Assembly (NCBI GenBank): GCA_965261595.1
Contig: CBDHDG010000006.1
Coordinates: 1,248,001-1,312,000 of the forward strand
Source: a bacterium
Lineage (GTDB): Bacteria > UBA8248 > JACPRG01 > G963555815
Direction of reading: 5' to 3'
DNA: 64,000 nucleotides
Position numbers and translations under genes: made by a program. The stretch's first letter is position 1. Every line of letters starts with the position of its first letter. Below, piece by piece: positions 1-64,000 of this stretch. The notes beneath the pieces are model-generated. The model saw nothing but the letters and a program-made list of their open reading frames with translations. It was not told where the DNA came from and ran no database searches.

Positions 1-581
1 AAAAGGGTCATGCGAAGGCAGTCGAGCATTTTGCGCCGAAGTCAGTATTTGAAGATCGGCGCAACCACTGGCCCAACTTGCTGTTAGCGTGCGCACAATG
101 CAACGGCAAGAAAGCTGATCAATTTCCAGAGATGCTTACCGATAACCCAGATGAGGTTAAGCTGATTTATGTCAATAGATCCAATAAGAAGGCAACCAGT
201 AAGAAGGTTTCGGCATTGATCGATCCAACAAAAGAGACGAATCCGGAAGCTCATCTGACCTACCACCTCGACCTACATGACGGTTGCCTTGTTGGTCAAA
301 TATACCCGCGTAACGGCAGTCCACAGGGAAAAGCAACGATTTCAGTGATTGGATTGGATCAGGCCCATATTCATAGGCTTCGCAGAGACCATTTTAGGAC
401 CCTTGTGATCAGCTACATTAATCTACAGGAAGCGAGAGATGAGAACAGACGCGAGGTGCTACGGCAAAAGTTTGAAAAACTTATTTCCCGGGACGGAGTA
501 TTTGCAGGCTTGGCGAGAGAATTCTCCCGAGAATATAAAATCGATGATGAATACGGTCTCGACGTCCTCGACATTACCTAA
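1..581 (+). CDS. HNH endonuclease, TIGR02646/PtuB-like; 5' end lies outside the window
   Basis: Frame is open from base 3: KGHAKAVEHFAPKS...W.NLLLACAQCNGKKADQFP, the HNH core. Downstream LIDP and G..TI..IGL motifs fit this family. Confidence 0.8.
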   Translation, partial: KGHAKAVEHFAPKSVFEDRRNHWPNLLLACAQCNGKKADQFPEMLTDNPDEVKLIYVNRSNKKATSKKVSALIDPTKETNPEAHLTYHLDLHDGCLVGQIYPRNGSPQGKATISVIGLDQAHIHRLRRDHFRTLVISYINLQEARDENRREVLRQKFEKLISRDGVFAGLAREFSREYKIDDEYGLDVLDIT

Positions 582-595
582 GAGAGAGGGAATGG

Positions 596-985
596 ATGAG
601 TGAAACGGATGCGTCGCTCCACTATGGTCTTGAATTGATTCTGGACCTCCATGAATGTAATGCGTCGCGATTCACTCGACGTGACATTACGACATTCTGC
701 AGAGAGCTTTGCGATTTGATCGACATGGAGCGCTGTGATCTACATTTTTGGGATGACGTTGGCGTGCCTGAGAATGAGCGGCAGACACATCCCAAAACGA
801 AAGGGACGAGTGCGGTTCAATTCATTCTTACGAGTACAATCGTAATTCACACTCTTGACTTGATGAAGGCCGCCTACATCAATATTTTCTCCTGCAAAGA
901 ATTCGATACTGATGAAGCTACTCAGTTTACCGCCAAATGGTTTGGCTCGACCGACTGGACAGCAAACGTGGTAGTTCGTCGCTAA
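596..985 (+). CDS. S-adenosylmethionine decarboxylase-like (pyruvoyl-dependent) proenzyme
   Basis: YGLELILDLHEC, GTSAVQFILTS-TIVIH (predicted self-cleavage at T/S) and YINIFSCKEFD match small SpeD-type AdoMetDCs. Purine-rich RBS upstream. Confidence 0.75.
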   Translation: MSETDASLHYGLELILDLHECNASRFTRRDITTFCRELCDLIDMERCDLHFWDDVGVPENERQTHPKTKGTSAVQFILTSTIVIHTLDLMKAAYINIFSCKEFDTDEATQFTAKWFGSTDWTANVVVRR

Positions 986-998
986 AGGAAAGGATCAT

Positions 999-2375
999 AT
1001 GGCGGACGTTTTTGAGCGACAGTGTAGTGTCTCTGTTTCAGACAATGTAGTCGGCCTGGTTGCTCATCTAGAACGAGCATGTGCGGAGTCCTTATTGGAC
1101 GCGGTTCCCGTTCGCTTCGTTGTTAGTTCCAGTTCGCTTCGCTCTTATCAATGTGAACTGGCCGTGGTCAAGCGTAAAGTGCTGCGTGGGCGAATCCCTA
1201 TTGCGTCGATTTTTGAATTTAGGCAACGAGTAACGCAGCGCCCAGAGAAATTCAATGTCGTGCTCATAGTGCCAACGGGAATCGGTACTGAAATTGGCGG
1301 CCATGCGGGGGACGCCGGGCCGGTGGCGCGGATGCTTGGCGAGGTGTCCGACACGCTTGTTTTGCACCCCAACGTCGTGAACGCTTCTGATCTTAATGAG
1401 ATGCCTTCGAATGCACTCTATGTCGAGGGCAGCGTCCTAACACGGCTACTGATGGGTACCGTTGGCTTGGAACGGGTACGGTCAAATCGCGTCTTAGTGG
1501 TCGTTGACGATCATAACGATGAGATCTTCGTCAATGCGGCTGTAAATGCTGTTAACGGTGCGAGATCAGCATACGGGTTGTCGTGTCCAGAAGTCGTATG
1601 CCTCGATCCTCCAGTACGATTGAAAACCGGATATTCTCCATCTGGAAGAGCAGCAGGTCAGGTCGAACGGATTGAAGGCCTATGCGATCTCCTTGATAAA
1701 CGGAACGGATTATATGATGCCGTGGCAATCTCATCCGTCATCGATGTGCCAGACCTATATCACCAAGGATATTTTGATGCGGCTGGTACGATGGTGAACC
1801 CCTGGGGGGGTGTAGAGGCAATGCTGACTCATACACTGTCCAGCATGTATAACGTTCCGACCGCGCACTCTCCGATGTTTGAATCTAGAGAAATTGCGAA
1901 CATGGATCCTGGGATCGTTGATCCCCGCATGGCAGCCGAAGCCGTTTCGGCGACATTCCTCCAATGTACGCTAAAGGGTCTCCAGTGGAGTCCACGAATC
2001 GTTACAGACGAGAATGCGATGAACAACTCCGGCATCTTTACAGCAGCCGATGTGTCCTGTCTTGTGCTTCCGGACGGCTGTTTGGGGCTTCCGACAATTG
2101 CGGCTCTTGAACAGAACATTCCGGTTATTGCCGTGTCGGAGAACTCGAATTTAATGCGAAATGATCTTTCGGCGCTTCCATGGAGAGCGGGACAATTTCA
2201 CCGGGTTTGCAACTATTGGGAGGCTGCTGGTGTTATTGCAGCCATGAGGGCTGGAATCGATCCAGCGGCCGTGCGACGTCCACTTTCAGCGACCCACGTT
2301 TCGCGTTTCAAGGCTAAATCTAGTGTCTCTTGCCTAGAGACTGATCTTGCGGCAAAGGTGGATACGCCGAAATAG
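999..2375 (+). CDS. DUF3326 family protein with an N-terminal extension of about 80 aa
   Basis: LIVPTGIG.EIGG.AGDA, HPNVVNASD, YVEG, NPWGGVEA and P.MAAE motifs are typical of DUF3326. RBS AAGGA; starts 13 bp after the previous stop. Confidence 0.75.
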   Translation: MADVFERQCSVSVSDNVVGLVAHLERACAESLLDAVPVRFVVSSSSLRSYQCELAVVKRKVLRGRIPIASIFEFRQRVTQRPEKFNVVLIVPTGIGTEIGGHAGDAGPVARMLGEVSDTLVLHPNVVNASDLNEMPSNALYVEGSVLTRLLMGTVGLERVRSNRVLVVVDDHNDEIFVNAAVNAVNGARSAYGLSCPEVVCLDPPVRLKTGYSPSGRAAGQVERIEGLCDLLDKRNGLYDAVAISSVIDVPDLYHQGYFDAAGTMVNPWGGVEAMLTHTLSSMYNVPTAHSPMFESREIANMDPGIVDPRMAAEAVSATFLQCTLKGLQWSPRIVTDENAMNNSGIFTAADVSCLVLPDGCLGLPTIAALEQNIPVIAVSENSNLMRNDLSALPWRAGQFHRVCNYWEAAGVIAAMRAGIDPAAVRRPLSATHVSRFKAKSSVSCLETDLAAKVDTPK

Positions 2376-2549
2376 AAAGCAAGTAGTTCTTCTGTCCTCG
2401 TAACCTTCTTGGCTTATGAATAAGTTGATGGTTTCGGTGAGCCTCCGTCCATAGTGTCGATACCCGAGATGAAGGGTTCGGTATAGAACCTGCCTCCCTA
2501 AATTCGAACCTCCAGATTGGCTACGCAATTGCGGAAGGGGATGATTGTA

Positions 2550-2600
2550 TGACCTGCCCCTCCGTTTAGTACCAAACGTAAAGTTAGAGTCGTAGGCAAA
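2550..2600. mobile_element. IS3-family terminal inverted repeat remnant
   Basis: TGACCTGCCCCTCCGTTTAGTACCA resembles the IS end at 51903 (TGACCTGACCGGCGTTTTTTGTACCA). Confidence 0.5.
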
Positions 2601-2739
2601 GCTTCAGTTTGGCAAGTTCAGTGGACCGTAGCTCTTTTCGTCTTGACGCGATCTACGACTAGGCCCGCTACGCCGCAGAACCGAGAGTGCCTCATCACGC
2701 CTCCCCGATAACTCACCAAGGTCTGCCATGTCATTTTCT

Positions 2740-4383
2740 CTTCGGTGCGCGGGCGACGGCGCGCCATGTCGATCAGCGAGCGGTCGGGAAACACGATATA
2801 GGCCGGCACGCCGCGCTCCTTGGCGAGTTGCAGCCGCAACGCCTTGAGCACGGCCAGCAGCGCCGCCTGATCGTGGCTGAGCGGATGTTCGGGTTCTTTC
2901 CCGCGCGTCTCGCGCGGCGCCGCGGCCGGCCGTGCAACCACCGTGTCCTCGCGGTAGAGGAACTCGTCCTCGCCCCTCAGCAGGGCGTGGCCCTTGCCGG
3001 TGAGCGCGAGCCCGCCATAGCTCGCGATGTCGAGCCGCAGAAACCCGGTCGCCACCATCTGGCGGATCAGCGAGCGCCATTCGTTCTTGCCGCGCGCCGC
3101 GCCGACCCCGAAGGTCGGCAGCCGGTGATGACCGGCGCGCACGATCTTCTCGGCCTCGGTCCCGCGCAGGATATCGATCACATGCGCCGCGCCGAACCGT
3201 TCGCCCGAGTGGTAGACCGCCGACAGGATCTTCTGCGCATCCTCGGTCCCGTCGACGCGCTCGGCCGGGTCGAGGCAGGCATCGCAATTGCCGCAAGGCT
3301 CGATCCGCTCGCCGAAGTAATCGAGCAGAGCCACCCGGCGGCAGGACGGCGCCTCGCAATAGCCGAGCAAGGCGTCGAGCCGCTTGTGCTCGCGCCGCTT
3401 GCGCTCAGCGCCGGCATCCTCATCCTCGATGAACTGCCGCCGCATGCGGATATCGGCCAGCCCATAGAGCATGTGGGCCTCGGCGGGCGCGCCGTCGCGT
3501 CCGGCCCGGCCGATCTCCTGGTAATAGGCCTCGATGCTGCCCGGCAGATCGGTGTGGAAGACGTAGCGCACGTCCGCCTTGTCGATCCCCATGCCGAAAG
3601 CGATGGTGGCGACGATGACGACGCCCGGATCGGTCATGAAGACGTTCTGGTGCGCCTCCCGGTCCTCCTTCTCCATGCCCGCGTGATAGGGAAACGCCCG
3701 CACTCCGTCTTCTTGCGCGACAGGCAGTAGACGATACCGCTCTCGCCTTCATGGCGCGCGATGAAGCTCAGCAACTGCCGCTTCCACTCGCGTTTCATCT
3801 CCACCGACAGCTTGATGTTCGGACGGTCGAAGCCGAGCACGAACTGCTCGACCTCGTCGGCGGTCGCCGTCAGCGCGGCGACCGGAACCCCGGGAAAGAG
3901 CTCCCTGATCCGGCACAGATCCTCGTATTCCGGACGGAACGCCGGACCCCACTGCGAGATGCAGTGAGCTTCGTCAATGGCGAAGAGCGTTACCGGCAGC
4001 CGCGCCAGCGACGCCAGCATGCGCCCGGTCATCAGGCGCTCCGGGGCCATGTAGAGAAGCCGCGTCTCGCCCGCGGCGGCGCGCTTCCAGGCGGTGACGT
4101 TGCCCTCGCGGCCGTTCGCCGAGTTGATGCTGTCCGCTGCGACGCCCGCGAGCCTGAGCGCCGCGACCTGGTCCTGCATCAGCGACACCAACGGCGACAC
4201 CACCACCGTCAGGCCGTCCATGACCAGCGCCGGGATCTGGAAGCACAGCGACTTCCCCGATCCCGTCGGCATCACGGCGAGCGCGTTGCGGCCCGCCAGC
4301 AGCGCCTCGATCGCCGCCTCCTGGCCCGGCCGGAACCCCTCGAACCCGAACACCTCGCCCAGCACCCGGCGCGCGGCCGCCAT
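2740..4383 (-). pseudogene. recQ: DNA helicase RecQ, frameshifted, internally deleted and 3'-truncated
   Basis: MPTGSGKSLC, DEAHC.SQWG..FRP.Y, ATIAFGMGIDK, YYQEIGRAGRDG, RQC cysteines and an HRDC start. Split over two ORFs at about 3700 and flanked by IS scraps. Confidence 0.85.
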
Positions 4384-4434
4384 CGGCGTCCATCCTGAGC
4401 CCGCGGCGGCAACTCGCCCCGCCATCAGCAACAA

Positions 4435-4926
4435 CCCGAGCGGACCAACTCGACCATCTGGCGCCGGTACTCCGGCACGTACTGCGGATGAGTTTTCGAC
4501 ATCAGGACACCTCCTACGCACAGTCTGAAGGTGTCCACTGAAACGGGTCAACTCCACTAAGTCCAGGCAACGCGAAGGGTTCGTTGACGTTACTCAAGCA
4601 CGCGATGTGCTCGGCCGTGATGGACAACCGCAGGGGTGAGCATCACGATTCCGGCATGGCGATGCTCGTTGTTGTACCAAGGGAAGAACCACCGGCAGAA
4701 GGCGATCACGGCGGTGATGTATTCGAAGCGTCCGGCCCACAGCCAAGGTCAACACCACCGGACCATCCCCGATGCTAGCTGGAGCGGCGAGCCAAAGGGA
4801 AAGACATACCCTCCGGGAGGGGATCCTATCCCCAGCGTATGGGGAAGGCTTTACGTCCACCGGCTATCGTCCGCCTCTGTGATAGGGGCGACAGCATAAT
4901 CTGCCCACTGAAACGGGGCAACTCCA
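4435..4926. mobile_element. Mosaic of IS3-family fragments (left end with orfA start, transposase C-terminal scrap, right end)
   Basis: IR ...CCACTGAAACGGG(T/G)CAACTCCA occurs at about 4556 and 4926, matching the ends of the IS at 52259-53669. Minus strand gives MSKTHPQY.PEYRRQMVELVRSG and FFPWYNNEHRHAGI. Confidence 0.7.
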
Positions 4927-5030
4927 CCCAAAGTTGTGGCGGGAATTTCGCGACGGACAGACGCTTTCCTGCTCCCTTGATATACCGCGCCGTATCCGTA
5001 AATACTGAACCCCTCTTCAAGGAGAGTACC

Positions 5031-7646
5031 CTAATTTTTCCGGCGACTCCGAATTCCTTTAACCCAGTCCTCAAGCGCTTCGATGTCCTCTTTAAGCTCG
5101 CTCGGTTCGGGAAGTGATGCATTTTCTGCAGGAGATTGATCGTGACCCGTAAGCCACTTCGAGCATTTTGTCATCCCATCTTCGAGCGCTTTTAAATCAT
5201 CAGTGCAGATGTCAGCTAGTTGGTCTGCTTGCTTGGTCTGGATGGTGGGCCGGTACCGTTCAACGGTTCCGTCCAAGAGCACTTCCTCGAATCCCCGTTC
5301 CCACGCTTCTCGAAGGAGACCGTATATGTTCGATACGTCACGCTCGTACTTCTCCTGGTTTCCGTTCCGATATGTCTTGTCCGCGTCCTGCAATAGATCC
5401 TTCAAGTGACCGATGCGAGCCTTGACCTTCATCGCAGCCCACGGCAGCCGCTGGGAGGACAAGCCCGCGCTCGTCGGGTCTCTGCGCAAGTACTGGTGTT
5501 CGAGGTTGACGCCAAGGGCTTCAGCCTTCTCCACCAGCGCTAGAAGGAAAACGATGTCGTGCGTGAAGACAATTACCTGCCGAGACTGCGACTCGACGAC
5601 TAGACGCTTCGCTACATTCCCACGCCAATTGTGATCGAGCGACGAGACCGGGTCATCAAAGAGGATGGCCGACTGATCGGCGGCAGTACTGAGTTCCGCG
5701 AAGAACGACGCGATTGAAAGACACCGAGCTTCGCCCTCGCTCACGACCTTGGACACATCGGCCCCCGGCGCTCGCCTTAGCTGTAGCTTATGGTAGAGCG
5801 CACCACGAGACCCGCCAGCGTCCACCATTTGAACCTCAACGTGATGGAATTTGAGCGTGTCCAGCTCTTCCGCAAAGCTCCTGGTCAGTTGCTCGGTGAC
5901 TGCGCGTCTCGTAACGTCGCTGCTCTTGAGCGTAACCGCATTTGTCCGTGTTTCGTCAATGCACACTTGGTAGGCAGCAATCTTCTTCTTGCGTTCGATT
6001 GCTTCCAGGACGTCACGCAAGTGGTCTGCTAGCAACTGTCGCGCCTCAAGTTCGTTCAACTCGTTTCTTAGCTCGCCGATCGCCTCTGGTTGGTTCGCCT
6101 CGCGAAGTTGTTTCGCCCGATCTCTCAGATTCTCGATATAACTCGTCAATGTGTGCACGTTGAGCGACTGAGCGGGCAGATTCTTGGGGCACGGTAAGCC
6201 CTTGGTTAGCGCTTCGTTCAATTGCTTTCTTCGGGTCTCCGCTGTGTCCAGACACGCACGAACCGCTTCAGCAAGATCAGAGTTGTCCAGTTGAAGCTCG
6301 TCGAGTGCTTCAGTGGCTGGCTCGTCCAGAACGAGCACGCCGTTGATCTGCGAATGCCTCTCGTGGTATCCGGCCGCCGCGCTATCGTAGTCGCCCTGAA
6401 CGGCTGAAGTGAGGAACTCCTGGAACTTCCGCAATCGACGCATGCCCTCCTCGGTAAGTTCTTGCTGGCATAGGACGCAGCGTGAATCCTCTTCGGTGAA
6501 CGGGAAGGCGTGGTCCGGATACGCATCGGTTTTTGAGAACCGCTCTGCGGCATCCCAGAGTTTTCGCCATGCGTCTGACCCAGTGTTTGGCAACGGTTGC
6601 TCTTTGAAGCTCGCCCTTTGTAATTCCTCCACAACACGCCGAGTCTCGTTCGTTCGGTCGTGCGCCGCGAATAGCCCCTCGATCGCGGTATCAGACAGCA
6701 CTTCGCCAGCAGTCTTGACTCTCGTAAATAATACATTCGCGCGCTCGGCACGGAGCACGATTGCCCGAGCAGTCTTTTCGGGATCGTCTGACTGTAGATC
6801 GCGAATCCTCTTCCGCACTTCCTCGCTGCGCGCCTTCTCAGCTTCGGTCAAGGAAGCGATCTTCTCGACTGACGCCGGATCGGTGAGTGAGGTCAGATCT
6901 GTGATCAAATCGTGGACGGTTGTTCTCTCAGCAACATCGGGGAATTGGAGCTTCTCTGACTCCAGCGCATTTCGTTCCTTTTCCAAGGTTTTCCTGACAG
7001 CTTCGCATGCGTCAGAAAGCTTGTCGAACAAGTCGAGACCCATGGGACGAAACGCGACATCGGTCTGTTGTGAGACATACACGCTCGCGCAATGGTGATC
7101 GAATACGCTAACTCTCGAAAGGAACGCGTTAGGGGGCTGATCATCATCCCATAAATGATCACGCGACTCTTCATCAGCCGTGAACTTTATGGTTGCAGAT
7201 GGACGCCCCGGAATAGCTCCAGACACAACGTTCCCTAGAATCTCTTCGGCACCGCGCGCTCGGCACGCACGTTTCAAGATGCGCGTGTATCCAGACTTGC
7301 CAGCAGCATTTGCGCCATAAACGACTGTCAACTGAGGCCCGAATTCGACCGTCTGATTTTGGGCAAGGGCGTTGACTCCGGCGTGATGTGTGAGCGATTG
7401 CAGTGACACGGGCTTCGTCCGGGCATCAGGCTGAGGGAGGTGGCTTGCGTCGAGTGGCACGGGTTTCGCCCTATCACCCAGTCCGTGTCGGGATTTGCAG
7501 AGATTCGACAGCTCCCTGATGTCTGTCTCGTCGAGTTCACCTCTCGCGATCAATCGTCGTAATGCATCACGTTGCCAGGCCGGACGGCCTAATGACCACT
7601 CAAGGATCTCGTTAAGGACATTAACTCTCACCACGTATTTCTCCAA
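5031..7646 (-). CDS. Rad50/SMC-like ABC ATPase with zinc hook and probable C-terminal HEPN-like domain (RloC-like architecture)
   Basis: Walker A GANAAGKS, coiled coil with central CVLC hook, signature SEGE, Walker B ILFDDP, H-loop FTHD, helical C-terminus (LREAWER...GHD). Confidence 0.75.
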   Translation of the reverse strand: MEKYVVRVNVLNEILEWSLGRPAWQRDALRRLIARGELDETDIRELSNLCKSRHGLGDRAKPVPLDASHLPQPDARTKPVSLQSLTHHAGVNALAQNQTVEFGPQLTVVYGANAAGKSGYTRILKRACRARGAEEILGNVVSGAIPGRPSATIKFTADEESRDHLWDDDQPPNAFLSRVSVFDHHCASVYVSQQTDVAFRPMGLDLFDKLSDACEAVRKTLEKERNALESEKLQFPDVAERTTVHDLITDLTSLTDPASVEKIASLTEAEKARSEEVRKRIRDLQSDDPEKTARAIVLRAERANVLFTRVKTAGEVLSDTAIEGLFAAHDRTNETRRVVEELQRASFKEQPLPNTGSDAWRKLWDAAERFSKTDAYPDHAFPFTEEDSRCVLCQQELTEEGMRRLRKFQEFLTSAVQGDYDSAAAGYHERHSQINGVLVLDEPATEALDELQLDNSDLAEAVRACLDTAETRRKQLNEALTKGLPCPKNLPAQSLNVHTLTSYIENLRDRAKQLREANQPEAIGELRNELNELEARQLLADHLRDVLEAIERKKKIAAYQVCIDETRTNAVTLKSSDVTRRAVTEQLTRSFAEELDTLKFHHVEVQMVDAGGSRGALYHKLQLRRAPGADVSKVVSEGEARCLSIASFFAELSTAADQSAILFDDPVSSLDHNWRGNVAKRLVVESQSRQVIVFTHDIVFLLALVEKAEALGVNLEHQYLRRDPTSAGLSSQRLPWAAMKVKARIGHLKDLLQDADKTYRNGNQEKYERDVSNIYGLLREAWERGFEEVLLDGTVERYRPTIQTKQADQLADICTDDLKALEDGMTKCSKWLTGHDQSPAENASLPEPSELKEDIEALEDWVKGIRSRRKN

Positions 7647-8016
7647 ACTTCAGTATTGAGAATCTCAAATGTAGGTTTGCAAACTTCATCTTTTAGTCTG
7701 AGCAGCGCGATCAGCCGATTGCTTTTGAGACACAGCATTACCTGTCGCTTGCGTACTGCACTGCCCGCTGTTTGTCCTTGTGGGACACCAAAGGACACCC
7801 CAGAAGTAAGACGGAAAGGAAACGAGCTTACATCGTACGTCTCGCTTTCGCATTGTTTCCTCGTTCGCACCGTCTCGGCGACGAATGACTGGACAGGTGA
7901 GGCCGATCCTGTTAACCAGATACCGGGCCGGCGAAGAGTAACCTGCCCGTATGGCGCGCGATTTCTGACTCGAAATATTTGGATCGTGCCATATCCGCGG
8001 TCTAAAGACCGGCATC

Positions 8017-8328
8017 TTAGTCATCACTTTCCGGTGATTCGCCGGGCAATTCCGGCACGACTTCTGAGATATTCCTGCTGATTTCCTCGACCTCGTCCCC
8101 CCGTCCGGCCCTTTCCATGTCACATGCCATGGCCTGGGCCGCGAACATCGCCGACCGAAGGAGCCGGATCTCGTGCTCCGTGCGGGGCCACTCCCCGTGG
8201 TCGAGGGCCTCCATCGCGAGCTCGACAACGAGTTGGTTCGGTGAAACACCTCGCTCCTCCGCCTCCTTTTCGATCCGTTTCCATTGCCCGGGCGTGACCC
8301 GGATGTTCTTTTGCAGCGTCTGAACCAT
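8017..8328 (-). CDS. Ribbon-helix-helix-like protein, probable relaxosome accessory factor
   Basis: QKNIRVTPGQWKRIEKEAEERGVSPNQLV beta-alpha-alpha pattern. Lies next to the oriT-like site, as do 30972-31924. Confidence 0.55.
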   Translation of the reverse strand: MVQTLQKNIRVTPGQWKRIEKEAEERGVSPNQLVVELAMEALDHGEWPRTEHEIRLLRSAMFAAQAMACDMERAGRGDEVEEISRNISEVVPELPGESPESDD

Positions 8329-8469
8329 CAGCTTTACCGATCCTTTTGTGAAGACTTGAATCCAATCCAGTCCCGAAGCGACCGCAAAAACCCTGCTCCC
8401 TTGCACCTGACGCACCCGTTCCGGGCTGAAAACCCTCCCAACGGCCCCGGAGACCGAACTACCAGCTTA

Positions 8470-8762
8470 GTAGCCGCCGTATATCGGTCGTATGTCGCTA
8501 TCGGCCCGGCGCATTCACGCGCACACCCAGTTTGGTAGCCACCGTATATCGATCGTGTATCTGTCCGGGCGAAGTTCATTATATATCAATGGGTTGATGG
8601 CGTATATCGGTGCGATATACGCTCAGTCCAACAAAACCCTAGAGCGGGGGAGAGGCGTCTAAATTCGCTGAATGCGCACAGGAAGGCAGGACAAGCGCGC
8701 GCATGGAGCACAGGGCACCATCGGTGCGTGGGGTGTGAGAGTGAACCGCCGACTGGCGTTCC
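8470..8762 (+). promoter_or_regulatory. oriT-like site 1 (MOBF-type); predicted nic at 8736/8737
   Basis: GCACC-ATC-GGTGC hairpin followed by GTGGGGTGT^GAG (F nic is TGCGTGGGGTGT^GG). GTATATCG repeats at 8479, 8544 and 8602, with an inverted copy at 8613. Confidence 0.7.
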
Positions 8763-9289
8763 TACCCCTGCTTCCTCAACCGCCAAACGCTCGGATCTTG
8801 CAAGCCGTTGTGTGATCGGTGGTTAGCCCGAGCGGCGCTTGAGCGGCAGCGTCCACCGCGCATGTGGGGAAACGTCTCCCGCCCCGTTGCGCGACTTCCA
8901 AGCGTCACTATAGGAAGCGCTAGGGAACAAATCAATGCATGGGGATTTGCGCACCGGCGGCGACACATGCTCGGCCCGCACCGCAGAACCGGGCGTTGCA
9001 CACGTTGCCGCTCCGTAAAACCGTTGGCGTTCTTCGCGGCTCGGCTGGGGCACCGCTGATCACTGGATGCGGATGCAGGCGATCTACGAGCTTGCGTTGA
9101 CGCGCCGGAACTGGACTTCTACCGAGCTACCGAACGGCGCGTGGGTGCGATGCACGCATGATGCTGTCTCGTGCCTGCGCCGCGGGACAGGCAGCCGTCC
9201 GTTTACCGGTGCCGCTTCCAGTCAAAGGCACAGTCGGGTGAATGACGTGAGGGTGAATTCGACGGCTGAAACGTATATGTAAGGTGAAG

Positions 9290-10732
9290 GAGCCTGTCCC
9301 ATTCATAGTTGAAGGTTGAGAAAAAGAGGTGGCGGTTCACTCCTGCCGACTCGGTTAGAATCGGGTTGGCAAACATTCAAAGAGGAGGAACCGCCATGAG
9401 TGAAGCTTACCAGATCATCGAGAAGAAAGAGACCCAAAGGTTGGCCGCCTTTGTGGCGGAGCACGGGCAGGCGTTTTTTCCTCTGGTGTCGCTGGTGGAG
9501 CAGTCCCAACTGGCGGTGGAGGACCTGATGGACGTCATGGGCCGGGCGGGCCTGGAGGCCGTGCTTTTGCTGTCGGCCAAGGGCTTGACGGGCGCGCCGC
9601 ATCCAGGCAAGCGGGGTGGCGAGGTCCGCCGGCACGGCAGCCAGGGGGGCCGGGTGACCCTGAAGGGGCGCAAGCTGAAGGTGAGAAAGCCGCGGCTTCG
9701 CCGCCGGGGCCAGGGTCGGGGCGGGGAGGTGGAGGTGCCGGCGTATGCGGCCATGCAGGCCGACCCCGGGCTGGGGGAGCGGATGCTGGATTTGCTGATG
9801 CGAGGGGTCTCGACGCGGAACTACGCGGCCGTTCTTCCCGAGCTGGCCGAGACGGTGGGGGTGTCGAAGTCGGCCGTGAGCCGGGAGAGCATCGAGGCGG
9901 CCGAGGCGAAGCTGCGGCGTCTTTGTGAGCGGCGTTTTGACGACATCGACCTCCTCATCCTCTACCTGGACGGTCTGCGCTTCGGCGCGCATCACGTCAT
10001 CGTGGCCGTTGGGGTGGACACACGGGGCCAAAAGCACGTTCTGGGCCTGAGGTCGGGCGCCACCGAGAACGCCACGGTCGTGACGGCGCTTCTTGAGGAG
10101 TTGGTGGAGCGCGGCGTGCGGCCCGGGCGGCGTCGGCTTTTTGTCATCGACGGCTCGAGGGCGCTTCGTGCGGCGATTGACCGGGTGTACGGGGACGACA
10201 ATCCGGTGCAGCGGTGCCGCAACCACAAGGTGAAGAACGTGATGGACCACCTGCCAGAGGAGTTGAAGGATCCGGTGAAGGCGACGATGAAGGCGGCCTG
10301 GCGGCTGGCGCCGAAGGAGGGGATTGCCCGTCTGCGCAAGCAGGCCCGGTGGCTTCAGATCGAGCATCCGGACGCGGCCGCCAGCCTTTTGGAGGGTCTG
10401 GAGGAGATCTTCACCGTCAACCGCTTGGCTCTTCCGCCCGGCCTTCGGCGCTGCCTGGTGAGCACGAACCTGATCGAGAGTCCCTGTTCGGGGGTGCGGA
10501 TGCGCACCCGGCGCGTCGGCCGCTGGCGGGACGGGGCGATGGTGAAAAGGTGGGCCGCTTCCGCCTTCCTCGCCACCGAGAAGAACTTCCGTCGCCTGGA
10601 CGGCTACCGGGACCTGTGGATCCTGAAGGCCGTTCTGGACGAGCCCCGCTTTGACACCCGAGAGGAGGTCGCATAAGGTGAACCACACACGGACCGCCGC
10701 CTCAAACCTTCAACTGAATTCGGGACACCCTC
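9290..10732 (+). mobile_element. IS256-family element, complete
   Basis: Imperfect IRs GAGCCTGTCCC / GGGACACCCTC. 8-bp TSD AGGTGAAG at 9282-9289 and 10733-10740. Confidence 0.9.
9396..10676 (+). CDS. IS256-family transposase
   Basis: GVSTR, LYLDG, FVIDG, QRCRNH and STNLIES motifs; RBS GGAGG. Confidence 0.92.
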   Translation: MSEAYQIIEKKETQRLAAFVAEHGQAFFPLVSLVEQSQLAVEDLMDVMGRAGLEAVLLLSAKGLTGAPHPGKRGGEVRRHGSQGGRVTLKGRKLKVRKPRLRRRGQGRGGEVEVPAYAAMQADPGLGERMLDLLMRGVSTRNYAAVLPELAETVGVSKSAVSRESIEAAEAKLRRLCERRFDDIDLLILYLDGLRFGAHHVIVAVGVDTRGQKHVLGLRSGATENATVVTALLEELVERGVRPGRRRLFVIDGSRALRAAIDRVYGDDNPVQRCRNHKVKNVMDHLPEELKDPVKATMKAAWRLAPKEGIARLRKQARWLQIEHPDAAASLLEGLEEIFTVNRLALPPGLRRCLVSTNLIESPCSGVRMRTRRVGRWRDGAMVKRWAASAFLATEKNFRRLDGYRDLWILKAVLDEPRFDTREEVA

Positions 10733-10781
10733 AGGTGAAGGCCGACACCTTCACAGTTCGGTTCAAATTTTCAAATTGGAG

Positions 10782-11768
10782 ATGATGATGATTTACGCAT
10801 TGAGGATATCCGACGACGCAGAGGTTGTAGGAAGCGTGTTCAATTCGCTGCAGGGCGGGGAAGGACGATTTGGTTGGAGTTACGTCCAGACAGCCGACCT
10901 TCGGAAGTTGCGCGAGCGGGTCAACGAACGCGGCTGGGAGTCGCTCACCGAGGAAGAGAAGGATTGCTATCAGGCTTTTCTGCTGGATCTGCAAGACGGC
11001 GACCATGTCGTTTACATAAACGTGCCCGAATGGGGCCAATGCACCTTGGCCACAGTGGCGGGGGAATACGAATGGCGGTTCGAAAACGATGACTTCAATC
11101 ACCGGTTCCCGGTGGATCCGCAGTCGGTCAGAACGTTCAAGCGAAAGGCCGACATCGTCGCGGCGGCGCTTAGCCGGCGGCTGAGCCTGCAAGGCAGATG
11201 GTGGAGGGTTTACGCAGAGCAGGAATTCGATCGGTTGCTCGAATCGTTACGCGAGGGCGTCGTACCTGGAGAGCGAACCGCCGAGACAAATGTCAAGGAA
11301 CTGGCGCAGCAACTCCGGCCAAAGCTTATAGAGATTGCAGGGACAATTCAGCACACGCACCCCGGTAAGGATCTCGAAGCACTGATGGAGCGAGTGTTCC
11401 GAAACGTGCCGGGCGTGAGGGAAGTGAGGCGGCAGCAAGGAAGAGCGGATCACGGGGCCGATCTTGTGGTGGAAATGGAATACAGAACGATACCTGGTCT
11501 GGTGGAAGCGAGGACGTTGGTGGTGCAAGTCAAGTCCTTTTGGAACGAGCTCGTGAAAACGAAGGCAGTTAAAGATATAAGGCGAGCATTCGAGCACCAT
11601 AGCGACGCGGATATGGGATTGATAGTTTCGACTGCGAAACGTGCCGATGAGGACTTTGAACGCGCGCTGGAGAAACTGCAGGAAGAAATCAAGAAACCCG
11701 TATCCTTGCTGATCGGGGCGGATCTGGCAGCGTTTGTCTTGCGCTATGGAGAGGCGCTTTTGGAGTAA
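10782..11768 (+). CDS. Mrr-like restriction endonuclease domain protein
   Basis: C-terminal LEAL...DHGADLVV...VVQVKS (D...QxK) Mrr_cat motif. N-terminal domain not identified. Confidence 0.7.
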   Translation: MMMIYALRISDDAEVVGSVFNSLQGGEGRFGWSYVQTADLRKLRERVNERGWESLTEEEKDCYQAFLLDLQDGDHVVYINVPEWGQCTLATVAGEYEWRFENDDFNHRFPVDPQSVRTFKRKADIVAAALSRRLSLQGRWWRVYAEQEFDRLLESLREGVVPGERTAETNVKELAQQLRPKLIEIAGTIQHTHPGKDLEALMERVFRNVPGVREVRRQQGRADHGADLVVEMEYRTIPGLVEARTLVVQVKSFWNELVKTKAVKDIRRAFEHHSDADMGLIVSTAKRADEDFERALEKLQEEIKKPVSLLIGADLAAFVLRYGEALLE

Positions 11769-11863
11769 ACGGGGAGGCGATCAGGACGACCTATACGCAC
11801 GCACAGGGCGTAAGAAAAAGATGGCCTCAAGTTGGTAAATTTGAGGCTACAGCCAGTCCGATG

Positions 11864-11982
11864 TCAATAGGCGAAGTCGATTCTCGGTCATCGCCTCCGC
11901 AATGATGCTTCCCACCTTTTCCGCCGCTTCGACAAGATGCCCGTCAGCGAGGTGGGCGTAACCCGCCGTGGTCTGGTGCCGC
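11864..11982 (-). pseudogene. Tyrosine integrase C-terminal remnant
   Basis: Minus-strand translation RHQTTAGYAHLADGHLVEAAEKVGSIIAEAM; cut off by the IS21 left end. Confidence 0.65.
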
Positions 11983-12109
11983 TGTAAACGGCGGTGTAAA
12001 ACTGTCCCACTGAGGCGGTCGGACATTCTGGCCGCGGCGGTCTAAAGATGGACCGCTCTTTGGTCTTCCTTCAGGTTGTGCAGGATACGACCTGAAGGGA
12101 GGCTGGAGG

Positions 12110-13609
12110 ATGTACTCAGTGGAACTGTACGCACGGGTTCGGCACGCCTGCCACGTAGAAGGGATGAGCATCCGTGAAGCGGCGCGGGCGTTTGGTTTGC
12201 ACCGGGACACGGTGCGCAAGATGCTGCGGTTTTCGATACCGCCCGGGTATCAGCGGAGTCATCCCCGGGCGAGGCCGAAGCTGGATCCGTTTACGGGTGT
12301 GATCGACCACATCGTGGAGGGGGACCGGAAGTGTGTGAGGAGACAGCGTCACACAGCCAAGCGGATCTTCGAGAGGCTGCGCGATGAGCACGGTTTCACG
12401 GGCGGTTACAGCATCGTGAAGGACTACGTGCGGGAGCGGCGGTTGCGGTCCCAGGAGATGTTCGTTCCCCTGGTCCACCCACCCGGCCATGGCCAGGCGG
12501 ATTTTGGCGAGGCCCTGGCGGAGATTGCCGGGGTGGAGGGGAAGGTATCGTTTTTCACCTTCGATTTGCCCCACAGCGACATGGGTTTCGTGAAGGCCTA
12601 TCCTGCGGAGAGGACCGAATCCTTCTGCGACGGTCATAACGCGGCCTTCGCCTTCATCGGCGGTGTCTCCCACAGCATTCTCTACGACAACACCAAGCTT
12701 GCGGTGGCGCGCATCCTGGGCGCTGGGAAGCGTCAGCGCACCCGGGCCTTTAGTGAGTTGCAGTCCCACTACCTGTTCAAAGAACGTTTTGGCCGTCTGG
12801 GCAAGCCGAATGACAAGGGGAAGGTCGAGAACCTAGTGGGCTATGTCCGGCGGAACTTTTTCGTTCCCATCCCGCGCTTTGAGAGCTTCGAGGCCCTCAA
12901 TGCCCACCTGGAGGAGCAGTGCCGGAAGCGGTGGGGAGCCCGCCTGCGTGGGCACAGAGAGAGCATCGGCGAGCGCTTTGAGCGGGACCGGCAGGTCCTT
13001 TTGCCGTTGCCGCCGGTGCCGTACGACGCCTGTGAGAAGAGCGGTACGCGGGTGAGCTCTCTGTCTTTGGTGCGCTACCGGGGCAACGACTACTCGGTTC
13101 CCGTGGCTTACGGCCACCGTGAGGTGCTGGTTCGGGGCTACGTGCACGAGGTGGTCATCACCTGCGGGACGGAGGAGATTGCCCGTCACCGGCGCTCCTA
13201 CGAGTGGGAGGACCTGGTCTTCAACCCGCTGCATTACCTGGCGCTGATTGAGAAGAAGATCGGTGCACTGGATCAGGCGACGCCCCTGGCCGGGTGGGAG
13301 TTGCCCGAGGCATTCGGCACGCTGCGCAGGCTGCTTGAAGCGCGCATGGGCAAGGCCGGCAAGCGGGAGTACGTCCAGGTCCTGCGGCTGCTCGAGACGT
13401 TCGGGTTGGAGGAAGTTGACGCCGGGGTCCGGGATGCCCTGCGGCTGGGAACCATCGGCTTCGATGCGGTCAAACACCTGATGCTGTGCCGCATCGAGCG
13501 CAGGCCTGCCCGGCTGAACCTGGAGCTCTATCCCTATCTGCCGCGCGCCCGGGTTGGGACAACCTCCGCCCGGGCCTACCTGGACCTGCTCACGGGGGTG
13601 CGGCCGTGA
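12110..13609 (+). CDS. istA: IS21 transposase IstA
   Basis: N-terminal HTH; GQADFG, ILYDN and KGKVEN DDE motifs. Confidence 0.92.
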   Translation: MYSVELYARVRHACHVEGMSIREAARAFGLHRDTVRKMLRFSIPPGYQRSHPRARPKLDPFTGVIDHIVEGDRKCVRRQRHTAKRIFERLRDEHGFTGGYSIVKDYVRERRLRSQEMFVPLVHPPGHGQADFGEALAEIAGVEGKVSFFTFDLPHSDMGFVKAYPAERTESFCDGHNAAFAFIGGVSHSILYDNTKLAVARILGAGKRQRTRAFSELQSHYLFKERFGRLGKPNDKGKVENLVGYVRRNFFVPIPRFESFEALNAHLEEQCRKRWGARLRGHRESIGERFERDRQVLLPLPPVPYDACEKSGTRVSSLSLVRYRGNDYSVPVAYGHREVLVRGYVHEVVITCGTEEIARHRRSYEWEDLVFNPLHYLALIEKKIGALDQATPLAGWELPEAFGTLRRLLEARMGKAGKREYVQVLRLLETFGLEEVDAGVRDALRLGTIGFDAVKHLMLCRIERRPARLNLELYPYLPRARVGTTSARAYLDLLTGVRP

Positions 13610-14397
13610 AGGAGACTCCCCAGGTGCTCCTGGCCCATCACCTCAAGGCGCTCAAGCTGCCCACCTTCGGGAGGGAATACGACAAGGTCGCCCGGCAGTG
13701 CGCCACCGAGGGGGTCGACCCCGTGCGTTTTTTGATGCGCCTGTCCGAGCTGGAGCTGATTGACCGGGAGCGCCGGATGGTGGAGCGGCGAATCAAGGCG
13801 GCGCGCTTCCCGGCGGTCAAGAGCCTGGAGCGCTTCGACTTCCTGGCTCTGCCCTCCCTCAACAAGACGCTGGTTGTGGAACTGGCGAGGTGTGAGTACA
13901 TCGAACGGCGCGAGAACGTGATTGCCCTGGGCAACAGCGGCACAGGCAAGACCCACATCGCTCTGGGTCTCGGGCTTACGGCGTGTCAGAAGGGGTTGTC
14001 CGTCGGCTTCACAACCGCCGCCGCGCTGGTCAACGGGTTGCTCGAAGCGCGTGACGAAAGGCGTCTGCTGCGCCTTCAGAAGCAACGGGCCGCCTACAAG
14101 CTTCTGATCATCGATGAACTGGGCTTCGTGCCCCTGTCCAAGACCGGCGCCGAACTGCTGTTCGAGGTCTTCAGCCAGCGCTATGAGCGCGGCTCTATCC
14201 TGGGGACGAGCAACCTGCCGTTCGACGAGTGGACCGAGATCTTCGGCTCCGAGCGGCTGACCGGCGCCCTGCTCGACCGCCTGACGCATCACGTCCACAT
14301 CCTGGAGATGAACGGCGAAAGCTATCGGCTCAGGCAAAGTAGGAAACGGCGCTCAAACAAACAAGCAAAGCCTCAAGACTCCGTCCCAATGGAGTGA
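13606..14397 (+). CDS. istB: IS21 helper ATPase IstB
   Basis: GNSGTGKT, LLIIDELG, LLDRLTHH; GTGA overlap with istA. Confidence 0.92.
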   Translation: MKETPQVLLAHHLKALKLPTFGREYDKVARQCATEGVDPVRFLMRLSELELIDRERRMVERRIKAARFPAVKSLERFDFLALPSLNKTLVVELARCEYIERRENVIALGNSGTGKTHIALGLGLTACQKGLSVGFTTAAALVNGLLEARDERRLLRLQKQRAAYKLLIIDELGFVPLSKTGAELLFEVFSQRYERGSILGTSNLPFDEWTEIFGSERLTGALLDRLTHHVHILEMNGESYRLRQSRKRRSNKQAKPQDSVPME

Positions 14398-14494
14398 GGC
14401 CACAACCCAGGAAGGGGGCCCATGGGCCCCCTTCTTCACACACCAGGTGGGACACTTGCCGCCACGCCGGTACACTTTTACTCCGCCCTTGACA

Positions 14495-15255
14495 AGCGGG
14501 CCGTGATGGGCTCCAACAACTTTCGCCACCCATCGGCGCTGTGAACGTTGCCCGGACGCAACATCGCCCCCTCGCAGTCCCCAAACGGGTTGAAGCAGAA
14601 TAAGGGATGGTAGCAGAGGGAACCGAAGTGACCGTTATAGGCAGTCCCTTCCTGCTGTCCGTGCACCCGGCTTTCCGAGCTATCCATGTCCAGGATGACC
14701 CGCTGATGCGGCGTGCGGCTCATGGCCCGCTCTACCCATTCCGCGTTCAGTTGCCTCAGCCTGCTCAGGTTCTCCTCGCTGCAGAGAACTTCAGTCTCGA
14801 ACCGGCTCCATGTGTTGGTACTGGCCGCCTGCTTCTCAAGTGCCCGCCGGCCAACTACGGCTTGCCTGGCAGGGTCTCTCGCCAATCGCTCGGCATCGTT
14901 GGTGTCCTCGTACCCGGCCAGGCGACTATAGACTGACTGGCGCAATAGCGGCACCAACTCATGCTGGACGTTCCGGTCATGACGGATCTCTTGCAAGTGG
15001 GCTGGCGCTCTCACCGTCAAACCCAGCGCATCATCCAACTCCCGGCAGGCCAGCAATCCTGCATCTGAAGTGATTCTGGCTCCGTGAAAGGCAAGCCTCA
15101 GCCCGCGGTTACAATGGACCCTCAATGCCGTCTTTTTCGCTTCACCCATAGGGTTCCCCCGCGAGAACGTGGCAGGGGGAAGCCAATACGCTGATTTTAC
15201 AAGAGAAAGCGCCTTTCGGTCTGTCGAATCTTATGATCCAAATGGGAAATGCGGG
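14495..15255 (-). mobile_element. IS1380-family element, 5' half only, truncated by IS21
   Basis: End CCCGCATTTCCCAT. ORF 15149-14478 has ITSDAGL and LDMDSS, diverged from the full copies. Confidence 0.85.
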
Positions 15256-15312
15256 TCCTATTCGTTCACCGCCGAGACCGGAACCTCCGGCGGGAGTCTA
15301 GTTCCGTGGCCG

Positions 15313-15600
15313 TTACTGCCGAACGTCTCGGGTGTATCTGCAATCGGGCCAATTCGTGCATCCTAGGAAGGGGCCGTACTTGCCGCTCCTGCGTTGCAGC
15401 CAGCCGTCGCAGTCCGGGCATCCCTCCATGGCCGACCGCAGTCGCAGCAACGGAACACGCCCTTCGCCTTGACGGGCAATCCCGTCCCGCACAAGCAGGG
15501 CAGGAGGATTGCCTGTGCCCGCAATTGGGCCAGTTCGATCAGCCGTAGAAGGCGCTCCCATCCCGGGCATTCTCGCGTCGCTCAAGCCGTCCCTTGACGC
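15313..15600 (-). pseudogene. C-terminal remnant with topoisomerase C4 zinc-ribbon repeat(s)
   Basis: GCPDCDGWLQRRSGKYGPFLGCTNWPDCRYT; upstream part is frameshifted or missing. Confidence 0.55.
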
Positions 15601-15674
15601 ATGCCGGACAGGCGACATCGCTTTCCGGTGATCGCCCGAAGACGGTGACATCGTACCCAGAGCTGGACCCTTAC

Positions 15675-15870
15675 CGGCTTAGGGATCTCACCGTTCAGCG
15701 CCCCAACTAAGTCTGGGTGGTCGACATCTGTTCTCTCCCGATGACCAAGGGGTTCATGTACTTGAGTTATCCCGTTTTGATGGAAAGGTTATGGTTGTCG
15801 CCCCCGCCCTGAGGTGGGCGACAGCCCGTGGACGTGAGTTTTCCCCAGAATCGGTAGATTTAGGATACCC
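15675..15870. mobile_element. Decayed IS3 core fragment plus IS3 right-end remnant
   Basis: LRDLTVQRPN*VWVVDICSLPMTKGFMYL, then GAGTTATCCCGTTTTGATGGAAAG similar to the IR at 52259. Confidence 0.55.
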
Positions 15871-16081
15871 CCGTCCGAACCACGGGCAGCCCGCGGTGGC
15901 CGAGGGGGTCGAATTCCCACCCACCGAAACATTCACCGCAACGACAACTCACCGCCGCAATTTTCCGACGCGCTCTGCGCCGCGAAGAGGCCGAGCCGGG
16001 CCGTGAGCGGGGCGGCGGACGGATGTCCCGGGGAGGACATCTCCGCCTCTCTCAACCACCGGCCCGTAAGGAGACGGAATC

Positions 16082-16399
16082 ATGCGCACGGTCCAGACCC
16101 ATCCCGGCAACGCAAGCACCTTCCTCACCCACCTGTTCGGCCAAGGTCTCGATGACGACCGCTACGTGGTCGAGCGCTTCCAGTCAATGGCTGACGGCGA
16201 CATCCGGCCCCTGCGCACCGGGGGACCAAGGACCAAGGGCCGGCGCAAGGCGCCGGGGACGGTCGCGTCCCGGCAGGCGGTCCGGAAGATGCGGCCCGTG
16301 CGGGACGAGATCATCATTGCAACCGGAATCAACCTCCGGAACTCCGGGGTCCAGTACTGGGGCTGTAATGTTATCTGGCGGAATATGTTGCAGCGATGA
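16082..16399 (+). CDS. Hypothetical protein (copy 1)
   Basis: RBS AAGGAG; identical protein at 24000-24317. Confidence 0.4.
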   Translation: MRTVQTHPGNASTFLTHLFGQGLDDDRYVVERFQSMADGDIRPLRTGGPRTKGRRKAPGTVASRQAVRKMRPVRDEIIIATGINLRNSGVQYWGCNVIWRNMLQR

Positions 16400-16887
16400 C
16401 AGATTCTTCTGACTGCTATGGAAGAAGTCCGGATCGCCGCAACATAACCTTTTGCAATCATAGGGATTTCAGGAAGGCGAACCGAGCGCAATCGGGTCCC
16501 GGCAATCTTTACAACGCAAGCGGTCTGGTACTGCATTCCGTGCGATGGTGAAGATATCGCCACCCCCGAGCGAGCGGTGCCGCCTGGTATGCCTTGATGG
16601 TGTCCGGTTGTGTGAACAGTTCTTTGGACATAGTCGCGTCTCCCTGTTGGTGGAGGCACGATTACGTGCACAGGTGCCGAAAAATTATGTTGCATGAATT
16701 CTACTCAACCTCCTGCTGGACAGAAGGAATTTTCATCGATGCAACATATGGGCTGGATGGCAACGGGATTGTTCTGCGACCGCAAGCAGAAGCACTGATT
16801 GACGTTCTCTGTCAGGACGTCCTGCCGGCCCGGCGCCGGCCGGGCGTCCGTCGTCCCGATTCCAGCCCCGATGGGAGGCGTCCACAG

Positions 16888-17697
16888 GTGTCCTACAAGA
16901 ACCCCGACAAGGCCCGCGAGCATGACCGGGAACGCTACCGCCGGCTCACCAAAGAGCGCCTCGCCCAAGGCCTGTGCCCCAAATGCGGAAGAGAGCCCCT
17001 TCCTCCCGACTGTAGTCTGTGCCGCTCCTGCGGCGAGAAGCGGCGCAAGGCCGAGCGCGCCCGGTACGCCAAGGGCAAGGCCGCCGGCAGGCTCTACGGA
17101 GGCCGGGATCCCAAGGACTGCCGCAGGCTCGGGCGGGAGAGAAGCAGGAAGCGCCTCCGGGCATGCCGGGCCGCCGGCCTGTGCACGCGATGCGGGAACC
17201 GTCCTCCCGTCCCGGGCGGGGCGACCTGCCGGGCTTGCCGTGACGCCCGGCAAGCGGCCGAACAAGAGCAGTATGCCGCCCGCAGGGCCGAGGGACGGTG
17301 CGGCAGGTGCGGAAGACATGCCCTTGACCGCGCCTCGCGCTGCGGTCCCTGCGCGGCTCTCGAGGCCGGGCGCCATCCACGGAAGAACGCGGCCAGCCGA
17401 AGGCGCTACGCCCATAGGCGTGCGAGGTGGCGTTGCACGGACTGTGGCGAACCCTCTCAGGGAGCGGCGCGGTGCGTGCCGTGCGCGCACCGGTCCTGGG
17501 TGCGGTCGGGCTGGCATCGGGGCCTTCCGATCCTTCCGCCTCGCTACACCGTGATCGAGGTCGCCACGGGCGAGGACCACGGGATCTGGGACAGCTGGGA
17601 GGAGGTGGCCATGTGTCTGGCCTTCGCGCGGCTGTCCCACCAACAGGTGGAGATTATTTCGGATACGTCACCGATGGCGTCTTTTACGGGGCAGTGA
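16888..17697 (+). CDS. Arg-rich protein with four tandem CxxC...CxxC zinc-finger-like repeats (copy 1)
   Basis: GTG start with GGAGG RBS. CPKC/CRSC, CTRC/CRAC, CGRC/CGPC, CTDC/CVPC. Confidence 0.7.
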   Translation: MSYKNPDKAREHDRERYRRLTKERLAQGLCPKCGREPLPPDCSLCRSCGEKRRKAERARYAKGKAAGRLYGGRDPKDCRRLGRERSRKRLRACRAAGLCTRCGNRPPVPGGATCRACRDARQAAEQEQYAARRAEGRCGRCGRHALDRASRCGPCAALEAGRHPRKNAASRRRYAHRRARWRCTDCGEPSQGAARCVPCAHRSWVRSGWHRGLPILPPRYTVIEVATGEDHGIWDSWEEVAMCLAFARLSHQQVEIISDTSPMASFTGQ

Positions 17698-17810
17698 CCT
17701 CTATGCGCCGGCTCGCCGGGGGTACGTACTGCCGACCTGCCGCCCGCCAGCGGGGGGACCATCACCCGCGCCCCCCGGCGCACCGTCGACCCCTCAAGGG
17801 AGGCCCGCAC

Positions 17811-17993
17811 ATGACCGCGCACACCCTGCCGAAGAACCCCTACTACGCCTTCTCCCCGGCCTACGACCTCGACAACGATCTACAGCAGATCAGAATCGTT
17901 ATCCACGACATGAGCGGCTACATTCCCACCACCCTGGCCGCACGGTCCATGCGCGCCGAGAACGGCACACCGGATAGCAAGACCGTGCAGTGA
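17811..17993 (+). CDS. Small hypothetical protein (copy 2 at 25773-25955)
   Basis: RBS GGGAGG before MTAHTLPKNPYYAFSP; conserved in both repeat copies. Confidence 0.4.
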   Translation: MTAHTLPKNPYYAFSPAYDLDNDLQQIRIVIHDMSGYIPTTLAARSMRAENGTPDSKTVQ

Positions 17994-18035
17994 GCCGACT
18001 GCATTGCTGCGCAGCCGGCCTGACGTCATCCGGCC

Positions 18036-18302
18036 TCAACCCCGCCGCGCGAGCCACCACCACGCGATCCACACCGGAAGGCTCAAGACCATCGCGTAGT
18101 CGGCGATGACGATTGGGCCAAGCAGTCCCGCCATCAGCGACGCCGTCGACATCAGCAGCATCGATAGCCACATTCGGGGCTCCACCTCCGGCTCCGCCTC
18201 CGGCGCGAAGCGCACCGCCGCCGTCGTGACCACTCCGGCGGGCAGCCACAGGAGCGCCAGCAGCCAGAAGCCGCGCCGCTTGATGAATCCCTGGTCGTCC
18301 AT
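18036..18302 (-). CDS. Small membrane protein (copy 2 at 25998-26264)
   Basis: Hydrophobic segments FWLLALLWLPAGVV and MAGLLGPIVIA...VWIAWWWL. Confidence 0.45.
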   Translation of the reverse strand: MDDQGFIKRRGFWLLALLWLPAGVVTTAAVRFAPEAEPEVEPRMWLSMLLMSTASLMAGLLGPIVIADYAMVLSLPVWIAWWWLARRG

Positions 18303-18564
18303 GCGCCTTATCCGACTCGAAACTCGCACCGCGCGCAAGCCCGAGCGGGTCCGTGTTCGACGACAGCCGGGCGAGGGCGAAGACCGCGCAAGGTCGGCGA
18401 GCGGCTGCCGGCGTCCGTCGCGCCCTCTGAGCTCGCCCCGGGTCCCGTCACCGTCCTTCGAGTCAGAGGGAAGCAAGGGCCGGGCAAACGCCCGGCAGGG
18501 AAGAGGGAGACGGTCTCCCGGTCCCGATGCCGGGAACTGCAATCCCGGAACAGGAGGCCAGCCC

Positions 18565-18705
18565 ATGCTCGACCGTGACCTCGACCTCGAACTCCCCACA
18601 GGTGACGAACTGCTCGCCGAGATCGGCCTCGATTCCCACACCATCCGCAGGATCCTCACCGAAGCGGTCCATGCCGACACCGGCGAAGGAGAGGCGCTTT
18701 CATAG
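18565..18705 (+). CDS. Small acidic protein upstream of ssb (copy 2 at 26527-26667)
   Basis: RBS AGGAG; frame is kept despite several substitutions between the copies. Confidence 0.5.
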   Translation: MLDRDLDLELPTGDELLAEIGLDSHTIRRILTEAVHADTGEGEALS

Positions 18706-19065
18706 GGTGAACCGAAGGGGCCGGAGAGAGAGGCTCTCCCCCCTTTTCCGTCACCCGTTGTCTTCCACACCCACACGCAGAAGGAGAACCGTCATGGCAT
18801 TCGGTTTCCGCATGTGGCCCAACCCTACACCGCTCACTGTCCTGTAACATGCTCATATTGAATGTGTTTTAAAGATATTGCCTCGGACAGCGGATACAGC
18901 GTTTCCACGGAGTCAACACTATGCCAACACGGCGCTTCGACCATAGACAGGCGATGGCCTGACGCCGATTGTCGATAGTTATTCGGGAAAACCGCCGTAG
19001 CGGACGAATCCCGCAGATTGTGGAGCGAAAACCCATACCCGAGGTCCGCGGCGGTTGACGGAAGT

Positions 19066-19353
19066 CTATGCGGCGACGATTCGTTCGACTTTGATCTTCT
19101 GTTCCAAATCACGCGAGCGGGCAAGGTCGAAGGCCAACTGCATGCTGAGCCACGTCTCGGGGGTTGAGCCGAACGCCTTCGATAGCCGGTAGGCCATCTC
19201 GATCGAAACGGACGCTTTTTCGTTGACCAGATTGGAAAGTGTCTGACGCCCGACGCCGAGCCGTTTCGCGGCCTCCGAAATCGACAAACCCAAGGGTTTC
19301 AGGCAGTCTTCGCGCACGATGGCGCCGGGATGCACGGGGTTTTTCATGGCCAT
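19066..19353 (-). CDS. higA: HigA family antitoxin
   Basis: MKNPVHPGAIVRED, HTH, SIEMAYRLSKAFGSTPETWL. Confidence 0.9.
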   Translation of the reverse strand: MAMKNPVHPGAIVREDCLKPLGLSISEAAKRLGVGRQTLSNLVNEKASVSIEMAYRLSKAFGSTPETWLSMQLAFDLARSRDLEQKIKVERIVAA

Positions 19354-19364
19354 CTCACGACCTC

Positions 19365-19643
19365 CTAATGGTAATCGATATAGTCGGCATCCACAGCGTG
19401 TCCCTCCTCGAACCGAAACGTCACTCGCCAGTTGGCCGAGACGGAAACCGCGTAGCGACCCTTCATGCGGCCCTTGAGAGCATGGAGGCGAAAACCTGGA
19501 AGGTCCATCCCTTCAGGGCCCTCGCTCCGGTCCAAAGCGGTCAGAATGCGCAAGAGTTTCTCAGCGTGGTCCTGCGCCACTTTCGCAGAGTGTCCACGCT
19601 CGTAGAGCTCTTTCAGGCCGCGATGCCGGAACGTCTTGATCAC
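19365..19643 (-). CDS. higB: HigB (killer-protein type) toxin
   Basis: IKTFRHRGL...PGFRLHALKG...VSVSANWRVTFRF...DYIDYH. Confidence 0.9.
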   Translation of the reverse strand: MIKTFRHRGLKELYERGHSAKVAQDHAEKLLRILTALDRSEGPEGMDLPGFRLHALKGRMKGRYAVSVSANWRVTFRFEEGHAVDADYIDYH

Positions 19644-19650
19644 TTGCGTG

Positions 19651-19679
19651 ATTGTACGGTGTCTATCGACAATGGTCAA
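19651..19679 (-). promoter_or_regulatory. Sigma70-type promoter of higBA with operator palindrome
   Basis: TTGACC-17 bp-TACAAT, 7 bp before the GTG. TGTCGATAGACA lies in the spacer. Confidence 0.65.
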
Positions 19680-20046
19680 TAACCGTTGAACGTCAGGAAA
19701 CTTCCGGTCGAAAGATTTGACAGGTGTGGTCTTGGTTCATGGAACGAACTCGTCGCTCAAAGGGACGGATGTCTACTGGCGGTTAACGAGGCGTGGTTCA
19801 GATAGTCTCGAGCGCATTTCAAAGGACAGGATGGTTCTATAGGCGCGACCACTCCGGGGTTAAGGATGCTCCTGCCTGGGCGGCAATGTCCGCTACGTAT
19901 TTTCCGAGCGTCATGACCAGGAAGTGCGGGGAACAACGCAATGGGGAGACGCGAGCGGCCAGCGGCGGCGCTGTTCAGATGATCCGTTCCCTGTGTGTAT
20001 CGGCCAAGTGGTGCCTGCCCGTCCGCGCGGTTGGATCAGGATTTGA

Positions 20047-21713
20047 CCGGAATTTCCCATATCAACTTGCTTGGGTGGTTTCCGGTCCCCTTTCCCGATG
20101 AAAACCAGTTGACCCCCTTCCGATGGGTTTGTCAAGAGCCTTCCAACCCTCCGCAACAAGGTGTTGACGGCCATCGACTGCCCCAAAAGGCGGACCCTCG
20201 CCCTTCGGTCCCCTTTGTTCGCGGTTCAACCCGTTAACCAATCACCTCATGCTGCCGGGAACCCTCTGCACAAGGTTAGACCGGCACCGGCCGTAATCGG
20301 TTGATTCGGTCCAGGATGATGGCGAACTCTTCCCTGGATACCGCTACTTCGGCCAATTGAAAGATGATCTGCCGGGCGTGCCGCACAATCCTCCCGCCCA
20401 TTTTGATGAGCTTGACCTGGAGGCTTCGGAGCGACCAGTGCTTGAGCCCCCTGGGCAAGGCTAGCCTGCGCAGGAAATTGCCCAGGTTGTACGCCAGGAC
20501 GAAGAGAAGGAGCCGCACCTGGTTGCACACGAACCGGTGACAGGAAAGGCGTGTCCAGTTCAGGGCGTACTTGCCTTCCTTGATCCATTGCTCGGCTGTG
20601 CCTCGCTGGTTGTAGAAGTGCACGACCCCCTCGGGTCGAGCCGTCAGGTTCGTGACAATGAATCCGACGCGAGGGAAGAGTTCGCCTGAGTGCCATTCCA
20701 CCTTCGCCACGACCCGCCGGGAACGGTCCCAGCTTCCAGCCTGATACCGGAAGTCGTAATAGAAGATGATGGGTCTCTTGGGCGGGCGACCGACCGGGCG
20801 GGTGAGGAGGAAGTCGATCTCTCGCTGCACCACGTCGTTGGCGGGAAGGCGGATGGCGTAAAGGAAGCTGTGCGCTTCCAGGCACTCATAGACCTCCGGG
20901 CGCGCAAAGGCGGCATCGGCTCGGAAGTAACGGCGAACACCCGCCCGCTCATACCGGGCCGCGATGGGCGAAAGCAACTCGCGCCAGCCATCGGCGCTGT
21001 GCACGTTGCCGGGGCGCAACATCGCCCCTTCACAGTCCCCGAACTGGTTAAAGCAAAAAAGAGGGTGATAACAGGTGCAACGAAAGTGGCCGTTGTAGGC
21101 CGTACCTTCCTGCTCCCCATGGACGGGGCTTTCCGAGCTGTCCATGTCCAGGATGATTCGCTGATGGGGTGAGTGTGCCATGGCCCGGTCCACCCACTCC
21201 CGGTTCAGCTCGCTCAACCCCTTGAGATTCTCCTCCCTGGTGAGAACCTCGGTCTCGAACCGGCTCAGGGTGTTGGCGCCCGCCGCCTGCTTCTCAAGCG
21301 CTCGGCGGCCGACCACGGCTTGCATCGCGGGGTCCTGGGCCAACCGCTCGGCATCGTTGGTGTCTTCATACCCTGCCAAGCGGCTATAGACCGACTGGCG
21401 CAATAGCGGCGCCAACTCATGCTGGATGTTCCGGCCATGACGGATCTCTTGCAATTGCACTGGCGCTCTCACCGTCAAACCCAGCGCATCATCCAGCTCC
21501 CGGCAGGCCAGCAATCCCGCATCCGAAGTGATTCTGGTTCCGTGAAACTCAAGCCTCAGCCGACGGTCAAAACGGATCTTCAAAGCCCCCTTCTTCGCTT
21601 CACCCATTGGGTCCCCTCGCAAGATGATGGCAGGGGGAGGCCAACACCTTGATCTTACACGAGAAAACGGCATTCGGTCCGACAAAACTTATGATCCATA
21701 TGGGAAATGCGGG
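20047..21713 (-). mobile_element. IS1380-family element, complete (1667 bp)
   Basis: IRs CCGGAATTTCCCATAT / ATATGGGAAATGCGGG; 5-bp TSD TTTGA. Confidence 0.93.
20276..21607 (-). CDS. IS1380-family transposase
   Basis: TSDAG, LDMDSS, FRADAAF, YNQRGTAEQWIKE. Confidence 0.92.
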   Translation of the reverse strand: MGEAKKGALKIRFDRRLRLEFHGTRITSDAGLLACRELDDALGLTVRAPVQLQEIRHGRNIQHELAPLLRQSVYSRLAGYEDTNDAERLAQDPAMQAVVGRRALEKQAAGANTLSRFETEVLTREENLKGLSELNREWVDRAMAHSPHQRIILDMDSSESPVHGEQEGTAYNGHFRCTCYHPLFCFNQFGDCEGAMLRPGNVHSADGWRELLSPIAARYERAGVRRYFRADAAFARPEVYECLEAHSFLYAIRLPANDVVQREIDFLLTRPVGRPPKRPIIFYYDFRYQAGSWDRSRRVVAKVEWHSGELFPRVGFIVTNLTARPEGVVHFYNQRGTAEQWIKEGKYALNWTRLSCHRFVCNQVRLLLFVLAYNLGNFLRRLALPRGLKHWSLRSLQVKLIKMGGRIVRHARQIIFQLAEVAVSREEFAIILDRINRLRPVPV

Positions 21714-21889
21714 TTTGATCCCGCGCCCGGCCAGGCAGACGGACTCACGAGGCGGGACACCCGGCGTGCCCCACAGTGGCGCAGCTTGCCGGTCCTTACG
21801 GGTTAAGTGCTTCCTGTTCTTCCTATCTGCCAGACTAACTTTTTGGATCGACAACGGGAACGTGTCACGAGGAACGATTTCTCATATTT

Positions 21890-22582
21890 TTAGCATGCAA
21901 ACAAACTTACGGCGTGACATGCAAAGAATACCTTATTCCTTCTAGACGATTGTCCCCATTTTGGATGGATATCCAGTACCTTCTTTACCTCTGGATAACG
22001 CCTGAGTAAGTCGTCTTCGTCAAACATGCCTGATACGAGATTCATTGCCCTTCGTGAAGGTAACCGCAACCTCTTGATATCCTTTTCATTTCTGCGTGTT
22101 TTCTCGATTACTTTGTATGCAATCTTACCGCTACAGATCACCAACTTTGGATTGAGTATACTAAGCATTTCACACCATAGATCTGACGATAAACGTTGCA
22201 GATCGCTATCCGGATGGGCGTCTTTGTTAGGGTTGTCCGGATCTCGCTGAGACCATAGAACGGCGTTAGAAACAGCCGTTTCTTTTGCCTCTACTCCAAA
22301 CGCTGCTTCAATAGCCAATTTAAGTGAGCCATCATCCCACGGATACACGCCTATTTCATTTCCGAATAGACCAAGACGTCTCATCCTGTCATTTGAATCA
22401 AGTTTCCGTAGCTTTTCGACATATTCCTCGTTGGATGCCGATAGGTTCTGATTTTGTGCAAGCATAAGGATTTGATTCCAATTCCGAGGAATATAGGGAA
22501 TGTATGCTTCTTCGATAACGACCTTTGGGGCGATCGCATAGGTATCGCATTTGTTGCAAAGCCTAAGTAAGTCTTTTTTCAT
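21890..22582 (-). CDS. Hypothetical low-GC protein, possible uracil-DNA-glycosylase-superfamily fold
   Basis: RBS AAGGAG. ILMLAQN, SNAV, LNPKLVICSGKIA and LRLPS occur in UDG-like order. Confidence 0.5.
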   Translation of the reverse strand: MKKDLLRLCNKCDTYAIAPKVVIEEAYIPYIPRNWNQILMLAQNQNLSASNEEYVEKLRKLDSNDRMRRLGLFGNEIGVYPWDDGSLKLAIEAAFGVEAKETAVSNAVLWSQRDPDNPNKDAHPDSDLQRLSSDLWCEMLSILNPKLVICSGKIAYKVIEKTRRNEKDIKRLRLPSRRAMNLVSGMFDEDDLLRRYPEVKKVLDIHPKWGQSSRRNKVFFACHAVSLFAC

Positions 22583-22860
22583 AATCTGCTCCTTGAAACG
22601 TTTTGGGAAGCTGAAGTTTGTGCCCTCGATGGTATAACCGGCATGACTCGTGATATCAATTATCGGAGGCTATGTTTGGGATTTCCCAGATGCACAATGT
22701 CAAGACTTTTTCAGGGATCTTCAGTTCGTTTGTATGCCTGAGGGCCATCACGGGTCAAAACTCCGTGGAATTCTTGCCCTTAACGCGCCCCGACTACGAG
22801 TCAGCACAGACTGATCCCCCGTCTCCACCACGTCACTTAGCTTCCTGGCTAGCGGCTCCG

Positions 22861-23370
22861 TTATCCAGTGTCCGGAACCGGAGGCGGCAACCACAACCGT
22901 CGGATTCGCTCAAGAATTGCCCTGAACAGTTGCCGCGACACCGCCACCTCAGCCAACTGGAAGGTGGTGTACCGGGCGTGGGCAACCACCTTGGCCCCAA
23001 TCTTGATCAGCTTCTCCCGAAGTGTCGTCAGCGACCAGTGCTTCACCGCTCTCGGCAATGCCAGCCGCCGCAGGAAGTTGGCCAGGTTGTACACCAAGGC
23101 AAACAGTTGCAAGCGAACCTGGTTTTCTTCAAAGCCGTGGCAGGACAGCCGCGTCCAGTTCAACGCGTGCTTGCCCTCCTTGATCCACTGCTCCGCCGTG
23201 CCTCGATGATTGTAGAAGTGGACCACGCCCTCAGGGCCAACGGTCAGGTTCGTGACATTGCCCCTGGCGCCACTCGACCTTGACGACCACCCGGCGAGGT
23301 TTCTCCCAACTCGCCGCCTGATTAGGAAACGCTGTGGTAGAAGACAATGGGCCTTTTGGGTGGTCGGCCT
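22861..23370 (-). pseudogene. IS1380 transposase 3' fragment (diverged)
   Basis: YNHRGTAEQWIKEGK...NQVRLQLFAL; frameshifted upstream. Confidence 0.8.
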
Positions 23371-23716
23371 AGCCCGGAATCACCGTGTCACTCGGACTGC
23401 GATGACCGCAAGTGCGAGAAGTTGAACATCACATCGTCGAGACCCAAGTTTACGTTTTGTTCCCCGCCTGTGTCTCCCATCTATTACGGTTTCAAGCGAT
23501 GTGCACAATTCCTATTCTACCAGTTTCGAGTTAAACTTCTTAAAGATTAGGTCGATCACCGATTAAGTGAGCTTTTGCATCGGAACGATCCGAATGCTGT
23601 GGAAATCTTTCGCGTCGTATGGGACACTATTACTATTCTCAACAATGCCCTGCCGCTCGAATTCCAAATAGAGATTGCAGACCCCAGGAAGGGCTCTTGG
23701 AATGATGGTGGTTTTT

Positions 23717-26700
23717 GCCCCCGCCCTGAGGTGGGCGACAGCCCGTGGACGTAAGACTTCCCCAAGATTGGTAGATTAGGATACCCCCCGTCCGAACCAC
23801 GGGCAGCCCGGTGGTGGCCGAGGGGGTCGAATTCCCACCCACCGACACATTCACCGCAACGACAACTCTCCGTCGCAATTTCCCGACGCGCTCTGCGCCG
23901 CGAAGAGGCCGAGCCGGGCCGTGAGCGGGGCGGCGGACGGATGTCCCGGGGAGGACATCTCCGCCTCTCTCAACCACCGGCCCGTAAGGAGACGGAATCA
24001 TGCGCACGGTCCAGACCCATCCCGGCAACGCAAGCACCTTCCTCACCCACCTGTTCGGCCAAGGTCTCGATGACGACCGCTACGTGGTCGAGCGCTTCCA
24101 GTCAATGGCTGACGGCGACATCCGGCCCCTGCGCACCGGGGGACCAAGGACCAAGGGCCGGCGCAAGGCGCCGGGGACGGTCGCGTCCCGGCAAGCGGTC
24201 CGGAAGATGCGGCCCGTGCGGGACGAAATCATCATTGCAACCGGAATCAACCTCCGGAACTCCGGGGTCCAGTACTGGGGCTGTAATGTTATCTGGCGGA
24301 ATATGTTGCAGCGATGACAGATTCTTCTGACTGCTATGGAAGAAGTCCGGATCGCCGCAACATAACCTTTTGCAATCATAGGGATTTCAGGAAAGCCATC
24401 AGCCCCTTGTTTTCCTTCCATGGCCGGATCGGGCCCCGTCCCGACCGCAATCGGGTCCGGGCAATCTTTGCAACGCAAGCGGTCTGGTACTGCATTCCGT
24501 GCGATGCTGAAGATATCGCCACCACCCCCGAGCGAGCGTTTCCGCCTGGTATGCCTTGATGGTGTCCGGTTGTGTGAACAGTTCTTTGGACATAGTCGCG
24601 TCTCCCTGTTGGTGGAGGCACGATTACGTGCACAGGCGCCGAAAAATTATGTTGCATGAATTCTACTCAACCTCCTGCTGGACAGAAGGAATTGTCATCG
24701 ATGCAACATATGGGCTGGATGGCAACGGGATTGTTCTGCGACCGCAAGCAGAAGCACTGATTGACGTTCTCTGTCAGGACGTCCTGCCGGCCCGGCGCCG
24801 GCCGGGCGTCCGTCGTCCCGATTCCAGCCCCGATGGGAGGCGTCCACAGGTGTCCTACAAGAACCCCGACAAGGCCCGCGAGCATGACCGGGAACGCTAC
24901 CGCCGGCTCACCAAAGAGCGCCTCGCCCAAGGCCTGTGCCCCAAATGCGGAAGAGAGCCCCTTCCTCCCGACTGTAGTCTGTGCCGCTCCTGCGGCGAGA
25001 AGCGGCGCAAGGCCGAGCGCGCCCGGTACGCCAAGGGCAAGGCCGCCGGCAGGCTCTACGGAGGCCGGGATCCCAAGGACTGCCGCAGGCTCGGGCGGGA
25101 GAGAAGCAGGAAGCGCCTCCGGGCATGCCGGGCCGCCGGCCTGTGCACGCGATGCGGGAACCGTCCTCCCGTCCCGGGCGGGGCGACCTGCCGGGCTTGC
25201 CGTGACGCCCGGCAAGCGGCCGAACAAGAGCAGTATGCCGCCCGCAGGGCCGAGGGACGGTGCGGCAGGTGCGGAAGACATATCCTTGACCACGCCTCGC
25301 GCTGCGGTCCCTGCGCGGCTCTCGAGGCCGGGCGCCATCCACGGAAGAACGCGGCCAGCCGAAGGCGCTACGCCCATAGGCGTGCGAGGTGGCGTTGCAC
25401 GGACTGTGGCGAACCCTCTCAGGGAGCGGCGCGGTGCGTGCCGTGCGCGCACCGGTCCTGGGTGCGGTCGGGCTGGCATCGGGGCCTTCCGATCCTTCCG
25501 CCTCGCTACACCGTGATCGAGGTCGCCACGGGCGAGGACCACGGGATCTGGGACAGCTGGGAGGAGGTGGCCATGTGTCTGGCCTTCGCGCGGCTGTCCC
25601 ACCAACAGGTGGAGATTATTTCGGATACGTCACCGATGGCGTCTTTTACGGGGCAGTGACCTCTATGCGCCGGCTCGCCGGGGGTACGTACTGCCGACCT
25701 GCCGCCCGCCAGCGGGGGGACCATCACCCGCGCCCCCCGGCGCACCGTCGACCCCTCAAGGGAGGCCCGCACATGACCGCGCACACCCTGCCGAAGAACC
25801 CCTACTACGCCTTCTCCCCGGCCTACGACCTCGACAACGATCTACAGCAGATCAGAATCGTTATCCACGACATGAGCGGCTACATTCCCACCACCCTGGC
25901 CGCACGGTCCATGCGCGCCGAGAACGGCGCACCGGATAGCAAGACCGTGCAGTGAGCCGACTGCATTGCTGCGCAGCCGGCCTGACGTCATCCGGCCTCA
26001 ACCCCGCCGCGCGAGCCACCACCACGCGATCCACACCGGAAGGCTCAAGACCATCGCGTAGTCGGCGATGACGATTGGGCCAAGCAGTCCCGCCATCAGC
26101 GACGCCGTCGACATCAGCAGCATCGACAGCCACATTCGGGGCTCCACCTCCGGCCCCGCCTCCGGCGCGAAGCGCACCGCCGCCGTCGTGACCACTCCAG
26201 CGGGCAGCCACAGGAGCGTCAGCAGCCAGAACCCGCGCCGCTTGATGAGGCCCTGGTCGTCCATGCGCCTTATCCGACTCGAAACTCGCACCGCACGCAA
26301 GCCCGAGCGGGTCCGTGTTCGACGACAGCCGGGCGAGGGCGAAGACCGCGCAAGGTCGGCGAGCGGCTGCCGGCGTCCGTCGCGCCCTCTGAGCTCGCCC
26401 CGGGTCCCGTCACCGTCCTTCGAGTCAGCGGGAAGCAAGGGCCGGGCAAACGCCCGGCAGGGAAGAGGGAGACGGTCTCCCGGTCCCGATGCCGGGAACT
26501 GCAATCCCGGAACAGGAGACAAGCCCATGATCGACCAGGACCTCGACCTCGAACTCCCCACAGGTGACGAACTGCTCGCCGAGATCGGCCTCGACTCTTA
26601 CACCATCCGCAGGATCCTCACCGAAGCGGTCCATGCCGACACCGGCGAAGGAGAGGAGCTTTTCTAGGGGGTGAACCAAGGGGCCGGAGAGAGAGGCTCT

Positions 26701-26765
26701 CCCCCCTTCCATCACCCGTTGTCTTCCACACCCTCACGCAGAAGGAGAATAATCATGGCCTTCGG
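23717..26765 (+). repeat. About 3.0-kb direct repeat, copy 2 (continues into intact ssb)
   Basis: Near-identical to 15800-18804. Confidence 0.95.
24850..25659 (+). CDS. Multi-zinc-finger Arg-rich protein (copy 2)
   Basis: Differs from copy 1 at two residues (HILDH vs HALDR). Confidence 0.7.
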   Translation: MSYKNPDKAREHDRERYRRLTKERLAQGLCPKCGREPLPPDCSLCRSCGEKRRKAERARYAKGKAAGRLYGGRDPKDCRRLGRERSRKRLRACRAAGLCTRCGNRPPVPGGATCRACRDARQAAEQEQYAARRAEGRCGRCGRHILDHASRCGPCAALEAGRHPRKNAASRRRYAHRRARWRCTDCGEPSQGAARCVPCAHRSWVRSGWHRGLPILPPRYTVIEVATGEDHGIWDSWEEVAMCLAFARLSHQQVEIISDTSPMASFTGQ

Positions 26766-27180
26766 ACTCAATCGCGCTGAACTGATCGGCCGCCTCGGGG
26801 CCGACGTCACCGTCAACCACCTCACCAGCGGCGGACGCGTGGCCAACCTGTCGATCGCCACCGACGAGGGCTACATCGACAAGCAGACCGGAGACCGGGT
26901 CGACAAGACCGAGTGGCACCGGGTGGTGACCTTCCAGCCCGGGCTGGTCGACATGTTCGAGAAGCACGCGACGAAGGGCCGGCTGGTCTATGTGGCGGGC
27001 AAGCTGCAGACCCGTCGCTGGAAGAAGGACGACGAGGACTCCGACCGGTTCTCGACCGAGATCCTGCTGGTTCCGGGCGGGCGCGTGCAGTTCCTCGACA
27101 AGCCCAACGGCAACGGCGCGCCGGTGTCGGAGGCGGAGACGCCGTCTGCCGATGCGGCGGTGGACGAGATCCCGTTCTGA
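26755..27180 (+). CDS. ssb: Single-stranded DNA-binding protein
   Basis: NRAELIGRLG, TEWHRV, KGRLVYVAGKLQTRRW and C-terminal DEIPF. Confidence 0.93.
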   Translation: MAFGLNRAELIGRLGADVTVNHLTSGGRVANLSIATDEGYIDKQTGDRVDKTEWHRVVTFQPGLVDMFEKHATKGRLVYVAGKLQTRRWKKDDEDSDRFSTEILLVPGGRVQFLDKPNGNGAPVSEAETPSADAAVDEIPF

Positions 27181-27374
27181 TCGGCCATTCCGTTTCCTCC
27201 CTCTACCTGGGCCGGCGCTTCGCGCGTCGGCCCTTTTTCTTGCTGCCCGTTCCGAGACAGCGCCCGTTCGGGCCTCGCGCCAGCGCTACGCGCGGCGCTT
27301 CGTCCTCCGGCGCCGGCCGGAGGCGGAGGCCGGCCGGTATCGGGCCTTCCCCGTCCATCCAGAGGAGGCCCGTC

Positions 27375-28406
27375 ATGCCGCCCCCATCGTCCCGTTCCGC
27401 ATCTCCCGCCGCCGACATCGCCGCCGCGCTCGGCGCGTGCGCCGAGGCCGTCTGCCGGCGTTACCTGCCCCAGGGCCGCAAGCAGGGCCGGTACTGGGTC
27501 GCCGGCGATCTCGAAGGCGCTCGCGGCCGCTCGCTCTTCGTCCGCCTGCACGGTCCCGGCGTCCCCGGGAAGTGGACCGACGCGGCCACCGGAGAGCACG
27601 GCGACCTGCTCGATCTCGTCCGGCATCGCTCGGGCGCGCCGACGCTGCGCGCGGCGCTCGCCGAGGCCCGCGCCTTCCTCGCCCTGCCGGCTCCGCCGGC
27701 GTCGGGCGAGGGCTACGACGCAACAGAAGCGGCCCGCCGCCTCTGGCGGCGTTGCCGCGCCATCGACGGCACCCATGCCGAGGCCTACCTCCACGCCCGC
27801 GGACTCGCGCGCTGCCGGTTCCCGGCATTGCGCTTCCATCCCGAGCTTCGCTATCGCGAAGGCTCTTCCCTGCGCCGATTTCCGGCGCTGGTCGCCGCCG
27901 TGACCGGCGACGACGGCGCCATCCACGGCGTGCAGCGCACCTGGCTCGATTCGCGCTTGCCCGCCAAGGCGGACGTCGCGGCCCCGCGCAAGGCGCTCGG
28001 CCGCATCCACGGACGCGCCGTGTGCTTCGGCAGGCCCGCCGACGGCGCTTCGCTGCTCGTCGGCGAAGGCATCGAGACGGTGCTGTCGATCGTCACCGCG
28101 GCGCCCGGGGTCATTTCGGCGGCCGCGCTCTCGGCCGGAAGCCTCGGCGCCTTCGCTCCACCTGGCGGGCTCAAACGGCTCGTCATCGCCCGCGACAACG
28201 ATTCCGAGGGGGAGCGGGCCGCCCAACGCCTCGCCCGGCGCTGCGCGCGGGCGGGCGTCGCCGCCCACGTCATCGTCTCCGAATACGGCGACTTCAACGA
28301 CGACCTCGTTACTCTCGGACCCCGGGCCCTGGCCCTTCGGCTCGCCGCCCTGTTCCCCGCGCCGCAGCGGGTCGGAGAGAGGGAGGGAAGAGCGGGGGAG
28401 GGGTGA
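27375..28406 (+). CDS. Toprim-domain (primase-like) protein of conjugative elements
   Basis: KWTDAATGEHGDLLDL, GVQRTWL, VGEGIET, IARDND, GDFNDDL. Confidence 0.82.
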   Translation: MPPPSSRSASPAADIAAALGACAEAVCRRYLPQGRKQGRYWVAGDLEGARGRSLFVRLHGPGVPGKWTDAATGEHGDLLDLVRHRSGAPTLRAALAEARAFLALPAPPASGEGYDATEAARRLWRRCRAIDGTHAEAYLHARGLARCRFPALRFHPELRYREGSSLRRFPALVAAVTGDDGAIHGVQRTWLDSRLPAKADVAAPRKALGRIHGRAVCFGRPADGASLLVGEGIETVLSIVTAAPGVISAAALSAGSLGAFAPPGGLKRLVIARDNDSEGERAAQRLARRCARAGVAAHVIVSEYGDFNDDLVTLGPRALALRLAALFPAPQRVGEREGRAGEG

Positions 28407-28430
28407 ACGGATCGAAAGGAGAAAGGGAGC

Positions 28431-28730
28431 ATGGCGCACATCGTCAATCTCAGGCATGCGCCGGCCCTGCGGGCGGCGCTCGACGGCAAGGCGGAGCACG
28501 GCGGGACCGTGCGGATCGACCGCCGCTCTCAATGGGGAAACCGGTTCCGCATCTGCCCGGACGGACCGCGCGATGAAGTGATCGCGCGCTATCGCGCCGA
28601 TCTCTGGCGCCGCATTCGCGCCGCCAAGGTCGGGCTCGACGAACTCGCCGCCCTTCACGGCAAGCCGCTGCCCTGCCATGGGCAGGTCCTCGCCCGCGCC
28701 GCGCGGCATGGGCGGCCTCCGTTCTGGCGG
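28431..28730 (+). pseudogene. DUF4326 family protein, internally deleted
   Basis: IDRRSQWGNRFRI..DG.RDEVI..Y...LHGKPLPCHG; lacks the usual CWC segment and the tail is frameshifted. Confidence 0.6.
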
Positions 28731-29455
28731 AACGGAGGGGAGAGTGAAGCGGGAGAGGGGCGAACGCCGCGAGGAGGGAGAGAGAGGGCCCCGGGCATCG
28801 GCAACACGGAAGGAGAACCGAAATGCAATCCGTTACCTTGAGGAGCATCGCCCCGTACGAGTCGAGGCTCTATCACGATGGTAATCTCGCCTGCGAGGTT
28901 GCGGAGCCACTCGTCGATACGCGTCCGTTGCGGTGACGGGCCATGCCGCCTTCGGGCGATCCCTTCGGGCCGGGCTCTCCGCTGCAATCTCCGCTCCGCT
29001 TCGATTTCCGCTTCTATCCCTATCGTCTCCGCTCGCTGGCGCTCGCTGCGCGCTACGCTTGCCGGGCCGGCGCCCGAGACCCGGGTCTCAATCCCGGAAC
29101 CGCACAGGGCGTCCGGGACAGTGACAAACAATATCCCTCTCGACGTGATGGCCCATTGTCCCACACGTGCTCGCTGCGCCAACCCCGCCTCCGGCGGGGT
29201 CCTCCTCTTCGTTCCGGCCCTGGCTCGCAAGGCTACGGCGCTGCGCGCCTAGGCGCGGCAAGAACCGCGACCGAGGCTCCGCGCTCCCTGCGGTCGCTTG
29301 TGCGCCCGCACCACTCGCGCCCCTCGCCGCGCCAGGCCTTGCGGCCACGGTGACTTTGCTGCGCGCGCGTGGGCCACTCAACCATCACGTTCGGAGACTC
29401 TCTCCGCACAACGAACCGTAACGGTTCTCAACCCTCTACCCGGAAGGAGAGCATC

Positions 29456-30379
29456 ATGCACGATATCGACAACATCTCAGAACAGAACCAGTCCGTCACC
29501 GCCACCGTCTGCGAGCAGGCGGCTCTCTTCGGAGCAACCCCGGAGCGCGACGAATTCGACAACCGGGAGGTCTGGGACCCGGAGAACGCCCTCTCCGCCG
29601 TCACGGAAGCCTTCCGCATCATGGCACACGGCGTCGCGCCCGACGGAACGCAACTCGCCGACGAGCGCGAGAGCCTGCTCTGGGGATTCGTCAACATGCT
29701 CGACGCCCAGACCCAACGCCTCGACCGCGCGGCCGACAGGCTCCTCCCCGACATGCGCGACCTCCAGCGCGAGCAGGACGGCTCGGAGATCCGGTCCCGA
29801 GAACTCGAGCTCGTCACCGACCGAACCAAGAACCTCACGGACCGGCGGGACGCCTTCGAGCAACTCCGCGATGCAGCGGCCGAGGCCTACCGGGTCGAGA
29901 CCGGAGACCTCTGGCGGCCCCGGCGCGGGTCCCACACCTCCCAGACCGGCAAGCTCACTTCGGCCATGATCGATGCCCGCGACTTCCAGCGTGCTCGCAG
30001 GGACCGCGAGAACAAGGCCCTCCTGCCCCAGGGAACGCTCGTCGCGGTGGCAGGCGGCAAGCACGCCGGCGACGCAGGCGCCATCATCCGCACCCTCGAG
30101 AAGCTCAAGGCCAAGTACGACGACGTGGTCCTGGTCCACGGCGGCGGTCCGGGCGTCGAGAAGGTCGCGGCCAAGTGGGCGGACCGCAACGGTGTCCACC
30201 AGATCGTCTGCAAGCCCAACTGGGGCGCACACGGACGCGCGGCGCCCTTCCGGCGCAATGACGAACTGCTCGATCTCCTCCCCAAGGGCGTCATCGCGTT
30301 CCCGGGTTCCGGCATCACCGACAATCTGGTCGACAAGGCGCGCAAGCTCGGTATCCCGGTCCAGTGCGTCGCCGCCTGA
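29456..30379 (+). CDS. DUF2493 / SLOG-domain protein
   Basis: C-terminal VAVAGG, VLVHGG, AAPFRRND, FPGSGIT.NLV.KA; RBS AAGGAG. Confidence 0.8.
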   Translation: MHDIDNISEQNQSVTATVCEQAALFGATPERDEFDNREVWDPENALSAVTEAFRIMAHGVAPDGTQLADERESLLWGFVNMLDAQTQRLDRAADRLLPDMRDLQREQDGSEIRSRELELVTDRTKNLTDRRDAFEQLRDAAAEAYRVETGDLWRPRRGSHTSQTGKLTSAMIDARDFQRARRDRENKALLPQGTLVAVAGGKHAGDAGAIIRTLEKLKAKYDDVVLVHGGGPGVEKVAAKWADRNGVHQIVCKPNWGAHGRAAPFRRNDELLDLLPKGVIAFPGSGITDNLVDKARKLGIPVQCVAA

Positions 30380-30627
30380 TCCGAACGACCTCGCGGGTCG
30401 CGTCGCCACCCGGCGGCGCGGCCCGTTCCTCTTCCGCGTTGCCCGCTGCCGCACCGCCCGCCGCACTTCGCACCGCACCGGTGCGGACCCCACTGCTGAC
30501 TCCGTCCCGCACCGCTCCATGCACTGTGCTCCGCACGGCCGCCCGCTCAATCGCCGCGGCGGCTCCCCCGCGCGTCCTGCGCCCGCGGAGATCCTCTCTT
30601 CACTCGTTCCTCACATTTTGGTCTGTC

Positions 30628-30880
30628 GGACGCCGGTCGGCGCTTTTACTCTCACACCCCACGCACCGTTGGTGCCGTTGCAAACCAGCGCGCGCTTGTC
30701 ATGCGGTTTGCTGCGCAAATACCGACAAAAGCAGCCTAAGTGTTGTTGGATCAAGCGTATGCCGTACCGATATACTGATCTAAGACATTGATATTGCTGT
30801 ATTTTGTTTCGGACCGATATACGACCGGCATACGTCCCTGTCGCGGCTGCGACGGCCGTGTATGCTGCACCGATATACGG
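30628..30880 (-). promoter_or_regulatory. oriT-like site 2 (MOBF-type); predicted nic at 30654/30653 on the minus strand
   Basis: Minus strand reads GCACC-AAC-GGTGC-GTGGGGTGT^GAGAGT. CGATATAC at 30768, 30815 and 30871. Homologous to site 1. Confidence 0.72.
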
Positions 30881-30971
30881 GGAATCGACGCCAACGAGGA
30901 CGGAACCGCTTCCGTTCCCTGGGGAAACCTGTGCATTCCCGAACGAAGACCGCGACTCGGAGAGACAAAAC

Positions 30972-31355
30972 ATGAGCGAAAACGAGCGAACCGACGCCGA
31001 AACCGGCGCGACTCCAGACGAGAAACAGACCGACACGCGTACGCCACGGGCGATCCGGTTCTCGGATTCCGATTGGGATGAGGTAAAGACGGCGGCAGCG
31101 GAGCATAAAATCCCGGCCGCCGAGTTCGTCCGCGATGCCGCGCTGAACCTCGCCCGGAACAAGAACGTCGCGGACTCCGCCGCGATGCCGCCAGGAATCG
31201 TCGCGCTGATCGAGCGCATCTATCGAAGCACCTACATCGTTGCGACGCTCAAACGCGATGAAATGCTCCGCGAAGGGCGCGGCGACGAACTCGACGAGAT
31301 GATAAAATTGGCCCGGGAGACCCAGGCGACGATCCTGGAAGATGCTTCAAAATGA
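30972..31355 (+). CDS. RHH/CopG-like protein, probable relaxosome accessory factor
   Basis: PRAIRFSDSDWDEVKTAA...AAEFVRDAA. Confidence 0.65.
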   Translation: MSENERTDAETGATPDEKQTDTRTPRAIRFSDSDWDEVKTAAAEHKIPAAEFVRDAALNLARNKNVADSAAMPPGIVALIERIYRSTYIVATLKRDEMLREGRGDELDEMIKLARETQATILEDASK

Positions 31356-31540
31356 GGGCCGCGTAAGCCTCGGCGCCCCGGCGAGGCCGCGTGGTATTGC
31401 CGGACGCCATGAAAACCGGCCATCGTATTCCAACGCGCCCGACATTCACGATAGCGGAAACTCAGTTCGCCGATCCGCGCCCGGTCCGGCGCGAAACTGG
31501 CGGTTTCCTGACGAAAACCGAAGCCCACTGGAGCAGAATT

Positions 31541-31924
31541 ATGACGGGAAACCATCTGAGAGACGCCGCTATCGATCCGAATCTGGACGAAAAGAACGCC
31601 GATCTCCGCACGCCGCACTCGATCCGGTTCTCGGATTCAGAATGGTCTCGCAGCGAGCAAGCGGCCAAAGGGCGTGGAATGACGGCTGCCGAGCTTGTGC
31701 GCCATGCCGCAATGAGCCTCGCCGAGGACAAATCTACCACGGGTTCCTCAACGCTCGGACCTGGAATCGCCGCGCAGATCGTGCGTATCTGTCGCGGCGT
31801 CTACTTGCTTTCGACGCTGAAACGCGACGAAATGTTCCGCGATGGACGCCAGGAGGAGCTCGACCGGATTGGGAGGGATGCCCGCGACTCGTGGGCTGCG
31901 ATCCTGAACAGTCAATCTGACTGA
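31541..31924 (+). CDS. RHH/CopG-like protein, tandem paralogue
   Basis: PHSIRFSDSEW...AAELVRHAA...TLKRDEM shared with the previous gene. Confidence 0.65.
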   Translation: MTGNHLRDAAIDPNLDEKNADLRTPHSIRFSDSEWSRSEQAAKGRGMTAAELVRHAAMSLAEDKSTTGSSTLGPGIAAQIVRICRGVYLLSTLKRDEMFRDGRQEELDRIGRDARDSWAAILNSQSD

Positions 31925-31956
31925 GCTAAAATGAACCGCTTGCTTTCGACGGTGTT

Positions 31957-32049
31957 ATGAAGATCTCGGAAATTCGGTTCCCCGATCCGCTTCTAACCGC
32001 GCTGCGGGACGTCAGACTGGTGGTCTTCGCCGGTGCCGGGGTGGAGTGA
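31957..32049 (+). pseudogene. SIR2-family protein N-terminal stub
   Basis: MKISEIRFPDPLLTALRDVRLVVFAGAGV; the GAG NAD-binding motif is followed at once by a break. Confidence 0.6.
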
Positions 32050-32282
32050 CGGCGGGACATGAACTTGATGTGCTGCTGGAGAAAGCGGCGGTTGAGTTGG
32101 TACCTGTCACGTCCGAACACGCCAGCGCCGCACGTCGGGCTTGGCGTCGTTTCGGCAAGGGCAATCACCCTGCGGCGCTGAACGTTGGGGACTGCTTGGC
32201 CTATGCGCTCGCCGATGCGACGGGCGAGCCGCTGCTGTTCAAGGGCAAGGACTTCGCCCAAACCGATATCGGGCCGGCGTGA
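32046..32282 (+). pseudogene. vapC: VapC (PIN) toxin, 5'-truncated
   Basis: RFGKGNHPAALN.GDC.AYALA...LLFKG.DF.QTD; N-terminal DTS motif absent. Confidence 0.8.
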
Positions 32283-32360
32283 TCGAGAAAACGGGCCGGA
32301 GAACGGAAATGCCGATGACTGATCGGGAATGGATGCCTCAGCGATCGCGAATCCACGTGG

Positions 32361-35300
32361 ATGACCGCCGCATCATTTCGCTTGGGTCAGCGCATCATGA
32401 ATAGTCTGATTCAGACTGCCACCGCAGAGCTTGCCGACTTCCTTACGGCACATCTGCCCCCTCTCGGCGGGGATTGGTGGAAGAAGCACGTTGAAGATCG
32501 CTTGAGTTTCCAGCAACAGCGTATGGTGCGGGAGCGCGAGCTCACGACGCTGGAGCAACTGGACTTTGCCGCCCTGCTGCGAGTTCTTGACCAGAACTGG
32601 CGCGAGCTTTCTCAGGTGCTCAGTCTGCCTCGCGAAGGACGCACATGGGTCAAGGAGCTGCAAACGGTACGTAACAAGTGGGCGCATCGATCGACCCAGA
32701 CCATGGAGGCGAGTGAAGTCTATCGTGATGCCGATACCCTCGGCCGTCTCCTCGATATGCTGGGTGCTGCTCCGGAATCCGTCGCAGCGGTTGAGGCCGC
32801 GAAGACGGATGCTCTTGCAAGTATGGCGACCGCCCGCGGCGTGATTGCCGGTTCTTCGGAGCCTGCCGAGGGGACAGGCGAACCAGCCGTTGAGGAGACA
32901 GCGCAGGGTGGCGGATCCGGATCGTCGGAACCTCCTGAGACGATGTTCCAGGTCGGTAGCTTGGTCGCGCTGCGATCCGATCCGGCGATTGTCATGCCGG
33001 TCATCGAGGTCGTGCCGAGTGGGGCCGAATGTCGCTACCGTGTATTTCAGGACACCAGGAAGGTTACCTACTACGAGAGCCAGCTACGACATCCCGAGCA
33101 GACCGAGGAAGCGCAGCCCCGACCGAGCGCGGCGGACCTGCGCGCGTACCTGACGAGCCTGCATCTGCTCTCGCCCTCGACGGCCAACCTTCATTCGCTG
33201 CGCTCGGGGCGTATTCAGTTCGTGCCTTACCAGTACCGCCCCGTGCTGAAGTTGATCCGGGCGGATCGGCCGCGTCTGCTCATCGCCGACGAGGTCGGCG
33301 TCGGCAAGACGATCGAGGCCGGCCTGATCATCAAGGAGCTGCGGGCGCGCATGGACATCTCCTCCGTGCTCGTGATCTGTCCGAAGGCATTGGTCTCCGA
33401 GCGCAAGTGGTTCGTGGAGATGAAGCGCTTCGACGAACACTTCACGGCGCTCGATGGTCCGATGCTGCGCCACTGTCTGTGGGAAACGCATCTGGACGGC
33501 GAATGGCCGGACCAGTACGCCAAGGCGATCGTCCCGTTCTCGCTGTTCGATTCGGAGCTGATGTTTGGGAAAAGCGGGAGAGGCCGGGGCAGGAGCGAGG
33601 GGCTACTCGCCCTCGACCCGCCGCCCAAGTTCGACCTCGTGATCGTCGACGAAGCGCACCATATCCGCAATCCGGAAACGTACCTCCACCAGGGCGTGCG
33701 CTACTTTTGCGACAACGCGCAGGCCGCCATCTTTCTTACCGCTACGCCGGTCCAGTTGGGCAGCGAGGATCTCTTTACGCTGCTCAACGCACTCCGGCCG
33801 GACCTGGTGATCGACCGTCCGAGCTTCGAACAGATGGCCGCGCCCAATCGGTTTGTCAACGCGGCTGTGGGGCATTGCCGCGCCGCTGAGGATGGCTGGC
33901 AAGGCGAAGCGCGTGCTTGCATGGGCGAAGCCGAGCAAACCGAGTGGGGTCGCCTCTTTCTGCGGGAGTCACCGGCTTTTCAGAACATCTACGACCGGCT
34001 GGGAGGAGAGCAGGTCGATGACGCGAACCGCATCGGCATCGTCCGGTCTCTGGAGGATCTCTATACCTTCAGCCCGATGATCAACCGGACGCGCCGCAGG
34101 GATATCGGCGAGTTCACGACTCGAAGGCCGGAGACGCTGACGACCGAGTTCACGCCCGAGCAGCAGCGCCTGCACGACGATCTGCTCGATGTCGTGGCCC
34201 GTATCCTGGCGTTTGCGCACGGACAGCAGAACGTCAAGTTCATGATGACCACGATTCGCCGCCAGGCGGCGAGCTGTCTGTATGGACTGGCGCCCCTGCT
34301 GCGCAGCATCCTCGCCGGCAAGCTGGATGGCCTTGAGACGATGGAAGCGGGCGACGTCGAGGGCGAAACCGATCTCGGCTTCCTCGCCGAGGCGCGGAGC
34401 GATATCGAGGCGCTTCTGGAGAGAGCCGACAGCCTCGATCCGCGGGACCCGAAGGTTGATGCTTTTGTCCAGGTACTGCGCGACAAGAGCCGAATGGCCA
34501 ACAACAAGGCCCTGGTGTTCAGCACCTTCCGGCACACGCTTGCGTATATCGCAAGGCACACGGAAGACGCGGGATTGCGCTACGGGCTTGTGCATGGTGA
34601 CGTGGCGGACGAGGAGCGGGCGGACTTGCGCCGCCGGTTCGCGCTGCCGAAGGAAGACCCGGACGCGCTGGATGTATTGCTCTCCTCGGAGGTCGGCGGC
34701 GAAGGGCTCGATTTTCAGTTCTGCGACCTGTTGATCAACTACGATCTGCCCTGGAACCCGATGCGCGTCGAGCAGCGCATCGGGCGCATCGACCGCTACG
34801 GTCAACAGAGCGAGACCGTTGCCGTCGTCAATCTGGTTACGCCTGGCACGGTCGACGCAGATATCTACGAACGCTGTTTGTGTCGCATCGGCGTGTTCCA
34901 GCACGCGGTCGGCGGCAGCGAGGAGATTCTTGGCGAGATAACCCGTGAAATCCATGATATCGCGGAGAGCTTCACGCTTACGGCCGAGGAACGCGCGCAA
35001 CGCTTACAGCAGCTCGGCGACAACGGGATTCGGCAAATTCAGGAAGAGCAGGCGCTTGAGGAAAAACAGGCCGAGCTATTCGGGTTGACGGTTCCGAAAC
35101 AGTCCTGGCGCGAGGAGATCGAGGCCGCCGAGACCTTCTGGCTGTCGCCAAACGCCTTGCAGCGCTGCGTCTCGACCTATCTCTCCGGGCTGATGGAAAC
35201 CGAGGGGGAGTTTTTTCTCGGCGAGAAGCCGCTCAAGACTCTGAGGTTGAATCAGGAGACCCGGGCCAGGCTGCTCGAGGACTTCAAGCGTCAACCCCGT

Positions 35301-35996
35301 TCGACCGACCCGGTGGCCCGGCAATGGGAAAGGTGGCTCAAGGGCGCCGGTCCGATGCTGTCGGTCACGTTCGATCAGGAAACCGCCGCGGCCGTCCCCG
35401 ACGCCGTTCACCTGAACGTCCTGCACCCTCTGGTGCGCCAGGCGGCCCGGTTCCAGGAACGTTCCGAGGTTGCCCGCGTCAGCCTGACCGCATCGAGCGA
35501 GAGTCTGCCGGCAGGCGAGTACCCGTTCGCGCTTTACCGCTGGCGCAAGGTCGGGGTGCGAACCGACGAAGCGCTGATCGCGATCAGTACCGAGCCGGCA
35601 ATGGACGACGCCATCATGTCATTGCTGGAGGAGGCCGGCGACGCGCGCGCTGAAATACGGGATGCCGATGAAGCCCTGGATGCGCTCGATCAGCGGCACC
35701 ATGACGAATGGAGCGTCGCGCGAGCGAACCACGTAGCGGAGAATGAGGAGTTGGTCCGGCATCGCCTCCAAAGCCTGGAGGTCAGCCATCAGGCCCGATG
35801 CAGGCTGCTTGAGGACCAGGTTCAACGAGCGACCGATGACAGGATTCGCCGCATGAAGGAGTCCGAGCTGGCGAGAGCCGGATATGACTGCGAGCGGCGG
35901 GTTTCAGATCTGCAGAAGGCAGCGAACAGTGCGGACATTCACGCCGACCTGGTCGTGCTTGGGGTACTCACCGTAACGCGGAGCGACCACGGATGA
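32361..35996 (+). CDS. Swt1-like HEPN domain fused to an SNF2-family helicase
   Basis: LD...LL...VRNKWAH (Rx4H); ADEVGVGKT, DEAHH, LTATP, EGLD.Q, QRIGRIDRYGQ. Alternative start at 32397. Confidence 0.88.
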   Translation: MTAASFRLGQRIMNSLIQTATAELADFLTAHLPPLGGDWWKKHVEDRLSFQQQRMVRERELTTLEQLDFAALLRVLDQNWRELSQVLSLPREGRTWVKELQTVRNKWAHRSTQTMEASEVYRDADTLGRLLDMLGAAPESVAAVEAAKTDALASMATARGVIAGSSEPAEGTGEPAVEETAQGGGSGSSEPPETMFQVGSLVALRSDPAIVMPVIEVVPSGAECRYRVFQDTRKVTYYESQLRHPEQTEEAQPRPSAADLRAYLTSLHLLSPSTANLHSLRSGRIQFVPYQYRPVLKLIRADRPRLLIADEVGVGKTIEAGLIIKELRARMDISSVLVICPKALVSERKWFVEMKRFDEHFTALDGPMLRHCLWETHLDGEWPDQYAKAIVPFSLFDSELMFGKSGRGRGRSEGLLALDPPPKFDLVIVDEAHHIRNPETYLHQGVRYFCDNAQAAIFLTATPVQLGSEDLFTLLNALRPDLVIDRPSFEQMAAPNRFVNAAVGHCRAAEDGWQGEARACMGEAEQTEWGRLFLRESPAFQNIYDRLGGEQVDDANRIGIVRSLEDLYTFSPMINRTRRRDIGEFTTRRPETLTTEFTPEQQRLHDDLLDVVARILAFAHGQQNVKFMMTTIRRQAASCLYGLAPLLRSILAGKLDGLETMEAGDVEGETDLGFLAEARSDIEALLERADSLDPRDPKVDAFVQVLRDKSRMANNKALVFSTFRHTLAYIARHTEDAGLRYGLVHGDVADEERADLRRRFALPKEDPDALDVLLSSEVGGEGLDFQFCDLLINYDLPWNPMRVEQRIGRIDRYGQQSETVAVVNLVTPGTVDADIYERCLCRIGVFQHAVGGSEEILGEITREIHDIAESFTLTAEERAQRLQQLGDNGIRQIQEEQALEEKQAELFGLTVPKQSWREEIEAAETFWLSPNALQRCVSTYLSGLMETEGEFFLGEKPLKTLRLNQETRARLLEDFKRQPRSTDPVARQWERWLKGAGPMLSVTFDQETAAAVPDAVHLNVLHPLVRQAARFQERSEVARVSLTASSESLPAGEYPFALYRWRKVGVRTDEALIAISTEPAMDDAIMSLLEEAGDARAEIRDADEALDALDQRHHDEWSVARANHVAENEELVRHRLQSLEVSHQARCRLLEDQVQRATDDRIRRMKESELARAGYDCERRVSDLQKAANSADIHADLVVLGVLTVTRSDHG

Positions 35997-38900
35997 GCGT
36001 TATTCAAGAAATCCATCGAGATCGTGAGGATCTCGCCCGGGTTCTGAAGAATCACCCCGGAATTCGTAAGATCGTCGAAGATCTGTACCCCGATCGTGCG
36101 CATTTCATTTACGAACTACTGCAGAATGCCGAGGACAAGGATGCATCCGAGGTCTGGTTCGACCTATCGAAAGACGACTTGGTGTTCGAGCACAACGGAA
36201 AAATCTTCGAAGAAGATCACATTCGGGCCATCACCGACATCGGCGAAGGAACCAAAGCGGCCGGCGACGAAAAGATCGGCCGTTTCGGTCTCGGATTCAA
36301 GGCGGTCTTTGCCTATACGGAGACGCCGCGCATCTGGTCGCCGAAGTTTGCGTTCGAAATTTCTGACTTGGTTCTGCCCACCGAGATAAGGAAGGATGAC
36401 TTGCTTGGCGAACTCACGCGGTTCGAATTTCCGTTCAACAACCCGAAGAAGTCGAAGTCAGACGCTTTTGGAGAGGTGCGGGCTGGTCTCCATGAGTTAT
36501 CGGAAACCACGCTGTTGTTCCTCTCCCATATCGAGTCGATTCACTGGCGAGTAGATGGCGGTTCGGAAGGACGCTTGTTGCGAATCTCGCACACCGAGCA
36601 TCACGTTGAGATACTGAGGGAGAGAGATGGCAAGGCGACAAAAAGTTCACACTTCCTCCGTTTCATGGAACTCGTTGAGGGACAGGAACAGCAACACGCC
36701 GCCATCGCGTTTGTGCTCGACGCGTTACCGGTCGTAAGCAGATTCGACAAGACCAAGCCCTTGGCAAAACAGTTCCGAATCACACCGGTCGTGTGGGGAC
36801 GTGTCGCAGTTTACTTTACCGCCGCAAAGGAGACGTCGGGACTGCGTTTCCATCTCCATGCGCCCTTCGTGCCGGAGCTCAGTCGCGCGAGCATCAAGGA
36901 CACGCCGGCGAACGAACCGCTGTTTCAGCAGTTGGCGAATTTGACGGCACAGTCCCTGTCTGCGATCCGCGATCTCGGTTTTCTGAACAGAGACTTTCTC
37001 GCCGTGCTGCCGAACCCACACAACGATCTTCCCGACAGATACGGATGTATACGTGAAGCCATCGTCGACGCGATGAATAAGCAACCGCTGACGCCCACCC
37101 ATGCGGGGACTCATGAGCCGGCCAGGCAACTGCTACAGGCGAGAGCGTCTCTGAAGACCCTCTTGGCCAAGGAAGATATCGAGATTCTCGTCGACTTCGA
37201 GGAGACGCCGCTTGCCTGGGCAATTGGCGCAACTCAGGGTGCAACTCAGAAGGATAAGGATATTGACAGCTTCCTCTCCAGCTTGGACATCAGGGATTGG
37301 GACATTAAACAGTTAGTGGAGAGGTTGGTAGAAGGGTTAAGCAGTAAGCCGAGATTTTCTCATGACGGCAAAAAATATCTTACCGAGCCTGATAAGACGT
37401 TGCTTCAGTGGTTGCGGTCGAAATCCGATGATTGGCACCAAAAACTGTACGCGCTTCTCAATGGGAAAGAATCAGAGGGAATTACGTCCCGACTGAAGTA
37501 TTCCTACATCGTTAGTCTCTCCACCGGCGATTATATGGTTGGCAACGAATGCTACTTTCCTACGGAGGACGTTCAAGAGGACACAATGCTACCGCGGGTA
37601 GCGATCGGTACTTACACTTCGGGAAGGAACAGAAAGGAGCAGATACAGGCTAAAGAATTTCTTGAATCCATCGGCGTCCGTGAGGTTGGCGAGCGTGAAC
37701 AAGTCGAGGCCATTCTCAAGCAGCGATACTCGAAAGAAGCCGAAAACCCTGACAGGAAGACGCATAAGAACGACTTGAGACTCTTCATTTCGTTGGTGGA
37801 GAACGATCCAAAGGCGGCTTCTCTCTTTAAGGATTATTGGATATTTGAGCGGGCTGACGACCAATGGGGACAGCCAGATCAGGTGTATCTCGATACACCG
37901 TATTTCGAAACGGGATTGCATGCCTATTACAGATCACTCGGAGACACAGCGGATCGCGTGGTACTAGCGGACAGTTACAAGAGCCTTGGGATATCGCAAA
38001 GAAAACTGGTGGATTTTGCGAAAGCCGTAAGCACCTTGACTAATCTTGTCATCGAAAAGCAATCGACCTGTGAACACCCAATGTCGAATTCACTTCGTCA
38101 GGACTACCACCAGCGTGGGGTGCGGTCGACGCATACAAGAATCAATGATGATTGGACGATATCCGATCTGACATCGGTGCTGGATCACCCATCGGAGGAA
38201 CTGTCGCGGCTGGTCTGGCATACGATGACCAAGTCGGACGAGAGCATACTGGAAGCCCGGTTCCGCCCGAATCAACAATACGAGACGAAAGTTGAGCCGT
38301 CCACGTTGGTCCTGACATTGCAGGAACTGCCGTGGGTGCCCCAAAGAGACGGAGAATTCGTCCGCCCCGCCGAAGCCTCGCGGGATCTGCTGCCGGAGGG
38401 CTTTCCGTTCGATCCAGGATGGCCGTGGATCAAAGCAATCTGTTTCGGTGAGGAGAGCGTCAAACGACTCGAAGAAATCCAAAGACAACGCGAGGAAGCC
38501 AAGGAGCTTGGCTTTGACGATGCTGAAGCATTAGATGACGCCAAATGGTTTGGCGGATTGAATGCGGAGGAACGGCAACGGCTCAAGTCGGAGCACGAAA
38601 GCAAGCGTATAACGGACCTTCCCGACGACAAGCCAAGCGATCCGGGACGACGCGCTGAGAAGGTTCGCGAGCAGGCCAAGGAAGCGCCGGACCGCGGTGC
38701 CGTAACTGTCCCTCGCTCCGTATCCGAGCACCGCGAAGCGGTCAAGAAGGACACCGACCCTTACCTGCGCACTCAGTATACCAACGGCGACAAAGTAATG
38801 ATCTGCCAAGTGTGCAAGAACGCCCTACCATTCAAGTTGGCCGACGGAAATTATTTCTTCGAAGCCGTGGAGTTCCTGCAGGAATTGCGAAGGCGCCATT

Positions 38901-39118
38901 ACCAGAATTACCTGGCTCTTTGCCCGAATCATGCCGCCATGTACCGGCACGCGAATGGCTCTGCGAAGCGGATGAAGAGTCTGTTTCTCGACTTGACGGG
39001 AAACGAGCTGAAGGTAGTTCTCGCCCGTAAGAACAAGACTGTTTACTTCACCAAAACTCATATCGCCGATCTTAAGGACGTAATCGCGACGGCGGATACG
39101 AATGAGCCGGAGATTTGA
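35993..39118 (+). CDS. Sacsin/GHKL-type ATPase with C-terminal HNH-like nuclease
   Basis: HFIYELLQNAED, HNG..F, IGRFGLGFKAVF; C-terminal MICQVC...LALCPNH. ATGA overlap with the helicase gene. Confidence 0.8.
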   Translation: MSVIQEIHRDREDLARVLKNHPGIRKIVEDLYPDRAHFIYELLQNAEDKDASEVWFDLSKDDLVFEHNGKIFEEDHIRAITDIGEGTKAAGDEKIGRFGLGFKAVFAYTETPRIWSPKFAFEISDLVLPTEIRKDDLLGELTRFEFPFNNPKKSKSDAFGEVRAGLHELSETTLLFLSHIESIHWRVDGGSEGRLLRISHTEHHVEILRERDGKATKSSHFLRFMELVEGQEQQHAAIAFVLDALPVVSRFDKTKPLAKQFRITPVVWGRVAVYFTAAKETSGLRFHLHAPFVPELSRASIKDTPANEPLFQQLANLTAQSLSAIRDLGFLNRDFLAVLPNPHNDLPDRYGCIREAIVDAMNKQPLTPTHAGTHEPARQLLQARASLKTLLAKEDIEILVDFEETPLAWAIGATQGATQKDKDIDSFLSSLDIRDWDIKQLVERLVEGLSSKPRFSHDGKKYLTEPDKTLLQWLRSKSDDWHQKLYALLNGKESEGITSRLKYSYIVSLSTGDYMVGNECYFPTEDVQEDTMLPRVAIGTYTSGRNRKEQIQAKEFLESIGVREVGEREQVEAILKQRYSKEAENPDRKTHKNDLRLFISLVENDPKAASLFKDYWIFERADDQWGQPDQVYLDTPYFETGLHAYYRSLGDTADRVVLADSYKSLGISQRKLVDFAKAVSTLTNLVIEKQSTCEHPMSNSLRQDYHQRGVRSTHTRINDDWTISDLTSVLDHPSEELSRLVWHTMTKSDESILEARFRPNQQYETKVEPSTLVLTLQELPWVPQRDGEFVRPAEASRDLLPEGFPFDPGWPWIKAICFGEESVKRLEEIQRQREEAKELGFDDAEALDDAKWFGGLNAEERQRLKSEHESKRITDLPDDKPSDPGRRAEKVREQAKEAPDRGAVTVPRSVSEHREAVKKDTDPYLRTQYTNGDKVMICQVCKNALPFKLADGNYFFEAVEFLQELRRRHYQNYLALCPNHAAMYRHANGSAKRMKSLFLDLTGNELKVVLARKNKTVYFTKTHIADLKDVIATADTNEPEI

Positions 39119-39159
39119 GCATCAAGCTAATGGGATGCCCGATACGCAGAATCAAAGTT

Positions 39160-39345
39160 CTCGCGCCACTTCCGCGATCATGCTTGCGATGCGGTTGGCG
39201 GCGGACTTGACGGGGTCGTTGGCGAGGTGGGCATAGCGGGCGGTCGTGTGTACATGGTTGTGGCCCAATAGCTTACTGATCACGGGCAGGCCTTCGCCGA
39301 CCAGAAGCCTGCCGCTCACATACGAGTTCCTCAGATCACGATTGA
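39160..39345 (-). pseudogene. Tyrosine integrase C-terminal remnant
   Basis: DLRNSYVS...GEGLPVISKLLGHNHVHTTARYAHLANDPVK. Confidence 0.7.
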
Positions 39346-39761
39346 GGTGCTTATGGCTGGGCCAGAATGCCGTGACGACGGGCAGAACGTGAGAGGTCGA
39401 ACCGGGAGAAGCGGAGCATCCAGACCAGAGGGGGCTGCTGGTTACGATAATCCGCGCCTTGGAAATTGACTGTCGGCAAGCGCCCCGCTCAGAAGATTAT
39501 CGTCGCTGTGGTCGGCTGCGCCGCAGGCGCGAATTAGGTACCGTCATGGGGCGTGGACCGGTAGTTCCTAAAGTGCAGGTTCGCGGCGTGATCGTTCACA
39601 CAACCCGCACCGGCAACGGCGAAACTAGCAAGCATCTCACAAATGAGAGTGCACCCATAACCGACAAGCTACGCCAGACACACGCAAACCCATTGCCACG
39701 AGGGAAAAATAGATGTACGTAATATCGAACTACCCGAAACAGCAACCAAGGCAGAGGTCAT

Positions 39762-41821
39762 ATGATCAAAGGGGCGCGGCAATTACCGGTTCAACACCTC
39801 ACCATCCGCGTGCCCTGGCACGACAACGGCTGGCAAGGCACGTTCTGCAATAACCCCTGCGGTAACACCAGTTGCACAATCCTACCGCGTATCGCAACCG
39901 GGCGCGACGATGCCCAGGAGACCGAGCTGGCGGGAGGCAGCCTCGAGGAACTGGACCGCGAGCAATTGCCGCCCTGCGTGGACGAACATGCCACCATCAT
40001 GGCGCCGTTCGCGTTGCCGATGGTCAAGAACCATCCCTACGCGAAATCGGCCGAACAGACGCACGGTCATTTCGCCCCCACCCCTTACACGATCCAGCCC
40101 TATTCAGCGGCGGCCATTCCGTTCCACTGGATGCTGAAAGAGCAGGCCGAGGGCAACGAGGAGTTTGGCGTTCCGAGCAGGGCCGAGGATCTCAAGCTGG
40201 GCTATACGGCCGAGCGCGAGCCGGACCTCGGTTTCACCACCAGTTGGGTACAGGAAGGCACGAACCAACGTGTGCTGCTGGACACGTTCTTCAGCGCCGC
40301 CAGGCCGGATCAATCGCTCGTCTTTTTTTACGCGAAACGCACACCGATGGCGGAGGACGTCCGCCGCGTGATTGTTGGCGTCGGGCGTGTGAAAACCATT
40401 GGTGCGGCGACAGCGTATCGCGACGTCGTCGGCACCCGGCCGAATAGCAAGATCAATGGCTACCTGTGGGAACACAATATCGAGCACTCGATACGCCCTG
40501 ATGGTACGGACGGATTTCTGCTGCCTTATCGCGAACTGCTCGCACTCGCCGAAGACGATGCCAGTCTCGATCTCGGCGCCTGCACCGCTTTTGCCCCGGA
40601 CGAGTACTTTGAACAGTACTCCTATGGCAGCGAGCTGCTGTCGCAGGATGGCGCCATTGCCTCATTGCTGGCGCTGGAAAAGGCAATTAAGTCCATGCGT
40701 AGCCTGCTCGAGGCACCCTGGGCGGAGTACCTTCAGTGGATAGACCGAGAGCTTAACCGGCTATGGCAGGTGCGCGGCGCCTTCCCCGGCCTCGGCGCGA
40801 CCCTGCATGCGTTCGGCCTGCCACATGGGAATCTGTTGGCGTGGCACCTGGTGGGCGACAGCGAGAAAGCCATCGACCCGTGGCCTGTATTGACTGCGGC
40901 ACTCAAAAAGCCGTCGTCCCTGCCGGAATACCTCCGCGACGGCATTGGCAAAACCCAGCAGCAGAAGTGGGAAAAACTTCCGGACTCGCGCCGCGCGTTG
41001 CTGATGCTGTTGGCGCGGTTCAATCTGACCAATGTTCAGGCGCTGCGGTGGTATCAGGAGACCGAGAGGGACAGCGCAGGCATCACGCTCGACGACAAGG
41101 ATATCCTGGCCAACCCGTACACGATCTATGAAGCTGATCGTCTTCAAGCGGACCCCATTGCATTCGCGGTGATTGACCGCGGCATGTTCCCCCCGGAGCC
41201 GCTGCGCAAGGATTTCCCGACCCCCGAGCCCAGCAGGGTGCATGAGGCGATAGACCCGCGACGCGTGCGCTCGGCAATGATCCAGACGCTGGAAGACGCG
41301 GCCGGTGAGGGGCACACACTGATACCGGCCTCCTGGCTGATCCAGCGCGTGCGTGCGCGGCCCATGAAACCAGAGTGTCCCGTAGATGCAGACACACTTG
41401 CTGTCGTGGGAGACAGCCTGGAACCATTGATTACGACAGTCAATCTGGAAACAGAGGACGATGCGTTTCAGCTCGATCGCTATGTCGAAACGTCGAAGCT
41501 GATCGACGCTGCGATTACGAAGCGCAGAAACGGCAAGGCAAACGGCGGTGAATCCGATTGGGCCGCGTTGGTTAATGAGGCGATTGATGAGGGGAAAAAG
41601 AAATCCGCACTTACCGCTGACGACAAAAAGGCGCGTCAGGAAAAGGCTGCTGCGCTGAAAGAATTGTACCGGGGCCGGGTTTGCTTATTGATGGGATCTG
41701 CCGGTACCGGTAAGAGCACATTGCTGAAAGCCCTATGCCGCATCGATGCAGTATTTAAAGGCGGCATCCTGTTGCTCGCCCCTACCGGCAAAGCGCGCGT
41801 CAGACTCGAACAAGCCAGCGG
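39762..41821 (+). pseudogene. Large RecD-like SF1 helicase, truncated by IS3
   Basis: HLTIRVPWHD..W.G..C..P..N.SC N-terminus; GSAGTGKS and LAPTGKA, then cut by the IS at 41822. Confidence 0.75.
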
Positions 41822-43225
41822 TCCCCCGCTCTAGGGTTTTGTTGGACACTCGATTGATCCATGATTCATGGAGAAAGGGGTGTCGCGATGAACGAACAAA
41901 AGCAAGAGGGGGCTTTGGCGGAGGGCGCGCGTAGGGCGAACGGAGCCAAGGCCCCAGGGCATCGCAGTGAGCGGGGTCGGTTCTCCTGCCAGCGCAAGCG
42001 GGAGGCGGTCCTGCGTCTTTTGCGGGGCGAGAGCCTGGAGACGCTCTGCCGCGAGTTGGGCACGACAGCGGCTCGGCTTTCCGCCTGGCGCGAGGCGTTC
42101 CTTCGCGGGGGCGAGGCGGCGCTCAAAGCCCGCCCGGCGGATGAGCGGGCCGAGGAGAACGCCCGGCTCAAGGCCAAGGTGGGCGAACTCACGATGGAGG
42201 GCGAGGTCCTGCGGGAGAAGATCGACCGCCTGGAGGCCGGCCGCCCTTTAGCCGGCAGGAGGTGGAGGCGATGAGTCAGGCCCGCTTCACCTCCACGGGC
42301 AGAGCCTACGGCCTGAAGCGGGTGTGCGCCCTTTGGGGCTTGGCGCGCTCCACGGTCTACGCGCAACGGCGGCGAGAGGCGGTCCCCGTTCATGAACGCC
42401 CCACGCCCAATAAGCGCGGCCCTGTGGGCCCGTGCACCGATGCGGAACTCCTCGGCCACATCCTGCAGGTCCTGGAGGACTCTCCCTTCCATGGCGAGGG
42501 CTACCGCAAGGTGTGGGCGAGGCTGCGCTTCGCGGGCATCCGCACCAGCAAGGAGCGGGTGCGTCGCCTGATGCGGGAGGCGGGGCTTCAGGCCCCCCAC
42601 CGGGTGGGCAAACCCCGAGGTCCCAAGGCCCACAACGGGACCATCCGCACCGAGCGGCCCGACCGAATGTGGGGCACGCACATGACGACGACAGTGACCA
42701 CCGAGGAGGGGATGGCCTCGGTGTTCGTGGCGGTGGATCACTGCTCGGTGGACTGCGTGGGGATCCATGCGGCCAAGAGCGGCAACCGCTTCGAGGCCCT
42801 GGAGCCGATCCGGCAGGGGGTCGCCGAGCGCTTCGCCGGCTTGGAGGCGGACGTCGCCGAGGGGCTTAAAGTTCGTCACGACCACGGCCCCGCCTATCTG
42901 TCCGATGACTTTCAGCGGGAGATCGCCTACCTGGGCATGACCAGTTCGCCCAGCTTCGTGCGGGCGCCCGAGGGAAATGGCTACTGTGAGTGGTTCATCC
43001 GCATCTTGAAGGAGAATCTCCTGTGGGTGCGCTCTTTCGCCACCGTAGAGGAACTGCGGTGGGCGCTGCTTGAGTTCAAGAACCTGTATAACCATCATTG
43101 GATTCTCGAGGGCTACGGCTACCGAACGCCGGCCCAGGCAAGGCAGGAAAAACTCGCTCAAGTTGCGGAGGCCGCATGAGGTCGAATACCCTCACCCGAG
43201 TGTCCAATAACCCAGGGGCGGTCCA
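41822..43225 (+). mobile_element. IS3-family element, 1404 bp, copy A (orfA 41888-42274, orfB 42271-43179)
   Basis: DDE core; first Asp replaced by His in this copy (WGTHMT). No TSD. Confidence 0.9.
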
Positions 43226-43474
43226 CGACAGCCCTAAACTGTCCACTGAAACGGAGTAAATCCAGTCTTGGACGCTGCGGGCGATCTGCTCGTCGCCAAC
43301 GCTGTTAAGGATGGCTTCTTCGAGGACAAACATATCGCTGGCATGGAGTTCGATGTGACCGGTAGCAATGGGTTTCGGAAGAGCTTTCCAATGACGTTTA
43401 CCTATTGGGTAACTGATGCGGGTGTTGAGTCCATCAAGAGGTTTGCCGCAGGGATCGATATTGCGTAACCAGGC

Positions 43475-43546
43475 GGCTAACCATTCACTTCAGTTGACGT
43501 GATACGGCCTACGACCTTCGCACGTGGCTGAGTTTAAGCGTTCATC
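43475..43546 (+). other. Degenerate integron attC-like site
   Basis: GGCTAAC(R'')-CATTCA-CTTCAGT...GCTGAG-TTTAAGC-GTTCATC(R'), 6 bp after the stop of a truncated ORF (43268-43468). Confidence 0.5.
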
Positions 43547-43718
43547 TTGCGAGCCTTCGCAAACGGAGACTTGAAGAGCTACAGGTTTGCCGGGGGAACA
43601 ATAAGCAGAAGTTTTGCCTCCAAGGCGCCATACATGCAGTGGTTAGTGGTGCCGACTCCGTGCCGGTCGCTTTCCGAGGATTCGCGGCGGAGTTCGCAAA
43701 CAAAGCCGGCGTGCGCCG

Positions 43719-44048
43719 TCAACCTGGATTCGCCATCACCGCATCTTTACCTTGCTGCCCGTCAACATGGAGCGTGACTCGCAGACCGCCGTCGAGGGCA
43801 GCAAGCATCTTCATCAGCCGGTCCAGTGTAAACCGCCCCAGGTCCGCGTTGCGAATGCGCGAGAAATCGGCCGCGGCGAAGCGGGTCTGGGCGGCGGCCT
43901 TTCTCACCGAAAACCCGCGGTCGTCCAGCACCGCGATGATCCGGGCCGCGAGAATCGCCTTGGCTTGTTTCAGGTCCGCAAGCGGATCGTCGAGGTCGCG
44001 AAACACATTACCGCTTCCCTCGATTAGTTCGAAATCGCTTTCACTCAT
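43719..44048 (-). CDS. XRE-type HTH antitoxin
   Basis: GSGNVFRDL...DFSRIRNADLGRFTLDRL; ATGA overlap with the toxin gene. Confidence 0.85.
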   Translation of the reverse strand: MSESDFELIEGSGNVFRDLDDPLADLKQAKAILAARIIAVLDDRGFSVRKAAAQTRFAAADFSRIRNADLGRFTLDRLMKMLAALDGGLRVTLHVDGQQGKDAVMANPG

Positions 44049-44395
44049 GGTAACAACTCCCTTTTCAGTCGCCTCAGCCGGTCCCTCACCAGATCGATCT
44101 CGGACTTCGGAGTCTTGATCCCCGTTTTCGATTTCTTCCGGAACGCGTGGATCACACATAGCCGTCCCGCAACTTCCGTTACGTAGACGACCCGCCAGGC
44201 ATCGGTTCGGTGCCGCACGGCGATTTCCATGACACCCGGCCCGAAACCCTTCAGCGGTTTCACGATGTCCGCTTTGCCGCCTTCAGCCGCTATCGTCAGT
44301 GCCGTGTTGACGCGATCCCGCACGGTCACGGAGAACGTCTCGAAAACCTTTCGCGCATCCCTGACCCAGCCGATCGGCCGCGTATCTTGGTTCAT
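44045..44395 (-). CDS. RelE/ParE-like (Gp49-type) toxin
   Basis: KPLKGFGPGVMEI...RVVY...IHAFRKKSKTGIKTP. Confidence 0.85.
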   Translation of the reverse strand: MNQDTRPIGWVRDARKVFETFSVTVRDRVNTALTIAAEGGKADIVKPLKGFGPGVMEIAVRHRTDAWRVVYVTEVAGRLCVIHAFRKKSKTGIKTPKSEIDLVRDRLRRLKRELLP

Positions 44396-44678
44396 TCCGT
44401 ATATTGTCATTTATGACTACACATGTCAAACAAGCCAGGCGAGGTGACGCGGGATAGCGGATTCCTACCCCGGACACGGCTGCCGGGGCGCGCAAAACCC
44501 GGCGGTGCCCACTTCCGGCGCCGACCCTCGCGGCACGCGACACCTCATTTCCGTTACCCCGACAGGAAATCGGCTGCAATATTGTCGCCGAACCGTTCCG
44601 CCAACTCCCGCACCGAATCCTGCGCCAGCGTCCCTCGACGCGCAGCCGTGGCATAAATTGCGTTCGGATGACCCACTT

Positions 44679-45926
44679 TCATATCACAGCGGTTTCGGCG
44701 GTAGCGTCCACGTTCATCATGGCATCGATCCTGTCGGCGATGCGTTGTGAGGGCTCGCGGAGCTGCTCCACGGTCCAGTCGGCGGCGTAGCCTTCGGTGA
44801 TGTCATCATCACGGGCGTGGTTGACCAGCCGCTTGGTCAGCGAGCGCGGCAGCATCAGTTCACGCTCCGCCACCGTGATGAAGACATTGCGCAGGCCGTG
44901 GAACCAGAACCGGGTCCCCGCGGCGCGCCCGATATCGACGTAATACTGGTGAATGCCGCCGAGATGGCCCGTCGAACTCATGGAGGAGGGGAACACCCAG
45001 CCGTCCGGGTCCTCTCCGTCCGCCCGGCGGCGCTCGAATATCGCCGCCAGCTGCCGGGTGACGGGAAGCTCCAGCGGCTCTCCGGTCTTGGTCTCCTCGA
45101 CTCGCAGGATACGCCGCTCCAGTTCCAGGCGCTCCCATCTGAGCGAGACGATCTCGCCCAGGCGCATACCGGTATAGACCCCGACCAGGAAGATGTCGCG
45201 GTGCGCGGGCGGAAGCCCGACGGCATCCACACCGGCGCGCCAGCGCGGCAGCACCTCGGAAGGGGCGGAGATGCGCCGCCGCCGCTTGGGGTGGTAGCGC
45301 CCGCCCCCGGCGAGCCAGAGTTCGACCGGGTTGCGCAAGCCCTCGTGATCGACGCAGGACCGGCGATAGATGGAACGCAGCAGTGAAATCGTCTGATTGG
45401 CGCCCGCCCAGCCGTGCTCCTCGGTGATGAGGTTGAACCGTCCCTCAATGTCCCGCCGGGTAATGGCGTCGAGCGGACGGTTGCGCCAGCCGCGGAGATT
45501 GATCCGCATGTTCTGGCGGTAGCGCTCCACCGTCCTTGCCTTGCGGTTGGGGTTGGCGTCCATGTAGTCCTCGAACGCTTCTCCGAGGGTCGGCATTCCC
45601 CGCGCATCTGCGCGTTCAGAGGCGGGGTCGTCCCCTCCGGCGACGCGGCCGAGCAGTTCCTGGGCCATGCGCCGCGCCTTGTCGGGCGTGATGCGCCCGT
45701 AGCGCCCGAGGGTGACGCGCTTGTTGGGCGCCTTGCGCCCGCCGTCTCCGGCGCGGTAGTTGACGACAAAGGTCCTGGTGCCCGTAGGCTGGACGCGGAC
45801 ACCGAAGCCGGTGAGCTTGTCGTCCCATGCGATCCAGGGTTTCTCGGCGGGCTCGAGGGCCTCGACGGTTCGCTTGGTCAGGGTCAGCTTGACTTTGGCG
45901 ATGCGTTTTACGAGGTGGTTTTCCAT
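44679..45926 (-). CDS. Tyrosine integrase with N-terminal arm-binding domain
   Basis: WD..LTGFGVRV arm domain; GMRLGE, TKTG, HGLRN, NH, EGY. Confidence 0.9.
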   Translation of the reverse strand: MENHLVKRIAKVKLTLTKRTVEALEPAEKPWIAWDDKLTGFGVRVQPTGTRTFVVNYRAGDGGRKAPNKRVTLGRYGRITPDKARRMAQELLGRVAGGDDPASERADARGMPTLGEAFEDYMDANPNRKARTVERYRQNMRINLRGWRNRPLDAITRRDIEGRFNLITEEHGWAGANQTISLLRSIYRRSCVDHEGLRNPVELWLAGGGRYHPKRRRRISAPSEVLPRWRAGVDAVGLPPAHRDIFLVGVYTGMRLGEIVSLRWERLELERRILRVEETKTGEPLELPVTRQLAAIFERRRADGEDPDGWVFPSSMSSTGHLGGIHQYYVDIGRAAGTRFWFHGLRNVFITVAERELMLPRSLTKRLVNHARDDDITEGYAADWTVEQLREPSQRIADRIDAMMNVDATAETAVI

Positions 45927-46115
45927 GCGGACATTATAAGCAAACGCGAAAATAGTTCAACCCGATATTCAACACAAGGAAGTAAACTGGTGCCCGGACA
46001 TTCGCACCAATGGCGAGCGGTCCGAGGTGATTATTCCAGTTAACATACTGAAATACATGCATATATGTCGTCATTTGTCTATTCATGTGTATCCGTGACC
46101 AATTCAATTGATAAA

Positions 46116-46550
46116 TGCTGGGACGACGTGGACCGCACGGCGGGCGAGTTGAGGCTCAGGGACGCCAAGTCGGGTCCGCGCATGGCGCCCCTAACCGGGC
46201 ACGTGCTGAGAGTGCTTAACGGCATTCCCCGTATCGAAGGCACTCCCTGGGTGCTTGTCGGACAAAGGCCGGGGACCGGTCTGACGAACCTCGACCACTA
46301 CTGGCAACCCATCCGGGCGCAGGCCGGCTTGGATGACGTCCGGATTCACGACATCCGGCACAGCTATGCATCGAGGGCCCTGGCGCTGGGCGAGAGCCTG
46401 CCCGTGATCGGCAAGCTGCTCGGTCACAGTCAAGTATCAACGACAGCACGTTATGCGCACTTGATGCGGGATGCGGAGAAGGAAGCCGCGACCCGGGTGG
46501 GCGACAGCATCGGCGCCCACATCGGGCCGCGGAGCACCGAGGCGGCATGA
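46116..46550 (+). pseudogene. Tyrosine integrase, catalytic half only
   Basis: DAKSG, HDIRHSYAS, LLGH...TARYAH; N-terminus missing. Confidence 0.8.
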
Positions 46551-47824
46551 GGCTGGATGACATGGCGAAGCTGGAATACAAGACGCTCTCGAACCGCACG
46601 GTCGAGAAGCTGAAGGTAGAAAAAGACACGGTGTTCTGGGATCACGAGCTCACCGGCTTCGGGATGCGGGTCTATCCCGCGGGCGGCAAGGTCTATGTCG
46701 CCCAGGCCCGGGGACCGGGGGGACCGAAGCGGGTCACGGTGGGCCGGCACGGGGTGCTCGGCGCGGAGCAGGCACGTCAGCGGGCGGCCCTGATCATCGC
46801 CCGGGTCAAGGCCGGCGAGGAGCCGGTGCCCGAGCCCATGGCGGTGAAGCTGTCCGGTGGGCCGACAGTGGGCCAGCTTGCGAGGCGGTTTCTCGAAGAG
46901 CACGTGGCGGTGCGCTACAAGCCGAGCACCATGAAGTCGACTCGCACGGTGGTGAATCGTCATATCGTGCCCGCCCTCGGTCAGCTACCGCTGGAGGCGG
47001 TCAGCCGCGCACGGGTCATGGAGCTGCATGACGAACTCTACGAGACCCCTGTGATGGCGAACATGGTGGTCCGCACCCTGTCGCTGATGTACAGGCTGGC
47101 CGAGAGCTGGGGGCTCGTTCCGGAGGGATGCAACCCCTGCCGGCTGGCGGTCAGGTTTCCGGAGCGCAAGCGGGAAAGGTTTCTGACCGATGGAGAGTTC
47201 ACCCGCCTGGGAAAGGTGCTGGATGAGGTCGAGACCCGGGGCGGCGCGTCGGCATCCGCGGTGACCGCTCTCCGTCTGCTTATGCTGACCGGATGCCGGA
47301 AGAACGAGATCCTGACCCTTCGGTGGGAGGACGTGGCGCTGGATCAGAATGAATTGAGACTGCCCGACGCCAAGACGGGCGCACGGGTGGTTCCATTGTC
47401 GCCCTCGGCGGTGAGGCTTCTTTCCGGTCTGCCGCGAGAACCGGCCAACCCCTGTGTCATTCCCGGGCGGAAGCCGGGCACGCATATGAGCAACGTGGAT
47501 CAGGCCTGGCAGGTCATCTGGGCGAGGGCTGGCCTGGAGGACGTCCGGATCCATGACCTGCGTCACAGCTTTGCGTCCAGGGCCCTGGCGCTGGGGGAGA
47601 GCTTGCCGATGATCGGAAAGCTGTTAGGCCACAGCCAGGTCGAGACCACGGCCCGGTACGCCCATCTGGCGCGGGATTCGGTGCAGGAGGCCGCGGAGCG
47701 AATCGCCGACAGCATCGCGGCCGACATCCTGGGCGAAGGCTGGAGGCCGGCTGGAGTTACCCCGGTTTGGTGGAGAGTTAAGCACTTGGGTTTTCAGGGT
47801 GTGCGTTGTTGTCTCCTTTCGTAG
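46547..47824 (+). CDS. Tyrosine integrase with arm-binding domain; extreme 3' end runs into IS3
   Basis: GCRKNE, AKTG, HDLRHSFAS, LGH, TARYAH. Likely start 46547 or 46562. Confidence 0.88.
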   Translation: MRLDDMAKLEYKTLSNRTVEKLKVEKDTVFWDHELTGFGMRVYPAGGKVYVAQARGPGGPKRVTVGRHGVLGAEQARQRAALIIARVKAGEEPVPEPMAVKLSGGPTVGQLARRFLEEHVAVRYKPSTMKSTRTVVNRHIVPALGQLPLEAVSRARVMELHDELYETPVMANMVVRTLSLMYRLAESWGLVPEGCNPCRLAVRFPERKRERFLTDGEFTRLGKVLDEVETRGGASASAVTALRLLMLTGCRKNEILTLRWEDVALDQNELRLPDAKTGARVVPLSPSAVRLLSGLPREPANPCVIPGRKPGTHMSNVDQAWQVIWARAGLEDVRIHDLRHSFASRALALGESLPMIGKLLGHSQVETTARYAHLARDSVQEAAERIADSIAADILGEGWRPAGVTPVWWRVKHLGFQGVRCCLLS

Positions 47825-49013
47825 TTAACGGGTGACAGGTTGTCGATGGAGGAGTGCCGACGACGCGGGTTGTAGAAGCCCTCGATGAACCCGAACACCT
47901 CCATGCGCGCCTCGGCCCGGGTGCGGAAACTGTGGCGAGCGAGGAGCTCGCACTCCAGCGTGGCGAAAAAGCTCTCACACAGCGCGTTGTCGTAGCAGTC
48001 CCCGACCGAACCCATGGAGGGACGCCCGCCCGCCTGCCGGCAGCGCTGCCCAAAGGCGACCGAGGTGTACTGCGTGCCCTGGTCGGAGTGGTGGATGACG
48101 GCCCGGGGACGGCGCTTATACAGCGCCATGTCGAGCGCGTCGAGCACCAACTCGGCCCGCAGGTGTGTGGCCATCGACCACCCCACGATGCGCCGGCTGA
48201 ACGCATCGAGCGCCACGGCCAGATACAAAAACCCCGCCCATGTCGGAACGTAGGTGATGTCGGCCACCCACAGCCGGTCGGGGGCCTCGGCCGTGAAGTT
48301 GCGGTCCACCAGATCAGGGGCCGGCCGCGCCTCCTGCCGGCGCTGCGTCGTGCGCGCTCCCTTGCGCCGACTGACGCCCGCAAGTCCCGCCCCACGCATC
48401 AGCGCCTGGCGACGCGCTTGCGGCCCACACGCACTCCCTCAGCCTCCAGCTCGGCATGGACGCGCGGCACGCCGCAAGTCCCCCGAGAACGCTCGTGGAT
48501 CGCCTGAATGCGTTTGGTGAGCGCCCGATCGGCACACGAGCGGGCACACGGCGCGCGCCTGCACCACGCGTAGTAGCCGCTGGAGGAGACCCCAGCACCC
48601 GGCACATGGTGGCGGTCCGATACATGGCCTGGTTCGCCCTCACGAACCCGTAGATCCGGACGGGATCGAATCGGTCTCCCGAGCAAACCAGGCCGCGGCT
48701 TTTGCCAGGATCTCCCGCTCCTGGCGGAGCTGTCGGTTCTCGCGGCGAAGTCGGCGCAACTCCTCCCGCTCATCGCTCGTGAGCCCGTCTTTGCGACGCC
48801 CCTCGTCGACGTCGGCTTGATGGGCCCAGGTGCGGATCGTCTGCACCGAGGGCTCGAACTCGCGCGCCAGCGCCTCGGGCGTGCGTCCCGCCCAGACCAA
48901 CTCTACCATCTGGCGGCGGAACTCCATTGGATAGCGTGGGTGCAGCCTGCGGCATCGTGAACACCTCCTTTACCCCCAAATCATCAGGTGTCCACCAAAC
49001 CGGGTCAACTCCA
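47752..49013 (-). mobile_element. IS3-family element with frameshifted orfA/orfB
   Basis: IRs TGGAGTTACCCCGGTTTGGTGGA / TCCACCAAACCGGGTCAACTCCA; WVADIT, HSDQG, DNALCESFF. Confidence 0.88.
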
Positions 49014-49360
49014 CTTTTGAAGAGCGGGTCGTCCACGAACCGCAGGTTGCAATCGAAGACGAAAACCTCCATCACGTCGAACTCCTCCTCCATGTCCTCG
49101 AAGACGAACGTAGTGATCTCGCCAGTAAGGTCCGTGAACAGCGCCTGTCTATCGATCTAGATGAGGAACGTCGGCTCGAAGGCGTTCAGGTCCATGCGCT
49201 GGGTCTCTGCTGGGACCACCACCTCGGTGGTCTTTAGCGGCAACTTACCGATGCATGGAAAAAGTGTCGAGAGGATTGACAGTATCGGTTCTGGCGACCG
49301 TCTGCCAAGTCGCCTGAATTCGTGTTTGACAAATCTGCGGCACTGCCGCATCTTAAACCT

Positions 49361-49693
49361 GTGCGTGTCTTCGCCACCAAGACGTACGAACGGGCTATCC
49401 GCAAGCTCATGTCGGAAGCGGATCGACATGCCATCGAGGCAGCCATTGTCGCCGATCCGACTGCTGCGCCCGTAATCCGAGGAACCGGCGGGATTCGCAA
49501 GCTGCGCTGGGCTGGATCGGGACGGGGCAAGCGGGGCGGAGTCCGCACGATCTATTTCCATCAATCCGAGCCCGAGACAATCTACCTGCTGACCGCTTAT
49601 GCGAAGGCGGATCGGGACGACCTGAGCCCGGCGGACAAGAAGGTGCTTTCGCGGCTTGTGGCCGCAATCAAGAAGATGGAGGAAAACCGATGA
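49361..49693 (+). CDS. RelE/HigB-2-type toxin
   Basis: IRGTGGIRKLRW...GKRGGVRTIY...LLTAYAK. Confidence 0.88.
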   Translation: MRVFATKTYERAIRKLMSEADRHAIEAAIVADPTAAPVIRGTGGIRKLRWAGSGRGKRGGVRTIYFHQSEPETIYLLTAYAKADRDDLSPADKKVLSRLVAAIKKMEENR

Positions 49694-49995
49694 CGACTGA
49701 GCGAACCCAAGTGGGACACGAGGTGGAGGAGGCCTTGGGCGAGGTGCTTGCACATTTGCGCGACGAAACGCCGCTTCCTTGCCGAATCGTCGACGATCCG
49801 GCCGCAGAACACATTGTTGCGCTGCGCAAACGCATGAAGCTCAGCCGCAAGAAGTTCGCGGATCGGTTCGGACTAGACGCCCGCGCCGTGCAGGACTGGG
49901 AACAGGGCCGGCGAGTACCGGACCGTGCGGCCCGCGTCCTGCTGACTGTCATCGACCGCGACCCGGAGGCGGTAGTGCGCGCCCTTGACGGGTGA
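49690..49995 (+). CDS. HTH antitoxin (HigA-2 type)
   Basis: LSRKKFA..FG....VQDWEQGRR.PDRAAR.LL; ATGA overlap. Confidence 0.88.
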   Translation: MTTERTQVGHEVEEALGEVLAHLRDETPLPCRIVDDPAAEHIVALRKRMKLSRKKFADRFGLDARAVQDWEQGRRVPDRAARVLLTVIDRDPEAVVRALDG

Positions 49996-50007
49996 GGGGA
50001 AACGGTA

Positions 50008-50165
50008 ATGATCGAACGCGGCGGCAACGGATTCGCGGACCTGGGACTTCCGGATGCCGACGGGTACCTGCTCCTGGCCGAACTGGTCACGCGGTTAGAC
50101 AAGATCATTCGAGAACTCGGCCTCAAACAGCTCGAGGCGGCGAAGCTGCTCAGGCTGGAACTCGC
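50008..50165 (+). pseudogene. XRE antitoxin fragment
   Basis: GNGFADLGLPDA...LKQLEAAKLL, then loses homology. Confidence 0.5.
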
Positions 50166-50301
50166 GAATCGATGGCGTGATCGATGGACCCGCCGCCGAC
50201 GCTTCTGGATGTGCTTTCTCGTTGCCGGGATGATTGTAGGAGGGCTGGGGCGTCTCGTGCCGGACCGGACGGTTTTTGGAGCTACGTTGAGGACGACACC
50301 C

Positions 50302-50467
50302 ATGATTACGACGAACGTATTATTCAGAGTCTTCCACATCGCTTGGGGAGATTCTACCGGCACTGCTTTTACCATCGATCATGCCTCCAAGCAGTACCTG
50401 GTCACAGCTCGCCATGTTGTGAAGGGGATTGGTTCCGGAGATAGCATCCGAGTGTTTCACGAAGAGC
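50302..50467 (+). pseudogene. Trypsin-like serine protease N-terminus, truncated by IS3
   Basis: GTAFTID...YLVTARHVV (catalytic His motif). Confidence 0.65.
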
Positions 50468-51871
50468 TCCCCCGCTCTAGGGTTTTGTTGGACACTCGAT
50501 TGATCCATGATTCATGGAGAAAGGGGTGTCGCGATGAACGAACAAAAGCAAGAGGGGGCTTTGGCGGAGGGCGCCCGCAGGGCGAACGGAGCCAAGGCCC
50601 CAGGGCATCGCAGTGAGCGGGGTCGGTTCTCCTGCCAGCGCAAGCGGGAGGCGGTCCTGCGTCTTTTGCGGGGCGAGAGCCTGGAGACGCTCTGCCGCGA
50701 GTTGGGCACGACAGCGGCTCGGCTTTCCGCCTGGCGCGAGGCGTTCCTTCGCGGGGGCGAGGCGGCGCTCAAAGCCCGCCCGGCGGATGAGCGGGACGAG
50801 GAGAACGCCCGGCTCAAGGCCAAGGTGGGCGAACTCACGATGGAGGGCGAGGTCCTGCGGGAGAAGATCGACCGCCTGGAGGCCGGCCGCCCTTTAGCCG
50901 GCAGGAGGTGGAGGCGATGAGTCAGGCCCGCTTCACCTCCACGGGCAGAGCCTACGGCCTGAAGCGGGTGTGCGCCCTTTGGGGCTTGGCGCGCTCCACG
51001 GTCTACGCGCAACGGCGGCGAGAGGCGGTCCCCGTTCATGAACGCCCCACGCCCAATAAGCGCGGCCCTGTGGGCCCGTGCACCGATGCGGAACTCCTCG
51101 GCCACATCCGGCAGGTCCTGGAGGACTCTCCCTTCCATGGCGAGGGCTACCGCAAGGTGTGGGCGAGGCTGCGCTTCGCGGGCATCCGCACCAGCAAGGA
51201 GCGGGTGCGTCGCCTGATGCGGGAGGCGGGGCTTCAGGCCCCCCACCGGGTGGGCAAACCCCGAGGTCCCAAGGCCCACAACGGGACCATCCGCACCGAG
51301 CGGCCCGACCGAATGTGGGGCACGGACATGACGACGACGGTGACCACCGAGGAGGGGGTGGCCTCGGTGTTCGTGGCGGTGGATCACTGCTCGGTGGACT
51401 GCGTGGGGATCCATGCGGCCAAGAGCGGCAACCGCTTCGAGGCCCTGGAGCCGATCCGGCAGGGGGTCGCCGAGCGCTTCGCCGGCTTGGAGGCGGACGT
51501 CGCCGAGGGGCTTAAAGTTCGTCACGACCACGGCCCCGCCTATCTGTCCGATGACTTTCAGCGGGAGATCGCCTACCTGGGCATGACCAGTTCGCCCAGC
51601 TTCGTGCGGGCGCCCGAGGGAAATGGCTACTGTGAGTGGTTTATCCGCATCTTGAAGGAGAATCTCCTGTGGGTGCGCTCTTTCGCCACCGTAGAGGAAC
51701 TGCGGTGGGCGCTGCTTGAGTTCAAGAACCTGTACAACCATCATTGGATTCTCGAGGGCTACGGCTACCGAACGCCGGCCCAGGCAAGGCAGGAAAAACT
51801 CGCTCAAGTTGCGGAGGCCGCATGAGGTCGAATACCCTCACCCGAGTGTCCAATAACCCAGGGGCGGTCCA
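50468..51871 (+). mobile_element. IS3-family element, 1404 bp, copy B
   Basis: Near-identical to copy A; WGTDMT intact; no TSD. Confidence 0.9.
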
Positions 51872-51902
51872 GATGGGGGTGCTTCCTTCGACCGGGTCGG
51901 CC

Positions 51903-52258
51903 TGACCTGACCGGCGTTTTTTGTACCAGCAGAAGTGAGAGAGAATCTCACGAAGGAGGAAGCTGGGCATGCCGATCCGAAAGTACAAAGCAGAGCAGAT
52001 TGTGACCTTGCTGCGGCAGATCGAAGTGCAGATGGCAAACGGGAAGACGGCTCCCGAAGGCTGCAAGGAAGCCGGCATCCACACCCAGACTTATTACCGC
52101 TGGCGGAAGGAATATGGAGGGCTGAAGCTGGATCAGGCGAAACGGCTGAAGGAGCTCGAGAAGGAAAATACGCGGTTGAAGCGACTGGTGGCCAAGTTGT
52201 CGCTGGAGAAGCAAGTGCTACGGGACGTAGCCCAGGGAAACTTCTGAGCCCTGAGCGG
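51903..52258 (+). mobile_element. IS3-family (IS407-like) 5' fragment with orfA 51969-52247
   Basis: EQIVTLLRQ...TYYRWRKEYGG...RLKELEKEN.RLK; GGGAAAC at the orfA end; cut by the next IS. Confidence 0.82.
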
Positions 52259-53669
52259 TGGAGTTACCCCGTTTCAGTGGACAGTTTAGGGCTGTCGTCC
52301 CCAGCCCTGAGGTGGGCGACAGCCGGTGGACGTAAAGTCTTCTCCCGATCCGATAGATAGGGTGCCCCCGGGGGGTATGTCTTGACCTTTGGCTCGCTGC
52401 TCCGGGAAGCACCGGGGACGGCTCGAGCCGGACGATGAGCGTTGCGCACTGCACGTGGCGTTTCCTTCGCCACGGCGCGTTCGAAGTCGTTGGGGCTGAG
52501 GTAACCCAGGGCCGAATGACGACGGCGTGGGTTGTACCAGCCTTCGATGAATTGGAAGATCGCCATGCGCGCTTCGGCCTGGGTACGGAACGAGCGCCGG
52601 TCGATGAGCTCGCACTCCAGCGTGGCAAAGAAGCTCTCGGCCATGGCGTTGTCGAAGCAATCCCCGGCCGACCCGGTCGAGGGAACCACCCCCATCTCCC
52701 GGCACCGCTTGCCGAAGGCGAGCGAAGTGTACTGTGATCCCCTGTCGGAGTGATGCACGACCCCGTCGGGGCGGCGCTGTCCCAACGCCATGTTCAGCGC
52801 CCCGAGCACCAGTTCGGTGCGAAGATGGTGGGTCATGAACCATCCCACCACCCGGCGGCTGAACACGTCGAGCACGATGGCCAGGTACACGAACCCCGTC
52901 CAGGTCGGCACGTAGGTCACGTCGGCCACCCAAAGCCGATCCGGCGCATCGGCCTGGAACTGGCGTTCGACCCGGTCCGGGACCACACAATGGCTCTGGT
53001 CCACGCGCGTAGTGCGCATGCCTCGGCGTCGGCTCACCCCGGCCAACCCTGCCTCGCGCATCAGACGAGCCGCCCGTTTGCGGCTCACCCGGCAGCCGCC
53101 GGCCATCAGCTCGGCATGGACCCGAGGCGCCCCGTAGGTGCCACCAGATACCTCGTGGATGGCCCGGATCGTGCCACGCAACGCCTCCTCGCGCTTCGCA
53201 CGAAAAGAACGCCCACGGCTTCGCCACGCGTAGTATCCGCTGGGGGAGACACCCAGCCGACGGCACATCGTGGCCACCCGATGGCAGGCCTGATTCGCCT
53301 TCACGAGCTCGAAGACTTCGCCCGGACCGAGCCGGTCTCCCGAGCGAACCAAGCCGTAGCTTTTGCCAGTATCTCGCGTTCTTCGCGAAGCTGACGATTG
53401 TCCCGACGAAGCCGCCGTAGTTCCTCGAGCTCTGAGCTTGTCAGACCGTCCTCACGACGGCCCTCGTCGCGGTCGGCCTGGCGCACCCAGTTGCGAATCG
53501 CCGAAGCGGAACACTCGAACTCCCGGGCCAGCTCCCCGGGCGTACGGCCCGAGCGAACCAGCTCAACCATCTGGCGCCGGTATTCCGGCGCGTAGGGTGA
53601 ATGAGTTTTCGGCATCTGAACGCCTCCTCCGCACAGTCTGAAGGTGTCCACAAAAACGGGTCAACTCCA
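52259..53669 (-). mobile_element. IS3-family element (orfA 53615-53301, orfB ending at 52264)
   Basis: IRs TGGAGTTACCCCGTTT / AAACGGGTCAACTCCA; WVADVT, HSDRGSQY, DNAMAESFF. Confidence 0.9.
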
Positions 53670-55459
53670 ATCTGCACCACACAACATCAGGAGGCGGGCC
53701 GGCGGAAAGACTGCGGGACTGGGCCCTTGCGGTGTCGCCGACAATGCAGCTGGACGACGGTTTGGTGGACCTCTGTGCGATGACCCTGGCGTGGATGCTG
53801 GCAACATCCAATCGAACCGTTCGCAACGGGGCAACGACGGCTCTGGTGAACTTGCTCACGGGTCGGTTCGAGGCCACGGCGCGCCTGGTGGAGGGATTTG
53901 CGGATGTCGACGACCCCTACGTGGTGGAGCGCGTCTACGCAGTCGCATACGGCGTGGCGACGCGAAGCCATGATTCAGCCGAAGTAAAGGTACTGAGCGA
54001 ATGCGTGTACGGCAGGGTCTTTGGACAGAGCACCGCCCGCCAACATCCTGCTGCGGGACTACGCGCGGGGGGTCGTTGAGCGGGCGATCTACCTGGAGTC
54101 GCCAATCGACGTGGATGCAACGCGCATACGGCCGCTGTACGACAGCACGCCACCGGTGTTCCCGAGCGAGGAGGACGTGGCGCCGCTGTTGCCAAGTCCG
54201 GAACACAACCCCCACAGACGCGAAGGCGACGACTGGGCTCGCAGCCAAATCGGCCACTCGGTGCTGGAGGGCCATCTGCATGGAGCCATACGGGAGACTT
54301 GGAGTTGCTCAGGGGAGTGGCTGTCGCTCGGACTGGACCAGCCGGCGTGGCAGGAGCCGGGCGGTCCGGGGGAAGGAACCGAAGATGGCACGCCTGTGCC
54401 GGTGTTGGACCGCAGCCAGATCGAACGGTATCTGCTGCGGCGGGTATTCGAGCTGGGGTGGACGACGGAGCGGTTCGGGAGCTTCGACCGGAGTTGGGAT
54501 GTCGACGGAATCGGACGGCCAAGCAAGGAGAGCATAGGACGCAAGTACCAGTGGATCGCGTGCCGCGAGGTACTTGCACTGATCGCCGATCACTTCCAGT
54601 ACAGAGAGTATCCGGCAGACGTAGAACGCAGTCACCGTTATCTGGGGCCTTGGCAGAACTGGCTGCGCGACATTGATCCGACGTTGACCGGGACACTTCC
54701 GGTCGGGAGGCGATGGAGCTACCGGCAAGGCAACCCAGGGGTCTGGTGGACGGCGGGAGGATACGACGACTGGGAAGATTCGGATCGGCTCGGAGACTGG
54801 GTCCTGGCCAAGATGACCTGCCCAAGATTGAGGATCTCCTGATGGTGCGAAATCCAAGCGAGGGGACGAAGTGGCTAAACGGCAACAGCTACTTTGCATG
54901 GGAGCAGGAGCCGCCTGTCGGCCGAGAATTATTCGAGGTTGAGCGCGGCGAGGTTGCGTGGTGGATCACCGCGTACCTCACGCGTGGGGAAGATGTGCAG
55001 GTCTTTATGGAATGGGCCAGCGCGCGGCCCCTCGTAGACGCCGGGATCGAAGACGTCGCCGAGGTGTACGACGTGTATGTGGGCGAACACGGTTGGGCGC
55101 CGGCGGCGGGATACAGGCAGGTGTCGCGTGGTGGTTTGTTTGAGTACGCGCGGCCCAGCAGGAATGCACCGGTGTGCCTTGAGGCGGTCGCTACGAAATA
55201 CCCGTTTCGCGCGGGCGGCAGGGACGAATCAGTATCGTCGGACGAGTGGCTTCAACTTCCGGTTCAGAAGATCGTGCAGATCGGAGGGCTACGTTGGAGT
55301 GGGCAGGCCGCTGACTTCCTGGATCCCCACGGCAATTTGGCGGCGTTCGATCCAAGCTCTCACGCGGCGGGACCGAGTGCGTTGCTCGTGCGAGAGGAGT
55401 TCTTGAGAGAACTGATTAACCGGCACGGCCTTGGCATGGTGTGGACCGTTGTGTGCCTG
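53670..55459 (+). pseudogene. C-terminal part of an Avs2-like (AVAST/STAND) protein; frameshifted and IS-split, tail at 56864 to about 56980
   Basis: DDPYVVERVYAVAYG, NILLRDYARG, ESIGRKYQWIA, GPWQ..RDIDP recalled from Avs2-type C-terminal regions. Frameshifts at about 54020 and 54810. Confidence 0.6.
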
Positions 55460-56863
55460 TGGACCGCCCCTGGGTTATTGGACACTCGGGTGAGGGTATT
55501 CGACCTCATGCGGCCTCCGCAACTTGAGCGAGTTTTTCCTGCCTTGCCTGGGCCGGCGTTCGGTAGCCGTAGCCCTCGAGAATCCAATGATGGTTGTACA
55601 GGTTCTTGAACTCAAGCAGCGCCCACCGCAGTTCCTCTACGGTGGCGAAAGAGCGCACCCACAGGAGATTCTCCTTCAAGATGCGGATAAACCACTCACA
55701 GTAGCCATTTCCCTCGGGCGCCCGCACGAAGCTGGGCGAACTGGTCATGCCCAGGTAGGCGATCTCCCGCTGAAAGTCATCGGACAGATAGGCGGGGCCG
55801 TGGTCGTGACGAACTTTAAGCCCCTCGGCGACGTCCGCCTCCAAGCCGGCGAAGCGCTCGGCGACCCCCTGCCGGATCGGCTCCAGGGCCTCGAAGCGGT
55901 TGCCGCTCTTGGCCGCATGGATCCCCACGCAGTCCACCGAGCAGTGATCCACCGCCACGACCACCGAGGCCACCCCCTCCTCGGTGGTCACCGTCGTCGT
56001 CATGTCCGTGCCCCACATTCGGTCGGGCCGCTCGGTGCGGATGGTCCCGTTGTGGGCCTTGGGACCTCGGGGTTTGCCCACCCGGTGGGGGGCCTGAAGC
56101 CCCGCCTCCCGCATCAGGCGACGCACCCGCTCCTTGCTGGTGCGGATGCCCGCGAAGCGCAGCCTCGCCCACACCTTGCGGTAGCCCTCGCCATGGAAGG
56201 GAGAGTCCTCCAGGACCTGCCGGATGTGGCCGAGGAGTTCCGCATCGGTGCACGGGCCCACAGGGCCGCGCTTATTGGGCGTGGGGCGTTCATGAACGGG
56301 GACCGCCTCTCGCCGCCGTTCCGCGTAGACCGTGGAGAGCGCCAAGCCCCAAAGGGCGCACACCCGCTTCAGGCCGTAGGCTCTGCCCGTGGAGGTGAAG
56401 CGGGCCTGACTCATCGCCTCCACCTCCTGCCGGCTAAAGGGCGGCCGGCCTCCAGGCGGTCGATCTTCTCCCGCAGGACCTCGCCCTCCATCGTGAGTTC
56501 GCCCACCTTGGCCTTGAGCCGGGCGTTCTCCTCGTCCCGCTCATCCGCCGGGCGGGCTTTGAGCGCCGCCTCGCCCCCGCGAAGGAACGCCTCGCGCCAG
56601 GCGGAAAGCCGAACCGCTGTCGTGCCCAACTCGCGGCAGAGCGTCTCCAGGCTCTCGCCCCGCAAAAGACGCAGGACCGCCTCCCGCTTGCGCTGGCAGG
56701 AGAACCGACCCCGCTCACTGCGATGCCCTGGGGCCTTGGCTCCGTTCGCCCTGCGGGCGCCCTCCGCCAAAGCCCCCTCTTGCTTTTGTTCGTTCATCGC
56801 GACACCCCTTTCTCCATGAATCATGGATCAATCGAGTGTCCAACAAAACCCTAGAGCGGGGGA
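55460..56863 (-). mobile_element. IS3-family element, 1404 bp, copy C
   Basis: Inverted copy with 4-bp TSD CCTG (55456-55459 and 56864-56867). Confidence 0.92.
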
Positions 56864-57086
56864 CCTGAAGTCTGTAAGGTTGCTGGATCCGGCGCCGGGG
56901 TTACCCGCTCCTTCGGATCTCGGGTGCTTATAGGCTGTCGGAGACAGGGCCCGTCGGATTCATGCGGCCGGAGGTGATAAGGCGTGAGAGCCAACCATGG
57001 GATGTTTGATGCATACCCTACCGTAGCCCTACGTCAAGAGCCTTGGTGGGCCGCTGCCGGCGTCATATAAATCCGGAGACCAATTT

Positions 57087-58385
57087 TTGAAGGTGCGCTT
57101 CCATCCACTCGATAAGGTGCCATACTCAGTGTCCGAAAAACGCAACACGTGCATTGCCATTCTTGAGACCGACACACCCGACGACTTAGACCGGCGGATA
57201 ACGGAGCTGGAGATCGACGTACCTCCTCGCGCGCAAGACCCGACGACCGACGATTGTGAACAATGGCAGATGCAACACCTCCTGCGCGCGCTATGTTGCG
57301 CCAGCCAATTGCCTCTACCTGTGCGACTCTACAAACGCGAGGCGCCAGACTTCGTTCTCGAAACCGGCAATTTGCGGATCGGGGTCGAGACCACAGAAGC
57401 AATCAACTCCGACTACGTTCGGGCGCAAATGCACCCCGCCGCTCAGGAAGACGGTGTGGTCGTCGACCCGTCGCTGTACAAGTGGGGCAACCAGGGCCGC
57501 CCGAACTCGCAGATTCGCGAAGAGGCCGGGCGGAAGCATCTGTCAGGCGATGGCTGGGTCGGAGACAGCGTTGAGTGGGAGTTCGGGCAGTCGATCATTG
57601 ATGTAGTTCGGCGCAAACACCTCAAACTGCGCTCCCACTACGCGAGATACGATAGCGATCGTCTTCTCGTTTACTACAATCAACTATCCCCGGTAATTGA
57701 CATCGACAAAGCACGCGTCTACGCCGCTAAATGCCTTGTGGACTACTGGAACCAATTCGGTTTCGATACAGTTTACGTACACAAATACAACTGGGTGCTG
57801 TACTTTACGAGAGATGCGTCAGGAATTCTGTACGAATTCCCGCGATCGGACGCGCCGCTCGGCATCAATACAGATACGTGGGAACGGCTCGAATCCGTCG
57901 AAAAGCTATACCTGAAGTTACTTGAACACGAGTCCGACTTCATGCAACTCATCTCGATCAGCGACCCTGAACCGGAACCCGACCATCTCCTCGTGTACAA
58001 AAGCGACTTGCAGAACCTTCACCACGAGTGGCATGAAAACAGAGCCCGCGACCTCCTCGAAAGCGGCTACAGCGGTCTACTCCAGCCGCCGGACCAAATT
58101 CGCCTCAGGACTGCATCCGAAGTTGCTGCCTGCCCAGCCGCATTGGATTTGTTCCGGGGTGGCGTCCTTGAGTATGTCTTCCGCGCCGTGGCCGAGGCGG
58201 TTGCCGACGTCGGCGCCACGGAAATCCCTCGGTTGCACGGGACGATGGCTTCCCGTTGCCCTGAATTCGCGACAACCGTGACTGCCGTCCTTCGTTACCT
58301 ATCCACGTTCGAGCACATCACGCACTGGGCTCGCGATTCGCGTAGTTGTTCAACGATCCTTGACGCTCTCCATCACCAAGCTTGA
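57087..58385 (+). CDS. Hypothetical protein with PD-(D/E)XK-like nuclease motif
   Basis: REAPDFVL...IGVETTE; 432-aa open frame, start uncertain. Confidence 0.55.
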   Translation: MKVRFHPLDKVPYSVSEKRNTCIAILETDTPDDLDRRITELEIDVPPRAQDPTTDDCEQWQMQHLLRALCCASQLPLPVRLYKREAPDFVLETGNLRIGVETTEAINSDYVRAQMHPAAQEDGVVVDPSLYKWGNQGRPNSQIREEAGRKHLSGDGWVGDSVEWEFGQSIIDVVRRKHLKLRSHYARYDSDRLLVYYNQLSPVIDIDKARVYAAKCLVDYWNQFGFDTVYVHKYNWVLYFTRDASGILYEFPRSDAPLGINTDTWERLESVEKLYLKLLEHESDFMQLISISDPEPEPDHLLVYKSDLQNLHHEWHENRARDLLESGYSGLLQPPDQIRLRTASEVAACPAALDLFRGGVLEYVFRAVAEAVADVGATEIPRLHGTMASRCPEFATTVTAVLRYLSTFEHITHWARDSRSCSTILDALHHQA

Positions 58386-58655
58386 CACAGGCGCACAACA
58401 GCGCCGGACCGTGAGTTCGGTAACGAGTTGGGTGTAGTGTCACGGGCTCCGCTGCAGCGCAGGCGATACAGACAGAATTTGAAGGCCAGTGGCGCGTGCA
58501 CGATGCCGAGACATTCGCATGAGCCGAGGTCCCGATGGCGGCCACCGGCCGCGACGGTCTCGATTGACCTCCCTCCTCTTGAGACTGGAACGTCGAACTG
58601 TGCTGGTTCCACGTTTGTGGTGAACATGCGTGTGCAACCACGGGGCCAGAGATAG

Positions 58656-59951
58656 GTGGGTACGATGAGGGGCAGATGTTTCAAGTGCGGTGACGATCAG
58701 GAGCTCGTGAAGGATTCGCCACGGGTGGTGCTGCATGCGTTGACGCAATTGGCGTCGCCTGTTGAGATAGAAGTCCCGATTCGGTGCACGAATTGCGGTC
58801 GCGAGGTTGGCGCCAACGTTCAGTTCGTCGCGACAAACAAGAAAGTCTCCCGGCCCTCCCGAATGGATGACCAGCCTGCGGCGGAGAGGCGACATGGCAG
58901 CGTCTGGGGGCCTCACGGGAAAGTTTCGACATTTCTGAATTACCCGGGTGTCTTGATCCCTGGGCAAAACGTGCTGTACCCCGCACACGAGGGCAGGCTG
59001 AGTGCCGGTCACGCCATTGATCGCTACGGCGATCCCGATCTCATGGCGGAGTTCGCTGCCGAGTACTTGAAGCAGTATTGGGTGATCGTCCCGAAGGGCA
59101 GGCTGCCACAAACGGTGAGCGAGATGATGCCCGCGCTGAATCTGCTGGTGAACGCCGCGGAGCTCGCCATGAAGGCCGACCTAATTCGGTCGGGCAATGA
59201 CAGCGGGGGGCACTCTCTGCCGACGCTCTATGGGCGTGTGGACTGCAAACACCGGGAAGTGATCGAGCGACGTTTCGCCGAAGCGCCGATGAATAGCGAT
59301 CTGATGACCTTGGGATCCGAGCCTCCTACAGTGGAAAGCGTGTTGGGCGCGTACGAGCACGGATTCGGCTGGAGCCCGGTGTATCAGGACACGCGCTATT
59401 ACGCCGAGCCGACGACGAGGGTGAAATCGGAGGACGCGAAGGGGGGAAACTTGGTCAAAGACACCCCGTACCCGATCTTTCTCCCCGTCGTCGTCCAAAC
59501 AATCATTGACATGTACGGGTTCTTCTCCGGTGCCGAGCGACTGAAGCGGCTCGGGGCGGAAGTCGGTTATGGGTCGCGTGATCCGGGGAATGACCAACAC
59601 GGCGATTGGGGACTGGTCCCGTCCTCTGTCGGGCTTGTCGTCCTTCGTGTTGCCCAATTCGTTGCCGGGACTGAACGCGGGGAACTCCGCGAGGAATTTC
59701 GCCAGTTCAAGGAGGCGCGTCCACCTCTCTACTGCACGTCGTGGATGTACGGGGGAAACGTCCTTCTCTTCTATCGGGCCGGCAGGGAGCACCCCGAGGA
59801 TGGTGAGACCGTCATCGATGCCCTGGAGTGCAAGGTCTGGTATGCCGGTAGTCTGGGTATGCATCCGCGCGATCTCTTCCTTCTCGCGGACGCTCTCGAA
59901 GCCCCCGGAAAGGTCGAGGAATTCCAGTGGGGGAGTTCGTCGGCGCGCTGA
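58656..59951 (+). CDS. Hypothetical protein with N-terminal zinc ribbon and HEPN-like domain
   Basis: CFKC...CTNC; AAELAMKA...GHSLPTLY. Confidence 0.55.
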   Translation: MGTMRGRCFKCGDDQELVKDSPRVVLHALTQLASPVEIEVPIRCTNCGREVGANVQFVATNKKVSRPSRMDDQPAAERRHGSVWGPHGKVSTFLNYPGVLIPGQNVLYPAHEGRLSAGHAIDRYGDPDLMAEFAAEYLKQYWVIVPKGRLPQTVSEMMPALNLLVNAAELAMKADLIRSGNDSGGHSLPTLYGRVDCKHREVIERRFAEAPMNSDLMTLGSEPPTVESVLGAYEHGFGWSPVYQDTRYYAEPTTRVKSEDAKGGNLVKDTPYPIFLPVVVQTIIDMYGFFSGAERLKRLGAEVGYGSRDPGNDQHGDWGLVPSSVGLVVLRVAQFVAGTERGELREEFRQFKEARPPLYCTSWMYGGNVLLFYRAGREHPEDGETVIDALECKVWYAGSLGMHPRDLFLLADALEAPGKVEEFQWGSSSAR

Positions 59952-60044
59952 CGGTGTTGCTCCGCGCGTATGCTCGACGCTGATCGGCGGAGTAACCCAA
60001 TGGTTTACCTGGATTTATGGGGGTCAAGGCCCGGGTCTGACGCA

Positions 60045-60325
60045 CAATCAGCGGGACATCCAGGCCCTGCACCGGGCCCGCCAGCGGATGGTGAACCATC
60101 GAATCGCCATGGTCAGCCAGATCCGCGGCCTCCTATTCGATCGCGGCATCGCCTTCCCAAGAGGATCATCCGGGCGCGCCGGACGATCCAGGAGATCCTC
60201 AGCAAGGAGGAGAACGAACTGACCGGCCTGGCCCGCGACGCGATCGGCTAACTTCATGACCTGTTCAGGGACTTGGTTCTCAGGATCGCCAGCTTCGACA
60301 AGAAGATCGAACGGGTGTCCCGTTC
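60045..60325 (+). pseudogene. IS110-family transposase internal fragment
   Basis: QRDIQALHRARQRMV..R..MVSQIRGLL..RGI; frameshift and stop. Confidence 0.65.
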
Positions 60326-60453
60326 ATCCGCGGCCTAACTGCCTCGGTGCTCTCATGGTGCAAAATAGCTTTGACGTATCACGTGTTCCTATAATGTTCG
60401 CGCCATGGTTTACGCAACAGATATTAGGGTCTGATTGTCGAGGTAGATATACA

Positions 60454-62600
60454 ATCGTAGCCTCAATCGGTAAGATCGCTTCTGCTTCCCAGGGCGTCGC
60501 CTGTTTCGAGAGGGACAGCTAGTACGCCAGGGACGACCCCGCGCACAGAGAGGCGAGCGCCTGAGTGGGCAAGGGCGCGGAGACGCTCGGGCTTTCGGGT
60601 TCGGTCGATGCCGATACCTTCACGACGATTCTCGAAGGCAGGGTGCCGGACGAGCCGCAACTCGACATGCGGGACCGGGACGGCAACATACATCACGTCC
60701 GGGCCGCCATGTAACATTAACCCGCATTTCCCATATAGATCATAAGTTTTGTCGGACCGAATACCGTTTTCTCGTGTAAGATCAAGGTGTTGGCCTCCCC
60801 CTGCCATCATCTTGCGAGGGGACCCAATGGGTGAAGCGAAGAAGGGGGCTTTGAAGATCCGTTTTGACCGTCGGCTGAGGCTTGAGTTTCACGGAACCAG
60901 AATCACTTCGGATGCGGGATTGCTGGCCTGCCGGGAGCTGGATGATGCGCTGGGTTTGACGGTGAGAGCGCCAGTGCAATTGCAAGAGATCCGTCATGGC
61001 CGGAACATCCAGCATGAGTTGGCGCCGCTATTGCGCCAGTCGGTCTATAGCCGCTTGGCAGGGTATGAAGACACCAACGATGCCGAGCGGTTGGCCCAGG
61101 ACCCCGCGATGCAAGCCGTGGTCGGCCGCCGAGCGCTTGAGAAGCAGGCGGCGGGCGCCAACACCCTGAGCCGGTTCGAGACCGAGGTTCTCACCAGGGA
61201 GGAAAATCTCAAGGGGTTGAGCGAGCTGAACCGGGAGTGGGTGGACCGGGCCATGGCACACTCACCCCATCAGCGAATCATCCTGGACATGGACAGCTCG
61301 GAAAGCCCCGTCCATGGGGAGCAGGAAGGTACGGCCTACAACGGCCACTTTCGTTGCACCTGTTATCACCCTCTTTTTTGCTTTAACCAGTTCGGGGACT
61401 GCGAAGGGGCGATGTTGCGCCCCGGCAACGTGCACAGCGCCGATGGCTGGCGCGAGTTGCTTTCGCCCATCGCGGCCCGGTATGAGCGGGCGGGTGTTCG
61501 CCGTTACTTCCGAGCCGATGCCGCCTTTGCGCGCCCGGAGGTCTATGAGTGCCTGGAAGCGCACAGCTTCCATTACGCCATCCGCCTTCCCGCCAACGAC
61601 GTGGTGCAGCGAGAGATCGACTTCCTCCTCACCCGCCCGGTCGGTCGCCCGCCCAAGAGACCCATCATCTTCTATTACGACTTCCGGTATCAGGCTGGAA
61701 GCTGGGACCGTTCCCGGCGGGTCGTGGCGAAGGTGGAATGGCACTCAGGCGAACTCTTCCCTCGCGTCGGATTCATTGTCACGAACCTGACGGCTCGACC
61801 CGAGGGGGTCGTGCACTTCTACAACCAGCGAGGCACAGCCGAGCAATGGATCAAGGACGGCAAGTACGCCCTGAACTGGACACGCCTTTCCTGTCACCGG
61901 TTCGTGTGCAACCAGGTGCGGCTCCTTCTCTTCGTCCTGGCGTACAACCTGGGCAATTTCCTGCGCAGGCTAGCCTTGCCCAGGGGGCTCAAGCACTGGT
62001 CGCTCCGAAGCCTCCAGGTCAAGCTCATCAAAATGGGCGGGAGGATTGTGCGCCACGCCTGGCAGATCATCTTTCAATTGGCCGAAGTAGCGGTATCCAG
62101 GGAAGAGTTCGCCATCATCCTGGACCGAATCAACCGATTACGGCCGGTGCCGGTCTAACCTTGTGCAGAGGGTTCCCGGCAGCATGAGGTGATTGGTTAA
62201 CGGGTTGAACCGCGAACAAAGGGGACCGAAGGGCGAGGGTCCGCCTTTTGGGGCAGTCGATGGCCGTCAGCACCTTGTTGCGGAGGGTTGGAAGGCTCTT
62301 GACAAACCCATCGGAAGGGGATCAACTGGTTTTCATCGGGAAAGGGGACCGGAAACCACCCAAGCAAGTTGATATGGGAAATTCCGGATTAAGCGCATTC
62401 AAATCCGTCTTTCTAGTCGGCATGACCGGCGGCAACGATCGCCTGACCGCCTTGCACCCCATCTGTTCGCAGGTCCGGGCTACTTGGCGGCGGAAGCTGC
62501 AAGCTGCGCGGCGGAACATCTGTCCGAGCGTCAGGCGGTGTTCGGCCATACCGATCTGCCGGCCGCGACGCTCGCCTTCGAGTCGGAACCTGCCAGGACA
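60454..62600 (+). pseudogene. MOBF (TrwC/TraI-like) relaxase pseudogene split by IS1380
   Basis: VASIG...ERDS*YARDDPAH...GKGAETLGLSG.VD...LEGRVPD. Rejoined across the TSD it reads PGRHVTLSAFKSV (cf. DLTFSAPKSVS); later HLSERQAVF. Confidence 0.75.
60721..62387 (+). mobile_element. IS1380-family element, complete (1667 bp), transposase 60827-62158
   Basis: Near-identical to 20047-21713; 5-bp TSD ATTAA. Confidence 0.93.
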
Positions 62601-62672
62601 CATTGCGAGGAGCGGAGTTCGTGTCCGTGTCGCAGCTCAGGATATCGACCTAAACTCGGAGGGCCAAAATGT

Positions 62673-63338
62673 ATGATCTATCTCGTCGTAGCCTGCATCG
62701 GACTCCTGGCCGCTGCCTTCTCTCCCGCGACTTACGCCCAGCTCTCGGGCCCGGCCTCGGTGACCGATGGAGACACCCTCAAGGTTTCCGGCCACCGTGT
62801 CCGGCTCCACGGCATCGACGCACCGGAGAGCGCTCAGACCTGCCGGGCTGAGGGCAAGCCTTGGAGTTGCGGTACGGCTGCCGCGACCGCGCTCCGCAAG
62901 CGCCTCGCCCGACGGCCCGTCGCATGCAAGGAGCGTGATCGCGACAGCTACGGGCGCATCGTGGCGGTATGTCGAGTCGCCGGCGAGGACGTCAATGCGT
63001 GGATGGTCTCCCAAGGCTGGGCGCTCGCGTACCGCAAATACTCGCCCGACTACGTTCCACAGGAGAGGGGTGCAAAGGCCGCTCGTCGCGGGCTCTGGCG
63101 AGGGGCGTTCGTGCCCCCGTGGGATTGGCGGCGCGGGGACCGTCTTCAGGGGCCGGTTCTCACCGACACCGGCGAGTGTCGCATCAAGGGGAACATCGGC
63201 CGCACGGGCGCGCGCATCTATCATGTGCCGGGGGGCCGGTCCTATGACCGGACCCGCATCGACACGTCGAAGGGCGAGCGGTGGTTCTGCACCGAGGCGC
63301 AGGCCGAGGCCGCCGGGTGGCGGCGGTCACGAAGATGA
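62673..63338 (+). CDS. Secreted thermonuclease (SNase-like) with C-terminal C.IKGNI...YH...WFC domain
   Basis: Signal peptide; VTDGDT, RLHGIDAPE, DSYGR, A+..RRGLW. Confidence 0.88.
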   Translation: MIYLVVACIGLLAAAFSPATYAQLSGPASVTDGDTLKVSGHRVRLHGIDAPESAQTCRAEGKPWSCGTAAATALRKRLARRPVACKERDRDSYGRIVAVCRVAGEDVNAWMVSQGWALAYRKYSPDYVPQERGAKAARRGLWRGAFVPPWDWRRGDRLQGPVLTDTGECRIKGNIGRTGARIYHVPGGRSYDRTRIDTSKGERWFCTEAQAEAAGWRRSRR

Positions 63339-63659
63339 GCGTGTGCGTCCATGGCTGACCGTCCATACACCCAATGCCTTGTCGCCTTTCCACCTCCTTG
63401 CCGTCCACCTCCTTGCCGTCCGGCAAACCGTCAGGTCGGTCCTTGCACTTCCCTGGCTGGACCCTCCGTCCGCGCATGCTCCTCAACCAGCCCTTGAGGA
63501 CGCGGGTCTGCACCCCCGCGCGTAGTTTTTCGACCCGCTTTCACCACGAGCCTGCGCCTCGGAACCGGCCGGTGTTCCTCCTTCCCTGGCCCCGATATCG
63601 TGTTCGAACCGAATATGGAGCCATCTGGCCGGGCCCGTAAAGACTGGTAGGCTCGCCCC

Positions 63660-64000
63660 ATGTGCGGACGCTTCACCCAACGTTGCACATGGCCTGAGGT
63701 TCAAGCCTGTCTGGACCTGGTCGGCCCGCCCGTGAACCTCAGTCCACGCTACAACGTCGCGCCGGGCCAGGACGTCGCGGCCGTCCGTTCGGACGAGGAC
63801 GGCCGCCGGCTCTCGATGCTCCGCTGGGGTCTGATCCCCGGCTGGGCCAGGGACGCCAACATCGGCTACAAGCTGATCAACGCCCGCGCCGAGACCGTCG
63901 GCACGAAGCCGGCCTTCCGCGACGCGTACCGGAACCGCCGCTGCCTCATTCCGGCCGACGGGTTCTATGAATGGACGCGGCAGGGTGCGGCCAGGCAACC
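63660..64000 (+). CDS. SOS response-associated peptidase (SRAP/YedK family); runs off the window end
   Basis: MCGRF, RYNVAP, MLRWGLIP.W, LINARAET, RCLIPADGFYEW. Absent from the ORF track because it has no stop in the window. Confidence 0.92.
   Translation, partial: MCGRFTQRCTWPEVQACLDLVGPPVNLSPRYNVAPGQDVAAVRSDEDGRRLSMLRWGLIPGWARDANIGYKLINARAETVGTKPAFRDAYRNRRCLIPADGFYEWTRQGAARQ

Follow-up and report, generated by a model that had tools for sequence, protein, structure and literature searches.

A Septu PtuAB gene pair in an operon with a SpeD-like decarboxylase and a DUF3326 protein

Genes, composition and surroundings of the locus

The window analyzed (64,000 nucleotides of a bacterial contig) opened on three co-oriented plus-strand open reading frames at positions 3–581 (open at the 5' end), 596–985 (129 aa) and 999–2375 (458 aa), which were separated by gaps of 14 nt (582–595) and 13 nt (986–998), with a purine-rich stretch resembling a ribosome-binding site preceding the ATG of each of the last two. 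The original prediction had described three intact genes in this orientation and with these gaps, and all of this held except that the first gene, ptuB, is not intact in the window, where 192 of its 243 codons lie at positions 1–581 on the plus strand. The full gene (243 aa, positions 15850–16581 of the upstream stretch, L002) is intact in the genome. It begins 151 nt ahead of the first window base, at which point it overlaps by 4 nt the stop of an upstream gene of 428 aa, ptuA (L002 14567–15853, with its ends 1433 and 148 nt from the window edge), which lies wholly outside the window. The order at the locus is accordingly ptuA, ptuB, the SpeD-like gene and the DUF3326 gene, with only the 3' part of ptuB and the last two genes covered by the window.

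PtuA, the ATPase that had been sought upstream, matched the corresponding PADLOC model over residues 2–403 (E 3.8e-55), scored above the Pfam cut-offs for AAA_15, AAA_21 and AAA_23, and carried a visible P-loop, GDNATGKST. PtuB, proposed earlier to be a PtuB-like HNH nuclease, matched its PADLOC model at E 1e-32 for the whole gene and 2.6e-22 for the window fragment, and scored 25.1 bits against Pfam HNH (cut-off 21.4) while falling under the TIGR02646 cut-off. The best NCBIfam matches of both proteins were the models for PtuA and PtuB of retron Ec78, yet these retron-type equivalogs were scored far under their cut-offs (114.8 vs 500 for NF041760, 70.9 vs 150 for NF041761), and a reverse transcriptase, also sought, was absent from the upstream open reading frames. 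The PADLOC identities, together with the overlapping adjacency of the two genes, indicate that PtuA and PtuB are, as judged from their sequences, an ordinary complete Septu effector pair of ABC-type ATPase and HNH nuclease. With PtuA overlapping PtuB, the HNH nuclease is part of an upstream unit, the Septu pair, which brings the number of genes in the system to four.

The lower GC content noted in the original prediction was also seen here, at 0.46–0.54 for the island, and 0.465–0.54 over window positions 1–2600, as compared with 0.65–0.73 just downstream and 0.58–0.71 upstream of it. From composition profiles the island, which has no strand, extends over about 4.1 kb from near L002 14500, its 3' end occupying window positions 1–2600. 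Directly before its start lie the remains of two mobile-element genes, one for a tyrosine integrase (truncated) and one for a Mutator transposase (broken), the upstream remnants including Pfam matches to fragments of Arm-DNA-bind_3, Phage_int_SAM_3 and Transposase_mut, and the neighborhood is that of a defence island, with a PDC-S06 ATPase and an Mrr-like gene. DUF3326 was present in 3 of 30 relatives and absent from a genome of the same genus. No tRNA gene was detected in the 18.5-kb upstream stretch, no sigma-70-like promoter across the operon region and no Rfam RNA family in the 9.5 kb searched (L002 9000–18500). A single low-GC island beside a broken integrase and transposase bears out the suggestion that the genes were acquired together and supports the view that all four form one acquired unit.

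Recurrence of the operon and of the decarboxylase–DUF3326 pair

In a search seeded with DUF3326, PtuA or PtuB was found next door in 14 of 80 loci, and in one seeded with PtuA, DUF3326 lay within 5 kb in 35 of 80 loci, a proportion that overstates the frequency among Septu systems because the seeds were module-linked PtuAs. After removal of 7 duplicates, the pooled loci comprised 42 with PtuA and DUF3326, and a decarboxylase gene was situated between or beside these in 41, including the present locus; the others were named to 15 phyla. The predicted linkage of decarboxylase, DUF3326 and HNH genes was thereby found in other genomes. The order was PtuA, PtuB, decarboxylase, DUF3326 in 37 of the 41 loci and decarboxylase, DUF3326, PtuA, PtuB in the other 4, and most gaps between module genes were operon-tight (-40 to +88 nt). 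The decarboxylase was SpeD-like in 27 loci and an NspC-like PLP enzyme in 14, the latter matching TIGR01047 at E 1e-75 to 4e-80, under the equivalog cut-off. Two loci considered as carrying a replacement for DUF3326 were rejected: one (L087) held a decayed copy beside an IS integrase and the other (L151) a different AdoMet_dc gene followed by open reading frames with no Pfam matches. The earlier statement that no described system joins these genes agrees with our searches, since PADLOC 2.0 has no model for the decarboxylase or DUF3326 genes and no paper was found on PtuAB joined to both. The PtuAB core itself is known; its tie to a two-enzyme module is, as far as these searches reach, undescribed.

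Distances among SpeD-like proteins were correlated with those among DUF3326 proteins (rho 0.62 over 22 loci). A decarboxylase gene adjoined DUF3326 in 86 of 88 long-form rows, and the slot beside DUF3326 was filled by three unrelated folds (i.e., SpeD-like, NspC-like and PSD-like), from which it follows that DUF3326 depends on a decarboxylase. The survey of long-form neighborhoods that had been suggested was informative in a second respect, in that the DUF3326 of the present locus grouped, with strong support, in a clade whose 12 rows were without exception Septu-linked. The PtuAs linked to this clade were scattered over several PtuA clades. The linkage survives exchange both of decarboxylase type and of PtuAB lineage.

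The pair also occurs without PtuAB and therefore works on its own. Such pairs were noted in yjf-like and Dehalococcoidia operons, near AMP-binding ligase genes and, in marine Alphaproteobacteria, after genes for DUF350, DUF1190 and a ligase of the YjfC/GSP-synthase-like kind, joined in two cases by DUF2170 and PspA; YjfC/GSP-synthase-like, DUF350 and DUF1190 contexts have been tied to polyamine metabolism (PMC11237479). In the phylum of the present genome, PtuAB was missing from 5 of 8 other places, and there the pair came after a different uncharacterised protein of about 400 aa. PtuAB was found on 0 of 78 viral contigs with a DUF3326 pair (IMG/VR), 58 of which combined a SpeD-like gene with short-form DUF3326. 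The SpeD-like copies on phage contigs matched phrog_3125, and on some contigs the partner was a PSD-like decarboxylase with an invariant G-S; neighbors of the pair included terminase, portal, head and tail genes, and it can lie among nucleotide-metabolism genes. Searches with tblastn returned nothing for the SpeD-like and DUF3326 proteins in 50,697 GenBank phage records or for DUF3326 in 72,556 plasmids.

This range of settings, among structural genes of phages and behind another protein in the same phylum, is in keeping with two independent units that travel together, i.e., a two-gene Septu and a mobile pair for amine synthesis that is sufficient in itself and serves as an auxiliary metabolic cassette, in phages too, with islands and perhaps a promoter in common and no functional coupling. 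The weak co-variation of PtuA with DUF3326 (rho 0.15, reached by 26 of 500 permutations) and the many related PtuAB pairs that have no module (31 of 70 close PtuA relatives with enough flank) point the same way. Such a chance partnership is hard to reconcile with 41 loci, the present one included and the rest in 15 phyla, in which the genes overlap or nearly abut in an almost constant order, with a linkage that persists as decarboxylase types and PtuAB lineages are exchanged, or with the finding that Septu-linked forms branch deepest among long-form DUF3326 proteins, the rooting of that clade being unsure. We regard independence of the two units as fairly unlikely.

The two enzymes and their probable chemistry

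The SpeD-like protein (positions 596–985, plus strand, 129 aa) scored 52.8 bits against PF02675 (AdoMet_dc, cut-off 25) and 22.3 bits against TIGR03330 (cut-off 75.65), the SAM decarboxylase equivalog, so that identity at the equivalog level is not reached. The best Foldseek match of its structure model (pLDDT 86.6) was AdoMetDC of T. maritima (1vr7; E 1.6e-8, TM 0.75/0.81, rmsd 2.6 A over 122 columns). Ser80, His85 and Cys100 were invariant in 14 sequences of the family and aligned with the ES-H...H..C residues of 1vr7 and 1tlu, which we take to be the pyruvoyl Ser and the catalytic His and Cys. In all 14 members, the canonical ES was replaced by TS and HTWPE by HTLD, and similarity to the canonical SpeD of the same genome was confined to a local match of 40 residues (14/40 identical, E 4e-4). 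Sequence and model together identify the product as a putative pyruvoyl decarboxylase of the class 1b AdoMetDC fold, in a divergent family, with self-cleavage predicted.

The fold, the aligned Ser, His and Cys and the Pfam score are what a SAM-directed module would display, in which a true AdoMetDC depletes SAM or makes decarboxylated SAM and DUF3326 is a new kind of aminopropyltransferase using the latter. We consider this reading, which takes up the earlier idea of SAM depletion or sensing, highly improbable. Elsewhere the same slot is taken by NspC-like and PSD-like decarboxylases, neither of which, to our knowledge, acts on SAM; the equivalog score, the TS and HTLD motifs and the merely local match to the genome's own SpeD all tell against it; a normal SpeD is kept in the genome; and the C5 units made by PavA and PavB (see below) are beyond what SAM supplies.

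The long-form DUF3326 protein (positions 999–2375, plus strand, 458 aa) consists of an N-terminal extension of about 85 residues, missing in short forms of 330 aa, and a two-lobed alpha/beta core. It scored 307.8 bits against PF11805 (profile positions 2–336 of 337), and an alignment of 38 sequences had 49 invariant columns, among them P92, T93, G94, G100, G101, G104 and D105 of the conserved Gly-rich motif that had been pointed out in the original prediction, as well as His123 and Glu143. The proposed structure prediction and fold search were less productive: the model was confident (pLDDT 90.4) but had no Foldseek match in the PDB at E<=1e-3 and no usable match in the ESM Atlas, and the best row of a VIA-align search over 48,161 chains (lumazine synthase, Z 8.9, residues 161–336) was of a generic flavodoxin/Rossmann-like kind. 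Rows of GT-B-like two-domain proteins appeared near Z 7.8, a level that the tool rates as a common arrangement, and saccharopine reductase at Z 7.2 with an rmsd of 8.1 A; no CANSDH chain was among the fold-search matches. These matches being generic, no function could be read from the fold.

Indications of chemistry came instead from the partners. In the pavettamine cluster pavABC, PavA has a carboxynorspermidine-decarboxylase-like domain and PavB is a DUF3326 protein; signals of N-(5-aminopentyl)pentane-1,5-diamine appeared only with both PavA and PavB, while cadaverine was present in all strains (bioRxiv 10.64898/2026.06.12.731819). Three decarboxylase folds with one partner, taken with this preprint, argue for aminoalkyl or polyamine synthesis by way of a carboxylated intermediate and against SAM depletion. 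From such context and the one preprint, the pair probably builds a polyamine-like molecule, and we propose that DUF3326 is the condensing enzyme that makes the substrate of the decarboxylase. The earlier idea of aminoalkyl modification fits this chemistry; its target may be a small amine or a macromolecule. Phage SpeD homologues are known to have switched substrate, and some simply decarboxylate ornithine or arginine (PMC9992855), an activity that would place the decarboxylase before rather than after DUF3326. That no spermidine synthase is nearby held at the locus, although a cluster with canonical SpeD, SpeE, pyruvoyl-ArgDC-like and agmatinase-like genes is present on another contig; the module is therefore not housekeeping.

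Routes of phage thymidine hypermodification proceed by addition of an amino acid and then decarboxylation. A similar logic could underlie self-marking, in which the pair would aminoalkylate nucleic acid (DNA or tRNA) and PtuAB would cut the unmarked form, as in restriction-modification; Septu is reported to cleave the variable loop of tRNA-Tyr, and the pair can sit among nucleotide-metabolism genes of phages. Neither enzyme had a DNA- or RNA-binding domain in profile and fold searches, however, the same pair occurs in YjfC/GSP-synthase-like and AMP-ligase operons that act on small amines, and what PavA and PavB yield is a triamine in free form, and we judge self-marking to be very unlikely.

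Proposed role and comparison with known systems

Septu is among the commonest anti-phage systems. Starting from the identified genes and their folds, the catalytic residues that are conserved and the recurrent operon linkage, all established above, we favor, at somewhat better than even odds (about 0.55), a four-gene Septu variant in which a PtuAB effector is joined to a fixed two-enzyme amine module with a product that controls PtuAB. DUF3326 would attach a unit derived from an amino acid to an acceptor, be it an amine or not, the pyruvoyl SpeD-like enzyme would strip the carboxyl group from the resulting carboxylated intermediate, and the aminoalkylated, polyamine-like product (e.g., a triamine) would be a small-molecule control ligand of PtuAB, as msDNA is in retron-Septu. 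This ligand might keep the nuclease inactive for as long as it is supplied, infection cutting off the supply, or it might adjust nuclease activity. Use of PtuAB as a co-opted module of other sensors in retron-Septu is a precedent for an added control module, and by this analogy service to PtuAB as a control ligand is our best guess and the most likely fate of the predicted product; a defence role for the four-gene operon is what we infer. The observation made in the original prediction was confirmed, and its interpretation was supported in part.

In a more specific and rather doubtful version, the amine would be an 'all is well' ligand, PtuAB staying silent during synthesis and firing once infection halts synthesis or soaks up the amine, and the short-form pairs of phages (58 of 78 viral loci) would supply the ligand as a counter-defence. 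If so, host and phage would be competing over a dedicated polyamine, a metabolite with the role of an antitoxin. More generally, a synthesis module borne on the operon offers a direct handle on the sensing of infection by stand-alone PtuAB. DUF3326, found in cyanobacteria, plants and phages, gains a testable proposed job, that of carrying out the condensation in a route of aminoalkylation that any of three unrelated decarboxylases may finish, and one enzyme pair connects operons for host defence with stress operons of the PspA type and with auxiliary genes of phages.

With Septu type I the locus shares core proteins that both match PADLOC models, adjoin each other and sit in a mobile low-GC island; it differs in two added conserved operon genes that belong to no described Septu type. 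Septu type II, or the type I-A retron (Ec78/Eco7, with RT, msDNA and PtuAB), likewise has a module added to PtuAB up- or downstream, which in the retron controls it. The module added here is a metabolic one, however, and the 9.5 kb searched held neither an RT open reading frame nor an RNA of any Rfam family, the equivalog scores of the locus being far too low.

Class 1b AdoMetDC/SpeD and its neofunctionalised phage homologues (PMC9992855) have the same fold and catalytic Ser, His and Cys as the SpeD-like family, which differs from the former at the aligned cleavage site, where ES gives way to TS, and in having HTLD for HTWPE. The account of the phage homologues, in the passages covered, mentions no fixed DUF3326 partner such as the present family has. 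The yjfIJKLMC-like PspA/polyamine operons (PMC11237479) can contain the same SpeD-like/DUF3326 pair, whereas the present locus has PtuAB as partner and no yjf-type genes. The carboxy(nor)spermidine pathway (CANSDH with CANSDC/NspC) resembles the proposed route in its two steps, i.e., condensation to a carboxylated polyamine and then decarboxylation, and in that NspC-like enzymes are the alternative partner of DUF3326. These partners score under the equivalog cut-off, however, DUF3326 had no listed match to carboxynorspermidine dehydrogenase in either fold search beyond the saccharopine reductase row noted above, and nspC had no match in the present genome. The pavABC cluster has a DUF3326 protein, PavB, beside the carboxynorspermidine-decarboxylase-like PavA, both being needed for the triamine intermediate. 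It differs in that PavA is a Rieske-decarboxylase fusion, PavC is a JmjC hydroxylase and no nuclease is present, whereas the decarboxylase of the present locus is pyruvoyl and SpeD-like, and its DUF3326 protein is likened to PavB by family and not by sequence.

Gene content and surroundings of the operon

In the window (contig C6, bases 1248001-1312000), three ORFs were read on the + strand at positions 3-581, 596-985 (129 aa, SpeD-like) and 999-2375 (458 aa, DUF3326), with gaps of 14 and 13 nt and a purine-rich stretch ahead of each ATG. The original prediction described these as an operon of three intact, co-oriented genes; the co-orientation and gaps were as stated, whereas the first gene is open at its 5' end in the window and the unit proved to contain four genes. 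Reading of the upstream 16 kb (in L002, the fetched stretch preceding the window) gave the first gene whole, as ptuB (243 aa, L002 15850-16581), and before it ptuA (428 aa, L002 14567-15853, begun at an internal ATG where homology starts), the ptuB start and ptuA stop overlapping by 4 nt. The upstream gene was identified by PADLOC as PtuA (E 3.8e-55) and the 243-aa gene as PtuB (E 1e-32), while Pfam matches were AAA_15, AAA_21 and AAA_23 on the former and HNH on the latter (25.1 bits, cut-off 21.4). The best NCBIfam matches, all under cut-off, were the retron-Ec78 PtuA and PtuB equivalogs and TIGR02646. Of the upstream partners that the original prediction had proposed to look for, the ATPase was present, and no reverse transcriptase ORF, nor any Rfam RNA, was found near the operon. 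The HNH gene therefore supplies the nuclease to a stand-alone Septu pair that is complete, within a four-gene unit, ptuA-ptuB-SpeD-like-DUF3326.

The lower GC ascribed to the operon was confirmed, with values of 0.46-0.54 from approximately L002 14500 to window 2600 and 0.58-0.73 in the flanks. Directly before ptuA, within L002 11970-13852, were a truncated tyrosine integrase (Arm-DNA-bind_3 and Phage_int_SAM_3, with arm-binding and SAM-like/central parts left) and a Mutator transposase broken into two ORFs, which are likely leftovers of the element that delivered this island; no tRNA gene was found in the 18.5 kb upstream stretch. DUF3326 was detected in 3 of 30 relatives but not in the same-genus genome, and in 7 of the 51 genomes searched from the phylum, the source genome counted. 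At the island edge, the high-GC core gene recQ was read on the - strand as two ORFs in different frames with a 70-nt overlap (window 2618-4557), one with DEAD and the other with Helicase_C (from profile position 41), RecQ_Zn_bind, RQC and HRDC, a split that reflects either a frameshift or an error in assembly. Another putative defence gene lies 2.7 kb away from the operon (window 5031-7646, - strand); its product, an 871-aa ABC-type ATPase, matched the PADLOC candidate system PDC-S06 over its full length (E 5.6e-236). Further along was a mobile-element cluster (window 9309-15149) comprising a Mutator transposase (9309-10676), an Mrr-like nuclease gene with an Mrr_cat match (10776-11768), IS21 genes resembling istA/istB (12110-14397) and part of a DDE transposase (14478-15149).

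The SpeD-like and DUF3326 proteins

The 129-aa protein matched AdoMet_dc (52.8 bits) but fell well short of the SAM-decarboxylase equivalog (22.3 bits, cut-off 75.65). Its model (pLDDT 86.6) superposed on Thermotoga maritima AdoMetDC 1vr7 (E 1.6e-8, TM 0.75/0.81, rmsd 2.6 A). Ser80, His85 and Cys100 were invariant in a 14-member family alignment and matched the ES...H...C positions of 1vr7/1tlu, residues that we take to be catalytic. The family motif was LTS(S/T)IVIHTLD as opposed to (S/A)ESHL(T/A)IHTWPE in both the T. maritima enzyme and the canonical SpeD of the source genome, with which the SpeD-like protein shared only a local match of 40 residues. That canonical gene lies in a housekeeping polyamine cluster on another contig (L167, C7 863500-867500, - strand) in the order SpeD (131 aa), pyruvoyl ArgDC-like (155 aa), spermidine synthase (285 aa) and agmatinase-like ORF; family matches were obtained for SpeD (139.8 bits) and spermidine synthase only, the other two names having been given by eye from translations. 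Phage SpeD homologues are known to have shifted from SAM to ornithine or arginine as substrate, with low efficiency (PMC9992855).

The 458-aa protein was a full-length DUF3326 (307.8 bits) with an N-terminal extension of about 85 residues that is missing from 330-aa short forms. The conserved Gly-rich motif noted previously was recovered as PTG..GG..GD, which together with HPN..NASD.NEM fell among 49 invariant columns. Structure prediction and a fold search, also suggested in the original prediction, yielded a confident model (pLDDT 90.4) and no informative relative among solved structures.

Recurrence of the linkage

The proposed gene-neighbourhood survey revealed that the linkage recurs. Among 80 loci kept from a DUF3326-seeded search of species-representative genomes, PtuA and/or PtuB occurred within 6 kb of DUF3326 in 14, a SpeD-like gene lay immediately upstream of DUF3326 in 34, and in 21 its place was taken by a 380-390-aa protein nearest in NCBIfam, below cut-off, to the carboxynorspermidine decarboxylase NspC (E 1.4e-74 to 4.1e-80). 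A second search, biased by its seed (11 aligned PtuAs taken from DUF3326 loci), retained 80 relatives (29-41% identity), 35 of which had DUF3326 within 5 kb (24 with SpeD-like, 11 with NspC-like). After removal of seven duplicates of earlier loci, PtuA and DUF3326 occurred together in 42 loci, including the present one, and a decarboxylase was present in 41 (27 SpeD-like, 14 NspC-like). Gene order in these 41 was PtuA-PtuB-decarboxylase-DUF3326 in 37 and decarboxylase-DUF3326-PtuA-PtuB in 4, with gaps mostly of -40 to +88 nt except in broken or tandem loci. Fifteen phyla were named for 41 module loci other than our own (40 of the non-duplicate set plus contig-cut L004), six loci being unassigned. 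Two PtuA-PtuB pairs were noted in each of L054 and L145, the second following DUF3326 in the former and preceding the NspC-like gene in the latter. In L151 (6997-8314), the genes after PtuA-PtuB were one for a distinct AdoMet_dc protein (61 bits) and then ORFs without Pfam match, with no DUF3326, an arrangement that may be another accessory variant.

In a quickly built tree of 81 PtuA rows, 32 of the 45 rows in one half were linked to the decarboxylase-DUF3326 module compared with 6 of 36 in the other, where our PtuA sat on a long branch among those six; the split had 90% SH-aLRT support and was not starred. The clustering of the module label on this tree was matched in none of 500 shuffles. 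In the DUF3326 tree (100 rows), our protein fell within a clade (99% support) whose 12 rows were without exception Septu-linked and came from five named phyla. The deepest long-form branches were Septu-linked, with alphaproteobacterial and Dehalococcoidia clades nested inside, a pattern from midpoint rooting with long outgroup branches on which we do not lean. Pairwise distances correlated at rho 0.62 for SpeD-like and DUF3326 (22 loci), 0.35 for PtuA and PtuB (33 loci) and 0.15 for PtuA and DUF3326 (33 loci; reached by 26 of 500 permutations). Therefore, module and PtuAB have been re-paired repeatedly, yet remain together. Such retention despite re-pairing argues for a functional tie, of a kind for which the proteins need not be closely co-adapted to one another.

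The pair outside Septu and its possible role

The decarboxylase adjoined DUF3326 in 86 of 88 long-form rows, one of the two exceptions being cut by a contig end. On IMG/VR viral contigs, 78 DUF3326 loci (57 short, 21 long forms) included 58 with an adjoining SpeD-like gene and none with PtuA, PtuB or an NspC-like gene. Eleven others (L177, L179-L182, L184, L186, L189, L191, L202, L171; GC 0.22-0.33) had a 240-280-aa neighbour, 3' of DUF3326 except in L171, where it was 5'. All five of these neighbours that were scanned matched PS_Dcarbxylase, and nine aligned copies shared an invariant Gly-Ser, presumably the PSD family cleavage motif. A PSD-family pyruvoyl decarboxylase is a third, unrelated decarboxylase partner for DUF3326. 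When 79 ORFs of 10 viral loci were compared with PHROG, the pair was seen to be surrounded by genes for terminase, portal, major head, tail, ribonucleotide reductase, ligase, helicase and primase, indicating that real phages carry it. In two viral loci without an adjacent decarboxylase, the gene before DUF3326 encoded an enzyme of the ornithine cyclodeaminase/mu-crystallin family (L170 3939-4865) or a Glu/Leu/Phe/Val dehydrogenase (L232 4176-5426).

Elsewhere, the pair occurred with DUF350, DUF1190 and a YjfC/GSP-synthase-like ligase, sometimes plus DUF2170 and PspA, or, in Dehalococcoidia, with DUF350, DUF4178 and an AMP-binding ligase. These non-defence contexts point to an amine product; operons of this sort were previously tied to polyamine metabolism (PMC11237479). 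Where PtuAB was absent, a conserved protein of approximately 400-440 aa that matched nothing in Pfam or NCBIfam preceded the pair in L257, L260 (gene split), L261 and L262, all of the own phylum, and in L027 and L057. A divergent DUF3326 clade (L076, L078, L079, L080; about 35% identity) carried an N-terminal extension and had no adjoining decarboxylase, the next gene encoding instead an NRPS-like protein (adenylation, carrier and thioesterase).

One enzyme, DUF3326, is associated with three decarboxylase folds that are unrelated to each other, and what these pairings have in common is a carboxylated compound that DUF3326 would either produce or receive. The sole experimental datum on its function comes from a 2026 preprint on Paraburkholderia (bioRxiv 10.64898/2026.06.12.731819), in which N-(5-aminopentyl)pentane-1,5-diamine signals appeared only when PavA, which carries a carboxynorspermidine/lysine-decarboxylase-like domain, and PavB (DUF3326) were both present, while cadaverine was found in every strain. 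This pattern fits a condensation step with subsequent decarboxylation better than a mere supply of diamine.

Consistent with the original prediction that no described system joins these genes, no paper on DUF3326 in defence or on PtuA together with polyamine was found in literature searches, and PADLOC 2.0 holds no model for either the SpeD-like or the DUF3326 protein. An AdoMetDC mention in one paper that also names Septu and PtuA concerned an unrelated protein. From the retron-Septu analogy and the exchangeability of the module between PtuAB lineages, we think that the product of the pair would be a control ligand acting on PtuAB; the main rival explanation is that PtuAB and the pair are co-located only. 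Septu has been described in two forms, one with PtuAB by itself and one in which a retron reverse transcriptase accompanies it (PMC8565338), and in retron-Septu the added module sequesters and releases PtuAB (bioRxiv 10.1101/2025.05.10.653283).
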